Assembly (NCBI GenBank): GCA_038227875.1
Contig: JBBRPR010000055.1
Coordinates: forward strand, 1-57,285
Direction of reading: 5' to 3'
DNA length: 57,285 nucleotides
Origin: Planctomycetota bacterium
Lineage (GTDB): Bacteria > Planctomycetota > SZUA-567 > H5-PLA8
Shown here: in pieces, positions 1 to 57,285 of the stretch
Layout: each line of letters starts with the position of its first letter
Position numbering within the stretch: position 1 is the stretch's first letter
Made by a program: the position numbers and the translations under genes
Notes under the pieces: model-generated
What the model saw: the letters and a program-made list of their open reading frames with translations, nothing else
The model's database searches: none
What the model was told of the DNA's origin: nothing

Positions 1-788
<788 letters not shown>

Positions 789-1191
789 GCTTTCTTCCCA
801 CCTCCCGTATTTCGGAATTACGACCTCCGAACTGCGCGGTGCGGACAAGCGGCCAGAGAACGCATCAATAACTACCAAAGACGTAAATTCAGAGAAATGG
901 TAATGTGCTTAAACCGCAGACAACTGCTTTTAATGCACACGCGGCTCCTAACTGTTTTGCTTCTGACATCCAATCTTCATCTTATTTTCTGCTCTTGCTC
1001 CGCAAGCGTTGGATTGATCGGTCGTTCGATCTGCGCCGGCGAAGCGAAGAGTGCTCCAGTTTCAGGGAACCGATGCCGGTCTCGTACGCGATTCCAATCA
1101 AGCGTATCGTGAGGCAGTTGCGATACTCGCACCGCATTCCCTCTTGAAACAAGAGTCTCCCGTGTTAAGTAGCACGTGAGACTCGCCAGAT

Positions 1192-1302
1192 TCCGGTGAC
1201 CATGGCGGAGGGGCCACACCCGTTCCCATTCCGAACACGGCCGTTAAGCCCTCCTGCGCCGATGATACTGCATACTAGCGGGAAAGTAGGTTGTCGCCGG
1301 GT
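1192..1302 (+). rRNA. rrf: 5S rRNA (~111 nt, short type)
   Basis: CCGGTGAC...GTCGCCGG terminal helix, CACACCCGTTCCCATTCCGAACACGG, GTTAAGCC, GCCGATGATACT, GGGAAAGTAGG. Confidence 0.97.
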
Positions 1303-1309
1303 TATACTT

Positions 1310-1344
1310 AAAGCCGCGCCGAGTAACATCGGCGCGGCTTTTTT
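1310..1344 (+). terminator. Rho-independent terminator of rRNA operon
   Basis: 12-bp stem AAGCCGCGCCGA/TCGGCGCGGCTT, 6-nt loop, followed by a T tract. Confidence 0.9.
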
Positions 1345-1472
1345 GTTTTCAAATTTGTTCCATCGCCAGCATATGGACTGTAGTCCATAATTAAAAAGTA
1401 CCACATAGCACTGCAGCAATGGATGCACGGAGGCCTACCTTCAGGCTAGCTGGCCTGAGGGGAATAGTCCGG

Positions 1473-2176
1473 CTATTTGATCCCGCCAAACGCCGCAAAA
1501 CACCCGTTCTTGTGCAACACCTCCACCTGAGCGAAGCCAACTCTGCGCAGCAGGTCGAGCTGGTACATCAGGGGGCGCGGTGTGTCCTCTTGCGCGACGT
1601 ACGCGTAAACGTGATCGCGGTACTCCGGGCCTTTCAGCGCAGTGAGGTACTCGCCGTAGCGGCGCCACATCACGTCCTGAATCACCGGCACCGTCGATTC
1701 GATCAGATCGGAAATCCAGATCGCGCCGCCTGGCCGCAGGCAGCGATAAAATTTCGCGAAAACAGTTTCCCATTCGGAATCGGTACGCAGGTGATGCAAC
1801 ACCGCCGCCGCGAGAATCAAATCGAAGCGGTCTTCGCCCAGGTCCAGCTCGCGTACGTCAGCTTGAATCGTCTCGACTTTTCCCGTCGTCGCCGCTGAAA
1901 CCCGCTGCCGGGCGCGCTCGAGCATGGGGAGACTCAAGTCGATCAGCGTGCAATCGAGATTCGGGAGCTTCTGCAGCGTCATCAGCGTGTAATTGCCGGC
2001 GCCGCAGCCTACATCGAGGACGTGCCGCGCCTGCGGCGTCACGCGGAAGCCACTTCCGTAATCAGCTTGAGCACCAGAGGCGCATCGACGGTCGCCGACT
2101 GCCCCGTCTCCAAATTCGAAAACCGCTCGACATCTTTATCAAACCGCTCTCTGATCTGCTCGACCGATGATTTCAC
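1473..2176 (-). pseudogene. Class I SAM-dependent methyltransferase with a 1-nt frameshift near 2043 (pseudogene or sequencing error)
   Basis: GTG at 2176 with AGGAG RBS gives VKSSVEQIRERFDKDVERFSNLETGQSATVDAPL..., which hits TGA at ~2041; the VLDVGCGAG SAM motif continues in another frame (ORF 1473..2042); total length 704 nt is not a multiple of 3. Confidence 0.8.
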
Positions 2177-2227
2177 GAATCCAATCTCCTAAAAATGCAG
2201 TTTCTTTGCGTCTTTGCGTGAGATGAG

Positions 2228-2836
2228 TCAACCCCGCCCACGCCGAGGAGCATGGATGCACCGCCGGCTCGCGAAGTGACTTCCTTTTATATAAAAGCGC
2301 AGCGGCATGTCGACAGCCACGTTGATTCCGATGCGCGGCGTCACGATAATCTCCTCGGGGGCGGGCTTGTTCGGAAGATCCGCGATCGTTAGTGCGCCCT
2401 TTTTGTAGAGCGGAAGCCCATTGAATTTCGGCGTGATGTCCAGCGCATCACAGAGCTTTCCCGGACCGCTGCAGAGCTTGTGAATACCATCCGTGCCGCG
2501 GTTGCGCTCCATGGACTTGATGCCTTCGAGCGGCTCGAGCGCGCGGATCAGCACCGCCTCGCCCACGCCTTTTGCGGCAGTCACCACGTTGAAGCAATAA
2601 TATGTGCCGTAGATCAGATAGACATACGCCGTCCCTGGCGGTCCGAACATAGCCGCGTTGCGCGGCGTTTCTCCGCGCGACGCGTGACAGGCCGGATCAT
2701 CGAAGAGATACGCCTCCGTTTCGACGATCCGTCCGGCGATGCGGCCGCCGCGCGTCGCATGAATCAGGCAGGTCCCGAGGAGCTTCCGGGCCATCGTGAC
2801 GGTGTCGGCGTTGTAGAAATCCGCAGGCAGAATCAT
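2228..2836 (-). CDS. mpg: DNA-3-methyladenine glycosylase (AAG/MPG family)
   Basis: Motifs GRIVETEAY, YVYLIYG..YCFNVV, AVLIRALEP, GPGKLC, RIGI. Confidence 0.93.
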   Translation of the reverse strand: MILPADFYNADTVTMARKLLGTCLIHATRGGRIAGRIVETEAYLFDDPACHASRGETPRNAAMFGPPGTAYVYLIYGTYYCFNVVTAAKGVGEAVLIRALEPLEGIKSMERNRGTDGIHKLCSGPGKLCDALDITPKFNGLPLYKKGALTIADLPNKPAPEEIIVTPRIGINVAVDMPLRFYIKGSHFASRRCIHAPRRGRG

Positions 2837-2950
2837 GCGTTTGAGTCTGCCATGGCGCTGTGAATTCGCGATTGCGGATTGAACTTCATTGGCGTTCGAT
2901 GATCATTTTTACGGAGCCGTTCAGCGCCCAAAATTGGAGGTCCTGTACCC

Positions 2951-3598
2951 ATGGCCGAACCTGTGTTTAATAAAAATCTTCCGCCGTACCTCGATGGACT
3001 GGTCCCGCCCCGCGACGCCGTGATGCAGGAGATGGAAGCCTACGCCAAGACTGTGAAGTTCCCGATCATCGGGCCGGCCGGCGGCTACTTTAATTACCAG
3101 ATCGCGCGCATGACCGGCGCGAAGCGCATTTTCGAGCTCGGCTCCGGTTACGGATATTCCACGTCCTGGTTCGCCAGGGCGGTGAAGGAGAACGGCGGCG
3201 GCGTCGTCCATCATGTGGTGTGGGACGACAAGCTCTCGCAGATGGCCCGCGATTACCACAAGCGCCAGGGCTACGATTCCATCGTGAAGTACCACGTCGG
3301 CGAAGCCGTGGCGGCGCTGGACAAGCTCGACGCTTCGGAACCATTCGACCTGATGTTCAACGACATCGACAAGCACGGGTACCCTGCGTCGATTGCGGTG
3401 ATCAAGAAAAAGCTGCGGAAAGGCGGCACGCTGATCATCGACAACATGCTCTGGCACGGCGCGATTTTCGACGCGAACGACAAGGACAAGGACACGGAAG
3501 GCATTCGGGAAGTCACGCGGATGCTTACGACGGATCCCGAATTCATCACCACATTGGTCCCGATCCGGGACGGCATGATCGTCGCGCACCGGGTGTAG
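2951..3598 (+). CDS. O-methyltransferase (caffeoyl-CoA OMT-like, class I SAM)
   Basis: FELGSGYGYS, FDLMFNDIDKHGYP, IIDNMLWHG, IRDG; GGAGG RBS. Confidence 0.9.
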   Translation: MAEPVFNKNLPPYLDGLVPPRDAVMQEMEAYAKTVKFPIIGPAGGYFNYQIARMTGAKRIFELGSGYGYSTSWFARAVKENGGGVVHHVVWDDKLSQMARDYHKRQGYDSIVKYHVGEAVAALDKLDASEPFDLMFNDIDKHGYPASIAVIKKKLRKGGTLIIDNMLWHGAIFDANDKDKDTEGIREVTRMLTTDPEFITTLVPIRDGMIVAHRV

Positions 3599-3601
3599 GT
3601 T

Positions 3602-3681
3602 TTGCAGGCGGGACGCCTGCACCACCAATTGCATGATAGACATGCGTCTGCGTAATTGTGGTGCGGGCGTCCCGCTTGCAA
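3602..3681. repeat. REP doublet (REPIN-like), GTGG-type palindromic units
   Basis: TTGCAGGCGGGACGCCTGCACCAC ... GTGGTGCGGGCGTCCCGCTTGCAA in inverted orientation; related copy at 6028-6128. Confidence 0.8.
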
Positions 3682-3843
3682 CAATTTCATTGGCCAAGCG
3701 TGTGCTTCAGAGTCCGTCAGGGGACTCGGCTCAACTCTGGACAAGCAACTATTGCCGAAAACAGTGCTCAACTCGCCCGGGCACCAATTGGTGCCCAGCC
3801 GAGACAAAGGGGTCGACAGTGCTGGATCACGGAGACACCCGCC

Positions 3844-6054
3844 ATGTTTAGCGGGAGATTTGGAGCCCAACCGGCCCGACCCCGCTCAGCGCTGATGCGC
3901 TGGCTCTCGCCGCCTGTTTTTCCTGGCGATGAAATCAAGACGCGCAACGCCGCTATTCTCAACGCATTGCTGATCACCACGCTCCTGACCCAACTTCTCA
4001 TGCCGCTGTATTATTGCGCCGGCAATCGCAACTTGATCAGTCCGTGTTTGTGGATCAGCGAAGTCATCGTTGCGCTGATCGTACTTCGCCGCGGGTACGT
4101 CCAAGCCGCCTCGATACTCACGCTTGCCGCGTCGTGGGTGATTCTCAATTACACCGTCGCCACCCTGGGCGGCGTGCGTTCTCCCGCGTTCAGCGGGCAT
4201 CTGATCATTGCCGGTTGCGCTGGAATTCTGCTGGGCTGGCGCTCCCTGCTTGCCATGGTCGCGGCCAGCATCGTCGCGGGATTGGGCCTGATGGTGTTGG
4301 AGTACCAACATCTTCTGCCCGATTGTGAACCGCGTTCCCCGCTGGTGGAATGGCTCACGTACGCGGTGATTTTCGTCGTGGGCGCGGTGCAGTTGGGCAT
4401 TGCCATGCATATCCTCGGTCGCGCCGTCGAACGCGAACGCGCCGAGCACGCGGAACGTGACCGCGCCGAGCAGGCCTTGCGTGAAAGCGAGGCACGGTAC
4501 CGCACGCTGGTCGAAAACGCGCCCGAAGCCATCAGCGTGATTGACGTGCAGGCCAATCGTTTCGTCTCCGCCAATGCCAACGCGCTTAAACTGTTTGGCC
4601 TGTCCCTCGACGCCCTTCTGCGCACAAATCCCATTGAACTCAGTCCGGCCAAACAACCCGACGGACGCTCCTCAGAGGAAGCCGCGAAGGTTTACATCCA
4701 GATGGCGTTGGACGGCAAGACGCCGTGGTTTGAATGGGCCCACCGCGATTCCCGCGGCCGGGAGATTCCCTGCGAAATCCAGCTGGCACTCATGCCTTCC
4801 ACGGGAGGTCCGCCGCTGGTGCAGGGCTGCTCCGTCGACGTCTCCGAGCGCAAACGGCTGGAAGCGCATCTCTTGCAGGCTCAGAAAATGGAGAGCGTCG
4901 GCCACCTCGCCGGCGGACTGGCCCACGACTTCAACAATCTGCTCGCCGTGATTTTAAGTTCCGCCGATCTAGTCGAAATGAAAATCGGCGCGCATCCGGC
5001 GGCGGCCCATATCACCGATCTCCGCCGTGCGTCGCTCCGCGCGTCGCAGCTGACGCGGCAACTGCTCGCCTTCAGCCGCAAGCAGGTGCTCCAGCCGACG
5101 GTGCTCAACCTGAACGCCGTGATCAGCGAAACCGAACGGATGCTGCGCCGCCTGATCGGCGAACACATCGAAATGCGCCTCGATCTGCAACACGACACCG
5201 CCAACGTGAAAGTCGACCGCACCCAGGTTGAGCAGGTCATTGTCAATCTCGCCGTGAACGCTCGCGACGCGATGGCCAAGGGCGGCGTGCTGACCATCCG
5301 CACGCGCAATCTCGTGGTCACCGCGGATGCCCCTGAATCGGCCTTGCCTGCGGGTGCCTCGCTGCCCCCGGGCAATTACGTCATGCTGGAAGTCTCCGAC
5401 ACCGGCAGTGGCATCGACCCGGCTGCGAAAGCTCATCTCTTCGAACCGTTCTTTACCACCAAGGAAGTGGGGCAGGGGACCGGCCTGGGCCTTTCGACGG
5501 TCCACGGCATTGTGAAGCAAAGCGGCGGGCAGATCGTTGTGGTCAGCGAACCTGGCGACGGCGCGTCGTTTCAGATTTATCTGCCCGCAGCCTCCGCGGC
5601 GCTGACGCCGCATCCCACGCCGCCGAGCCAGACGAGCACCGGCAAGGGCGACGAGACCGTGCTGATCGCCGAAGACAACCCGATGACACTGAATGTCGCC
5701 GTCTCGTCGCTCCAGGCCTTCGGCTACAAGGTATTGCGCGCTGAAAATCCATTGATGGCGCTGCAATTGGCGAAAAGCTATGCCGGCAAGATCCATATTC
5801 TGCTCACTGACGTGATCATGCCGAAGATGAATGGGCGCCAATTGGCGCAGGAAGTTCGTGACCTGCGCCCGGAGATCAAAGTGCTCTATACATCCGGCTA
5901 CCCGCGCGACGTGATCGTCAATCAGGGCGTGCTGGAAGAGGGCATTGAGCTGATCGAAAAGCCGTTCACCCCCGACACGCTGGCCCGCCGCATCCGCGGG
6001 GTGCTGGACGCGCCGGTGGAAAAGGCCGCAGGCGGGACGCCAGCTCCACAATAA
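3844..6054 (+). CDS. Membrane-bound hybrid sensor histidine kinase (TM-PAS-HisKA-HATPase-REC, CckA-like)
   Basis: Several TM helices, PAS (YRTLVENAPEAI), H-box AHDFNNLL, N-box NLAVNARDAM, FEPFFTTK/GTGLGL, receiver LLTDVIMP; start placed at ATG 3844 by GGAG RBS. Confidence 0.92.
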   Translation: MFSGRFGAQPARPRSALMRWLSPPVFPGDEIKTRNAAILNALLITTLLTQLLMPLYYCAGNRNLISPCLWISEVIVALIVLRRGYVQAASILTLAASWVILNYTVATLGGVRSPAFSGHLIIAGCAGILLGWRSLLAMVAASIVAGLGLMVLEYQHLLPDCEPRSPLVEWLTYAVIFVVGAVQLGIAMHILGRAVERERAEHAERDRAEQALRESEARYRTLVENAPEAISVIDVQANRFVSANANALKLFGLSLDALLRTNPIELSPAKQPDGRSSEEAAKVYIQMALDGKTPWFEWAHRDSRGREIPCEIQLALMPSTGGPPLVQGCSVDVSERKRLEAHLLQAQKMESVGHLAGGLAHDFNNLLAVILSSADLVEMKIGAHPAAAHITDLRRASLRASQLTRQLLAFSRKQVLQPTVLNLNAVISETERMLRRLIGEHIEMRLDLQHDTANVKVDRTQVEQVIVNLAVNARDAMAKGGVLTIRTRNLVVTADAPESALPAGASLPPGNYVMLEVSDTGSGIDPAAKAHLFEPFFTTKEVGQGTGLGLSTVHGIVKQSGGQIVVVSEPGDGASFQIYLPAASAALTPHPTPPSQTSTGKGDETVLIAEDNPMTLNVAVSSLQAFGYKVLRAENPLMALQLAKSYAGKIHILLTDVIMPKMNGRQLAQEVRDLRPEIKVLYTSGYPRDVIVNQGVLEEGIELIEKPFTPDTLARRIRGVLDAPVEKAAGGTPAPQ

Positions 6055-6128
6055 CGGCCCGCGCGCAGTTGTTTTCCAAAATGAAGAACGCGCACAGCGC
6101 GAAATTGTGGTGCAGGCGTCCCGCCTGC
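6028..6128. repeat. REP doublet; left unit encodes the kinase C-terminus (AGGTPAPQ)
   Basis: GCAGGCGGGACGCCAGCTCCACAAT ... ATTGTGGTGCAGGCGTCCCGCCTGC. Confidence 0.8.
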
Positions 6129-6183
6129 AAGCCCCGCGTTTAGCGCTCGACAATCGCGCGCTGGCATCGAAACTTGGCTCCGC

Positions 6184-8583
6184 ATGAACCAGTTTTCATT
6201 CCTCTTCGGAACGCCCTGGCCGTGGTGGCCGATTCTGCTCTCCGGGGCCGGCGCGGGATGGCTGACCTGGCGCGGCTACCGGCGGCGCGCCGCGGAACTC
6301 GCGCCCACTCGCCTGCGCCTGCTCACCGCGCTCCGATTCGTCTGCTGGACGCTGTTGTTTCTCTGCCTGCTCCAACCAATGGCCCGTGAATACATGAAGG
6401 AAGAGAAGGCCAGCCGCCTCACCGTCCTCATCGACGACAGCGAAAGCATGTCCTTCATCGACCGCCGCGACGGCGCCCCGCGCATGGAACGCGTCAAACT
6501 CGCGCTCGGCGGTGAAAGCGCGCTGAAGCCAGTGGCAGACGCGAAAGACCCGAAAGATGCGCAAGGATTGGATCCGGCTTCGCTGCTCGGCGGACTTTCG
6601 CGCAGCTTCAAGCTCCAACTCGAAGGCTTCAGTAGCGGTGCGCATCCGATTCCGGCTCTCCAGGAATTGAAAGCCAACGGTGAAACCACCGATCTGGCCA
6701 AGTCTCTGACTGACGCCTACGCGCGCCTGAAAGGCCCCGACGCCGGCGGACTGGTGCTGGTCTCCGACGGCGCCGACACCGCGCGCGGCGACATTGAACG
6801 CATCGCCAGCAACTTCAAACGCTCGGGTACGCCCATCTACGTGATCGGCGTCGGCGAGACGAACATGGAAGATCTCGCCATTCAGCAGGTCCGCTGCCGC
6901 CGCACGGTCAGCAAGGACACGCTGGTGCGTGTTGAAGTCGACGTCCGCAAGCAGGGCCGGCCGGATGGCCCGCAGACGGTCTACATCACGCGCAAAGGCA
7001 AACGCGTCGGTGAGAAAGTCATCGTCGACATGAAAGGCGAAACCGCGACGGCCACGTTCGAATTTCTCCCCGACGACCAGGGCTTCCTCGAATACACGGC
7101 GACCGTTGAACCGTTCCCCGGCGAACTGGTGACAGCCAATAACTCGATGGCCTTTGGCCTCGTCGCCCATTCGCGCAAACTGAAAGTGCTCTACGCGGAA
7201 GGTTCGATGTACGTTCACCGCACCTACAACAGCCAATCGCGCGGCATGTACTACGATCACCCGATGCAGTACTGGTGGGAGACGGAATTTCTGCAGCGCG
7301 CGCTCCAGGAGGACGTGGACGTCGAAGTCGACATTCTCGCCAAAAACGAATTCGCCACGCCGCGCGGCGCGTCGCCGCTGGACGTCAAGACGGTCAAGGA
7401 AGGCTGGCCGAAAACCAAAAAAGACCTCTACCAGTACGACGTGATCATCAGCTCCGACATTCCCTATTCCTATTTCACGCCTGAACAGGTCCAGGCGCAG
7501 GTGGATTTCGTCGGCAAGCACGGCGGCGGGTTCTGTATGATCGGCGGGTACGATGCCTTCGCCGAAGGCAAGTACGCCAAGACGCCCATCGACCGCATGC
7601 TTCCCGTCGAAATGATGAATGAAAACCATATCGACGGCGTCGACTTCTCGTGGCAGGTCACCGAGAAGGGCTTCGAACACGAAATCATGAAGATCGAGAA
7701 GGATCCGGAGAAGAATCGCGAAGCCTGGGCCAAGCTCCCGCAGTTTCACGGCTTCTCGCGAACGACGCGCGCCAAACCGGCGGCCGATATTCTCGCCGAA
7801 GTCGCCGAAGAGGATTTCAACACCGCGTACGGACAGGCCGTGGTCATTGCCGTCCAGCCGTTCGGCAATGGGCGCTCGATGGCCTTCACCACCGACACCA
7901 CGGGCGGGTGGGGAACCGAATGGGAGGACACGTGGGGTCCGGAGAACGAGACCGATCTCGAGAATCGCAACAAGTACTTCAAGACCTTCTGGAAAAACTC
8001 CATCCGCTGGCTGGCTCACTACCGCATGCAGGCGCCCAATCAGCTCGTCCAGATTGAAAGCGACCGCCTGGTCTACGGACGTGGCGAACAGCCGGACATC
8101 CGCGTGAAAGTGATGAACGAAGATTACGAACTGACCCACGATGCCAAAGTGCAGCTCACCGTCAACGGACCCGACGGCCGCACGCAGCAGGTCACCGTCT
8201 TCCCGCATTATGAAGAGCCGGGCATCTACGAACGCAAGCTGGAACTGACGTCCACCGGCCGCTACGAAATCGAAGCGATCGCGACGCTGGGCAAGGAAGA
8301 AATCGGCCGCGACAAAACGATCCTGCAGGTCCGCCCGGCCACCGCGGAAATGAAGGAGCTCAGCCAGAACGTCGCGCTGTTGAAAAAACTCGCCGACGAA
8401 ACTGGCGGCGTCTATCTGCCGCTGGAAAGCGCGCGCGAACTGCCGCGCCACCTGCGCGAAGCGACGCACGTCATCGAACGGCACCGCGACAACGATTTAT
8501 GGGACAGCCCATGGCTTTTCGCGGCAATTATCGGATTATTGTGTGGCGAGTGGTTCCTGCGCAAACGGAGCGGACTGCCATGA
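6184..8583 (+). CDS. Membrane-anchored vWA + Ig-like + class I glutamine-amidotransferase-like domain protein (MoxR-associated type)
   Basis: N-terminal TM pair, MIDAS DDSESM...TDL...SDG, YDVII/GGGFCMIGG GATase-like segment, C-terminal LWDSPW...EWFLRKR anchor. Confidence 0.82.
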   Translation: MNQFSFLFGTPWPWWPILLSGAGAGWLTWRGYRRRAAELAPTRLRLLTALRFVCWTLLFLCLLQPMAREYMKEEKASRLTVLIDDSESMSFIDRRDGAPRMERVKLALGGESALKPVADAKDPKDAQGLDPASLLGGLSRSFKLQLEGFSSGAHPIPALQELKANGETTDLAKSLTDAYARLKGPDAGGLVLVSDGADTARGDIERIASNFKRSGTPIYVIGVGETNMEDLAIQQVRCRRTVSKDTLVRVEVDVRKQGRPDGPQTVYITRKGKRVGEKVIVDMKGETATATFEFLPDDQGFLEYTATVEPFPGELVTANNSMAFGLVAHSRKLKVLYAEGSMYVHRTYNSQSRGMYYDHPMQYWWETEFLQRALQEDVDVEVDILAKNEFATPRGASPLDVKTVKEGWPKTKKDLYQYDVIISSDIPYSYFTPEQVQAQVDFVGKHGGGFCMIGGYDAFAEGKYAKTPIDRMLPVEMMNENHIDGVDFSWQVTEKGFEHEIMKIEKDPEKNREAWAKLPQFHGFSRTTRAKPAADILAEVAEEDFNTAYGQAVVIAVQPFGNGRSMAFTTDTTGGWGTEWEDTWGPENETDLENRNKYFKTFWKNSIRWLAHYRMQAPNQLVQIESDRLVYGRGEQPDIRVKVMNEDYELTHDAKVQLTVNGPDGRTQQVTVFPHYEEPGIYERKLELTSTGRYEIEAIATLGKEEIGRDKTILQVRPATAEMKELSQNVALLKKLADETGGVYLPLESARELPRHLREATHVIERHRDNDLWDSPWLFAAIIGLLCGEWFLRKRSGLP

Positions 8584-11500
8584 AGGCCTTTTGTAGTCCG
8601 GGCGTCCCGCCCGGTCAGCGACGGACAGTGCCACTCTTGCAAGAATCGCGTGGCCGGGCAAAGCACGTGGCAATTTTCAAGACGACCGGGCGGGACGCCC
8701 GGACTACAATCGCATGCGTCTTTGCCGCGCTTATCTGCATTGCCTCCTCCGCTCTCGCCGCCAATCCTGAACCTCCTCCCGATCCTGGTTTCGTCAATTC
8801 CGTCTACGCCTCCGATGTGATCGTCGACTGCGACATTCTCGCTGGCGGCCCGTTCCGCGCCGCCGCGCTGGTCCGCAAGGTCCTCAAGGGCGACGCGCCG
8901 AAGATCATCGAGATCGAAGGCATCAACAGCTACAACTGGGACACCGTCCACCGTGGTCTCGCCTCGGGGAGCCGGTTCATCCTTTTCCTCTCGCGCACCG
9001 ACCGCGCCGATGTCTTCGCTACGCTCACGCCCTCCGCGCCGCGCTTGAGCATCCAGGCCGACGCTGCGCTGCTGGAACTGGGCGATCCGCCGTTCCGCAT
9101 CCCGATCAAAAGTTCCACGATGCAGGACGCGATCGTGCTGATGCTCAAGCACGATCCCTCCAAGGCCGTGGCCGGCACTCCGGAAACCGACGACGTGCCG
9201 GCGTTTATTCACGCGCTGTGGGATGAGACGGAAATTGAATCGCATTACCTCGCGGTGGCTCTAATCGGCGCGCTGCGCGAAAAGCGGCTGCAGCAGATCC
9301 TCGTCGACGCCAGCAAAGACAAGCTGCTTAAGCTCCAGCTCACCGCGATCGAATCGCTCGGCGATGTCGCCTCCACGGAAGCGATCAACACGCTTAGTGT
9401 GCTGCTGAAGGACACCAAGCCGACGATCTCCCGCGAAGCGGCGCGGGTGCTCGTCTCCGTGAAGCACGCCGAAACGCTGCCCGACCTGTTGGAATGGGCG
9501 CGCCGCGCGGTTGCTCCCGCTCATGGCACGACGGCCCCGAAGCCCAACAAGGCCAGCGATGCGACCAAGCTGAAAACCGAAGCGATCGCGCACGAGATTC
9601 TGCGCTTCGCCGCCGAAACCGGACCGCTGCTGGATCCGGAAGCGATCGCGCGCCCGTTGTTCGATCTCGCCCGCTGCGGCAACGACGCGCTGGCTCGCGA
9701 AGCGCTGGCCGCCATCGTCGAGATCGCGCGCCCGGCTCAGATTGTGACGCTGCTCGAACTGGCCGAAGATCGCACGTACGATCTGCACAGCGATGCGCTG
9801 AGCGCGCTGCGCAAGCTCGCTTTGAAATCCTTCCCCGACGAGGCCGGCTACCGGCGCTGGTGGAGCGACGTGGGCGCCGGTTACAACGACGAGTTGCTGC
9901 GCGATGTCGTCGACGCGGCGGCCGCGGGTATGACGGCCGCCAAGGACAACACTGAGCCCAAGGATTCCTACGACGACCGCCGCGCACTTCGCGACGTCTT
10001 GCGCAACGCGCCGCCGGACATGGCGCTGATCGCCGCCGCGCCGCTGTGCTTCAATCCCGACACCGAGACAGAATTCGGCGCCGACGATCTGGCCGCCATT
10101 CCGTCGCCCTTGGCCGTACCTCTCTTGATCGAACGACTGGGTCGCAACAGCCTCAGCGAACGGCGCGGCGCGATCGACGGGCTGACCAAGCTCTGCTTCC
10201 GCCACCCGCGCCTGCGCGCCACGCTCTGGCCGCTGCTGCGCGCCGAACTGGCTGAAGAAGACAGCACAGCGCGCCGTGGAGCTCAGGCCGCCGTCGGCGT
10301 TCTGGCTGAAACCGATGGCATTCCCGCGCTGCTCGACTCGATCCAGATCCAATACTCTTACCCGCGTTACGAAGCCTTTGATGCGTACCATGCCATCTAC
10401 AATTGCAGCGCGCGCACGCTGGGCTTCGCCACGATCGAACCGATGCCCGATGAAATCGCCGCGCAGAAACGCTTGTGGGGCTGGTGGGAGAGCACCAAGA
10501 AACAGTTTGCAGCAGCGTCGTACAACGGCGTGAGATTGCCCGACATCGCGTGGGCCGATACCGATGCCGCGGGCCGGGAGGCGAAACTCGAAGCGATGGC
10601 GCTCGGTCCCGTGGCGCGTCCCAGTTCTGCCGCGTTCGCGATGCTCTTCGCCGAACGCACGGCCACCGATCCGCTCTGGGGACGCATACTGGCCAAGAAT
10701 TCAGCGCGCGACCGCGCGCACGGGTTGCTCGGCCTCTTCGGCGGCAACAGCGCCGCGGCGGCCGAGCTCTACCGCCGTTTCCCCGAAGGCTCTGATGCCG
10801 ACGCGGTGCTCTGCCGCGCGATCTCCATGGTTGGGCTCGCCACGCTGAAGGGTCCCGCCGGCGCCGGCTACGCGCCCGGCACGGTGAAGCTTGTCGAATG
10901 GCTCAAGGGACCCGGCGCGAAAGCCAGCATCCATTGGAAGCGCCTCGGCATTCTCTCGCTGGGATTGGCCGATGGCGATGCCGTGAGCCTTGCGTATCTG
11001 AACTCCGTGCTCGATCTCGCGCTCGCCGTCAAAGCGCCCGACAACAAAGGCCTCTTCGACGAAAAGCCCGTCGAGGAGTACCAGCTCTTGAAACCCGTAT
11101 TGATCGCGCTCGCCGCCCGCGCCGACGGCGTGGACGGTCTGATCAAGGCCCTCAACGAATCGAAAGTGATCGACGTCCGCGTCAACGCCGCGCGGGCACT
11201 GAGCCTGCGGCGCGCCACGAAGGCGATTCCCGATATTCTGAAATCAACATCCTCCGCCGACCGCGGCAACTGGACGGAATTCGCGCGCATCATCGCCCCG
11301 ATGCTCCGCCCGTCCGATGCGCCGCGCGTCTGCGATCTTCTCAGCAGTGACATCACCGGCGCGCGTTGCACTGCCGCGTTCATGCTCGCCGCACGCCCCG
11401 AAATCGGCACCGACGCGAACACGATCAAAGTGCTGCTGGAATCGCTCGCCGATCACTCGTCGGTGGTGCGTTACTACTGCGCCGAAGCGCTGGGCAAGCG

Positions 11501-12074
11501 CAAGACCCGCGACGCGATTCGCGCGCTGGTCTCGCTGCTCGACGACGACGACGGGGAAGTCCGCGCCGCCGCCGCCGAAGCGCTGGGCCGCATCGGCGAC
11601 AAGGACGCCTGCCGCGCCGTGATCCGCGCCGCGTCGCGCGAGGACCGGCCGGACATCCGCTGGCTCAATGCCATGGCCATCGCCGGCGGCGATATTTTCT
11701 TCCAGCAGTTCCTGAAGCTCTGCAACTCCAACATTTTCTCCGAACAGCAGGCCGGTCTCGATGCCATGGGCGTGCTCGACCGTCCCGAAGCGCTGGAGCT
11801 GCTCCTGAAAATCTTCCGCGACGACGAATCGGCGATGCAGACGCAAGCCTTCGATGCCCTGTCGCGCCGAGGTACCTCGACGGTCGAAGCGTTGCGCGAG
11901 GATCTGAAATCCCCCGACAAAAACATCCGCGCCCGCGCCCTTCATCTGCTAGCCCACACCGACACGCGCACTGCTCGCGACCTTCTCATCCGTTCCAGCA
12001 ACACCGACGAGGAAGCGGCACTGAAAACGCTGGCCGAGTTTGGCCTCGAACGTTTGCGCGCGATGCAGAAGTGA
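8580..12074 (+). CDS. Exported HEAT/PBS-lyase repeat protein
   Basis: ATGA overlap with upstream stop; hydrophobic signal-like stretch IACVFAALICIASSALA; HEAT repeats such as VRYYCAEALG, VRAAAAEALGRIG, IRARALHLLA. Confidence 0.85.
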   Translation: MKAFCSPGVPPGQRRTVPLLQESRGRAKHVAIFKTTGRDARTTIACVFAALICIASSALAANPEPPPDPGFVNSVYASDVIVDCDILAGGPFRAAALVRKVLKGDAPKIIEIEGINSYNWDTVHRGLASGSRFILFLSRTDRADVFATLTPSAPRLSIQADAALLELGDPPFRIPIKSSTMQDAIVLMLKHDPSKAVAGTPETDDVPAFIHALWDETEIESHYLAVALIGALREKRLQQILVDASKDKLLKLQLTAIESLGDVASTEAINTLSVLLKDTKPTISREAARVLVSVKHAETLPDLLEWARRAVAPAHGTTAPKPNKASDATKLKTEAIAHEILRFAAETGPLLDPEAIARPLFDLARCGNDALAREALAAIVEIARPAQIVTLLELAEDRTYDLHSDALSALRKLALKSFPDEAGYRRWWSDVGAGYNDELLRDVVDAAAAGMTAAKDNTEPKDSYDDRRALRDVLRNAPPDMALIAAAPLCFNPDTETEFGADDLAAIPSPLAVPLLIERLGRNSLSERRGAIDGLTKLCFRHPRLRATLWPLLRAELAEEDSTARRGAQAAVGVLAETDGIPALLDSIQIQYSYPRYEAFDAYHAIYNCSARTLGFATIEPMPDEIAAQKRLWGWWESTKKQFAAASYNGVRLPDIAWADTDAAGREAKLEAMALGPVARPSSAAFAMLFAERTATDPLWGRILAKNSARDRAHGLLGLFGGNSAAAAELYRRFPEGSDADAVLCRAISMVGLATLKGPAGAGYAPGTVKLVEWLKGPGAKASIHWKRLGILSLGLADGDAVSLAYLNSVLDLALAVKAPDNKGLFDEKPVEEYQLLKPVLIALAARADGVDGLIKALNESKVIDVRVNAARALSLRRATKAIPDILKSTSSADRGNWTEFARIIAPMLRPSDAPRVCDLLSSDITGARCTAAFMLAARPEIGTDANTIKVLLESLADHSSVVRYYCAEALGKRKTRDAIRALVSLLDDDDGEVRAAAAEALGRIGDKDACRAVIRAASREDRPDIRWLNAMAIAGGDIFFQQFLKLCNSNIFSEQQAGLDAMGVLDRPEALELLLKIFRDDESAMQTQAFDALSRRGTSTVEALREDLKSPDKNIRARALHLLAHTDTRTARDLLIRSSNTDEEAALKTLAEFGLERLRAMQK
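8591..8709. repeat. GTAG-type REP doublet inside the 5' coding region of the HEAT gene
   Basis: TTGTAGTCCGGGCGTCCCGCCCGGTC and its exact reverse complement GACCGGGCGGGACGCCCGGACTACAA; same family at 45161-45335. Confidence 0.88.
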
Positions 12075-12139
12075 CGGACGGAGAGGACTGAGGACTCGCC
12101 TCACTGCCTTACGGATGTTCGTTGCGCATTGAATACGAA

Positions 12140-12320
12140 GGGTGGCCCGGCCCCTCGGGCCGGGTTGCGTTAGCAACAAGAAGCTCCAGGACAGACACAC
12201 CCCTGCCGAAAATTCATCGGACTTCGAAGCACGCCGGACAATTGTTGCCTCGCCACGAATTCAACGATTGTCCTGGAGCTTCTTGTCGCAAGCGACCCGG
12301 CCCGAGGGGCCGGGCCACCC
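12140..12320. repeat. REPIN/MITE-like element with ~54-bp imperfect inverted arms
   Basis: GGGTGGCCCGGCCCCTCGGGCCGGG...AAGAAGCTCCAGGACA vs TGTCCTGGAGCTTCTT...CCCGGCCCGAGGGGCCGGGCCACCC. Confidence 0.82.
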
Positions 12321-12326
12321 GTCGTC

Positions 12327-12358
12327 AAAAAAACTCGCCGCTATGCGGCGAGTTTTTT
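12327..12358. terminator. Bidirectional intrinsic terminator between convergent HEAT and moxR genes
   Basis: AAAAAACTCGCCGC-TAT-GCGGCGAGTTTTTT. Confidence 0.85.
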
Positions 12359-12387
12359 CCTCAGTCCTCAGTTCTCGGCCCTCAGTC

Positions 12388-13419
12388 CTATTTCTTTACC
12401 AGGCCGAGCAAGCGCTTGACGATCTCGTCGGGCGTGATGCCTTCGCTTTCCGCGTGGAAGTTGGTGACGATGCGGTGGCGCAGCACCAGTTGCGCGACGG
12501 ATTCGACGTCGGCCGTCGAAACCGCGAAGTTTCCGCGCACGGCGGCGCGGGCTTTAGCTGCGAGGATCAGGTACTGGCTGGCGCGCGGGCCGGCACCCCA
12601 GCGCACCCACGTTTTCACGAAGTCCGGCGCATCGGCACTCTTGGGGCGCGACGCGCTCACTAGGTCCACGGCGTACTTGATCACCGCTTCGCTGACGGGA
12701 ATCTTGCGGACCACATTCTGAATCTCGAGGACCTGCGCGGCGTTCAGCACCGGCTTGAGCTGAATGTCGCGGATGGCCGTCGTGGCGCGGACGATGTCGA
12801 TCTCTTCCTGCTTGGTCGGGTAATCGATGCGAATTTCGAACATGAAGCGGTCGAGCTGCGCTTCGGGGAGCGGGTAGGTGCCTTCCTGTTCGATCGGATT
12901 CTGCGTCGCGAGCACGAAGAACGGCTCGGGCAGCGGGTAGGTCGTGCCGCCAGCGGTGACGCGGTGTTCTTCCATCGCTTCCAGCAGCGCGGCTTGGGTC
13001 TTCGGCGGCGTGCGGTTGATTTCGTCGGCCAGGACCAGGTTGGCAAAAATCGGCCCCTTGATGAAGCGGAACGACCGCACGCGCGTCTGCTGATCTTCTT
13101 CAATCACGTCGGTGCCGACGATGTCGCTGGGCATCAAGTCCGGCGTGAACTGCACGCGGTTGAAGCTTAAGTCGAGGATCTGCGAGAGCGTGCGGACCAT
13201 CAGCGTTTTGGCCAGGCCCGGCACGCCAACCATCAGCGCATGACCGCGGCAGAAGAGCGCCATCAGAATCTGGTCGACGATCTCCTTTTGGCCGACGACG
13301 ACTTTGGCCATTTCAGTCTGCAGGGCATCGCGGCCGCTGCGCAAGGTATCGACGATGGCGAGGTCGCCGGTCGCGGGCGGCGTGGAAGCGGATTTTTGGG
13401 GCGATTCGTTGAATGCCAT
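12388..13419 (-). CDS. moxR: MoxR-family AAA+ ATPase
   Basis: GVPGLAKT Walker A, RVQFTPDLMPSDI, LADEINRTPPKTQAALLE, ATQNPIEQEGTYPLPEAQLDRF. Confidence 0.96.
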   Translation of the reverse strand: MAFNESPQKSASTPPATGDLAIVDTLRSGRDALQTEMAKVVVGQKEIVDQILMALFCRGHALMVGVPGLAKTLMVRTLSQILDLSFNRVQFTPDLMPSDIVGTDVIEEDQQTRVRSFRFIKGPIFANLVLADEINRTPPKTQAALLEAMEEHRVTAGGTTYPLPEPFFVLATQNPIEQEGTYPLPEAQLDRFMFEIRIDYPTKQEEIDIVRATTAIRDIQLKPVLNAAQVLEIQNVVRKIPVSEAVIKYAVDLVSASRPKSADAPDFVKTWVRWGAGPRASQYLILAAKARAAVRGNFAVSTADVESVAQLVLRHRIVTNFHAESEGITPDEIVKRLLGLVKK

Positions 13420-13551
13420 TTAGGTCTCCGGCGAGCGGGTGGACGCACGACGGTTATACCGTTGACGCCACGCCACGGTCAAATCGCGAATGGCACCGGA
13501 TTTTATTCTCGCGCAAAGACGCAAAGCCGCAAAGAACTGCATGTTTGGAAA

Positions 13552-14895
13552 TCAGGGAAGTTCAGTCGGGATCTCGCGGACCGACCGCAGCGATGAACTC
13601 GAATCGACGCCGGGGTGTTCGTGTTTCAGAACGCCGATGCGCTGCGAGAGGTAAATTCCGGTATGGCCGCTGAACAGGTACGCGATGAAGCAGGCCGTCG
13701 CGATGTAGATGCCGTATTCGTGGCCGAAGAGTTCGATGCCCATGATCGTGCAGGCCAGCGGCGTGTTCGTCGCGCCGGCGAAGACCGCGACGAAACCCAG
13801 CGCCGCGAACATCTCCGGCGGTGCGCCCAGTGCGCGGCTCAGCGCGTTGCCCAGCGCCGCGCCGATGAAAAACAGCGGTGTGACTTCACCGCCCTTGAAT
13901 CCGCTCCCGACCGTCACTGCGGTGAAAAGCGTCTTCCACCACCAGCTCAACGCTGTCGCGCCGCCGACCAGGAAGCACGTCTTGATCGTCACATCTGCCG
14001 CGTCCGGCGAGGTCACGCCCAGACCCAGATAGGAACGCGTGCCAAGCAGAAACGTCAGCGCCAGGACAATTGCGCCGCCAATCACCGGCCGCAGCGGCGG
14101 CCACGCGACGAACTTCTTGTGGAGATGCTGGATGCCGTGCGTCAGTTCCGCGAAAAGCACGCTGCAGAGTCCGAACGCCACGCCGGCGAGAAGTACTTTG
14201 CCGAAGAGCACGCCGTCGAGCGCCAGGTGCTCGTGCGGCAGCGAGCTCTGCAGCAGCGCGCGGTAGTCGGTGTGGACAATCGACCAGCGCGTGCAGACCC
14301 AATCGGCGACGGTACTGGCGATGAGGCACGGGATCAGGCCTTCGTAATTCATCCGCCCGATGGCGAGCACTTCCATCGCGAAGACCGCGCCGGTGATCGG
14401 CGTGCCGAAGACCGCGCCGAATCCCGCGGCGATGCCGGCCATCAGCAGCCGCCGCGTGTTGGCTTCGTCGAGTTTCAGAACGTGGCCGAGCGAACTGGCG
14501 ATGCTGCCGCCCATCTGGACGGCCGTGCCTTCGCGCCCGGCCGAGCCGCCGAACAGATGCGTGACGAGCGTGCCGCCGAGGACGAACGGCGCCATCCGCG
14601 CTGGGACGCCGCCGCCGGGTTGGTGGATCTGTTCGACGACGAGGTTGTTGCCGCCTTCAACGCTCTTGCCGAAGTGGTGGTAGATCAGTCCGACGAATAA
14701 TCCGGCCAGCGGCAGAAAATAAATCAGATTGGGATTATCCCAGCGGAGGAATGTCACGCGGTCCAGCGACCAAAGAAAAAACGCGGTCGCCGACCCGACG
14801 AACACCGCAAGCAACGACGCGATCAGCAGCCATTTCAGGATGTAAATTGCGAGCGCGAAATGATGGCGTGGATTCCAATGAAACGGCGACGGCAT
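13552..14895 (-). CDS. eriC: CLC-F fluoride/proton antiporter (EriC-type)
   Basis: CLC-F signatures GNNLV, GREGT, GEVTP; fluoride riboswitch upstream; AAGGAG RBS before ATG 14895. Confidence 0.92.
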   Translation of the reverse strand: MPSPFHWNPRHHFALAIYILKWLLIASLLAVFVGSATAFFLWSLDRVTFLRWDNPNLIYFLPLAGLFVGLIYHHFGKSVEGGNNLVVEQIHQPGGGVPARMAPFVLGGTLVTHLFGGSAGREGTAVQMGGSIASSLGHVLKLDEANTRRLLMAGIAAGFGAVFGTPITGAVFAMEVLAIGRMNYEGLIPCLIASTVADWVCTRWSIVHTDYRALLQSSLPHEHLALDGVLFGKVLLAGVAFGLCSVLFAELTHGIQHLHKKFVAWPPLRPVIGGAIVLALTFLLGTRSYLGLGVTSPDAADVTIKTCFLVGGATALSWWWKTLFTAVTVGSGFKGGEVTPLFFIGAALGNALSRALGAPPEMFAALGFVAVFAGATNTPLACTIMGIELFGHEYGIYIATACFIAYLFSGHTGIYLSQRIGVLKHEHPGVDSSSSLRSVREIPTELP

Positions 14896-14943
14896 GAAAT
14901 GCTCCTTCAAAGCAATGCAACCCCGTGCGCGAAGCACGCTGCT

Positions 14944-15006
14944 CTGTAGGAGTTATCAGCTCGGCTTGAAATACAGCCGGCGGTTCAGGCGAACCCCATC
15001 GCCGTC
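14944..15006 (-). ncRNA. Fluoride riboswitch (crcB motif)
   Basis: Minus strand GGCGATGGGGTTCGCC-TG-AACCGCC...GCTGATAACTCCTAC matches the crcB consensus and lies ~50 nt upstream of a CLC-F gene. Confidence 0.93.
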
Positions 15007-15047
15007 ACAGTGTAGACCCGAAACACTAAGGCAAAAGCGCTCCGCTG

Positions 15048-15668
15048 TCAAACCGGGAGCTGATCGAGCCACGCGTTGACGGCCAAGGTCCACGCGGCAT
15101 AACCCTTGCGCGACAGGTGAATCTTATCGGACACGAAGCAATCCTCGTCGGGCTCGCCATTCGGATTTTCCAGCGGCGCGCCGACGGAAATGAAATGCCG
15201 TCTCGCATCCTGCGCGACCAGAATCCTTTCCAGCCGGGTCAGTTCGCGGACCGCCGGCCAGAGCGGACGGCGCGCCGGCTGCAGCGCGTGTTGAATCAGT
15301 CCGACTTGGGCGTTGGGCAATGCGCTGTGAACGCGTTGGAAGAACGCATCGACATCGTTGGCGATGGCTTCCGCCGTCATTCCATGCGCCAGGTCGTTGC
15401 CGCCGGCGTAGAGCACGACGACGCGAGGCCGATATTGCAGCACCAGTAATTCCACATGCTCCACGGAGTCGATCACCCGCGACCCGCCAAAGCCGCGGTT
15501 GATCACCGCATGCCGCGGGAGATCGCGCGCGAGGGAATGCCACAGTCGAATGCTGGAACTTCCCGTAAAGAGAATCCCGCCTTCCGCCGGACGCTGTCTC
15601 TCGTCCGCAGCTTGGAACGCTTCGAATTCGGCCGTCCACGGACCGTACTTGCCGCCAGCAATCGCCAT
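15048..15668 (-). CDS. SGNH/GDSL-family hydrolase
   Basis: FTGSSSI block I, NRGFGGS, YAGGND, DKIH catalytic motif. Confidence 0.9.
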   Translation of the reverse strand: MAIAGGKYGPWTAEFEAFQAADERQRPAEGGILFTGSSSIRLWHSLARDLPRHAVINRGFGGSRVIDSVEHVELLVLQYRPRVVVLYAGGNDLAHGMTAEAIANDVDAFFQRVHSALPNAQVGLIQHALQPARRPLWPAVRELTRLERILVAQDARRHFISVGAPLENPNGEPDEDCFVSDKIHLSRKGYAAWTLAVNAWLDQLPV

Positions 15669-15828
15669 CGATTTTCCTCAAATAAAGTGACGCAATGACT
15701 GTAATTCTCAGTATAGCCGTCGCGACAATTTAGCGCACGAAATCCGTAATGCCGTGCAGGACCCGCGAAACTCAGTGACATCTGGTGTAGTCTAATTGTA
15801 GAGTAAGCAACCGGGACCCACGCAATCC

Positions 15829-18800
15829 ATGCCTACTGGCAAGCCTGACACGCAACCGCACTTCGGAATGCTTACCGCGCTGAGCGGATTGGCGTTGATC
15901 GCCGCTTCTGTTACGCGGCAGTGGCACTTTGGACCACTGCAGCCGGCCGACGTGCTGCTGGGGCTCTCGGCATTTTTCTGGTGTTCCGAAATCCTGCTGA
16001 AGAAAAGCAGTACGCCCAAGCCGCTATTTGCGCCGTTCAGTTGGGTGATCGCGGCGCTGGCCGGAGTGGCCCTGCTCAACGCGCCACAACTCTCCTCCGC
16101 CGCCGTTGAAGTCGGCAAGACGTTTCTCGTGCTCGTCGCCGGGACGCTCTTTTTCGCCAATCTGGCCTACGCTCGCGCGGCTGCGGTGCGGCTGACGATC
16201 GCCGCCGCGACGGTGGCTCTGGTGGTCGACGCCGCCGTTCAGTACCTGATTATAAAGACCGATGCCGTCAGCGTGGCCGGTCTGCTCGATAGCCGCACGC
16301 TCTACGGCGCTTGCGTTGCAGCCGGCGCGCCGTTCTTGATCGCCGAACTTACTGAGCGCAGCGGCGGAAAGAATCGGCTGCGCGGCGGTTTGATTGCCGG
16401 TGTCTTCGTGCTGCTGGCGAGCCTCACGTTGCTGAGCGCCCCAATGCTCGTGCTCTTCGCGATCGCGGCACTGGCGACTGCCGCGTTGACGAAGCAACTG
16501 AAGGGCGTCGCGGTGGCGCTCACGCTGGCGCTGGTCCTGATTGGTGGCCACCTGCTCCCGCGCGATAACGCGGCGGCGCTGGTCGACAGCGTCGCGGCCT
16601 TCGACTCCAACGGCCACGTCCGGCGCATCGCGATCGAAGCCTACGCCGGCGCGCACGCAATCGCCGACCGGCCGCTGCTCGGGCATGGTCCGGGAAATTA
16701 TCAGCACACGGTCAGCTCCGCGCAGTACCGCGGTTCGCTGCCGCCGCCGGCGGAAAATCGTGTCGAGAAGGGAACGAATCCCGGCTACGCCGTCATCGCG
16801 GTCGAATTCGGCATTCCCGCCGCCGCGCTTTTTGCGGCGATGCTGCTCGCCGCCGGCATTCGCGCGTTGCGCAGAACCAACGATGAAGTTCCGCCGGATT
16901 ACGCAGCGGCGGTCTCCGCGTTTGCGCTCGCGGGCGCGTCGGGATTCACGGTGCTGCTGATCAACGGTCCGGGATTTCTGATGGCCGCGGTCCTGGGCCT
17001 TTGCGTCGCGCAGCAGCAGAAAATTCGCGACGCGAGCACACCGGCGCTGAACGCTGCATCGGCGCGCTTCCCACGGCTGCCGCGACGTCTGTTCGGCGAG
17101 TGGGCTGGTGCGGGAATGCGGCTGGCGGGGTTTGTTCTCGCGGTGGCGCTGGGCCTGATGCTGCATGCCACGCTGAAACACAATGGCGCGAGCGAAAGTT
17201 ACGAAGACGTTGCCGCCGCGGATTACTCCGGCAAAGGCCGCGCAGTCGTGGTGCTCGAAGCCGAAGAGGCGGTAGCGTTTTTGCCACCGATGCACAAAGC
17301 CGAACGCCGTGACGCCTCGAGCGGATTCAGCCTGAAGATCGACGAAGGCGCGGGCAAACCGCCGGTCGTCGAAGGATCCGCGGTTTACGGCGTCGACATC
17401 GCCGAACACGGCCGCTACCGGATCTGGGTGCGCGGGTGGTGGAACGATGGCTGCTCGAACTCTGTCGCGGCCAGCTTTGACGGCGGTCCACCTTACTTAA
17501 TGGGCAACGATGGCAACTACTGGCAGTGGCATTGGGTGCGCGGCCCGGCGCTGGATCTGCAACCCGGGCGGCATGAGTTGACGCTCTTTGAACGCGAGGA
17601 TCATCTCGAGATCGACGAGATTGCGCTGAGCAACGACGACGGCTTTACGCCTGCCGGCGCTCTGGAATCGACGACGAAGAAGCTAAATGCGCCAGCAACA
17701 CCGACGAGCCCCGCCACTCCCGCCAGCGTTGTCGCGAACACGGAGCCGGTGAAGCCACCCGTTGTCGCGCCGGCGGAGCCGGTCGTACCGGGCCGTCCTC
17801 AAGCGCCGGAACCCGCGCCCCCGCCACCTACTGTAGACGACCCAACGCTGATCGCGCGGGCACCAACCGTCCCAACTCCCGTCGTTGCTCCGAGCGCTCC
17901 TGTTGTCGCGGCCACCGAGCGTCCGAAGCCCAAGGACGGTCCGCGCGTGGTCGTCGGCGTCGGCGGCGCGTACCGCGATGGCTTCGAGGGACATCTCGTC
18001 TCGATGGGTGTGCCCTACGTCCGCTTGCGCGACGACCAGTTGGGCAAAATCGACGACCTGAAAGACATCGACGTGTTGATGGTCTCCGAAGCGCACTGCG
18101 GCTCCGCGGCCTTCATGCAAACGCTCTACGCGTTCTTGAAATCGGGGCGCACGGCCGTCATCGAATTTCTGCCTGAAGATTTTAATAACGGGGACGACCC
18201 CGACGATCTCTTCTTCCGCTCACAGGGAAAACCGTTCCAGGGTTCGACCTTGCTCACCGACGATTCGCGCTTTTTCAAAGGCGTGGCGTCTGCGGTGAGC
18301 TACCCGCGGGACGTCACCTGCAACTGGATTCCCGCCACGTCAAATGCGCCCGGGGTAACGCTCTTTGGCGGTCAGTCACGCGGCGGCACCCGCAAGACGG
18401 CCAGTGCGCTGATGATTCGCACCGTGGGCACCGGCAAACTTTATTACATGGGAATCGCCGCCGGATTTTCCGCGATGTGGCGCGGCCGCAAGATCGATCC
18501 CTACCTCGTGAATGTGATCCGCGACGCTGTCGGACCGAACTGCGCGTATCCGTATGTCGACCTCGACTTTGCCCCGCGCGTGAACACGATCGTGAATGCG
18601 ACCGACGACTTCATGCGTAATCCGGGCGAAGGCGGGGGCTGGAAGGTTCTCGAAGGAAAATTCGGGCTGACCGGCCCGTCGCAGGATCAGAACACCGCCT
18701 TCAGCGTACACGCCGTCGGCACAAGCTTCGCGGTGATCGGTGCTGAGACGTGGAAGGACTATCGCGTGATGAGCGCCGTGTTGCCGGGCAGCGGCGAAGC

Positions 18801-19956
18801 CGGAATCTGGCAGGCGATCCCCGGCGGCCGCTTGACGCTGCGGTTGCGCAGCGGCAGCGCGGTGGTGCTGACGCGCCGCGCGGACAACGGCGACGAGAAA
18901 GTCCTCGCTGAGGCCACGGTGCCCGACTATCCCGGAGCGTGGCGGCGCCTGGCGCTCTTTAATCGCGATGGCGTCACTCAGGGCTTTGTCGATGGCGAAC
19001 CGGCGCTCGCCGCTAAAGACGCACCTGTACCCAGTGGACGCTGCGGGATTTGCACGATCAACGGTGACGCGCACTTCGACGACTTCGCGGCCATCGATAC
19101 ATCCGCGCTGACGCCCGGCCGCGACGTCGCGCCCAACGAAGAAGGTAGCGAGCGCTGTCTGGTCCGCTACCGCCAGCGCTGCTCGGAGAAACTCTCGATT
19201 TATTCGCCGATGTGGATGATGCGCCCGCTGCCGACCGATCAGAGCGTCATGCAGGCGGGGCTGCCCCTTTATATGGGCGGGCAGTTGTGCATCGACGATC
19301 GCGCGCCGGTCCCCATTGGGGCGGGAGCAGACCTGGCGCTGATGAAGTTCGACGCGTTTCCTCATTTCGATCTGGCGCTGCACACGCCGGGATGGCGCGA
19401 TTACCATTTCGCCGGGCGCGTCACCGATTGGTATACGACCAGCGGCGAGTGGATGCAGATCAACCGCTGGTCCTGCAATCCGGAGTATGAATGGTACGGC
19501 GGCAAATCCACGCAGGACACCGCCGTGCTCTGGCACAAACACGCCGCGACCGGTCCCGTCGCGATTGAAGCGCTGATGGCGCCGCGCGCCGACCGCGTCT
19601 ACCACGAAGAGCAGGGCCGCGACCTCAACGTCGTCATCTACGGCAACGGAAAAAATCTGAACGAAGGCTACCTCTTCACCGTTTTAAGCGAAGGCCACGG
19701 CTGCCAGCTCTCCAAGAACGGAAAGGTGCTCGCCACTGCGCCGGCCATGGGACTGGAAGCTTCCGGACACACGCTCCATCATTCGTGGTTCTCGGTCGCG
19801 GCGGTGGTCTCAGGAAAGAAGATTCAATTCTATTTCGACCGCCGCCTCGCGCTGGAATACGAAGACGCGGAGCCGCTCAGCGAAGGCCGCGTCGGCATCT
19901 GGACGCGTCAGAACAAGATCTCCGTCGGCCGCGCGACGGTTTCGTTCAGCCATTAG
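15829..19956 (+). CDS. O-antigen-ligase-like polytopic membrane protein fused to CBM-like, GATase-like and concanavalin/LamG-like domains
   Basis: ~12 TM helices with R..IEAYAG...DRPLLGHGPGNY; LEAEEA...YRIWVR..W...WHWV beta-sandwich; Pro-rich linker; DDF..W..G.W and YED..PL..GRVGIW lectin-like modules. Confidence 0.7.
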   Translation: MPTGKPDTQPHFGMLTALSGLALIAASVTRQWHFGPLQPADVLLGLSAFFWCSEILLKKSSTPKPLFAPFSWVIAALAGVALLNAPQLSSAAVEVGKTFLVLVAGTLFFANLAYARAAAVRLTIAAATVALVVDAAVQYLIIKTDAVSVAGLLDSRTLYGACVAAGAPFLIAELTERSGGKNRLRGGLIAGVFVLLASLTLLSAPMLVLFAIAALATAALTKQLKGVAVALTLALVLIGGHLLPRDNAAALVDSVAAFDSNGHVRRIAIEAYAGAHAIADRPLLGHGPGNYQHTVSSAQYRGSLPPPAENRVEKGTNPGYAVIAVEFGIPAAALFAAMLLAAGIRALRRTNDEVPPDYAAAVSAFALAGASGFTVLLINGPGFLMAAVLGLCVAQQQKIRDASTPALNAASARFPRLPRRLFGEWAGAGMRLAGFVLAVALGLMLHATLKHNGASESYEDVAAADYSGKGRAVVVLEAEEAVAFLPPMHKAERRDASSGFSLKIDEGAGKPPVVEGSAVYGVDIAEHGRYRIWVRGWWNDGCSNSVAASFDGGPPYLMGNDGNYWQWHWVRGPALDLQPGRHELTLFEREDHLEIDEIALSNDDGFTPAGALESTTKKLNAPATPTSPATPASVVANTEPVKPPVVAPAEPVVPGRPQAPEPAPPPPTVDDPTLIARAPTVPTPVVAPSAPVVAATERPKPKDGPRVVVGVGGAYRDGFEGHLVSMGVPYVRLRDDQLGKIDDLKDIDVLMVSEAHCGSAAFMQTLYAFLKSGRTAVIEFLPEDFNNGDDPDDLFFRSQGKPFQGSTLLTDDSRFFKGVASAVSYPRDVTCNWIPATSNAPGVTLFGGQSRGGTRKTASALMIRTVGTGKLYYMGIAAGFSAMWRGRKIDPYLVNVIRDAVGPNCAYPYVDLDFAPRVNTIVNATDDFMRNPGEGGGWKVLEGKFGLTGPSQDQNTAFSVHAVGTSFAVIGAETWKDYRVMSAVLPGSGEAGIWQAIPGGRLTLRLRSGSAVVLTRRADNGDEKVLAEATVPDYPGAWRRLALFNRDGVTQGFVDGEPALAAKDAPVPSGRCGICTINGDAHFDDFAAIDTSALTPGRDVAPNEEGSERCLVRYRQRCSEKLSIYSPMWMMRPLPTDQSVMQAGLPLYMGGQLCIDDRAPVPIGAGADLALMKFDAFPHFDLALHTPGWRDYHFAGRVTDWYTTSGEWMQINRWSCNPEYEWYGGKSTQDTAVLWHKHAATGPVAIEALMAPRADRVYHEEQGRDLNVVIYGNGKNLNEGYLFTVLSEGHGCQLSKNGKVLATAPAMGLEASGHTLHHSWFSVAAVVSGKKIQFYFDRRLALEYEDAEPLSEGRVGIWTRQNKISVGRATVSFSH

Positions 19957-20136
19957 TCACCCTCGCGCCTTTGGGGAGAGAAACCCAACCACGTCTATCG
20001 ACGTAACCTTGTTGCACATTTGAGACATGGTTAAAACTCAACATAAGGAAAATTTTCCTTATCCGTCATCCATCCCCAATTCAGGGTATAACGTCCGCAG
20101 GCCGTACTCTCCGCTTCCGGATCGGGAACATCTTTC

Positions 20137-21279
20137 GTGCGAGTCGCCATCGACGGGCTGCATCTCTTCGGCAAATACGCGGGCGTGAAACATTCGCTTG
20201 CCAACCTCGTGACCGCGTTACGTGTCACGGCGCCGCAGGATGAAATCGTCCTCTATGTTCCCAGCGATTTCCAAGGCCCCCCGATTGCCAACGGCGATGC
20301 CGGTTTGCAGATCCGCAAGACGTGGTTTCGCGGCGGCTGGCGCACGATCCGGACGCTGTGGCGCAACTTCCGCCTGCAAAGCCGCGCGTATAAAGAGCAC
20401 TGCGACCTGATTCACGGCCCGACCTACGCGCTGCCCAGCATGCTCTCGAAGCCGGCGGTCGTCACGATTCACGATGTCATCGCCTTATCGCATCCGCTTT
20501 TCTGTACGCCCGGCAGCGCCAAGGTTCAGCGCCGCGCGATCCCGCGGAGCATCAAAGTCGCGCGGCGCGTGATCGTGCCCAGCCTCGCCGCGAAGGAAGA
20601 TCTGCTCCGCAACGTGAAAAATGTCGACGCCAACCGCATCGACGTGATTCCCTGGGGCGTCAGCGCCGACTTCAAACCGCTCGAAACGAGCCAGTACGAG
20701 TCGGCGCGCACGGCGCTGAAGCTGCCGGAGAAGTACGTGCTCTTCGTCGGCAACCTCGAGCCGAAAAAGAATATCCCGATGCTCATCCGCGGCTTTTTCG
20801 CGGCGAAGCTGCACCGCAAACTGCCGCACAAACTCGTGATCGCCGGTCAGCGCGCGTGGGGTCTGGAGAATCTGGAGCGGCTGATCCGCGAACTGAACGC
20901 GCAGGAGTTCGTGCTCTTCACCGACTACGTGCCGCAGGCCGCGTTGCCGGCGCTCTATTCGCTGGCGGACCTGCTGGTGATGCCCTCGCTGATTGAAGGC
21001 TTCGGCATGCCGGTGCTCGAAGCGATGGCCTGCGGTTGTCCGGTGCTGATCAGCACCGACCCGGCGCTGCAGGAAGTTTCGGCGAGCGTCGCGCGCACGA
21101 TTCCCTACGATTCCGAAAAACCGCTGCAGCCGTTGCGTGAGGCGCTCGAAGATCTGCTGATCGACCAGCCCGGTCAGCGCGCCGAGATGTCACGCCGCGG
21201 CATCGAGCGCGCGAAGTTGTTCACGTGGGAGAAGACTGCGCAGTTGACGCGGCAGTCCTACGATAAGGCGCTGAGCTGA
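20137..21279 (+). CDS. Glycosyltransferase family 4 (GT-B)
   Basis: VVTIHD, FVGNLEPKKN, PSLIEGFGMPVLEAMACG, FTWEKTA. Confidence 0.94.
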   Translation: MRVAIDGLHLFGKYAGVKHSLANLVTALRVTAPQDEIVLYVPSDFQGPPIANGDAGLQIRKTWFRGGWRTIRTLWRNFRLQSRAYKEHCDLIHGPTYALPSMLSKPAVVTIHDVIALSHPLFCTPGSAKVQRRAIPRSIKVARRVIVPSLAAKEDLLRNVKNVDANRIDVIPWGVSADFKPLETSQYESARTALKLPEKYVLFVGNLEPKKNIPMLIRGFFAAKLHRKLPHKLVIAGQRAWGLENLERLIRELNAQEFVLFTDYVPQAALPALYSLADLLVMPSLIEGFGMPVLEAMACGCPVLISTDPALQEVSASVARTIPYDSEKPLQPLREALEDLLIDQPGQRAEMSRRGIERAKLFTWEKTAQLTRQSYDKALS

Positions 21280-21281
21280 CG

Positions 21282-22175
21282 CTACCGGCCCTTCAAGCGC
21301 GCGATGATGTCCGCGATTTTCGCGTCGGCGCCGTCCATTGAAATCTGCGCAGTTCCCGCACCACGATGGCCGCCGCCGCCGTACTCCGCCACCAGTCGGC
21401 CGACGTTCAGCGTGCACGGCGTGCCGAAGATGCTGTGTCCGATCGCGACCACCGTCGTGTTGTTGTGGCCGTCGAGCAAGCGCACTTCGACATTGGCTTC
21501 CGGGAATAGTGTGTAGACCACGAAGCGGTTGCCCGCGGGCTTGTCGGTGACGCCGCGCAGATCGGTGATGATGACGTTGCCTTCCACTCGCGCATGCTTT
21601 TTCAGCAGCGCTTTAAAAGCTTCCTGCTCGGTGAGAAACCGCGAGGCGCGTTTTTTTACTTCGGCGTGTTCCAGCACCTTTTCAATCTCGACTTCCTTGA
21701 TGTACTCCACCAGCCAGCGGAAGTACTTCTGGAATTCCGGGCCCAGTCCCGAGCGTGGATCGAGCGTCAGGGCCAGCAGCATGAAGCGCGAGGGGGCGTT
21801 CACTTCTTCGAGGGTGAGATTGGCGCTGTCAAAACGGTCGGTCGACTCCAATAGATCGGCGAAACGTTTGAGCTTGTCGCCATGCTTGGCGGAGTAGTGA
21901 TTGTAAATGACGCGCGCGCAGCTCGGCGCAATCTCGAAGCGGCCTTTGAATGCAAAGTCGCGGCCGACGGTCTCTTCGGAAACATGATGATCGAACCACA
22001 TTCCGCAGCCGAGAATGTACGGCAGATTGACGACGATATCCTCCGCGTCGCAGGTGATTTTGCCGTCCTGGGCGTCCTTGGGATGAACCATGCGCACGTC
22101 ATTGATTGTTTCGACAACCGAAAGCAATACGGTGCTCGTGAGGCCATCGAAATCGCCGCGTGTGACAATTTTCAT
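21282..22175 (-). CDS. DHH/DHHA1-family phosphoesterase (exopolyphosphatase/nanoRNase-like)
   Basis: MKIVTRGDFDG, WFDHH, GGGHRGAG motifs. Confidence 0.88.
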   Translation of the reverse strand: MKIVTRGDFDGLTSTVLLSVVETINDVRMVHPKDAQDGKITCDAEDIVVNLPYILGCGMWFDHHVSEETVGRDFAFKGRFEIAPSCARVIYNHYSAKHGDKLKRFADLLESTDRFDSANLTLEEVNAPSRFMLLALTLDPRSGLGPEFQKYFRWLVEYIKEVEIEKVLEHAEVKKRASRFLTEQEAFKALLKKHARVEGNVIITDLRGVTDKPAGNRFVVYTLFPEANVEVRLLDGHNNTTVVAIGHSIFGTPCTLNVGRLVAEYGGGGHRGAGTAQISMDGADAKIADIIARLKGR

Positions 22176-22321
22176 AGTCTTCCCCCGTGAAAGTCGAACG
22201 AGTCTAACTGTGCCGCGCGGCAATGCAATACGGACGGCACGTGCATTTTTTCGGTGCCAAATCCGCCCTTTTTACTTATCGTCTCTTTATGCCTTCCTTA
22301 CGCCCCGCCAAAGTCATTCCC

Positions 22322-25009
22322 ATGCGTTTCGCCACCAGCGTCGAAGATCAACGCATCATCGATGACTGCGAAGGCAAGGCCGCGTGGAAGCGCTGGGGCA
22401 ATTACGCCAGCGCGCGGCAGTGGGGCACGGTTCGTGAAGATTACAGCACCAACGGCGACGCATGGAATTTTATTCCGCACGATCACGCGCGCAGCCGCGC
22501 GTACCGTTGGGGCGAGGACGGCATCGCCGGCTGGTGCGACGCAGCGCAGTACCTTTGTTTCGCGCCGGCGTTCTGGAACGGCGCCGATCCGATTCTGAAG
22601 GAACGCTTCTTCGGCCTGACCAACAGCGAAGGCAATCACGGCGAGGACGTAAAAGAGTATTATTTCTACATCGACAACACGCCGACCCACAGCTACGCCC
22701 GGGCGCTCTACAAGTATCCGCAACGCGCGTTTCCCTATGAGGAACTGGTCCGCGTCAACCGCGAACGCCAGTCGGATCCCGCCTCGTTTGAATACGAACT
22801 GCTCGACACCGGGATCTTTAACGAGAGCCGCTACTTCGACATCTTCATCGAGTACGCCAAGCACGCGCCGGACACGACGGTCATCCGCATCCGCGCCATC
22901 AACCGCGGTCCGGACGCCGCGCCGCTGTACGTGTTGCCGACGGTGTGGTTTCGGGATATCTGGACATGGCAATCGATTCCGTTAATGCCGCGCATCTCCA
23001 TTCAGGAGCGTCGCGCCACAATGGACGTGCTGCAGATCCAGCATTCGCGGCTCGGATCCAATTTCTATTTTCATGCGCCGACGGCGCGGGAACTGCTCTT
23101 CACCGAAAACGCCACGAACTCGCAACGCCTGTTCGGCACACATAACGGCGAAGCGTTCTGCAAAGACGCGTTTCACGAGTACCTGATCGGCGGCCGCACG
23201 GAGGCCGTCAATCCCGTGCTGGCGGGGAGCAAGGCGTCGCCCCTTTATATGGAGACGCTGGCGCCCGGTGAGGAACGCGTCTGGGATTTTGTGCTGTCGA
23301 ATGAAATCCAGCCCGAAGATTTCAACACCGGCGACGTGATTTTGAAACGCCGCGAAGAATGCGAGGCGTTCTATCGCACCGTCTGCGCGCCACAGGCGAC
23401 GCAAGAAGAAAAGAAGGTCCAGCGGCAGGCCTTCGCCGGAATGCTGTGGAGCAAACAATTCTATTTCATTGATGTCCGCCGCTGGATGGTCGGCGACCCG
23501 CAGTGGACCGAGACCGGCCGCCATCAGCCGCGCCACAACGCGGCGACGCGCAATCGCAAGTGGCCGGATTTGAATCTGCGTGCGGTGCTCGCCGTGCCCG
23601 ACAATTGGGAGTACCCATGGTTCGCAGCGTGGGATCTTTGCTTCCACACGGCGACATTCGCGATGATCGATCCGGATTTCGCGAAAGAACAGTTGTTGCT
23701 GCTGACGTCCGAGGCGCTGCTGCACCGCAACGGACAGATCCCTGCTTACGAATGGGAATTCTCCGACGCCAATCCGCCGGTCATCGCCTGGGCCGCGTGG
23801 AAGGTGTACCGCGTCGGCCAGCGCTATTTCGGCATCGCCGATCGCGATTTTCTTGAGCGCATGTTTCAGAAGTTGCTGCTCAATTTCGGATGGTGGGTCA
23901 ACCGCCAGGACCGCAACGACAGCAATATTTTCGAAGGCGGATTCCTCGGCCTCGATAACGTCTCCATCTTTGATCGGAGCGAGCAGCTGCCGGGCGGCGG
24001 GTCGCTCGAACAGGCCGACGGCACCGCATGGATGGGCGTCTTCGCGCTGAACATGATGCGCATCGCGTTCGAACTGGCGCTCGACGATCCCGTCTACGAA
24101 GACATGGCGACAAAGTTCTTCGAGCACTTCATGGAGCTGGCCGATTCCATCAACCGGAGCTGCAGCAATTCCACGGGCGGACTGACCGGCCTGTGGGACG
24201 AGCAGGACGAATTCTACTACGATCAGCTCCGCTATCCCGACGGCCGCACCACGCCGCTGCGCGTGCGGTCGCTCGTCGGCCTGCTGCCGATGATCGCGTC
24301 GGAGATCATCGACCAGAAGGATCTTGAGCAGCTCCCGAGCTTCAAGACGCGCTACGACTGGTTCATCAAGAACCGCCCGGTGCTCGCGCGCAACATTCTC
24401 ACCACGTACGACTACGGCGGGAAGCGCCGCATCCTGCTGAGCATCGTCGGCGAAAAACGATTGCGGAAAGTGCTGCACAAACTGCTCGACGAGAAGGAAT
24501 TCCTGAGCCCGCATGGCCTGCGCTCGCTCTCGAAATACCACGAGCAGCATCCGTACGTGCTGGACATGGAAGGCGGCGAGCGCAGTGTGCGCTACGAGCC
24601 GGCCGAAGCGCAGGTGAAGTTGAAGGGCGGAAATTCAAACTGGCGCGGGCCGATCTGGTTTCCGACGAGTTGCATGATTCTCGACGCGCTGCTGGTCTAT
24701 CACCGTTTTATCGGCGACACGATCCGCTTCCAGTTTCCCGCGGAGACCGGCTTCCCCATGTCCTGTGGCCAGATCGCGCATGAAATCGCCGCGCGCATGG
24801 TCGGCATCTTCGTGCCGGGCCCGGATGGCGCACGCCCGTGCTTCGGCGCCGTCGCGGAATTTCGCGACGATCCGCACTGGAAGGAATACGTGTTATTTTT
24901 CGAATACTTCCACGGCGACAACGGTGCGGGCTTGGGCGCCACGCATCAGACCGGCTGGACGGGCCTGGTCGCGAATGTGATCAACCACAAGTACGGCTAC
25001 AAGCTTTGA
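22322..25009 (+). CDS. GH63 / MGH1-like glycoside hydrolase
   Basis: RQWGTVREDYS, PDNWEYPWFAAWD, GGFLGLDN, NSNWRGPIWFP, FFEYFHGDNGAGLGATHQTGWT. Confidence 0.92.
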   Translation: MRFATSVEDQRIIDDCEGKAAWKRWGNYASARQWGTVREDYSTNGDAWNFIPHDHARSRAYRWGEDGIAGWCDAAQYLCFAPAFWNGADPILKERFFGLTNSEGNHGEDVKEYYFYIDNTPTHSYARALYKYPQRAFPYEELVRVNRERQSDPASFEYELLDTGIFNESRYFDIFIEYAKHAPDTTVIRIRAINRGPDAAPLYVLPTVWFRDIWTWQSIPLMPRISIQERRATMDVLQIQHSRLGSNFYFHAPTARELLFTENATNSQRLFGTHNGEAFCKDAFHEYLIGGRTEAVNPVLAGSKASPLYMETLAPGEERVWDFVLSNEIQPEDFNTGDVILKRREECEAFYRTVCAPQATQEEKKVQRQAFAGMLWSKQFYFIDVRRWMVGDPQWTETGRHQPRHNAATRNRKWPDLNLRAVLAVPDNWEYPWFAAWDLCFHTATFAMIDPDFAKEQLLLLTSEALLHRNGQIPAYEWEFSDANPPVIAWAAWKVYRVGQRYFGIADRDFLERMFQKLLLNFGWWVNRQDRNDSNIFEGGFLGLDNVSIFDRSEQLPGGGSLEQADGTAWMGVFALNMMRIAFELALDDPVYEDMATKFFEHFMELADSINRSCSNSTGGLTGLWDEQDEFYYDQLRYPDGRTTPLRVRSLVGLLPMIASEIIDQKDLEQLPSFKTRYDWFIKNRPVLARNILTTYDYGGKRRILLSIVGEKRLRKVLHKLLDEKEFLSPHGLRSLSKYHEQHPYVLDMEGGERSVRYEPAEAQVKLKGGNSNWRGPIWFPTSCMILDALLVYHRFIGDTIRFQFPAETGFPMSCGQIAHEIAARMVGIFVPGPDGARPCFGAVAEFRDDPHWKEYVLFFEYFHGDNGAGLGATHQTGWTGLVANVINHKYGYKL

Positions 25010-25093
25010 CGCTGCTCCCGCCGTTTTCAGAAGCATGCGTCGGGAAATGCCAACCGGTTTCGCTTCGTTTTCAATGCGCGCCGACCGGCGCTA

Positions 25094-26896
25094 CTATTTC
25101 TTTTTCTTGTTCTCAACCGGCAGCGTCGCGCCGAACATTCCGGCGGCGATCTGGGCTATGGCGTCGGTTTCCAGGAAGCCGAGATGGCCGCCGCTCTTCT
25201 GCAGAATCAGTTTCGCGCCGGTTTTGATTTTGGATAGCGCGTCAATGGAACCGGGAACGTTGAGCGGATCGTTCTGCGCGATGACGATCTGGACCTTGTC
25301 GCTGAGTTGCGGCAGCAGTTGGCTGAGTTCCCCCATCGCCAGCAGGTCTTCGGCCGACACGCGGGAGGTGCCGTGCCAGTACGGCGCCAGCCACGAAGCG
25401 AAGAACGCGCGGAACGACACGGAACTCGCTTCGCTTTCGCGGTCCATGATCGCGGCCTGACCGTCGCCGAGATAGTTGGTCTCCAGCGCCGACGCGCGGT
25501 TTTTCTTGATCGTGTTGAAGTAGATCCGGTCCACAGACTCCACGGTTTCGGGCAGGTCCAGCCGGAAGCTGCGGCCGATCACCTTCTGCAGCATCTCGAC
25601 GGTGGTGTCGTCGGGCATCGCCTGATGGCGTTTATTGGCTTTCAGCACGATCGGAATGATGGTGTCGTACGAGTAGGGCTGCGCTTCGAATTCATCAAGG
25701 ATGCGAAACGCGTTCTGGAAGCTGACGGGAATCGAATACACCTGCACGCGCGCGAGTTTGAACGGCAACTGTTTCGACTGATCGAGCAGCGCCATCTGCA
25801 GCGCCACCGCGCCGCCGTAGCTCAAACCCACCACGCCAATATCGGAGACTTTATCGCTGATGCCTGGCTGCTTGAGGAACATGCTGACGATGCGTCCGGC
25901 GATTTCGGCTTCGGCTTTGAAATTGCCCGGTGCGCCATACTGCGTTTCGAGCAGGAAGCGCCTCGAGAAAAACGAATCGAACGTCACCACGTTGTAGCCG
26001 GCGCGGATGTACGTGCTTTCCAGCATTTCGGCGTAGAGGTTCTGCGCTTTGCTGAACGTGCCGTTGACGATGATCACCAGCGGCCGGGGCTGGGGCTGCA
26101 GAAAGTACTGAATTTCCATCGGCGCTTTGGCGCCGGTCAGCAGGACTTTCATTTCCATCAGTGGCGGATGGTCGACTTTGCGCAGGCCGGCGGTGATCGT
26201 CTCCCAAAGGCCCTGCATCTGCGCGGCGCGGTCCTGCTCGGCCTGCGCCGGCGTCACGGTCTGATACTGCGCGGGCTCGGCCTTCAATTCCGCGGTGCGC
26301 TTGTCGGCGGCGGCGGCCTCCGCAGCCTGCTTCTGCTCGGCCGCGGCTTGTGCTTCAGCCGCGGCTTTGCGGTCGGCGGCGGCCTTGACTTCGTCGACGG
26401 TTTTCGCGACCGTTTCAAGTTGCGCCAGCGCCACCGTGGACGCGCGCCGGGCTTCCGCGGTTTCCGCACGCGCCAGTTCTGCCTGGTGCAGCGCGTCGTT
26501 CTTTGCTTTGCTCTCCGCGACGGCGCGGCCTTCCGCTTCGTCCAGACTGTGCTGCAACTCCGCACGCGCTTTTTCGTGCTCGGCGGCTTCGAGTTTCTTC
26601 TCGTCCGCCGCGCGTTCCATAGTCGCCGTCGCTTCTTTCAGCGCGGCTTCCAAGCGCGTCTTTTCGCCGCTTAAAGCAACCTGCGCTGCTTTTTCAGTCG
26701 CGATCTGCGCGGTGAGTTCGCGGTTGGCGCTATACTGTTGAAATCCAAGCACGGCCGCGCTCACAAAGGCGAGGCTGGCAGCTATAAACGATATATTCGC
26801 GGATTTTCGCGGAGTAGACGCGGCTTGGTGCCCGATGCTCGTCGCCTCAAACGGGGCAGCGGAGGCTGAGGCGGACTCCAGAGGTGCTTCGGACAT
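25094..26896 (-). CDS. Membrane-anchored coiled-coil + alpha/beta-hydrolase protein
   Basis: N-terminal hydrophobic helix, ~150-aa Ala/Glu/Lys/Gln coiled coil, GLSYG nucleophile elbow, NDP, GGHLG. Confidence 0.75.
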   Translation of the reverse strand: MSEAPLESASASAAPFEATSIGHQAASTPRKSANISFIAASLAFVSAAVLGFQQYSANRELTAQIATEKAAQVALSGEKTRLEAALKEATATMERAADEKKLEAAEHEKARAELQHSLDEAEGRAVAESKAKNDALHQAELARAETAEARRASTVALAQLETVAKTVDEVKAAADRKAAAEAQAAAEQKQAAEAAAADKRTAELKAEPAQYQTVTPAQAEQDRAAQMQGLWETITAGLRKVDHPPLMEMKVLLTGAKAPMEIQYFLQPQPRPLVIIVNGTFSKAQNLYAEMLESTYIRAGYNVVTFDSFFSRRFLLETQYGAPGNFKAEAEIAGRIVSMFLKQPGISDKVSDIGVVGLSYGGAVALQMALLDQSKQLPFKLARVQVYSIPVSFQNAFRILDEFEAQPYSYDTIIPIVLKANKRHQAMPDDTTVEMLQKVIGRSFRLDLPETVESVDRIYFNTIKKNRASALETNYLGDGQAAIMDRESEASSVSFRAFFASWLAPYWHGTSRVSAEDLLAMGELSQLLPQLSDKVQIVIAQNDPLNVPGSIDALSKIKTGAKLILQKSGGHLGFLETDAIAQIAAGMFGATLPVENKKKK

Positions 26897-27013
26897 GGCT
26901 CTCGTCTCGAACTGATCTCAATTGCGCTTAAGGGGGACGTTAGTTAGTAAGCTTTTTATTCGCAAGGTTTCAAAAATTATCAAAAATACGTCGCTATTTT
27001 GGGCTCACCGTAC

Positions 27014-28603
27014 TTACTGCACATCCCACATGGCAATCGGCGGGCTGTGAATGACTGAGACCGTCGCGCTCGGTCCGTGTTTGGTCTTGCCCATGCGAAT
27101 GGCTTCCTCGACGGTTGGCGCGATCAGCCAGCCCAGGCGCGCGGCGGCTTCGGTGCTCGTCGGATTGACCGAGATCACCTGCCCGCAGTGGTCCATGCCA
27201 TGGCAGCCCCAATTCCACATCGAGACGGCGTGAAAACCATGGTACGCGTTGTTGAAGCGGTACGCCTTGATGTAGCGTTCGTCGAGCGCCATCTTTTCGG
27301 AGAGTTGCGAATCGATTTCGTACGGGTCGCGCGTGTTCTTCAGATGCTCAAACAACTCCACGTAACTGGGATGATGGATCGTGTTGAATTTATTTTCGAG
27401 CGGATGGATGAAGATCATCGTCCCGCCCTTCTTCACGATCGGTTTGTTGCGGTAGAAATTGAACATGTAGCCCAGCCCCATCGCGTAGACGAGAATGGGA
27501 TTCATGATCGAGTACACGCTGTAGGGCATCACGTAGGGAATCGGGCAGACGACGATGTCCGACTGGCCCTCGATCTGGATCAACTGCTGCTTGTAGACGC
27601 TTTCCAGCGTTTTTTGGTGAACCGGTTCGGTGTCGCCGGCCTGGATGCTCGTCACGCCATAGGGCGCTTTCACGGAGAAGAAAATCGAGCGGTTAAGCGA
27701 GAGCGGCGTACAGTCGAGAAAGTGCTTGTTGACCCGTGCGGCGACCTTCTCCACAAACGACCACGACGTTTCCTGCTTCTGCATGTAGCCCAAGTGCCAT
27801 GGAAACGTGTTCGTGTTGACGGTCGTCTCGATGTGGAAAATCTTGACGTGCTTCTTGACGTACTTGCCGATGCGGTCCATCGCGTGATGCATCTTGCTGC
27901 GCGGCGGATCGTTGAAGCTGCGCGAATGGATCTGGTGGTCGCAATTGTGATTCGAACGCACGCAGCGGTACGTGGCGAGGCCTACGCCGACGGATTTGTG
28001 GCCGCCGTTCAACGCGATCATGTTCAAGTTCACGTAGATCAGCAGGTCGGACGTCGCGGAGCGCTTGTGGATCTCGACGATTTCCTTGTGGTCGGTGTGG
28101 CCGAGGACGATGTTGTCGTCCTTGTCTTCCGCGTCGTAATTGTAGAGCGTCCGCTTTTTCCAATGCGCGTTGAAGATCTTGTTGCCGACAAGCTCCCGCA
28201 CTTCCCAGTCGTGCATGTGGCGGTGCAGGCAGACGGCGACGACCAGATGCACATCCGAAACGCCGGCCGCCGCCAAGCGCTCGAGTAGCACGTCGATCAT
28301 CACCTGGCGGCAATCGGGGGCGCGCATGACGGGCAGCGAGAGCGAAATGTCGTCGAACGCGATCGTGACCTTCATGCCCGGCTTGAGGTGCGCGCGGAGC
28401 GGGTCCATGCCGATGGGATTGTCGATCGCCCGCTCGACTTCGGCGCGGAGATTCTCAAAACCCGGAAGCGGCGGCCGTGGATAGAGCACGCGCGTGCCCG
28501 CCGGAACCTTGGCGTAGACAAAGCGCTCTCCGTTGGAGAGAAAGAGCGGTCCGTCGCTGTGTTCGACGAGTTTGACCAGGCCTTCGGAGTCGACGTTTTG
28601 CAT
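27014..28603 (-). CDS. Lactate racemase (LarA/DUF2088)-like protein, ElbC-like
   Basis: AIDNPIG..PL, VTIAFDD, VAVCLHRHM, GGHKS...SNH pattern of the LarA N-terminal domain; operon with ElbD-like gene. Confidence 0.8.
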   Translation of the reverse strand: MQNVDSEGLVKLVEHSDGPLFLSNGERFVYAKVPAGTRVLYPRPPLPGFENLRAEVERAIDNPIGMDPLRAHLKPGMKVTIAFDDISLSLPVMRAPDCRQVMIDVLLERLAAAGVSDVHLVVAVCLHRHMHDWEVRELVGNKIFNAHWKKRTLYNYDAEDKDDNIVLGHTDHKEIVEIHKRSATSDLLIYVNLNMIALNGGHKSVGVGLATYRCVRSNHNCDHQIHSRSFNDPPRSKMHHAMDRIGKYVKKHVKIFHIETTVNTNTFPWHLGYMQKQETSWSFVEKVAARVNKHFLDCTPLSLNRSIFFSVKAPYGVTSIQAGDTEPVHQKTLESVYKQQLIQIEGQSDIVVCPIPYVMPYSVYSIMNPILVYAMGLGYMFNFYRNKPIVKKGGTMIFIHPLENKFNTIHHPSYVELFEHLKNTRDPYEIDSQLSEKMALDERYIKAYRFNNAYHGFHAVSMWNWGCHGMDHCGQVISVNPTSTEAAARLGWLIAPTVEEAIRMGKTKHGPSATVSVIHSPPIAMWDVQ

Positions 28604-28608
28604 GGGAA

Positions 28609-29070
28609 TTAGTACGGTATCTTTCCGATGAGTTTCCGCAATGCCGTCTGCTGTTTTTTATCCATGCATTCGTGCGGCTCGAACTTCACATCGACACGTT
28701 TGAGGATGAGGTAGCGGGACAGACCGAAACCGCTCACAATTTTCTTGATCTCCACTTCCTGCGAAAGCCCCTTGGGGAAATCGTCGCCGTGGTAGATGCC
28801 ATAGCGTCCCTCGTCCAGCAGCACGCGGCCGCGCGGCATCGAAGCTAGTAGTTCCGACAATTTTCTTCGCTTTCTCTCATTCAATTTGTACCAATCCATG
28901 AGCATGGGCACGACCGTTTTTTTCCAGTATTCAAAATGCGACGGTTCACCGTCGAGCTCATAAACCATGTGCCAAATTGGTCGCAGATAGATGTAGGACC
29001 AGATGCCTTCTGTAGCGGGACGCGCGTGGATTTCACGGACGCCACATTGCTCACTCCGACGGCTCTTCAA
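28609..29070 (-). CDS. Hypothetical protein (start uncertain)
   Basis: ORF fills the gap in the operon; stop 5 nt before next start; appears more AT-rich than neighbours. Confidence 0.6.
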   Translation of the reverse strand: MKSRRSEQCGVREIHARPATEGIWSYIYLRPIWHMVYELDGEPSHFEYWKKTVVPMLMDWYKLNERKRRKLSELLASMPRGRVLLDEGRYGIYHGDDFPKGLSQEVEIKKIVSGFGLSRYLILKRVDVKFEPHECMDKKQQTALRKLIGKIPY

Positions 29071-29404
29071 AATGCTTCGGCGTACCCAGCGCTTCGCAGT
29101 AGCCTTCCTTGAAATTGTAGTGCTCCTGGTACTGATTCGAAAACGTCTGCCGGAATTTTATGTTGCGGTGGTGGTCGCTCTTCGCTTTGAATCGCCCTGT
29201 CTTGATCGCCCATTCGTAGACCGGCTGATCCAGTTCGAATGCCGTCAGCGCGCCGGTCAGCGTTTCATCATGAATGTATTTGTGCGCGGCGTCGAACGTC
29301 GTCCAGATGGCCATGGGATTGGTCCCGCGTTCGCCCATGAACACCCAGACTTTCATGCCGCCGTACATTTCCGGAACTTCTTCGTCGTGCTTTTTTCGAG
29401 CCAT
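29051..29404 (-). CDS. Small conserved-looking hypothetical protein (VWVF.G...LTGALT..VYEWAI...QEHY.F.EG)
   Basis: Starts 2 nt after the dehydrogenase stop; globular aromatic-rich sequence. Confidence 0.72.
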   Translation of the reverse strand: MARKKHDEEVPEMYGGMKVWVFMGERGTNPMAIWTTFDAAHKYIHDETLTGALTAFELDQPVYEWAIKTGRFKAKSDHHRNIKFRQTFSNQYQEHYNFKEGYCEALGTPKHFEEPSE

Positions 29405-29406
29405 TG

Positions 29407-30657
29407 CTACTGCACCTCAAAAACAGTTTTGAACGCGCCTGTCTGACCCGCGTGATAGGCGCTTTCCAGCGCTGAGCGGTAAGCCTGCAGCGGAAACTTG
29501 CGGTTCACCAGCGGCTTCAGCCGGCCACCGCTGCTGACGAGAAAATCGAGCGCCATCTGCATCGTCCGCGTCTTTGTCTCGCCGACGTGCTCGAATCCGT
29601 ACGCATACGCGCCCTGCAAGTTCAGCTCTTTATACCAGAGACTGGTCCAGTCCACCCCGTGCGGAATTCCCGGCATGCCGGCGAGCACGATCAGGCCGCG
29701 CGGCCGCGTCAGGCGCATCGCGTCGTCGATCGACGCGCTCGAGCCGACGCAGTCGATCACCGCGTCCGCGCCGCCGAGCACCACGGGTTTGCCGATCTCC
29801 GGCTGGTACACGGCCGGAGGTGAAACGGACGGGTCGGTGCGCTCCAGCAGCCAGCGGTAAAATGCGTCGCCGGAACGGCCGCGATAAATCTCCGTTGCGC
29901 CGAAGGCCGTCGCCATCTCCGCCTGATGCGCATACCGCGCCGACGCGAGAATGCGGCCCTGCCCGCCGGCCGCGCGGTAGGCGTAAATCGTGAGCAGACC
30001 GATCGAGCCGCAGCCGAGCACCAGGATCGTCGCATCTTTTTCGCGCGGCGCTTTCAACGCGGCGTGAATGGCGCACGCGAAGGGTTCGGCGATCACGGCC
30101 TCTTCGTCGCTGAGCGTTTCCGGGACCGCGTGCAGTTGCGAATGATGAACGACGACCGACGCGGCGCTCCACCCGCCACCGGTGCTGCTGCAGTAACCGG
30201 TCTGAATTCCGCCCTTGATCGTGCCTTTCAGAATGTTCTCGCAATGCGCGAAGTGACCTTTGGCGCACGGTCGGCAGGGTGGGTTGATGCCGCGAACTTC
30301 GCAGCACAACGCCGGCTCAACGGTCACGCGCACGCCGGCCTTCCACTGCGCCGGGACGTTCGATCCGGTCTCGACGATGTTCCCGACGATTTCATGCCCA
30401 AGCACAAATGGCGTCGAGACGAACGGTGAAAAATACGGGCTGCCCTTGCAGCCGATCGCCGACAGATCCGACCCGCACACGCCACTCAGCCGTGTTTGGA
30501 TGCGCACCCAGTCGGACGCCGGCAGGGGCGGTGGCGGCAGATCGACGAGCTCGATGCACGACAACGCTCCGCTTGCCGCCGCCGACCAGCGGGACGACAT
30601 CGCGCGCACAAACAGCCAGCGCGGCACGGAACGGAAGAATTGAATCGCTTGAGGCAT
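29407..30657 (-). CDS. Zinc-dependent alcohol dehydrogenase (MDR family)
   Basis: GVCGSD, LGHEIVG, CC...C..C...C structural zinc, EPFACAIH, GCGSIG. Confidence 0.92.
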   Translation of the reverse strand: MPQAIQFFRSVPRWLFVRAMSSRWSAAASGALSCIELVDLPPPPLPASDWVRIQTRLSGVCGSDLSAIGCKGSPYFSPFVSTPFVLGHEIVGNIVETGSNVPAQWKAGVRVTVEPALCCEVRGINPPCRPCAKGHFAHCENILKGTIKGGIQTGYCSSTGGGWSAASVVVHHSQLHAVPETLSDEEAVIAEPFACAIHAALKAPREKDATILVLGCGSIGLLTIYAYRAAGGQGRILASARYAHQAEMATAFGATEIYRGRSGDAFYRWLLERTDPSVSPPAVYQPEIGKPVVLGGADAVIDCVGSSASIDDAMRLTRPRGLIVLAGMPGIPHGVDWTSLWYKELNLQGAYAYGFEHVGETKTRTMQMALDFLVSSGGRLKPLVNRKFPLQAYRSALESAYHAGQTGAFKTVFEVQ

Positions 30658-30690
30658 GTGGGCGCATTGTTACACAGATGTGGGAGGAAA

Positions 30691-31275
30691 TCATTTTCCA
30701 TTTTCGTTGCTAATCCAGCGTTTTACGTTGGGCGCGCGCCAGGTTGCAATGTTATCGAGCAGAACTTTCGTTTCGGCAGCGTAAAGAATCAATTTGCGAT
30801 GCTCGGCGTAGACGAATCCTTCGGTCACGGAATGATCGAAGAGCGTCACGAGCGGATCGAAGTAGCCGGCGACGTTCAAAAATGCGCAAGGTTTGCGGTG
30901 GATGCCGAGCTGCGACCACGTCAGTACTTCGAAAAATTCTTCGAATGTGCCGAAGCCACCGGGCAGCGCGATGAACGCGTCGGCGAGTTCGGCCATCAGC
31001 GCTTTGCGGTCGTGCATGGTTTCGACGACGCGCAGATCGGTCAGGCCGGCATGGGCGAGCTCCTTCGTCGCCAGTCCCCGCGGAATGACGCCGATGACCT
31101 CACCGCCCGCCGCCAGGCACGCGTCGGCGACCGTGCCCATCAGGCCCACGCCGCCGCCGCCGTAGACCAGTCCGATCTTCCGCTCCGCCAGCGCGCGCCC
31201 CATCTCGCGCGCGGCGGCCGCGTATTCGGGTTTGTTGCCGGAACTGGAGCCGCAGAAGACGCAGATGCGTTTCAT
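30691..31275 (-). CDS. LOG-family nucleotide monophosphate phosphoribohydrolase (TIGR00730-like)
   Basis: ICVFCGSS, LVYGGG..GLMG, MHDRK, PGGFGTFEE. Confidence 0.94.
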   Translation of the reverse strand: MKRICVFCGSSSGNKPEYAAAAREMGRALAERKIGLVYGGGGVGLMGTVADACLAAGGEVIGVIPRGLATKELAHAGLTDLRVVETMHDRKALMAELADAFIALPGGFGTFEEFFEVLTWSQLGIHRKPCAFLNVAGYFDPLVTLFDHSVTEGFVYAEHRKLILYAAETKVLLDNIATWRAPNVKRWISNENGK

Positions 31276-31288
31276 TGTTCGCTGCTTT

Positions 31289-31756
31289 CTAAATCGAGTC
31301 GCGGTGTTTCTTCGTCCACAACACGAGCAATTGTCCGGCAGCCATCAACATGAGCCAGATGAAAAAAGCGAATGTCATCTCCGACGAGAGCACCGCGCCG
31401 ACCGTGTACGCGAGTACGTCCCCGACGATCGCCGCCATCCCGAAGAGCACCATCGCCATCAGATGGCCGCGATTGTGACCGACGATGTAGTAACCCGCCG
31501 CGCCGCCGGCCGCGGAAATCAGGAGCGTGACAAAAATGCTGTGAATGAACAGTACGTGGAACGCGAAGAACAGAACGAAGCTCAACAGTCCGCCGCGTAG
31601 TGCGAGCCCCGTGGAATGCGCGGTGTTCTGGGCGAGCTTCTTCTGCTTGCGCTCACGCTCCAGCAGCGTCGCGAGCTTCACCGCCGGCGGCAGCCGTTCA
31701 AACGCCTCGTCGTCAAGGCGCGCGCGTTCCGTGGGATCGTCTGAATCGTCTGCCAT
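31289..31756 (-). CDS. Hypothetical 4-TM membrane protein
   Basis: Four hydrophobic segments; 13-nt gaps to both neighbours. Confidence 0.7.
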   Translation of the reverse strand: MADDSDDPTERARLDDEAFERLPPAVKLATLLERERKQKKLAQNTAHSTGLALRGGLLSFVLFFAFHVLFIHSIFVTLLISAAGGAAGYYIVGHNRGHLMAMVLFGMAAIVGDVLAYTVGAVLSSEMTFAFFIWLMLMAAGQLLVLWTKKHRDSI

Positions 31757-31769
31757 GACATAAGTTCCA

Positions 31770-32444
31770 TTATTTCCAGCGTTCAATAGGCCAGCCGCGC
31801 TGTGAGGCGATGCGATTCAACCGCGTATCGGGATTCACGGCCGACGGATGCCCGACAGCTTCCAACATGGCCAGATCGCCCTTGTACGAATCGCCGAACG
31901 CGAAGGAAGCGGCGAGATCGATGTTGTTGTCTTCCGCGTGTAGTCGCACCGCGTTCGCTTTGGTTTCGCCGCTCAGCGCCCCAGTGGAAAGCGCGCCGGT
32001 GAAGACACTGTTCATCTCAATCAAGCTCGGCGCAATGCAGGTCGCGCCGATCTCTTTCGCGAAGGGCATCATGACAAAGTCGAGGCCGCCGGTGACCAGC
32101 ACGATCTTGACGTTCTGATTTTTCAGCTCCTTCACGCGCTGCATCGCGCGCGGAAGAATGCGTGGCTTGAGCACTTCCTTGTAGCACTGCGCGGCGAGTT
32201 CGCGGACTTCGTCGGCGTCCATGCCCTGGTAGCTGCGGTAGATGGAGCGATTCGACGCGGCGCGGTTGATGCGGTCGAGGATGAACCAGTAAGGCCCGCG
32301 AATGGCGAGACTGGCCTTCCACAGATTCGCGAGGAACGGGCCATCGAGCTGCGTCTTGTACCAGATCAGCGGCTGAACGATGTTCGTGCGGGTGAGGGTG
32401 CCGTCGACATCGAAGTAGGCGGCGGTGCCAGGTGTCGAGGTCAT
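31770..32444 (-). CDS. HAD-superfamily subfamily IB hydrolase (ElbB-like)
   Basis: FDVDGTL motif I, LVTG motif II, K motif III, FGDS..DLAML...P.AVNPD. Confidence 0.92.
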   Translation of the reverse strand: MTSTPGTAAYFDVDGTLTRTNIVQPLIWYKTQLDGPFLANLWKASLAIRGPYWFILDRINRAASNRSIYRSYQGMDADEVRELAAQCYKEVLKPRILPRAMQRVKELKNQNVKIVLVTGGLDFVMMPFAKEIGATCIAPSLIEMNSVFTGALSTGALSGETKANAVRLHAEDNNIDLAASFAFGDSYKGDLAMLEAVGHPSAVNPDTRLNRIASQRGWPIERWK

Positions 32445-32457
32445 CCCATCGCTCCTG

Positions 32458-35400
32458 TCACTTCAGCGGCAGATTCGACAGCGCTTCCAGCTTCGCGCGG
32501 AGATGCGCGGCGGCCTTGCGGTACAGATCCGACGGCTGCGTCTTGCCCTTCTCGGCTTTCAGCACTTCGAACGAGACCGGCGCGCCGATGCGCACTTCGA
32601 TGCGCGTCGGCCGCGGCACGGACTTGCCCTTCGGCAGCGATTCGAACGTGCCGCGCAGGTACACGGGCAGCACGGGAACCTCGAGTTCAATGCCCAGCAC
32701 GCCGATACCCGGCTTGAACGCCTGCAGTTCGCCGGTCGTCGAGCGCGTGCCTTCCGGGAAAAGCAGAATGGCACGGCCGTTTTCGAGCACCGCCTTGCAC
32801 GCGTTGAGACTTTCCGTCACGTTCTCTTCGCGGTCGAACGGCAGCGCGTTGAGGAACGTCTGGAAGAACCAGCTCTTCAGGCGCGTGTTGAAGAAATAAT
32901 CCTTCGCGCCCATGACGTGGATTTCCGACGCGCGGCTGCCGAGGACTTCGCGGATCGCGACGGAGTCGAGATGGCTGCAGTGATTGGCCGTCAAAATGTA
33001 TGGCCCGGTCTGCGGCAGATTTTCCAGGCCGGTACAATCGATCGCCAGGTACGTGTTCATGAAGACCGAGGCCGAGGTACTGAACATCCCCTGCAGGATC
33101 GATTTGGAAATCGACTGCCGCATGCCGTCCTGAATACCGGTGAGCCGGTCCTGCGAGCGGTTGAAAATCGCCAGCGCGTTGCTGCCCTTCGGCGCGTCGC
33201 CGGATTTCTTCTGCGCGGCCTGCACGATCGTGATCACGTCGCGGACGCTGAAGAGCTGCGCTTCCGATTCCTGCGGGATGACGATGTCGAAGTAGAGCTC
33301 CAGCTTCTGGAGCAGGTCGACGCGGCCGATGGAGTCGATGCCCAGGTCCATCTGCAGCTTCATGTCGGGGACAATGTCCGCCGCCGCGACGCGCGGCGCG
33401 ACTTCCGCAATGGCGCGCGCGATGCCGCCGAAGATTCCCGCATCGGAGGTGCGGCTGTCGTCGGCCGAACCCGCCGGAATGTGCGTGGTCATCGACGCGG
33501 TCGCAAGCTCGCTGCCCTTCGCCTTCATGTACCGATCGCGGACTTTCGTGCGCTGCACTTTCAGCGTCGAGGTCTTGGGCAGATCGTCGGCTTGGAATTC
33601 GATGCGCGAAACACGCTGGTGGCTGGAGAGTTCCCGGCACGCGCTTTCCACGGCGGCTTTGAGCTTATCGTGCGAGGCCTTCTCTTCTGGCACGATCACG
33701 GCGGTGACTTCCTCGCCCATCCCCGACCGCGCGGGCATGCCGATGACGCAGATTTGCTTGATGCCCGCGATCCCCTGCAGCGCGGTTTCGACTTCGTCGG
33801 GATACACATTCTTTCCCGCGGCGGTGACGATCACGTCCTTCAAGCGCCCGGTGATGTGCAGGTAGCCGTCGCGGTCAATGCGGCCCAGGTCGCCGGTCTT
33901 GAACCAGCCGGCGTCAAACGCGCGCTCCGTCGCAGCGGGATTGCGCCAATAGCCCTGCATGATCGACGGCCCGCGGCCGAGCACTTCGCCGATGCCTTCG
34001 GAATTCGGCGCATCGATGCGAATTTCCACGCCGGGAACCGGCGGTCCGACGGTGCCCGCACGCGGCGAGGCCAGCGGATTGACGGCGAGAATCGGTGACG
34101 TTTCGGTCAGTCCGTAACCTTCGGTGATGGTGATGCCGAAGTTTTTGAAGAAGTGGAAAATCTCCGGATCGAGCGCCGCGCCGCCGGAGACGATCAGCCG
34201 CAGTCGTCCGCCGAACGCTTCGTGAATCTGGTTGAAGATGCGTCGCCGGGCCGTGGTGCTTCCGGCCAGTTCCCACGTTGCGGCCATGGTGTGCCCGATG
34301 CTCGCCTTCAAACGCGCGCCGGTGCCGCCGGCCTTCATCCGTTCGCGGATGCGATCCATGAACGATTGCAGCAGCCGCGGCACGCCGATCAGCACGGTGA
34401 TCTCGGCCAGCTTCATCGTCTCCGCAATGTCCTTGTGGCTTTCGATGTGGTAGATCGTCGCGCCGCCGTACATCGGAATCGTAAATCCGCCGGTGAATTC
34501 CAGCGCATGGTGGAGCGGCAGCACCGAGAGAAATCGGTCGGTCTCCATCGGTTCAAGAATCTCGGTCGTCGCCAGCGCGTTGGCGATCAGGTTGGCGTGG
34601 CTGAGCATCACGCCCTTGGGTTCGTAGGTCGTGCCGCTGGTGAAGAGCAGCGAGGCGAGCATCTCCGGCGCCGGTTCGCGCAGCGGGCGGTCGCCGAGCG
34701 ACGCTTCCGGATAGGGCACGTGATGCCCCGGGTGCGGCTGGAAATCTTCGAGCGGATTGAGGCACGGCGGCATGCCGCTGCCGGAGCTGAAGATGTCCGG
34801 CGCCGAGGCCATGATCGTCGGCGAAATGATCGCCGCGCGCGATTCCACGAGTTTGATCAGCTTCGCGGCGTCGCGGGGAAGCATCAGGCGGTCGAGCGGC
34901 ACGGCGGAACAGCACGCGAGCTGGATCGCCATGTAGCCGAGCACCCATTCGGGCCCGTTTTCGGCCATCAACGCGACGCGGTCGCCGTGATGCAACCCGA
35001 GCTGCGCCGTCAGCCGGCGCGCCAGCGCGGACGCGCGCTGGTAACATTCGACGTACGAAAGTTTCGTGACATTCCAGCCGCCTTTGGGATCGGCGCGGCG
35101 AATTTCGGCCAGCGATTTCTTGCCATAGCGTTCGGCGCCGCGGACACACAGATCAACCAGCGTCTGCGGCACGCCGCGGATCGTCGCCGACCCGCCGCGC
35201 TTCTTCGCGGCTTCGCCTTCTTCGTCGAGCAGATGACCTTCACCGGCGCCGGCGCGCGGCGGGGCTTCCATGCGCAGGATGTTGCGCTTCAGACCGGGGA
35301 TGTGGACGTCCTGCAGGTAATTCTTCCAGCGGATCTTGCGCGCGTCGAAGTCGAAGCGTTCGCGTTCATCGGGCGAAAGCTGCTCCATCAGTTCGCGGCC

Positions 35401-36834
35401 GTGCGCGGTTTCGAAACGGCACTGCAGATTCACGTACGGTCCGTAGATGTCGACGTAGTAGAGCAGTTGTTCCAGCGTGGTGTTGAGGTTGCGGAGCCGC
35501 GCGCGCATTTTGCGCGTGCCTGGCAGCATCGGCATGGGCGAATTCAGCAGCAGATTGGCGGCGCGAATCGGGCGCAGGTAACGGTTCCGCATGCGGCTGC
35601 GGTACTGATCGATCGTCGGAAAGCGCCAGCGCGGCACCGCGACCGGTTTGCCGGCGCGGTCGGTCATCGGGTGCTTCTGGAAATAATCGCGGACGTAATC
35701 GTAGAGACTGCGGAAGACCAGCGGGTTCTCTGACGAGCTGGCCACCGTGAAAAGATCGAAGCCGCCCTTTTTGGCGATGTACGCCGCGCCGGTGAGGATG
35801 CCGTTGACCACCAGGTCGGCGGGAATGATGTCGAGCACGACGTTCTGATTCGCCGGAAAATCCGCGAGGCGTCCTTTGCCAAATCCGATGATGATCGGGT
35901 CGGCCATGCGCAGACCGTCGAGCCACCCCGGCTCCGGTTCGCTCAGGCTGGATTCGATGATCGACGGCCGCACCACGATCGTCGGAATCGCGCCGTGGTT
36001 GAGCTTGATCAGCTGCTCGCCGAGGTATTTCGTGTAGGTGTACGTGTCGTTCCAGCCCAGGCTCTGCGCGCGGCGCATGCCCGCGCTGACCAGCGCGGTG
36101 CGCAGTTGCGCGATGCCCGCTTCGCTGTCGAGCGCGATGTTGTTGAGCTTCAACTGGCGTTCGCAATCGGCACGGACGGATTTGGCCAGTTCGCCCAGGC
36201 GCGCGATTTCGTCTTTCACGTCGAATTTCTTCGGGCGCTCCACGCCGGCCGGCAACTGCGCGTCGATCTGTTCGAGCGGAGCGATGAGGCGTTCGGGCAC
36301 CAGCCCCGTGCGCTTGCCGCTGACATACGCCGTGGAAATGTGGACGTACACGCCCTTGGCTTTGCGCGCCAACTCCAGCAACCGCTGCGGCCCGAGCGTG
36401 TTCAGATCCAGTGCCAGGTCGAGGCGTTCGTCGAAAACCACCGTTGCCGCGCTGTTCATCACGACTTGGACGTTCTTGGCGAGGTCATCGAATGCCGCCT
36501 GGTCCATGCCCAGCCGTTCGCGGGTGAGGTCGCCGGGGACGCAGGTGATCTTCGATTCGCAGAAGGCTTCGAAGCCGTCGCCCAGTTGCTCACGCAGGCG
36601 GCGGAAGGCGGTGTTGCGCAGAATTTCTTCACGCAACCGTTCACGCGGATCGACGCGCGAGCCGTCAGCTTTCACGCGCGGGCGGATCAGCAGGTAAATC
36701 TGGCGGATCTCAGGTAGGTCGCGGAGAATCTTCTCGACCACGGCCTTGGCCAGAAAGCCGGTCGACCCCGTCAGGAGCACACCTTTACCGGCAAAAAATT
36801 CACGAATGGAAAATGGCGCTTCGGTCTTGGACAT
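32458..36834 (-). CDS. elbD: Multidomain fatty acyl-CoA reductase - adenylation - acyl carrier - acyltransferase (ElbD-type ether-lipid enzyme)
   Basis: FAR: TGSTGFLAK, YTYTK, RPSII; A domain: FTSGTT..PKGV, GYGLTE, FKTGDLG; ACP: LGIDSI; PlsC-type AT: NHCSHLD, FPEGTRS. Confidence 0.85.
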   Translation of the reverse strand: MSKTEAPFSIREFFAGKGVLLTGSTGFLAKAVVEKILRDLPEIRQIYLLIRPRVKADGSRVDPRERLREEILRNTAFRRLREQLGDGFEAFCESKITCVPGDLTRERLGMDQAAFDDLAKNVQVVMNSAATVVFDERLDLALDLNTLGPQRLLELARKAKGVYVHISTAYVSGKRTGLVPERLIAPLEQIDAQLPAGVERPKKFDVKDEIARLGELAKSVRADCERQLKLNNIALDSEAGIAQLRTALVSAGMRRAQSLGWNDTYTYTKYLGEQLIKLNHGAIPTIVVRPSIIESSLSEPEPGWLDGLRMADPIIIGFGKGRLADFPANQNVVLDIIPADLVVNGILTGAAYIAKKGGFDLFTVASSSENPLVFRSLYDYVRDYFQKHPMTDRAGKPVAVPRWRFPTIDQYRSRMRNRYLRPIRAANLLLNSPMPMLPGTRKMRARLRNLNTTLEQLLYYVDIYGPYVNLQCRFETAHGRELMEQLSPDERERFDFDARKIRWKNYLQDVHIPGLKRNILRMEAPPRAGAGEGHLLDEEGEAAKKRGGSATIRGVPQTLVDLCVRGAERYGKKSLAEIRRADPKGGWNVTKLSYVECYQRASALARRLTAQLGLHHGDRVALMAENGPEWVLGYMAIQLACCSAVPLDRLMLPRDAAKLIKLVESRAAIISPTIMASAPDIFSSGSGMPPCLNPLEDFQPHPGHHVPYPEASLGDRPLREPAPEMLASLLFTSGTTYEPKGVMLSHANLIANALATTEILEPMETDRFLSVLPLHHALEFTGGFTIPMYGGATIYHIESHKDIAETMKLAEITVLIGVPRLLQSFMDRIRERMKAGGTGARLKASIGHTMAATWELAGSTTARRRIFNQIHEAFGGRLRLIVSGGAALDPEIFHFFKNFGITITEGYGLTETSPILAVNPLASPRAGTVGPPVPGVEIRIDAPNSEGIGEVLGRGPSIMQGYWRNPAATERAFDAGWFKTGDLGRIDRDGYLHITGRLKDVIVTAAGKNVYPDEVETALQGIAGIKQICVIGMPARSGMGEEVTAVIVPEEKASHDKLKAAVESACRELSSHQRVSRIEFQADDLPKTSTLKVQRTKVRDRYMKAKGSELATASMTTHIPAGSADDSRTSDAGIFGGIARAIAEVAPRVAAADIVPDMKLQMDLGIDSIGRVDLLQKLELYFDIVIPQESEAQLFSVRDVITIVQAAQKKSGDAPKGSNALAIFNRSQDRLTGIQDGMRQSISKSILQGMFSTSASVFMNTYLAIDCTGLENLPQTGPYILTANHCSHLDSVAIREVLGSRASEIHVMGAKDYFFNTRLKSWFFQTFLNALPFDREENVTESLNACKAVLENGRAILLFPEGTRSTTGELQAFKPGIGVLGIELEVPVLPVYLRGTFESLPKGKSVPRPTRIEVRIGAPVSFEVLKAEKGKTQPSDLYRKAAAHLRAKLEALSNLPLK

Positions 36835-36893
36835 GGGCGATGAATTTAAACAGCTGCTCCAGATTTACAATCGAGTATCGCGATCCTCTTGCG

Positions 36894-39074
36894 TCACTGC
36901 CGCCGGGTATCGTTATCGTCGGGCGGCTCGATCAGCAAGTCGTCCGTGGGGTTTGACGCGTCGGCCGTGGCCGGCAGCGCGTCGCGCAGTTCGGCTTCCT
37001 CGTTGAAGACCACCGGCGGCTCGGGTTCCAGGGGCGGCAGCGGCGCAGGTCCGAAGACGCTCGATCCGGTCGATTCCATCTGGCCGGCGACCTGGGCGGC
37101 GTGCAGCTTGCGATGGTACGCGGCGATCAGGTCGCGGCGGCTGAGCATCCCAATCACGCGCCGCGTTCCGATGGGGCCCTTGGGCGGGCGCAAGGTCGCA
37201 GAGACGCGCGTCACCGATGCGCTGGACTTGGGATCGATCGCTTCAACGATCGGCAGTTCGTCCAGATTTTTCTGCGTGAAGATGCGCAGCGCTTCATCGA
37301 GGTTCGTATCCGGCGTCACCGTCGGCACATCGGTCGTGCCCAGATCGCCGGCGACGATCAGGCTCGCCGCCATCTGTTCGTTCATGATCTGGCGGATGTC
37401 GCCGAGCGAAAATACGCCGGCGAGGCACTGCCGTTCGTCGACGACGGGAAAGACCGAGGCGGTGCTGCCCTTGATGCGCTGCAACACTTTCGGAAAAGGC
37501 ATGTCGGCGGGAATCAGTTCGAGAGGCGTCGAATTTTCGGCGAGCACTTCGCTGACCTTGATGTCCTCAAGCACGTTGACGAGAAAATCGCCGCGGTGCG
37601 CCGGCGAATCGGCGATGCCGTGCACCTGCTCCGCGTTCATGGTGAAGGATGTGCTGAGCAGATACGCCGACGCGCAGGTCATCATCAGCGGCACGGCCAG
37701 GCCGTACGAGCCGGTAATTTCGCTGATCATCACCAGGCTGGCGATCGGCGTTTTGGTGCAGGCCGCGAAGACGCCGCCCATGCCGACAAGAATCATCCCC
37801 ACGCGCGCGTTGGGTTGCATCACCAGGAACGAAGGCACCAGTCCCGTGGCGTTCAGGGCGCGAATGAACTTCGCGTAGGCGGCGCCCGCGATTCCGCCCA
37901 CGAAGATCGACGGAAAGAGCAGTCCGCCGGAGCCGCCGGAACCGAGCGTGAATCCCGTGGAAATGATTTTCGCGATCACGACCATCGCGAGAAATCCGGC
38001 CAGCTTCATCGCCACCCACATATCCGTCTGCGTGCTGTCCTGCGCACTGTTGATCACCGACTGCAGGTACATGTAGCCGCCGCCCATAATGTGCTGGGGG
38101 CGCGAACCGCCGAGCTCCTGATTCTCCGGCGTGACGACGTGACTGACGCCCCACGTCAGCAGCAGCGCGAACAGGCCGAGCATGATGCCGCCGACGGCAG
38201 GCTTGAGAAATTTCGGGATGGGCATCGGGCGGAAGACATAATGTTCGATCAGCGTGATGCCCTTCACAAAAATGAAGGCCACCGCCGCGCAGATCAGACT
38301 CAAGATGGCGTAGTGAAACAATTCGCCAAACGCGCTCGCGCCTTCGGACGGAAATGTAATCGGCGGAAGCGGCGTATTATTGGGCTGGATGAATTTGAAT
38401 ATCAGATCGTGATTGCCGTCGAGCGCGGTGAAAACGGAATACGCGGTAACGGAACTGATGACGCCGGGGATGACGGCGTCGTGTTCGAAGTCCGGATCGC
38501 GGTAGAGAAATTCAGCGGCAAAAAGCGCGCCGCCCAAGGGTGCTTTGAAGATCGCGCCAATTGCGCCGGCGACGCCCGCGAGCATCAGGATGCGGCGGTC
38601 GCGGATCGATAGTTTGAGCCAGGTCCCGAGCGTCGAACCAAATCCCGCGCCAATTTGGACAATCGGACCTTCCTTGCCCGCTGAGCCGCCGGATCCAATC
38701 GTCAGGATCGAAAGCATCCCTTTCACGAGCGGAACGCGCGCGCGAATTTCTCCCTTATTACGATGAAACGCGCGGATCACCGCGTCCGTGCCGTGGCCGA
38801 CGGCCTCGGGCGCCAACCACAAGCCGAGGATGCCGACGAGCAGGCCGCCGGCGGCCGGGATCGCCATCAGCAACCAGTGGTTCTGGGCCGCGTCATGACT
38901 GAAAAGGTGTTTTTCGAGAACCTGCTCGGTCAGGAAGCGCAGCACCGTGTCGAAACCAAATGCGCCCACGCCCGACACGACGCCGACGAGCACGCAGAGC
39001 AACAACAACCGGAACCACGATTCCAGGTGGAAGAAGCGTGCTGCATTCTCAATTGTGCGAGGGACCCGGCGCAT
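36894..39074 (-). CDS. ClC chloride channel/antiporter with tandem CBS domains
   Basis: GHGTD, GSAGKEGP, GGSGGLLFP, FPVVD and LPIVE CBS motifs. Confidence 0.92.
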   Translation of the reverse strand: MRRVPRTIENAARFFHLESWFRLLLLCVLVGVVSGVGAFGFDTVLRFLTEQVLEKHLFSHDAAQNHWLLMAIPAAGGLLVGILGLWLAPEAVGHGTDAVIRAFHRNKGEIRARVPLVKGMLSILTIGSGGSAGKEGPIVQIGAGFGSTLGTWLKLSIRDRRILMLAGVAGAIGAIFKAPLGGALFAAEFLYRDPDFEHDAVIPGVISSVTAYSVFTALDGNHDLIFKFIQPNNTPLPPITFPSEGASAFGELFHYAILSLICAAVAFIFVKGITLIEHYVFRPMPIPKFLKPAVGGIMLGLFALLLTWGVSHVVTPENQELGGSRPQHIMGGGYMYLQSVINSAQDSTQTDMWVAMKLAGFLAMVVIAKIISTGFTLGSGGSGGLLFPSIFVGGIAGAAYAKFIRALNATGLVPSFLVMQPNARVGMILVGMGGVFAACTKTPIASLVMISEITGSYGLAVPLMMTCASAYLLSTSFTMNAEQVHGIADSPAHRGDFLVNVLEDIKVSEVLAENSTPLELIPADMPFPKVLQRIKGSTASVFPVVDERQCLAGVFSLGDIRQIMNEQMAASLIVAGDLGTTDVPTVTPDTNLDEALRIFTQKNLDELPIVEAIDPKSSASVTRVSATLRPPKGPIGTRRVIGMLSRRDLIAAYHRKLHAAQVAGQMESTGSSVFGPAPLPPLEPEPPVVFNEEAELRDALPATADASNPTDDLLIEPPDDNDTRRQ

Positions 39075-39155
39075 GGCCTTTCACTATAGTCTGCACAGGT
39101 GTCGAATTCGATGGAAACTCTCCGGTCAGTTATATTCTCTTGCATCTGATCAGAA

Positions 39156-40586
39156 CTATGGCTTGACCACGAGCAACTTCGGCTCACAAAATTCGCGGAT
39201 TGTCGCGCGCACGCCTTCGCGGCCGAAGCCGGAATCCTTGACGCCGCCGTACGGCGCCGCGTCGATGCGGAAGGACGTCGGAATATTGATCAGCACCGCC
39301 CCGCATTCGAGTTCGCGGTAAGCCAGCTCGGCGTTGTGGAGCGAATTGGTGAAGACGCTAGCCTGCAGGCCGTAACGCGAGGCGTTCACTTTAGCGATCG
39401 CGTCGCGCATATCGCTGGCGCCTTGAACTGCAGCAATGGGACCAAAGACTTCTTCGCTCCAGAGCGGCTCGTCGGCCGGGACGTTCTCCCATAAAGAGGG
39501 AGTGATAAAGCGCTCGTTAACGCGCTTGCCGCTGACAATCATCCCCGCGCCGCGGGCCTGTGCGGCCTTCGACCACGTTTCGATGCGGTCGGCGGCGGCG
39601 CGGTCGATCAGCGGGCCGACGAGCGCTTTCTCGTCGCCAGGATTTTCCGAGACGCCGACGTCCGCCGTGATCCGTTCGGCGAGGCGTTCGGAGAAAACTT
39701 TGATTTTGCTCTGATGTACGAGGACGCGTTGCGTCGAGATGCAGACCTGCCCCGCGTACGCGTAGGCGCCGACGCTGATGGCGCGCGCAGCGAGCTCGAG
39801 ATCGGCCGACTCGTCGACGATTACCGCGGCGTTGCCGCCCAATTCAAGAAATACTTTCTGGCGCGGCAGCGCGTTGCGCTTGATCGCCCAGCCGGCCTTC
39901 GCCGAGCCGGTGAACGAGACGATCGCGAACGCCTCGTCGGTGCAGAGCGCCTGGCCGACGGTTAGTCCGCCGGGCAGCACTTGCAGCGCGGCCGGGGGAA
40001 ATCCGCTCAGCAGTGCGATCTCGCCCAGAATCAGCGCGGCGCTGGGGCCCTGCGGCGGCGGCTTGATGACAATCGGACATCCCGCCGCCAGCGCCGGCGC
40101 GACTTTGTGTGCGACGAGGTTGATCGGAAAATTAAACGGCGTGATCCCAAGGATCGGCCCGGCCGGGAAGCTCTGTACCCGTCCGACCATGCCCGCGCCG
40201 TGCGCTTCCTGATCGGGGTAGACGCAGTCGCCCGGCAGCCGCAGCGTCTCTTCTGCGCCAAGCAGGAACGTCTTCGCCGCGCGCTGCACTTCGCCGCGCG
40301 CCAGCGCCATGGGCTTGCCGACTTCATCGCGAATCAACGCCGCGATCTCTTCGCCGCGCTGGAGAATACCCGCCGAGATTTTGCGAAGCCCGTCCGAGCG
40401 CTGCGCCCCGGTCATCGCGCGCATCGCCGGCATCGCCTTGAGCGCTGCGGCTGCAGCTGCGTGAGCCTGCTCGGTGCTCGCTTCGTAAACTTCAGTTACT
40501 CGCGAACCGTTCCACGGAGAAGCGATCGTCGCGACCGTGGGTCCGGCGACCCAGTTGCCATCGAGGAGGATGCGGCGGGTTGACAT
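39156..40586 (-). CDS. Aldehyde dehydrogenase
   Basis: ITPFNFP, FTGS, LELGGN, GQVCIS, EEVFGP, YGGVKDSGFGREG. Confidence 0.95.
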   Translation of the reverse strand: MSTRRILLDGNWVAGPTVATIASPWNGSRVTEVYEASTEQAHAAAAAALKAMPAMRAMTGAQRSDGLRKISAGILQRGEEIAALIRDEVGKPMALARGEVQRAAKTFLLGAEETLRLPGDCVYPDQEAHGAGMVGRVQSFPAGPILGITPFNFPINLVAHKVAPALAAGCPIVIKPPPQGPSAALILGEIALLSGFPPAALQVLPGGLTVGQALCTDEAFAIVSFTGSAKAGWAIKRNALPRQKVFLELGGNAAVIVDESADLELAARAISVGAYAYAGQVCISTQRVLVHQSKIKVFSERLAERITADVGVSENPGDEKALVGPLIDRAAADRIETWSKAAQARGAGMIVSGKRVNERFITPSLWENVPADEPLWSEEVFGPIAAVQGASDMRDAIAKVNASRYGLQASVFTNSLHNAELAYRELECGAVLINIPTSFRIDAAPYGGVKDSGFGREGVRATIREFCEPKLLVVKP

Positions 40587-40625
40587 GTTATATCTTCCTT
40601 GCTTGGCGAAGATGGATGGGTTGTT

Positions 40626-40823
40626 AACGGATGGGATCGGGGATCGGGCATCAGGCATCGGTTAAGGGGTGTACTCTGTTGTAGAATCCCATTCCGGTGC
40701 GAGTTGAGAGTGGTCAACTCCGATCATTCGCAATACGCGCAATCAACTCGCACGGCGCGCACGTTCGTCAATCAACGGCCCCATTAACCGATCCCAGATG
40801 CCCGATCCCCGATCCCATCCGTT
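40626..40823. repeat. Inverted-repeat element with heptamer (GG[G/C]ATC[G/A]) arms
   Basis: AACGGATGGGATCGGGGATCGGGCATCAGGCATCGGTTAA vs TTAACCGATCCCAGATGCCCGATCCCCGATCCCATCCGTT; inner stem GTGCGAGTTGA/TCAACTCGCAC. Confidence 0.85.
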
Positions 40824-40828
40824 CGTCC

Positions 40829-41863
40829 TCACGGCGTATACGTTTGCCGTGTTCGCGCGGACTCGTACGCACCGATGAGCAGCGCCAGCGAGCGTTGATT
40901 GTCGGAGCCGCTGGTTTCCGGCGGCGTGTTGGCACGCAGAGCGTCGACCCAGTGCGTCTGGATCGCAACGGTTGCGGCGAAGTGCGCGTCCCAGGCGAAA
41001 GGCAGGCCGGGAAAGGGCGTCGACATCGGCGCGGCGCCGCTGGAGAGGCTCGTGCTTTCGACCACGCCGCGGATGTTTTTGTGGAGGCTGAAATCCGGCC
41101 TTAGTTCCACGAAGCCGCCTTCGCATTCCAGCATCATGCTGATGGACGGCACGGTTTCGACCGGCGAGGCAAAATTCACGTCGATGGCGCAGCTGGCTCC
41201 GCTGGCAGAGCGCAGCACGAGAGTGGCGATGTCTTCGCCTTTCAAGTTGGTGTTGACGGTTTGCGACTGTGCGAAGAGGCCTTTCACATCGCCGAAGAAG
41301 TAGCGCGCGAGGTCGAGCAGGTGCAGACCGTAGCGTTGCAGCGCGAGATGTTCCTGCGTTTCGCTGCCGGGCTGGGCGGTGAGCATCGCCGCGGGGCCGC
41401 GGAAGGAGATGCGGCCGTGGTAGAGCTTCCCGGCTTCTGCGTGCGAAAGCGCCGCCTTAACGGCGCGCATTGCCGGCTGGAAGCGCAGGCTTTCATGGAC
41501 CATCACGCGCACGCCGGCGTCGCGGCAGAGCGTGTTGAGCGTCTTGGCCTCCGCGATACTGGTGGCGTACGGCGTTTCGCAGATGACGTGCTTCTTGTGC
41601 TTCGCGCACAGTTCCACCAGCGCGATGCGCGGCTCGACGGGCGTGGTCAAGTCGACGAAATCGAGTTCTTCGCCGTTCAGCATTTTTTCGGCGTCGGCGT
41701 AAATGTTCACGCCTTCACGATGCGCGGCGGCCGATTCCGCGCGCTTGAGGTCCAGGTCGCAGACGGCGACAAGCTGCGCGCCGGGCACTTCACGCCAGGC
41801 GGGAAGGTGAACCAGCGACGCGGAACCGCAACCGATCAAGGCAAATTTCAGAGGTGTGCTCAT
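40829..41863 (-). CDS. Gfo/Idh/MocA-family oxidoreductase
   Basis: ALIGCGS, LVAVCD, HVICETP, HLLDLARYFFG, GED.A. Confidence 0.9.
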   Translation of the reverse strand: MSTPLKFALIGCGSASLVHLPAWREVPGAQLVAVCDLDLKRAESAAAHREGVNIYADAEKMLNGEELDFVDLTTPVEPRIALVELCAKHKKHVICETPYATSIAEAKTLNTLCRDAGVRVMVHESLRFQPAMRAVKAALSHAEAGKLYHGRISFRGPAAMLTAQPGSETQEHLALQRYGLHLLDLARYFFGDVKGLFAQSQTVNTNLKGEDIATLVLRSASGASCAIDVNFASPVETVPSISMMLECEGGFVELRPDFSLHKNIRGVVESTSLSSGAAPMSTPFPGLPFAWDAHFAATVAIQTHWVDALRANTPPETSGSDNQRSLALLIGAYESARTRQTYTP

Positions 41864-41887
41864 GGCGCTGGATTCTATCCGCAACCG

Positions 41888-42535
41888 TTACGAATGCGAG
41901 GAAGGTGCGAAGATCGCGAGCAACACGGCCCACGCAAAGACTAATCCCAGCAGCGTGGAAAGGCGGTAGCGCGGGAAGAACGGGGCCGTCGGATTTAGGT
42001 GGCGGTAGACTTGCCAGCCGGTCCATGCTCCGCAGGTGGCTCCGGCTACGACAAAAAGCAGGAAAAAGCGTACGAATTGCATGACGCCATTGTCGCCGAC
42101 CAGAACAAAGGATAACAGGCCAGGAAAATTCAGAAATGAGATCAATGCTCCGCGCCACATGCAGACCCACAACAATTCATGAGATTCGGGTTCTCGTTTC
42201 GGTTGCGCGGGTGAATTATGCCCAAGCCGCTTCAGCGTAAACGTGTAGAGCAATATACTCAGGACCACCGCACCGGGGCCACAGAACATTGTGGCGATCG
42301 CTTCCAGTGAAGTCAGGGCGTAGAGTCTATCGAATAGTGGAGAAACGGCTGGCTGCCCGATTTCCAGACGCAACTGATCGGTTACTTCCTTCGAATTGTG
42401 CCAACACACTAGGAGGACGGGGATGGTGACGCCGACAAGCACGGAACCGGCCGCTGCGAAAAAGACATACTGGAATTTCTTGTACACACCCCGCATCAAG
42501 GTGGTGAACTGGACTTGGAGGTCCTCGTCGCTCAT
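41888..42535 (-). CDS. Hypothetical membrane protein
   Basis: About five hydrophobic segments; ATGA overlap with upstream stop; C-terminal RYRLSTLL motif. Confidence 0.65.
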   Translation of the reverse strand: MSDEDLQVQFTTLMRGVYKKFQYVFFAAAGSVLVGVTIPVLLVCWHNSKEVTDQLRLEIGQPAVSPLFDRLYALTSLEAIATMFCGPGAVVLSILLYTFTLKRLGHNSPAQPKREPESHELLWVCMWRGALISFLNFPGLLSFVLVGDNGVMQFVRFFLLFVVAGATCGAWTGWQVYRHLNPTAPFFPRYRLSTLLGLVFAWAVLLAIFAPSSHS

Positions 42536-42993
42536 GCATTTCGCGCTTTGCTGCCGTGCTGCCGCTTGTGCGTAACCATGCGGATTTCCGCGACGTGGAC
42601 GCCGCAATCTTCGCACGCCTGGGTTTTTGTGAAGCAGTCGTCGCAGAAAAATTCGCCGCCGCTGAGGTACTGCTTCAAGCGGCGCTTGTCGTTGCTGCCG
42701 CTACGCTGCTTTTCGATTTCGAGAGGAAAGGCATAGCCGCAAAATGCGCACGGCACCGACTGCTGCTTTTCGAAGATTACTTCCAGATCGCGGCGCAGGC
42801 TGCGGGGGACGCTGCCCTTGCCCTGGCAGATCGGGCAGGGTTCCATCAACGCGGCCAGCAGCGCCTTGCGGATGAACTCCGACTTGTTCGGCATCGCGTC
42901 GAGAAACGCGGCGATCTCGTCTTCGACTTTAAACGTGACCACGCGCTGCTTGATCTTGGCGTCGTCGGCTTTGTCTTTCGGGGCGCGGCTCAT
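42532..42993 (-). CDS. Ribbon-helix-helix (CopG-like) protein with C-terminal Cys/His zinc-binding motifs
   Basis: VVTFKV...NKSEFIRKAL RHH pattern; CPIC, CAFC, CDDC, CEDC, H..H; GGAG RBS. Confidence 0.78.
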   Translation of the reverse strand: MSRAPKDKADDAKIKQRVVTFKVEDEIAAFLDAMPNKSEFIRKALLAALMEPCPICQGKGSVPRSLRRDLEVIFEKQQSVPCAFCGYAFPLEIEKQRSGSNDKRRLKQYLSGGEFFCDDCFTKTQACEDCGVHVAEIRMVTHKRQHGSKARNA

Positions 42994-43000
42994 GTTTCCA

Positions 43001-43195
43001 CTCCGCTGGGGGAACCTTAGGAGCAATTGCTCCGGAGGTCAAAATGACAGGTACCTTGCTCGTTCGAGGGCGGATAGGGACCATGGTCCCTATGTTGGCT
43101 TTTGACCACGTTTTTCCTGTATTACCGGTGTGAGCATACCGCAAATTTGCGGTAAGGTACCCTGTAACGAATTCGTGACAGGGTCATTTTACTCC
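43001..43195. other. Candidate structured RNA/DNA element (multi-palindrome)
   Basis: Four near-perfect palindromes plus nested long-range complementary blocks; see findings. Confidence 0.55.
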
Positions 43196-43213
43196 AACCC
43201 GCGCCGCCAAACC

Positions 43214-43243
43214 AATCCGCAATCCGCAATCCGAAATCCGCAA
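43214..43243. repeat. Heptamer tandem repeat (AATCCGC)x~4
   Basis: AATCCGCAATCCGCAATCCGAAATCCGCAAT just after the aroK stop. Confidence 0.8.
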
Positions 43244-43248
43244 TGCAG

Positions 43249-43785
43249 TTACCGTTGCAGCACGCCGTGCGCGCGCATCAGGATCAGCACGGCCTCCGTC
43301 ACTTCGTCCGGCGAACGGGATTCCACAGAGACTTCCGCGTGCCGCGCTTGCGCGTAAATCGCGGCGCGGGAGAGCATCAGTTTTTTCAGCTCGTCGAGTT
43401 CCGAGTCGGCGTCGGTGAGCTTCGGGCGCGTTTCGGCCGTGGTGCGGTCGATCGAAATGCGCCGCCACAACTCCGACGGACTGGCCGTGAGGTGCACGAC
43501 GAAACTGTCGTGCCGCAGCGCCGCCACGTTTTGGGGATTGAGCACCGCGCCGCCGCCGGTCGCGATCACGACATTCGACTGCTTGCAATATTCCTGAACG
43601 ACTTCGGTTTCGATGCGCCGAAATTCCGCCTCGCCGCTGTCGGCGAACAACTCGCGGATGCTCTTGCCGGCGCGTTCCTGGACGACGCTGTCGGTGTCCA
43701 CGAAGCTCCAGCCCAACCGCTTGGCCAGGTCAGGGCCGACGGTGGATTTTCCAGTGCCACGGAGGCCAATCAATGCGAGTTTCGT
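43249..43785 (-). CDS. aroK: Shikimate kinase (probable ACG start at 43785; alternative TTG at 43773)
   Basis: GLRGTGKST P-loop, FVDTD, GEAEFRRIE, ATGGGAV, RP.L, R..IY. Confidence 0.9.
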   Translation of the reverse strand, partial: TKLALIGLRGTGKSTVGPDLAKRLGWSFVDTDSVVQERAGKSIRELFADSGEAEFRRIETEVVQEYCKQSNVVIATGGGAVLNPQNVAALRHDSFVVHLTASPSELWRRISIDRTTAETRPKLTDADSELDELKKLMLSRAAIYAQARHAEVSVESRSPDEVTEAVLILMRAHGVLQR

Positions 43786-43827
43786 GGTCGTCGTCCTTTC
43801 TTCATTCCTGCACGGAAGATTCCGGCG

Positions 43828-44409
43828 CTACTGCACGAGCTTCAAGACCGCCTGGCGTTTGGCTTCGAATTCCGCGTCGGACAGCACCGGCGTGCCGCCC
43901 ACGGGTGAGAGTTCCTGTTTCATCGGCACCCAGGAATGGCAGCCCGCGTAATCGGCGTGGTAGGGAATCTCAATCGGCTGCGCCAACTTGAACGCGCGGA
44001 CGGTGACGACGTAATTGGGCTTCTCCGGCTTGTAGTTGATGCGCATGTCGAAGAGCGCCTGCGTCCAGCAGGTGACCGGTTCCAGCGCGCGGAGCTTCGC
44101 GGCGTCGGCGGTCTTCACGATGTCGACGACCTGGCAGTAGCCGGGAACCTTGACCACGCCCGATTCGCGCGCCGGCGGACCGTAGTTTGCCAGCGTGGGG
44201 TGATACTGCGGCTTCAACTGTTCGCGGCTCTGGTGTTCGGTGTTCGGGTAGAGAAAGAAGCGTTCGTGCTCCATCTGGAAGCCCTTCTTCTGCTCCAGGA
44301 TCCCGCCTTTTCGCAGCAGCACGACCTGCTTGCCGGCCATCAGTTCATCGCAGACCACAGCCCATTCTTTCAGCGCGATGTTCGTCGCGGTCAAGGTATC
44401 TGATGACAT
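43828..44409 (-). CDS. DUF1802-family protein
   Basis: ALKEWAVVC..L..G.Q..LLRKGGI, F.LYP..EHQ, YAGCHSWV, PVLSD. Confidence 0.85.
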   Translation of the reverse strand: MSSDTLTATNIALKEWAVVCDELMAGKQVVLLRKGGILEQKKGFQMEHERFFLYPNTEHQSREQLKPQYHPTLANYGPPARESGVVKVPGYCQVVDIVKTADAAKLRALEPVTCWTQALFDMRINYKPEKPNYVVTVRAFKLAQPIEIPYHADYAGCHSWVPMKQELSPVGGTPVLSDAEFEAKRQAVLKLVQ

Positions 44410-44561
44410 AAGCACTCGTTCTCCCGTGGATTGAATGAAATCGTTTTATCCGTGAGGTAAGGCATTCGCAACTTATGGCTGTGTGAATTGTAATTTTAGA
44501 CGTGCATGTATGCTGGATTCGTGTTCAATTTCAGGCAGTGCGAGTTAAGGAGAGCGAAAAG

Positions 44562-45164
44562 ATGCCGATGCCCAATTTTCCTGAATTCTTCAAGGACTCC
44601 TACGCCAAGAACGATGCGCCGTGGGATTCCGGCAAGCCCGATCCGGAATTGGTGCGCCTGATCGACGCGGGAAAACTTTCCGGCAAGACGGCGCTGGAGT
44701 TCGGCTGCGGCACCGGCACGAACGCCATCGAGCTGGCCAAACGAGGCTACGCGGTGACGGCCGTCGACTACGTCCAGAAAGCGCTGGACCTGGCGACCGA
44801 GAAGGCCGCGCAGGCGAAGGTCAAGATCGATTTCCGCCGCGCCGACCTGCTCGCCAAGCCCGAACTTGGCGGACCCTACGATGTGATCTTCGACCGCGGT
44901 GTCTACCATTCGCTGCGCATGGAAAACTTCCCGGCGTTCCGCGGCGTGCTGGAGCGCGTCACGCGTCCGGGAACGCTGTGGCTGTGCCTGGCCGGCAACG
45001 CGAAGGAGCAGACCGAGTACGGCCCGCCGCGCGTCCACGAGCACGAATTCCGCAAGGAACTGGAGCCGCTCTTCGAAATTCTTGAAGTGCGCGAATTTCA
45101 CTTCGAGACGAACAAGCCGGGCTTCGAGCCGCTGAGCTGGTCGATCCTGATGAAAAGAAAGTAG
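44562..45164 (+). CDS. Class I SAM methyltransferase (TPMT/TehB-like)
   Basis: APWDSGKP, LEFGCGTG, YDVIFDRGVYH; AAGGAG RBS. Confidence 0.9.
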   Translation: MPMPNFPEFFKDSYAKNDAPWDSGKPDPELVRLIDAGKLSGKTALEFGCGTGTNAIELAKRGYAVTAVDYVQKALDLATEKAAQAKVKIDFRRADLLAKPELGGPYDVIFDRGVYHSLRMENFPAFRGVLERVTRPGTLWLCLAGNAKEQTEYGPPRVHEHEFRKELEPLFEILEVREFHFETNKPGFEPLSWSILMKRK

Positions 45165-45335
45165 TCCGGGCGTCTCACCCGGTCTAACCGCGCCAAAGTC
45201 GGACGCGGTCTGGCACATTCAATAACGTAGCCTACCGCGAAGCAATGGGGCTTTGCTTCGCGGTAGATGAATTCTTCGTATGGAAACACGGGCTGGCTGA
45301 TGCCGAGGTTAGACCGGGCGGGACGCCCGGACTAC
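45161..45335. repeat. GTAG-type REP doublet supplying both convergent stop codons
   Basis: GTAGTCCGGGCGTCTCACCCGGTCTAACC ... GGTTAGACCGGGCGGGACGCCCGGACTAC; internal hairpin CTACCGCGAAGCAA/TTGCTTCGCGGTAG. Confidence 0.85.
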
Positions 45336-46222
45336 GAAAGCTTGTCCAGATCCACGACGAGCGGAAACCACGCGCCTTCGATTTTCTGACCTTTCGGAAT
45401 CTTCGCGAAGCCGGGCATCATCACGCCGTCTTCGGCCGCGGAGCGCGTGCCGTCGGCCATGTAATTGAGCACGATGGCGCGGCGCGGCCGGTTGCTGGAA
45501 TTCGCGAACGAGCCGTGAACCGTGTGGTCGTGATGGAACGAGCACGTGCCGGTCGGCTGTTCCAGCGCGACAGGATTGAACTGTGCGCGTTGTTCGGGTG
45601 TGAGCTGCTTGGCCAGGCCTTCCATGTCGCCCATCAACGCGGTGGGATCGAGCAGCGGCCAGCGGTGCGACCCGGGAATGGCATGGACGCAGCCGTTGTC
45701 GAGTTTCGAGTCGTCGAGTCCGATCCAGACGGTCATGTGTTGCGCAGGCGTGCTGCGCTGCCAGTAGCTGTAATCCTGATGCCACGCGACATTGCCGCCG
45801 GTTTTCGCGGGTTTGTAGAAGACCTGATCGTGCCAGAAGCGCACGCGCGGCGTGCCGAGCAGTTGCGTCAGCTTCACGGTGATCGCGGGATGGAATACGA
45901 GATCGTGGATGGTCTCGTCGATCATCCAGCCGCCTTGAAAATACGTCATCGGTCCTGAGGTTTCCTTGGCTTCGCCCAGGAGTTCGCTGCTGCGCGGGTT
46001 GCGGCGCTGGACGATGTCTTCCAGCCCGTCGCGCAAGCGCGTGACCTGTTCCGGCGAAAGGATCGATACGTTGTGGACGAAACCGTTCTGCTTGAAATTG
46101 GCGAGCTGATCCGGCGTCAGTTTATACGCGTCCGCGTCGGCGCGAGTCTTGAGTTTGGGAAACGTGGTTCCGTGAACGGACTCGGTGGCGAGATAATCGG
46201 TGCGTGACGCAGTTGCAGGCAT
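45332..46222 (-). CDS. Phytanoyl-CoA dioxygenase (PhyH) family Fe(II)/2-oxoglutarate dioxygenase
   Basis: WHQDYSYW, VWIGLDD..LDNGC..IPGSH, HGSFAN.S..PRR. Confidence 0.92.
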   Translation of the reverse strand: MPATASRTDYLATESVHGTTFPKLKTRADADAYKLTPDQLANFKQNGFVHNVSILSPEQVTRLRDGLEDIVQRRNPRSSELLGEAKETSGPMTYFQGGWMIDETIHDLVFHPAITVKLTQLLGTPRVRFWHDQVFYKPAKTGGNVAWHQDYSYWQRSTPAQHMTVWIGLDDSKLDNGCVHAIPGSHRWPLLDPTALMGDMEGLAKQLTPEQRAQFNPVALEQPTGTCSFHHDHTVHGSFANSSNRPRRAIVLNYMADGTRSAAEDGVMMPGFAKIPKGQKIEGAWFPLVVDLDKLS

Positions 46223-46340
46223 TGCTGAAGCTCCGTTTAAGAGGGGGTGAACCAACGCGGCGCAGAATAGCGATTTGATACGGTTTGCACTACGCCGGGG
46301 TTGATGAATAGTGGTACTTTTTTAACAACGCTTGAACTGC

Positions 46341-46556
46341 TGGGATCGGGGATCAGGCATCGGGCATCGGTCGTTGGGATTACGCAGAGCGCGAAGCCTG
46401 CGTACTCCCAACGCAGTAGTTGATGAATCGGACTGGGGGAGGTTCCCAAGCAATTTTGAGTTCTAAATTTAATTACTTCGCAGCGGAAGCGGGTCGCGGC
46501 TTCAGCATGCCGGTTATGCGCAACGACCGATGCCCGATCCCCGATCCCCGATCCCA
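46341..46556. repeat. Second heptamer-armed inverted-repeat element (same arm family as 40626-40823)
   Basis: TGGGATCGGGGATCAGGCATCGGGCATCGGTCGTTG vs CAACGACCGATGCCCGATCCCCGATCCCCGATCCCA. Confidence 0.85.
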
Positions 46557-46751
46557 TCTGTTATCTTGGTTCCAGCGTCCCGCCTGGAACGGGAAGCAAC
46601 CGCCCGCATAGGTGTTCTGCATTTGCAAATCTGACACATCGGTCCGATAAGGCACTGATTGCACGCGTGGAACCTGCTGCGGGGGGTGGCAGGTTTCTCT
46701 CACTATTTCATCGTTCACCCCCAAACACGAGAATTTCGGAGGACTTCTAAC

Positions 46752-47363
<612 letters not shown>

Positions 47364-47374
47364 GTTTACGACGC

Positions 47375-47423
47375 AGGACTGAGGACTGAGGACTGAGGTT
47401 CGCGCGAGCGGGCGCTCAGTCCT
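47375..47423. repeat. Heptamer repeat (AGGACTG)x3 with inverted partner CTCAGTCCT
   Basis: The same heptamer occurs at ~12083-12096 and inverted at ~12358-12389. Confidence 0.75.
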
Positions 47424-47450
47424 TGGTGCTTCTATTTCCAGGAGAAAATC

Positions 47451-48218
47451 ATGCCCAATGTCATCGCTTGCCGGCCGGGGTCGTTTGCGTCGTTTCGCGA
47501 CGAGGCGTTTGCGCATCTCGATAAGATCGGGTTGCGGAACGTGGAGATCGATGTTCCGCCCGAGGATAAGTGGCCGGCGCTGAAGGCGGAACTCGCCCAG
47601 CACAAGATGACCGTCACAAGCGTGGGCGGCGGCGTGGATTTTTCGAAGCCGGAATCGGTCCTGGCGTTCGCGCATCTGGCCAAGGGCGCCAAGCACTTCG
47701 GCGCGCGCATCATTTTCCTGAGCGTAAAAACCGGCGGCCGGCCCGTGGAGGAATGCTACGCGGGCTTGCGCCAGCTTGGCGATCAGGCCCAGGCTTTCGG
47801 CCTGATCATCGCGCTGGAGACGCATCCGGACCTGGTCACCAACGGCGAGGTCGCGGTGGCGACGATGAAGGGCACCAACCATCCGGCGGTGAAGCTCAAT
47901 TACGACAGCGCCAATTTGTATTATTACAACGAAGGCGTCGACGGCATCGCGGAGCTCAAAAAATTCCTGCCGTATCTCGGCGCGCTCCATTTGAAAGAGA
48001 GCAACGGCAAGCTCAAGACCTGGTACTTCCCCGGTCTGCACGAAGGCGAAGGCATCGTGAACTTCCCCGAGATTTTTAAACTCTGCAACGCCGCCGGCTT
48101 CCACGGTCCCTTCACGATGGAGATCGAAGGCTGCGAGGGCGAGAAACTCACCCGCGAACAAGCCGTCGCCCGCGTGGCGAACTCGGTGAGCTATTTGAAA
48201 TCGATCGGCGCGCTGTAA
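47451..48218 (+). CDS. Sugar phosphate isomerase/epimerase (xylose-isomerase-like TIM barrel)
   Basis: ALETH, LNYDSAN, LHLKE, GEGIVNF, MEIE metal-ligand pattern. Confidence 0.88.
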   Translation: MPNVIACRPGSFASFRDEAFAHLDKIGLRNVEIDVPPEDKWPALKAELAQHKMTVTSVGGGVDFSKPESVLAFAHLAKGAKHFGARIIFLSVKTGGRPVEECYAGLRQLGDQAQAFGLIIALETHPDLVTNGEVAVATMKGTNHPAVKLNYDSANLYYYNEGVDGIAELKKFLPYLGALHLKESNGKLKTWYFPGLHEGEGIVNFPEIFKLCNAAGFHGPFTMEIEGCEGEKLTREQAVARVANSVSYLKSIGAL

Positions 48219-48252
48219 CGCTTCAAACTCCGCAATTCAAATTATCACTTAA

Positions 48253-48286
48253 AATCGCACACGTCTGCATTTTGATGTGTGCGATT
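48253..48286 (+). terminator. Hairpin downstream of sodA-epimerase pair (possible terminator)
   Basis: AATCGCACAC/GTGTGCGATT 10-bp stem; weak T tail. Confidence 0.45.
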
Positions 48287-48433
48287 GGTTGGCTCTGAGC
48301 AATGAGTCCAACGGAATTTGCATTATCAGCACATAATGTCTCTCGCCTACCCGCGTCACTTGCCCAATGGATTGGCCTCCTTTAAGAGCGCTACAGACGG
48401 TGGAGCAGGACCACGCGTGGCGGAGGTGTTGGC

Positions 48434-49780
48434 ATGAATCGACGGCGCATTGCGTACATCGGCAGCAGCTACAAATTTGTCCACCAAAGCATTCGCGATT
48501 TCATTCTCACCGGCCTGATGGATAACACGGACATCGTCCTCTACGACATCAATCCCGATCCGCTCCAGATCGAACACGATGTCATTGCGCGCATGATCAA
48601 GCAGGGCAAGAGCGGCATAACCGTGCGCAAAGCGGCCAGCCGCGCGGAGGCCATCGACGGCGCCAGTTATGTGGTCGTCTCCGTGCTGGTGGGCGGAATG
48701 GACGTCGCTGAAAAAGAAGATCTCATCTGCCAGAAATTCGGCATTCGCCATGTAGTCGGGGACACCGTCGGTCCGATGTGCACGGCGCGCTGCCTGCGGA
48801 TGGCTCCGCTGCTGCTCGACATTGCCCGCGACATGGAGCGGCATTGTCCGGATGCGCCCATGTTGAACGTGACCAATCCGATGGCCGTCGTCACCAATAC
48901 GGTCAACCGGCATTCACGCATCAAATGCATTGGGATTTGTCACGGCACGCATTTTCGACAAAGTCAGATCGCTCAGGCCTATGGCGTCGCGCACACGGAT
49001 GTTTCCCTGAACGTGGTGGGCGTCAATCATCTGGGCTTCATCGACAAAGTACGCATTAAAGGTCAGGAACGCGACATCCGGCAGGTCGCCAACGACATCA
49101 CTGAATTGGCGCGCAAAGGGCATGCGGATGTGGCGGGCTACCAGGACACCGACGAATGGGCCAACACCTTCGCGCGCCGGCATGGTGTGATTCCCAATAA
49201 CGGCGACCATCATTTTACGGAGTTCTTCCGCTGGTTCTTAAGCCCCAGTTCCTTCGATAAAGACGGCAAGAATCAATACGGTTTAAGCAAGGCGTTGCAT
49301 TCGCCGGACGGGCGCCGCAAGCGGGCGAAGTGGTTCCGGGACACCGTGAGCGGCTGGGCCTATGGCGCGGATCCCATTCCGGATATGGACAAATATTCCT
49401 CGGAACATCTTCACGACATCATGTTCGCCCACGAAGGCATTCACGGCGACCGGATCCAGAAGGAGTTGCATCTCAACGTCACCAACGGGCACGCCGTTCC
49501 CAATCTTCCGGCAGAGGCCAATCTCGAACTGACCTGCCATGTCGGTTTCGACGGAGCCCGGCCGGTGGAGAACGCGGCCTTGAAGCCCTTCACGCTGGGC
49601 ATTCTCGCGCCGCTGGTAGCGTTGAATCTGCTGTCCGAAAAGGCCGCGATTGAGCAGGACAAGGAAGCATTTCTGGAGGCTCTGACGCTGGACCCGCTGG
49701 TCCACGATTTCCGCTCCATCCCGCAATTGGCCGAGGAGCTCTGGTCGGTCAACCTGCCCTACATGAAGCCGGTGAAGTAG
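48434..49780 (+). CDS. Family 4 glycoside hydrolase (NAD+/metal dependent, alpha-galactosidase-like)
   Basis: EAIDGASYVV, KFGI...VGDTVGP, NVTNP, GICHG, GVNH, N.G.VPNLP, DPL. Confidence 0.87.
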   Translation: MNRRRIAYIGSSYKFVHQSIRDFILTGLMDNTDIVLYDINPDPLQIEHDVIARMIKQGKSGITVRKAASRAEAIDGASYVVVSVLVGGMDVAEKEDLICQKFGIRHVVGDTVGPMCTARCLRMAPLLLDIARDMERHCPDAPMLNVTNPMAVVTNTVNRHSRIKCIGICHGTHFRQSQIAQAYGVAHTDVSLNVVGVNHLGFIDKVRIKGQERDIRQVANDITELARKGHADVAGYQDTDEWANTFARRHGVIPNNGDHHFTEFFRWFLSPSSFDKDGKNQYGLSKALHSPDGRRKRAKWFRDTVSGWAYGADPIPDMDKYSSEHLHDIMFAHEGIHGDRIQKELHLNVTNGHAVPNLPAEANLELTCHVGFDGARPVENAALKPFTLGILAPLVALNLLSEKAAIEQDKEAFLEALTLDPLVHDFRSIPQLAEELWSVNLPYMKPVK

Positions 49781-49834
49781 TCGGGGGCAGGTCGTTATAG
49801 CCGGGATGGGAATCGATCGCGCCAACTTCAATAT

Positions 49835-50068
49835 TCAATTCCACTCATCCCCATCCTGCCAGCGGGCGATGGTTTCGGTCACCAGCATCACGAAGGCGGA
49901 GATGAACAACAGGAAGGGGAGCATCACCAGCGCCGCACCGTAGGCGTGGTATTCGGTGGAGATAAAGTGGGCGATGGTGAAACTCGCGCCGAGCGAAAGC
50001 AGTCCGGCCAGAATCGTGACCAGTCGCATTTGGAAGCGTTTGGGTGGGCCTTTTTTGATGGAGCTCAT
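49835..50068 (-). CDS. Small 2-TM hypothetical protein
   Basis: RFQMRLVTIL leader followed by two hydrophobic helices. Confidence 0.55.
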   Translation of the reverse strand: MSSIKKGPPKRFQMRLVTILAGLLSLGASFTIAHFISTEYHAYGAALVMLPFLLFISAFVMLVTETIARWQDGDEWN

Positions 50069-50106
50069 CTTGCCCGGCCTTTCTTCGGCCAACGTTCCTG
50101 CGTGGG

Positions 50107-52803
50107 CTACTTTTTTCTCTGCATGTACTCGCGTGCACCGCGCGCGACGGCGATCGGCCAACTGGCGCGGAGCGGGTCTTTGTACGGGCCGATCTTTTCG
50201 ACGGGAATGGGTTGGAAGCCCAGCTTGAACGCGGGGGACTCGGGCTTCAGGCGGTAGTCGTCCTGTTCGGGCGCGACGAAAAGCGGGTCGGCGACGACGG
50301 AGTTTTTGTCAAAGCCCAGAGCTTGCAGCGATTGCCATTCGTCCAGCGTTTCGACTTCAACCAACTTCACGTCGTCGATCCAGACGGTGCCTTCGCTGCC
50401 GCGCAGATCGATGCGCGGGCGCATCAGCTTCAGCTGGTCGTGGTAGCCCTGCTCGCCTTTGGCGGGAACTTCGAAAACCACTTCGAAGTTTTTCCACTCG
50501 GTGCCCACGGCGGCGGGTGTGTTGCGCGACCAGAAGTAGGCATTGGCGACGTACGATTGAATGGCCAATTCCACCATCGTCTCGGCGCGAGCGGCTTTCA
50601 TTTTCGCGGAGAGCCGGTACATGTGCCCCAGCTTGGCCGGAATGTCGCTGCCCACGATCACCGGCCAGGGCGGGTTGCACGTGGCTCCCGGAACTTTCAC
50701 GCCGTCGATGCGCAGGGAACGCTTGCCGTCGGCGGCGATTTCGTCGGTGGCAGCGGCTTTGCAATCGGCGCTGGGCAGTGCTTGCCATGTCCAGCCCGTG
50801 GGCAACTGCCTGGCTTCGCCGTCTTCGAAGCTGGGGTTGGCGAGCAGATTTCCGGAGACATCCTTGCCGGCTTTGAGCTGGCCGGTGGAAATGGGCAGGC
50901 CGTTGTGCCAGACGAGATTGTGGTCCGCTTCGTTGTGATCAAACGCGACGCTGGAGAAACGGTAGACCTTTGCGGCGGGATCGTGATAGTAGAAAATATT
51001 CCGGTTCAACGTGTTTCCAGACATGATCAGGCCGCCGGGAAGAATAGCGTCCTTCGGAGGCGTCTTCATATTCCGCATGTTCTGCCAGGCCGGTTCGGCG
51101 GAGACCAAGTCGTAGCCTTTGACCATCGTGGGAAAATGGTCCTTCCACATGTTGGAGCCGGCGGTCCAGCCGCTGTATTCGGCCTGATAAAGACCGTTGT
51201 CGGCGAAGACGTTGTTTTCGATCAGGTTGTCGCGGCCGTTGTGAAGGTGGATGCCGGCGCGCGAGCAGCGGACGACGATATTGCCGATGACGTCGACGCC
51301 CCCGGTATTGTCGTCGAGGTAGACGCCCCACGAAAAGTACGGCGAGACCCATTTGCCGTCGTGTTTGCCGAAGCCGAGCATGTCGTGAAAATAATTGTAG
51401 CGCACGACCGAACCGCGCGACGAGATCCAGTCGCGGCCGCCGGTGTAGACGGCTCCAGTGTCTTCAGTCTCGAGATTCAGGTGGCGGATTTCGTTGTATT
51501 CGATGAGCAGATTATTGCCGCTGAACATGATGCCCATACGCGGGCCATCGTGGATCAAATTGTGTGAAGCGCGATTGCCGACGCCGTTTAGCGCGATGCC
51601 GACGCCTTGTTTGTAGTAGGCGCCGATGTGGTGGATGTAGTTGTTGTCGGCGAAATTTTCGGCGGGCGTCAGCGTCTTGCGGTCGCCGCCGTCGATGGCG
51701 ATGCCGTGGCAGCCGATTTCGGAAATGTCGCAGCCGATCACGCCGTTGCGCAGGCCACCGCTGGTCTGCACGCCGGAGCCGAGGTAATCGCCCACGCTGC
51801 GAATCGTGCACGCGGCGATGCGGCAGTCGCTTGAGTCCCTGAAGACCACGGCGGTTCCTTCGCAGCATTCCAGCGTGAAGCCCTGGAGCGTGAGGTGCGA
51901 CGTGCCCTTGCCGATTTCGACGAGCGTACGCAGCGTTGGCGCGACCACGGACTTGCCTTCCAGCGGCGACGGCGGCCAGAAGTAAAGCTTGCCGGCGGTT
52001 TGGTCGAGGTACCATTCACCGGGCGCGTCGAGTTCTTCGAGCATGCCCTGGACAAAGTAGCGGTCGCCGGGGCGGATGCCGTAGGAGCAGTCGGCGGCCA
52101 GGGTGAGCGTGCGTTTGTCGCGGTCCATGGCGGCAATGCGGACGATGTTGTTCCACCAGTTGTAACGCGGGAAAATCCAGACTTCGCCGTCGGTGGGCCT
52201 GGCCCACGTCCGCGCGTCTTCGACTTTGTAGTTCAGGACTTTGGGCGAGTCTTCCGGACGCTCACGGTACATTTCCCAGGGCAGGCCATCGACATAGGCC
52301 CAGCCGCCGGCGCAGGGATTGTCGGGATCGAAGTTGGGATAGCGGGCGAGAATCTGGCGTTTGCCGTCGAAGCTCAGCTGGCGGAAGGTCGGATTCTTGA
52401 ATCCCTGCGCGGTGAGATCGGCGACCAGGATCTTGTCCTTGAAGGGAGTAAAGCCGGTGACCTGTCGTCCACCGACGAGTGCGGGACGTTCATCGCCGAA
52501 GCCGCGCCAGACCACGTTAGAGTCTTCGGCGCCGAGCGTAAACGTCTGCGCGAGGCAATAGATGCCGGCGCGAACGTGAACGGTGACCACGCCGTCGAGT
52601 TTCTTATCATGGCGGAGTTTCCGGATTTCGTCGCGCGCATGTTCGAGCGTCGCGAACGGGCCGTCGGTTTTTTTCTCGTCAGGCGCGGCCAATTGGCCGC
52701 TGAAGGTGTCGCTGCCGTTGGTGGCGACGTAAAAATCCTGCGTGAATGCGCGGGAGAAGGCCAGCAACATCAGGGCACAGCACAGTCCGATTGATGATTG
52801 CAT
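50107..52803 (-). CDS. Secreted right-handed beta-helix protein (GH141-like) with inserted CBM4/9-like domain
   Basis: Signal peptide, FYVATNGSD..GPFAT, ELDAPGEWY, DTGAVY, GVYLDD, NLLANPSFE...VWIDDV module, ADPLFV..DYRL. Confidence 0.82.
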   Translation of the reverse strand: MQSSIGLCCALMLLAFSRAFTQDFYVATNGSDTFSGQLAAPDEKKTDGPFATLEHARDEIRKLRHDKKLDGVVTVHVRAGIYCLAQTFTLGAEDSNVVWRGFGDERPALVGGRQVTGFTPFKDKILVADLTAQGFKNPTFRQLSFDGKRQILARYPNFDPDNPCAGGWAYVDGLPWEMYRERPEDSPKVLNYKVEDARTWARPTDGEVWIFPRYNWWNNIVRIAAMDRDKRTLTLAADCSYGIRPGDRYFVQGMLEELDAPGEWYLDQTAGKLYFWPPSPLEGKSVVAPTLRTLVEIGKGTSHLTLQGFTLECCEGTAVVFRDSSDCRIAACTIRSVGDYLGSGVQTSGGLRNGVIGCDISEIGCHGIAIDGGDRKTLTPAENFADNNYIHHIGAYYKQGVGIALNGVGNRASHNLIHDGPRMGIMFSGNNLLIEYNEIRHLNLETEDTGAVYTGGRDWISSRGSVVRYNYFHDMLGFGKHDGKWVSPYFSWGVYLDDNTGGVDVIGNIVVRCSRAGIHLHNGRDNLIENNVFADNGLYQAEYSGWTAGSNMWKDHFPTMVKGYDLVSAEPAWQNMRNMKTPPKDAILPGGLIMSGNTLNRNIFYYHDPAAKVYRFSSVAFDHNEADHNLVWHNGLPISTGQLKAGKDVSGNLLANPSFEDGEARQLPTGWTWQALPSADCKAAATDEIAADGKRSLRIDGVKVPGATCNPPWPVIVGSDIPAKLGHMYRLSAKMKAARAETMVELAIQSYVANAYFWSRNTPAAVGTEWKNFEVVFEVPAKGEQGYHDQLKLMRPRIDLRGSEGTVWIDDVKLVEVETLDEWQSLQALGFDKNSVVADPLFVAPEQDDYRLKPESPAFKLGFQPIPVEKIGPYKDPLRASWPIAVARGAREYMQRKK

Positions 52804-52927
52804 GGCGCGAGTATCTCGAGAATCCTGTAGTGCTGCCTAAATCCGCCCGGTCCGCAAACGGGTTGGCATTCTGTCAACGACTGGTAGCGCAAGTCGCGAG
52901 GTCGTCTGCATCCGAAGCAATCTTCGA

Positions 52928-55747
52928 CTACTTTTTGAGCAGTGCATCCGTGACCCGGTTGCGAAGTTGGCGCAAATTATCCTTTTCGAGCGCCGACAAG
53001 GTGCCCTTCGACACGGCACGCTGGCAGAACACGGCGCCGATTGGTTTGCCCAGCGGCATCACTGGGAGCAGCAGAAATGTACTGCCGCCAGCCACCGACG
53101 GCAATTCCCCGGACATTCCGGCCAGGGCACCGGCATCCGAAGAAATTTCGCGCGGACCGGTAATTACCTCGGCCAGCTTGCCAGAGGAACCAGAGATGGG
53201 AATCTTGAACGTCTGCAGATAGTCGTCCAGGCGCGGGCCAATGCCGAGACGCGCGATCAGCTGGTCCTTCTGCTGCGTAACCAGCATCAGGATGACGTGA
53301 TCCAGGCCGCAGGTTTTGTGCATGACGTCCAGGATCGAACGCAGCACGGTTTCCAGATCGAACTTGCCATCGAGTGTCTTGTCCATGCCGTCGAGGTAAT
53401 GCTGGAGCGATTTTTTCGCCTCGGCCTGGGCCGCCTCTTTCGCACGTTCCGCCGTTTTATCTCCGGGCAGGGGTGCTTTGGACGACGAACTCAATTCCGA
53501 GCGCGTGACGTTCATCGCGCTGGTGATTTGCCCCATGGATCTTTCGGCGCTCGCCACGGACTGCTCGAAGCGCTTGGCGTTTACCGGCACAAAAGACTCG
53601 TAGCGGCTGCATACCCGGGCGATCTGCGCGGCGCGCAACTTCGGATCCGGCAGTGCGGTGGCCTCGGCCAGGTCGCTGGCCATCGAGACGACCGCGCTGA
53701 ATTTCTGAGCGCGGTTGTTGCGCAAGACCGGCTGAGTCGTGTCGAAATGGCAGATGCCGCCGACGATCGAATTCAGATTCCAGCTTTTGGCGATCGCGCG
53801 GCTGATTTCCGAATACGACGCGCCCAGAATTCTGCGGCTGGCCTGTTCGCGGTTGAGATGCTCGCCAGCCATCAATTCCTCAATCAGCCGGTGCTTGGCC
53901 GGGAAGTGCTGCGCGATCAGCACGGCGCTTAACTGATGCATGATCCCTGCGATGAACGCCGTCTCGGGCTGAATTCCCGCGCCATTGCGAGCCAGTTCGC
54001 GCGAGTACGTTCCGGTCATCAGCGTCGAGATGATCAGGTTCTTGATTGTTGCGCCATTGGCCTCGTTGCCCTTGGTGTTGTCGACGATGCTCAAACACGT
54101 TGCGATCTGCGAGATCGTGTCGATGCCCATCACCAGCACCGCGCGCGAGATGGTGGTGATTTCCTGCGCCGTCGCCGAGGTGTAGTAGGCGGAATTGACC
54201 GTTTGCAGCAGCGAGGTGGTTAGCGCCACATCTTTGAGAATCGCGTCGGTGATTTTTTGCCCGCTGGACTGTTCGGAATGCAACGCTGAGCACACTTCCG
54301 AAACAAACCGCGCCACGGCAGGCAAATTACCCTTTCCGCTGGCGTTGATGACGCTGAGGATTTCGTCCACCGCCGACGGCGGCACGACCGGTGCCGCCGC
54401 TGCAGATGTGGCGGCTGGAACGGTCTTGGTCTCCGGACTGGATGCAGGTGTTGCCGCCACGGGCGCATTCGCGACGCTTGAAGATATGGAAGCCGCTGTT
54501 CGCGCCGGCGCCCGTGCGGGTGGGGCGGCCGGCGTGGGTGGCGGGGAAGGGGGGGACGGAGATGCAGTGGGTACGGAAACCGGGGCTGGACTGGGCGGCG
54601 GTTCGATGATCGTCTTGGAAAACAGCGTCGGTGCGATGGTTGTGGACATCGTCGCCGCGTTTGCGCGCGCAGGCGCGGCCGCCACGGACTTCGAGGGATC
54701 GATGCCTGCCAGGCATTTTCGAAGTTCGCTCAGCAATGCCGCGCCGTCGCCGAAACGGCGCTCGGGTTCCTTTTCCAGGCAGCGTTCGATCAGGTGCAGC
54801 GTGGGCATGGTGAGATCAGTGCGGTACGACCGCATTGGTGTGTGCGGTTGCTGCACTGTAGCCAGAATCGTATTGAGCGGCGTCTCTCCCTGGAACGGCG
54901 GACTGCCGCTCAGCAGCGCATATAACGTGGCGCCCATGCTGAAAATGTCGGCAGGTTTTCCGGCCGTGCGAGCATCAATGGCCTGCTCCGGCGCGATGAA
55001 TCCCGGCGTGCCCATGCAACTCTGGTCGGCGGTCAGATCGCTTTCCGCTTCATCGAGATGGGCCAGGCCCAGGTCCGCCAGTTTCGAGCCGCGGTAATTG
55101 GGGCCCAACGGCACCATGATATTCTCGGGCTTCACGTCGCGATGAACGATGCCGCTGCCGTGCGCCGCCGCCAGCCCTTCGCTCGCCGCGATGCAAATCT
55201 CCAGGGCGATCGCCTCGGGCAGGCCCTGGCGAGTTGTGTTGCAGGATTCGCGGACATGGGCCGCCGCGGTGCTTCCCGTCACGAATTCCATGACGATAAA
55301 GAGAATCCCGTTCTCTGCGTTCACGTCCATCACGGAGACCAGGTTGGGCGAACAGACGCGTGCGGCGATCTGAGCTTCACGCAGAAAACGCTGCGCGAGC
55401 TTGGGCTGGCGTTGCGCCAGGAAAATCGGCAGGACTTTTACCGCGACTTCCTGATTCAGCCGTGGATGGATGCCATAATAGACCGCCGCCATGCCGCCCT
55501 GTCCCAGTTTTCGGAAGAGCGGAATGCCGCCGAGCGCGGGTATGGACCGTCCGCTCAGGTTCACGCGCGTGGCGCGCAGGAGAACCTCGTCGGCCAATAA
55601 ATCTTCAGGCGGGAGAGAGGCGATTTTGTTGACGGCCGAGTCGCTGGCGGACAACCCCGGAAATTCAACGGGCGCCTGGCCGGGTTGCGTAAAAAGCGAT
55701 TCGATTCGGGTGGGCTGATTGAGGCGCGTCGTGTCGTGCCGGTCCAT
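52928..55747 (-). CDS. Hanks-type Ser/Thr protein kinase fused to HDOD and GAF-like domains
   Basis: GQGGMAAV, VAVK, HRDVKPEN, DLG, APE; Pro/Ala linker; HDOD (ILKDVALT..LL..VNS, ISRAVLVMG, AFIAGIMH); C-terminal GAF-like segment. Confidence 0.88.
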   Translation of the reverse strand: MDRHDTTRLNQPTRIESLFTQPGQAPVEFPGLSASDSAVNKIASLPPEDLLADEVLLRATRVNLSGRSIPALGGIPLFRKLGQGGMAAVYYGIHPRLNQEVAVKVLPIFLAQRQPKLAQRFLREAQIAARVCSPNLVSVMDVNAENGILFIVMEFVTGSTAAAHVRESCNTTRQGLPEAIALEICIAASEGLAAAHGSGIVHRDVKPENIMVPLGPNYRGSKLADLGLAHLDEAESDLTADQSCMGTPGFIAPEQAIDARTAGKPADIFSMGATLYALLSGSPPFQGETPLNTILATVQQPHTPMRSYRTDLTMPTLHLIERCLEKEPERRFGDGAALLSELRKCLAGIDPSKSVAAAPARANAATMSTTIAPTLFSKTIIEPPPSPAPVSVPTASPSPPSPPPTPAAPPARAPARTAASISSSVANAPVAATPASSPETKTVPAATSAAAAPVVPPSAVDEILSVINASGKGNLPAVARFVSEVCSALHSEQSSGQKITDAILKDVALTTSLLQTVNSAYYTSATAQEITTISRAVLVMGIDTISQIATCLSIVDNTKGNEANGATIKNLIISTLMTGTYSRELARNGAGIQPETAFIAGIMHQLSAVLIAQHFPAKHRLIEELMAGEHLNREQASRRILGASYSEISRAIAKSWNLNSIVGGICHFDTTQPVLRNNRAQKFSAVVSMASDLAEATALPDPKLRAAQIARVCSRYESFVPVNAKRFEQSVASAERSMGQITSAMNVTRSELSSSSKAPLPGDKTAERAKEAAQAEAKKSLQHYLDGMDKTLDGKFDLETVLRSILDVMHKTCGLDHVILMLVTQQKDQLIARLGIGPRLDDYLQTFKIPISGSSGKLAEVITGPREISSDAGALAGMSGELPSVAGGSTFLLLPVMPLGKPIGAVFCQRAVSKGTLSALEKDNLRQLRNRVTDALLKK

Positions 55748-55837
55748 AAGGAACTAGTCCGATAACCGAACGCTACTATAGCATCTTCTCAAGGCAAACA
55801 ATCGCGTCTTTCCGTAAAAAACCAATGGTGCGGAATA

Positions 55838-55886
55838 TAGCCGGGACGGGAATCGAACCCGCACTGAAGGGATTTTAAGTCCCCTG
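55838..55886 (-). tRNA. 3' fragment of tRNA-Leu(TAA); probable att-site duplication, not a full tRNA
   Basis: Minus strand CAGGGGACTTAAAATCCCTTCAGTGCGGGTTCGATTCCCGTCCCGGCTA = anticodon arm, T arm and 3' acceptor strand; no recognisable D-loop upstream. Confidence 0.82.
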
Positions 55887-55911
55887 ATATACTCTATGAC
55901 AGAAACGCGGC

Positions 55912-55945
55912 TGCGTAACGTTTGCGTAACGTTTTTGCGTGACCT
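55912..55945. repeat. Three direct repeats TGCGT(A/G)AC; candidate integrase arm-type sites
   Basis: TGCGTAACGTT at 55912 and 55923, TGCGTGACCT at 55936, ~25 bp inside the att core. Confidence 0.6.
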
Positions 55946-56035
55946 AGAGTCGTGCCCAGTTGCGGGTTGGAGCGGGATGGGATTGACCGCGCCAAACTGA
56001 GGAACAGCCCACCGAGGCGACTGGAAGGCTCTACT

Positions 56036-56662
56036 TCAACGACTCAGGACCTGCCCAATCTCCGCCGTCAGCGTCGAACTTTCAGTAGCCAGGTTGAAGA
56101 ATCCCTGGATGGACAGCTTCAGGGCGAGATCGGTGTCGGCTTCGCTCAGGCTGGAACTTGAGACCAGCAGGATCGGGATTTTGGAGATGGCTTTGGTCGT
56201 GCGAACTTTCTTTGCCAGTTTCCACGGATCATGCTGGGCGCTGCCGACATCGATGATGAACAACGAGGGGTTAAGGTTGACGGTCTTCAACACGGCGTCG
56301 GTGTAGTTGGATGGCACAACCGCCTGATGGCCCAGGGCCTCGACGGCCCGCGTGATCTCTAACGTCGCGTCGGCCGGAGCGCCTGCGATGAACACGCTTT
56401 TCTTGAGGGTGGAATGTCTCGTCCGCAGGAACGCCTCAAAGTCGGAGACGTTGACACGCCAGAAGCCGTTGGCCGCCCGTGTTGCGGGCAGGCGCCGGTT
56501 GACGATCCAGAGTTTCACCGCGGCACCCGTCACGTTCAATATCTTCCCAATGTCGTTGGGCGTGAGGTAACGCTCCCCGGAGGAAGCGACCGGCACAGTG
56601 ATGCCGAGAGCATTAGCCCGATCGGCGATCACTTCCACAGGGAGTTGCTTGTGTCTGGACAC
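56036..56662 (-). CDS. Excisionase-type HTH + atypical receiver-domain protein
   Basis: YLTPNDIGKILNV....VKLWI..RRLPA....GFWRV...DFEAFL; receiver fold with PSLFIID and IPILLVSS. Confidence 0.8.
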   Translation of the reverse strand: MSRHKQLPVEVIADRANALGITVPVASSGERYLTPNDIGKILNVTGAAVKLWIVNRRLPATRAANGFWRVNVSDFEAFLRTRHSTLKKSVFIAGAPADATLEITRAVEALGHQAVVPSNYTDAVLKTVNLNPSLFIIDVGSAQHDPWKLAKKVRTTKAISKIPILLVSSSSLSEADTDLALKLSIQGFFNLATESSTLTAEIGQVLSR

Positions 56663-56893
56663 GGGGGCGAATCTCCGGGAATTCTATTTCCTTATTCATC
56701 ATCTCGCAGCCAAAGTGGAGGGCGCATAACTTAGTTCGGGGCGCTTGAAAATCAAAGAGCCGAATCGTTTCGCGGCCGATGAATAGAGGATGTCGGTTTT
56801 CAATTGCGGACAATTCCTCGTGTCGCTACGCTGGCGAGATAACGCACTGAAGCCAGGCTTTTAAAGTTCAAGGTCGGAATACAACGACTCAGC

Positions 56894-57285
56894 ATGCAAC
56901 CCGCGAATCCCCCAGACCCAGTGAAACCGACAACGCGCGTAGGCCCGCCATGCCCACCACGCGTGGTAGTCCCACCCGAATGCCTCGCGCTGTTGGGCAA
57001 GGAGCCGGACCACGTGCTCGCCCAGCGCTTTGGGCTGGACCACTGCCTCCTTTTCCGCCGTCGCAAGGAGTTGGGAATCCCCGGCACGCGCCCGGCTCCA
57101 ACACCGTTAGTCTGGAAGGAAAATATGCTGGCGCTCCTCGGAGCGCAGTCTGATGAAGCGCTTGGGGCTCAATGGAAACTGCACCCCGACACGGTGCGTC
57201 GCAAGCGCTGTGAACTCAACCGTCCCCCCTTCGGAAAGACGAAACTCGTCAAGCGCATCGAGTGGTCAAAAGAGATGCTAAAAAA
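56894..57285 (+). CDS. Tandem HTH-like repeat protein, truncated by the window end (absent from the ORF track)
   Basis: Open frame from ATG 56894: ...CLALLGKEPDHVLAQRFG...RRRKELGIP...WKENMLALLGAQSDEALGAQW..TVRRKRCELNRP...WSKEML. Confidence 0.75.
   Translation, partial: MQPANPPDPVKPTTRVGPPCPPRVVVPPECLALLGKEPDHVLAQRFGLDHCLLFRRRKELGIPGTRPAPTPLVWKENMLALLGAQSDEALGAQWKLHPDTVRRKRCELNRPPFGKTKLVKRIEWSKEMLK

Follow-up and report, generated by a model that had tools for sequence, protein, structure and literature searches.

The closest described system is elbABCDE of Myxococcus xanthus (MXAN_1531-1527; MIBiG BGC0000871). According to a review, clear phenotypes come from elbD and elbE mutants only, the ether-bond step of the pathway is assigned to no gene, and elbC is listed as unknown, with no elbC mutant mentioned. 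The review also records that adenylation and ACP loading by ElbD were shown, that purified ElbD displayed no fatty acyl reductase (FAR) or acyltransferase activity, and that i15:0 aldehyde was found in the wild type and not in elbD mutants; no fatty alcohol was detected. A second M. xanthus ether operon (MXAN_1676-1674) consists of AGPS, a FAR-acyltransferase and an SDR.

Elb-like clusters of sponge Poribacteria and Acidobacteriota (PMC9426513; bioRxiv 10.64898/2026.06.23.733905) carry full-length elbD with elbB, and some published sponge clusters have only these two genes; the available main text of the two sources makes no mention of an MDR-ElbC pair. Homologues of elbD were previously counted in 33 Planctomycetota MAGs. 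They are also present in Pontiella, yet no ether lipids were detected there. Rubrobacterales are credited with ether lipids in the title of a paper. In the available part of Desguin 2020, Table S1 gives a neighbourhood for LarAH group 14 in the Actinobacteria Frankia, Rubrobacter, Acidimicrobium and Ilumatobacter, where LarAH occurs with an acyltransferase (COG0204), a HAD protein (COG0560), COG1063 and a thioester reductase (COG3320). That part of the paper draws no link between this context and ether lipids.

The locus described here lies in the window, by which is meant the whole stretch of 57,285 nucleotides that was analysed. It shares with elbABCDE the four-domain order of ElbD, the HAD phosphatase and the key residues of a LarA-group ElbC. 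It lacks ElbA and an extended SDR of the ElbE type and has an MDR dehydrogenase instead. Its core genes run D-B-(MDR)-C, with four passengers inserted, as compared to A-B-C-D-E in M. xanthus. The window ElbC (in a quick tree) and the adenylation domain of ElbD each belong to a clade distinct from that of the myxobacterial-type sequences. For these comparisons, myxobacterial-type metagenome loci served as stand-ins for M. xanthus, and the comparison with MXAN_1529 was made by eye, from a supplement. The core is best explained as a cluster of the elb family whose likely products are 1-O-alkyl glycerol lipids. In this reading the MDR likely acts for ElbE, and ElbC, predicted to bind the nickel-pincer (NPN) cofactor, possibly forms the ether; a probability of roughly 0.6 is given to the whole.

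The elb core and its passengers

Eight minus-strand ORFs were confirmed at 27014..36834, separated by gaps of 13, 13, 13, 33 and 2 nt, a 20-nt overlap and a gap of 5 nt, as an earlier sequence-only reading had described. The second 13-nt gap depends on starting gene 3 at ATG 31756; a start at the first TTG in frame (31786) would run into the HAD gene. That reading had taken all eight genes as one ElbD-type operon. Four of them did prove to be an elb core, but the other four, which that reading had left unnamed, are passengers, and a conserved eight-gene operon was rejected because these do not travel with the core. The spacing of the cluster genes suggests that they are co-transcribed. The flanking genes, for a CLC protein, an aldehyde dehydrogenase and a hydrolase, share the strand of the cluster (gaps of 59, 81 and 117 nt), which leaves the limits of the transcription unit undefined. 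Scans for promoters and terminators were at chance level (2 found compared to 3.7 expected, and 23 compared to 19.3). The proposed PVC-superphylum host, from an uncultured lineage, agrees with the nearest relatives, which are labelled Planctomycetota, and the 23S fragment at 1-790 was confirmed by Rfam.

The lead gene (32458..36834) encodes a protein of 1458 aa whose Pfam order is FAR (PF07993 and PF03015), adenylation (PF00501 and PF13193), ACP (PF00550) and PlsC-type acyltransferase (PF01553). The intact catalytic motifs claimed for it were all located: GSTGFLA at 23, YTYTK at 265-269, FTSGTT at 731, EGYGLTE at 905, TGDLG at 980, GRLKDVI at 996, PKTSTLKV at 1086, the ACP serine at 1168, HX4D at 1285-1290 and FPEGTRS at 1359. 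The protein is colinear over its full length with the myxobacterial-type ElbD of an SDR-HAD-ElbC-ElbD-SDR locus, with 31% identity over 1513 columns, and in a tree with only four outgroups its adenylation domain groups with ElbD-type domains, apart from the ligases of its own genome. Both results uphold the ElbD assignment. For the FAR domain, identity to myxobacterial-type FARs is no more than 26-36%. ElbD was present in 15 of 16 family relatives. A wax ester/TAG synthase fusion was rejected, as the only C-terminal Pfam match is the PlsC-type PF01553 and no WS/DGAT domain was detected.

The second core gene (31770..32444) encodes a HAD-IB phosphatase of 224 aa, an ElbB homologue over the cut-off of TIGR01490 and 32-40% identical to the HADs of myxobacterial-type loci. 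The annotation of this gene, of the Zn-dependent dehydrogenase and of the LarA-like protein (Lar_N) was borne out by profile matches.

The passengers, all on the minus strand like the core, differ in how local they are. A hydrophobic ORF of 155 aa (31289..31756) has no Pfam family over cut-off and no homologue in the related loci examined. The LOG-family nucleotide phosphoribohydrolase gene (30691..31275; TIGR00730 over cut-off) shows a local link to elbD-HAD: it adjoins elbD in four family relatives and is absent from the distant loci examined. The DUF7710 gene (29051..29404; PF24819) adjoins the LarA-like gene in two family relatives. An orphan ORF of 153 aa (28609..29070) with a TTG start and a GC3 of 0.64 is uncertain as a gene; it gave no Pfam hit, no Atlas hit and no homologue in the fetched loci.

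An MDR dehydrogenase as the likely substitute for ElbE

The third core gene (29407..30657, minus strand) encodes a Zn-dependent MDR dehydrogenase of the ketose-reductase type. Among PDB structures, ketose and polyol reductases come nearest to it, the best match being the NADP(H) ketose reductase 1E3J. The features of NADPH-dependent enzymes of this type are present, with a Cys-His-Glu catalytic zinc site, a four-Cys structural zinc site and Ala-Arg/Lys where an NAD-specific Asp would stand. The zinc ligands C61, H88, E89, E191, C119, C128, C131 and C139 are invariant in 56 of 56 sequences; residue 240 is Ala or Gly in all 56, and residue 241 is Lys or Arg in 55.

It had been proposed that such a dehydrogenase stands in for the SDR, and the distribution of the two enzymes supports this exchange. 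ElbE orthologues were found in 11 fetched loci, none of which has the MDR. The best ElbE match of the host genome is on another contig and is 30-34% identical, compared to at least 38% among ElbE orthologues themselves. The MDR was present in all ten family relatives with ElbC, and where the locus is without it (five genomes) an orthologue sits elsewhere in the genome in each case. These patterns suggest that the MDR likely takes the place of ElbE, and an ether-lipid route with this replacement is considered quite probable.

The MDR variant was also found in Actinomycetota, including Rubrobacterales, and in Chloroflexota and Poribacteria. It is therefore not special to the planctomycete lineage, and a lineage-specific route was rejected. 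The actinobacterial loci hold the set known from the group 14 neighbourhood, as FAR-HAD, MDR, ElbC and acyltransferase. Unlike the window, they have a FAR-HAD fusion with a separate acyltransferase and no adenylation or ACP domain. The COG1063 member of that neighbourhood, labelled a phosphoserine phosphatase in the table, is presumably a Zn-dependent dehydrogenase. A Poribacteria locus has an ElbD, 40% identical to that of the window, adjoining MDR-ElbC. The novelty claimed for this lineage is thus modest, with elbD already counted in Planctomycetota MAGs and, in the part of the 2020 table available, an MDR-type neighbourhood already given for Actinobacteria; the planctomycete occurrence alone is a modest extension of range.

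ElbC and the nickel-pincer cofactor

ElbC, the LarA-like protein, is the most informative gene of the cluster and was passed over by the sequence-only reading. The gene (27014..28603, minus strand) encodes 529 aa and scored 747 bits against NF052592, the model for LarAH groups 14/15/16 (cut-off 740). It is 39-45% identical to myxobacterial-type ElbC. A DUF2088 gene had been named as part of the elb cluster, and MXAN_1529 (elbC) does fall in the same LarA group. It belongs to LarAH group 15, keeps D72, H108, K184 and H200, and is missing H174. Of 12 group 15 rows examined in the 2020 dataset, 8 are myxobacterial.

Sequence alignment placed the LarA-type thioamide lysine at K203, the nickel-binding histidine at H219 and the ribose-binding aspartate at D85. 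These residues, like H127, N194, Y361 and H458, do not vary across the 88 sequences compared, and ElbC is accordingly predicted to bind the NPN cofactor. The predicted structure (pLDDT 88.6) had its best fold match in LarA_Sp (9Q3K/9Q2U), with a Z of 41 and an rmsd of 2.2 over 451 residues for 9Q3K, followed by LarA_Bw (9Q3J) with a Z of 37. Their residues D73, H115, N185, K195, H211, Y307 and H401 align with the seven invariant residues of ElbC in order of position. In LarA_Sp, which has no lactate racemase activity, NPN is bound covalently, and a +449 Da adduct and bands at 420/550 nm are reported for it. Identity to ElbC is only about 24%, ElbC has L88 at the phosphate-binding K76 of these proteins and P360 at their H306, and their genes lie among glycolytic genes, unlike ElbC among lipid genes.

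Racemisation of lactate or another 2-hydroxy acid was rejected for ElbC. It keeps H127 only, with Asn194 or a gap at the site of the second racemase histidine and Leu88 at the position of Arg75, the carboxylate-binding residue. In seven racemase assays LarAH14 showed no activity. The gluconate epimerase activity of a 'LarAH15' in a 2025 JBC paper was not transferred to ElbC, as that protein is from Phytophthora. No ether-forming LarA-family enzyme was found in the literature examined.

The genes for NPN synthesis bear on the role of the cofactor. In the host genome, larB, larC and larE are all over cut-off. Three other Lar_N matches are present there as well, so the presence of larBCE in the host is not enough to link the cofactor with ElbC. 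Among 151 Acidimicrobiia genomes, LarB was present in 32 of 34 with ElbC compared to 1 of 117 without it. This match is mostly inherited (five independent pairs, four the same way and none opposite, p=0.125). Three separate lineages lost ElbC and LarB together, one gained ElbC along with adjacent lar genes, and lar genes adjoin the cluster in three loci. Thermoleophilia were uninformative on this point: two members over cut-off and two strong partial matches all have LarB, which occurs in 61 of 121 genomes overall.

The strongest alternative holds that ether lipids are made but that ElbC is accessory or independent of NPN, and that ElbD together with the reductase forms the ether bond; ElbC could then act, for example, on the glycerol backbone or on a 2-hydroxy fatty acid, as a one-way epimerase or a dehydrogenase. 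Several results agree with this. Eleven of 50 genomes carrying the cluster are without both LarB and LarE. Six of these are near-complete, on nearly a single contig, and keep an intact locus whose ElbC retains K203 and H219; LarC was also absent in all five tested. Five of 16 family relatives have ElbD but no ElbC, and a full MDR is kept in two of the five. The LarA enzymes characterised so far all work on C2 of 2-hydroxy acids, and the clear M. xanthus phenotypes are those of elbD and elbE mutants. However, none of the 88 sequences departs from the NPN-anchoring Lys and His or from seven other histidine or polar residues, the second histidine and Arg75 are missing, ElbC comes and goes with lar genes in the lineages described above, and ether-forming chemistry appears to be evident in no domain of ElbD. 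This alternative is considered unlikely.

Proposed pathway

For the preferred reading, in which the core four make 1-O-alkyl glycerol lipids, the following series of steps can be proposed. The adenylation domain of ElbD would activate a fatty acid and load it on the ACP, and the FAR domain would take the chain down to an aldehyde or alcohol. The acyltransferase would acylate a triose-phosphate or glycerol-phosphate backbone. NPN-loaded ElbC might then attach the alkyl chain at C1 of the backbone through transient removal and return of a hydride, yielding 1-alkyl-DHAP; this step is put forward tentatively, as somewhat less likely than not. In animals the flavin enzyme AGPS yields 1-alkyl-DHAP. 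The NADPH-type MDR would reduce the C2 ketone to give 1-alkyl-glycerol-3-phosphate, and the HAD protein would strip the phosphate en route to neutral or head-group-bearing ether lipids.

The AGPS route (animal AGPS and MXAN_1676-1674) is proposed to follow the same logic, with a FAR, an acyltransferase, an ether-forming enzyme and a ketone reductase. Because AGPS in the second M. xanthus operon is accompanied by a FAR-acyltransferase and an SDR, ElbC would fill the AGPS slot. By this analogy, ElbC is hypothesised to be the equivalent of AGPS, a FAD enzyme to which it is unrelated. Neither AGPS nor PF09989 (a PlsA/Ger component) was found in this 88%-complete genome. It is a still more speculative and somewhat unlikely generalisation that, in aerobic bacteria of at least seven phyla, the NPN enzyme ElbC forms the ether bond as a non-homologous counterpart of AGPS and that the MDR or SDR serves as an interchangeable alkyl-ketone reductase. 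If true, the NPN cofactor would gain a role in lipid synthesis and bacterial ether lipids would become nickel-dependent. With ElbC among the one-histidine NPN enzymes and an exchangeable MDR/SDR ketone reductase, each gene would have a testable job. This points to a genomic marker that would improve on elbD by itself for recognising aerobic ether-lipid producers, of importance for sourcing environmental ether lipids and brGDGTs.

In a second alternative, fatty aldehyde from ElbD and glycerol phosphate give a hemiacetal that is reduced to the ether by ElbC, with the MDR as the hydride supplier that recharges it. The elbD-dependent i15:0 aldehyde of M. xanthus and the lack of detectable fatty alcohol fit this scheme, and NPN enzymes can move hydride between molecules. 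The MDR is closest to ketose and polyol reductases, however, and not to aldehyde or long-chain alcohol dehydrogenases, and the AGPS route, in which a ketone presumably has to be reduced, likewise comes with an ElbE-like SDR. This scheme is quite improbable.

Around the LarA-like gene in 80 GTDB loci from six phyla, a HAD gene was found in 73, FAR in 68, an acyltransferase in 65 and the MDR in 47, and ElbD-HAD-MDR-ElbC is contiguous in four distant metagenome loci, in the window order minus the passengers. These neighbourhoods, the placement of the adenylation domain (four outgroups only) and a PlsC-type acyltransferase with no wax-ester synthase domain detected by Pfam make it very improbable that ElbD and HAD stand alone for fatty alcohols, wax-like esters or acyl-glycerolipids, with MDR-ElbC a separate neighbour and no ether lipid, despite the persistence of ElbD without ElbC in five genomes and the Pontiella precedent. 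Within the family, the ElbD-HAD and MDR-ElbC modules, whose separation fits that last alternative, lie at most 20 kb apart in only three genomes, the host among them, and run in opposite directions in two of the three.

An MDR-type variant of the elb cluster

The eight minus-strand ORFs at 27014..36834 described in the sequence-only reading are all present, with gaps of 13, 13, 13, 33 and 2 nt, an overlap and 5 nt, and the domain content and motifs claimed for them were confirmed. The core genes encode ElbD (32458..36834), a HAD-IB phosphatase (ElbB, 31770..32444), an MDR dehydrogenase (29407..30657) and a LarA-like protein (27014..28603). The four genes left unnamed in that reading are a 155-aa hydrophobic ORF, a LOG-family protein, a DUF7710 protein and a 153-aa orphan with a GC3 of 0.64 as compared to 0.71-0.83 in its neighbours. 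The host genome (9.3 Mb, 88% complete) contains the window as contig C55, and the closest named homologues are from Planctomycetota, followed by Verrucomicrobiota. The cluster is genuine and intact: it belongs to an uncultured family of planctomycetes and represents an MDR-type variant of elb. This variant is not a new system and is common to many phyla; the value of the cluster is that it turns an open question into a sharper, directly testable form.

The stand-in for M. xanthus elb was a set of metagenome loci retrieved with an alignment of myxobacterial-type ElbC (one member bears the name Myxococcales), and several of these loci display the published order SDR-HAD-ElbC-ElbD-SDR. The window ElbD is 31% identical to one reference-locus ElbD over 1513 columns, with all four domains colinear. 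A FastTree of 35 adenylation domains, with few outgroups and long branches, placed the window protein among the ElbD-type sequences, where Poribacteria and other MDR-type loci join it in a group of weak support. This group is adjacent to the myxobacterial-type clade and separate from three ligases of the host. A single in-frame stop interrupts elbD in two relatives (G008:C95 and G010:C103), owing either to misassembly or to a natural split in the FAR domain or close to it.

The neighbourhood of ElbC was compared in the best 80 of 595 GTDB matches, a sample in which many loci are cut by contig ends and two family relatives are duplicates. HAD was found in 73/80, FAR in 68/80, acyltransferase in 65/80 and the MDR in 47/80 of these loci, with Actinomycetota, Chloroflexota, Planctomycetota, Poribacteria, Zixibacteria and Cyanobacteria represented. 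Actinomycetota loci carry a FAR-HAD fusion, MDR, ElbC and AT, and four metagenome loci (L160, L176, L188 and L190) have the window order, ElbD-HAD-MDR-ElbC, minus the passenger genes.

The proposal that an MDR stands in for the ElbE-type SDR is supported by the distribution of the two reductases. Of the fetched loci, 11 contain an ElbE orthologue, and the MDR is missing from all 11; no ElbE or ElbA orthologue was found at 150 bits in the MDR loci, some of which have weaker SDR matches nearby. The best ElbE match in the host (30-34%) is on a different contig. For loci lacking the MDR, an MDR orthologue (54-59%) is encoded elsewhere in the genome in 5/5 genomes tested. We take COG1063 to be the Zn-dehydrogenase family. 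The same split appears in Desguin 2020 Table S1, where LarAH group 14 is listed with COG1063 and group 15 with COG0451.

The nearest solved relative of the MDR is an NADP(H) ketose reductase, with other polyol dehydrogenases next. The protein has a Cys-His-Glu zinc site and Ala/Gly240-Lys/Arg241 at the site where NAD-specific enzymes carry Asp. The nearest structure and these residues are consistent with an enzyme that reduces a ketone at C2 during biosynthesis. In the case of the two cyanobacterial loci among the best 80 of 595, an SDR is present and the MDR is absent. Both (L032, Leptolyngbya; L056, Elainella) have acyltransferase, HAD, SDR and ElbC, and L032 also has an adenylation domain and two further SDRs. 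Their SDRs did not score as ElbE orthologues and may represent a third reductase variant. One genome with no MDR at its elb-type locus has the orthologue at L275 (G050:C2:90000-109000), where larC is ~8 kb and larB ~9 kb away from it.

The 16 relatives from the window's family yielded ElbD in 15 cases, the MDR in 12 and ElbC in 10, and each of the 10 ElbC carriers has the MDR. Outside the family, ElbC was not found in a sample of 24 genomes from its order or class. ElbD is accompanied by no ElbC in five family relatives, of which two retain a full MDR and one has a stop in elbD, and the ElbD and MDR-ElbC modules are <=20 kb apart in only three family genomes; both observations argue against tight coupling.

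ElbC and the nickel-pincer cofactor

The window LarA-like protein scored 747 bits on NF052592 (LarAH14/15/16; cut-off 740). A PNAS figure legend gives elbA-E as MXAN_1531-1527, which makes elbC MXAN_1529. This protein is placed in LarAH group 15 by Dataset S2 of Desguin 2020, with D72, H108, K184 and H200 present and H174 absent. Judged by sequence, the window gene is ElbC. In a quick tree it belongs to a clade of 27 rows, mostly from MDR-type loci, separate from the ElbE-type clade.

The AlphaFold model of ElbC (pLDDT 88.6) best matches the one-histidine enzyme LarA_Sp (Z 41.0, rmsd 2.2, 451 aligned). In LarA_Sp, the nickel-pincer cofactor (NPN) is held by K195 and H211, and the active site comprises H115, N185, Y307 and H401. 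In a HMMER alignment these six residues correspond to K203, H219, H127, N194, Y361 and H458 of ElbC, each invariant in 88/88 sequences. The second catalytic histidine and Arg75 are absent from ElbC, which makes ordinary racemisation unlikely. A Frankia group-14 LarAH protein showed no activity in seven assays.

LarB, LarC and LarE are present in the host, but so are three other Lar_N matches. Co-occurrence was assessed in 151 genomes of the class of Aquihabitans (Acidimicrobiia), where there is almost no other LarA: ElbC occurs in 34 and LarB in 33, with 32 carrying both. An RpoB tree built for 96 members of this set (33/34 ElbC positives and 63/117 negatives, the last 30 picked as most like the positives) gave 5 changes for ElbC and 7 for LarB. 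Independent pairs (n=5) gave 4 in the same direction and 0 opposite (p=0.125). ElbC and LarB were both lost in three lineages and both gained in one isolated genome, where lar genes directly adjoin the cluster, as they also do in two Solirubrobacterales-type loci. The link between ElbC and nickel-pincer synthesis is no more than suggestive.

LarB and LarE were both absent from 11/50 carrier genomes (50 of the 80 loci, picked for long contigs). Six of the 11 are near-single-contig Acidimicrobiales, five labelled Aldehydirespirator-type (loci L055, L057, L063, L066, L086 and L089; genomes G061, G062, G067, G068, G076 and G078). LarC was absent in 5/5 tested, and the FAR-HAD/ElbC/AT locus and the ElbC anchoring residues are intact. 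Cofactor uptake or an NPN-independent ElbC could account for this pattern.

Sixteen Thermoleophilia genomes (L108-L111 and 12 more) encode a divergent LarA-like family that shares 20-25% identity with ElbC, and LarB is present in 0/16 of them; no lipid genes were near this family in the four loci fetched (L108-L111), and it may be an NPN-independent offshoot. In cluster P0132 (13 ENA sequences), a homologue with 33% identity to ElbC is extended at its N-terminus and joined to a domain of the chlorophyll a/b-binding type. It resembles a protein from green algae and may result from two genes annotated as a single one.

A proposed route and earlier reports

According to a plasmalogen review, M. 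xanthus elbD and elbE mutants lose ether lipids, ElbD has ACP and ligase activities in vitro with FAR and acyltransferase activities undetected, and elbC is listed as unknown. The review also describes a second M. xanthus ether operon, made up of AGPS, a FAR-acyltransferase and an SDR resembling ElbE. When the genes of the two operons are paired off, ElbC is left opposite AGPS. In the 88% complete host genome, AGPS is not the nearest relative of either of the two PF02913 proteins, and no PF09989 match turned up. NPN is able to move hydride from one molecule to another, and the genes of the nearest ElbC structures lie beside triose-phosphate genes. Together these points suggest an order of steps. 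ElbD would activate and reduce the fatty acid, NPN-bound ElbC would form the ether on a triose-phosphate backbone, and the MDR would reduce the ketone; acylation and then dephosphorylation would follow. For this organism we infer each step from gene content and residues.

A 2023 paper reports mixed ether/ester lipids in five Rubrobacterales species. Reportedly it puts forward an elb-like operon as well, in which case the MDR variant would already have been described. Elsewhere, elbD homologues are counted in 33 Planctomycetota MAGs, Pontiella has elbD homologues without ether lipids, subdivision 4 Acidobacteria are proposed as elb users, and elb-like clusters, some only elbD and elbB, are described in Poribacteria and Acidobacteriota (PMC9426513; bioRxiv 10.64898/2026.06.23.733905). 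Neither a link between ElbC and NPN nor any occurrence of MXAN_1529 was found in the literature searched, most subscription journals being outside that search.

Other features of the contig

Downstream of the cluster lies the gene for a 600-aa protein (25094-26896) whose N-terminal half is rich in alanine and probably a coiled coil, and whose C-terminal half is an alpha/beta-hydrolase; the host has three paralogues of it, and the protein was not seen in related loci. The contig start (1-1302) holds the 3' part of a 23S rRNA (1-790) and a 5S rRNA (1192-1302). A fluoride riboswitch (14940-15012, minus strand) lies directly upstream of a CLC-like gene (13552-14937), which is likely a fluoride exporter of known kind.
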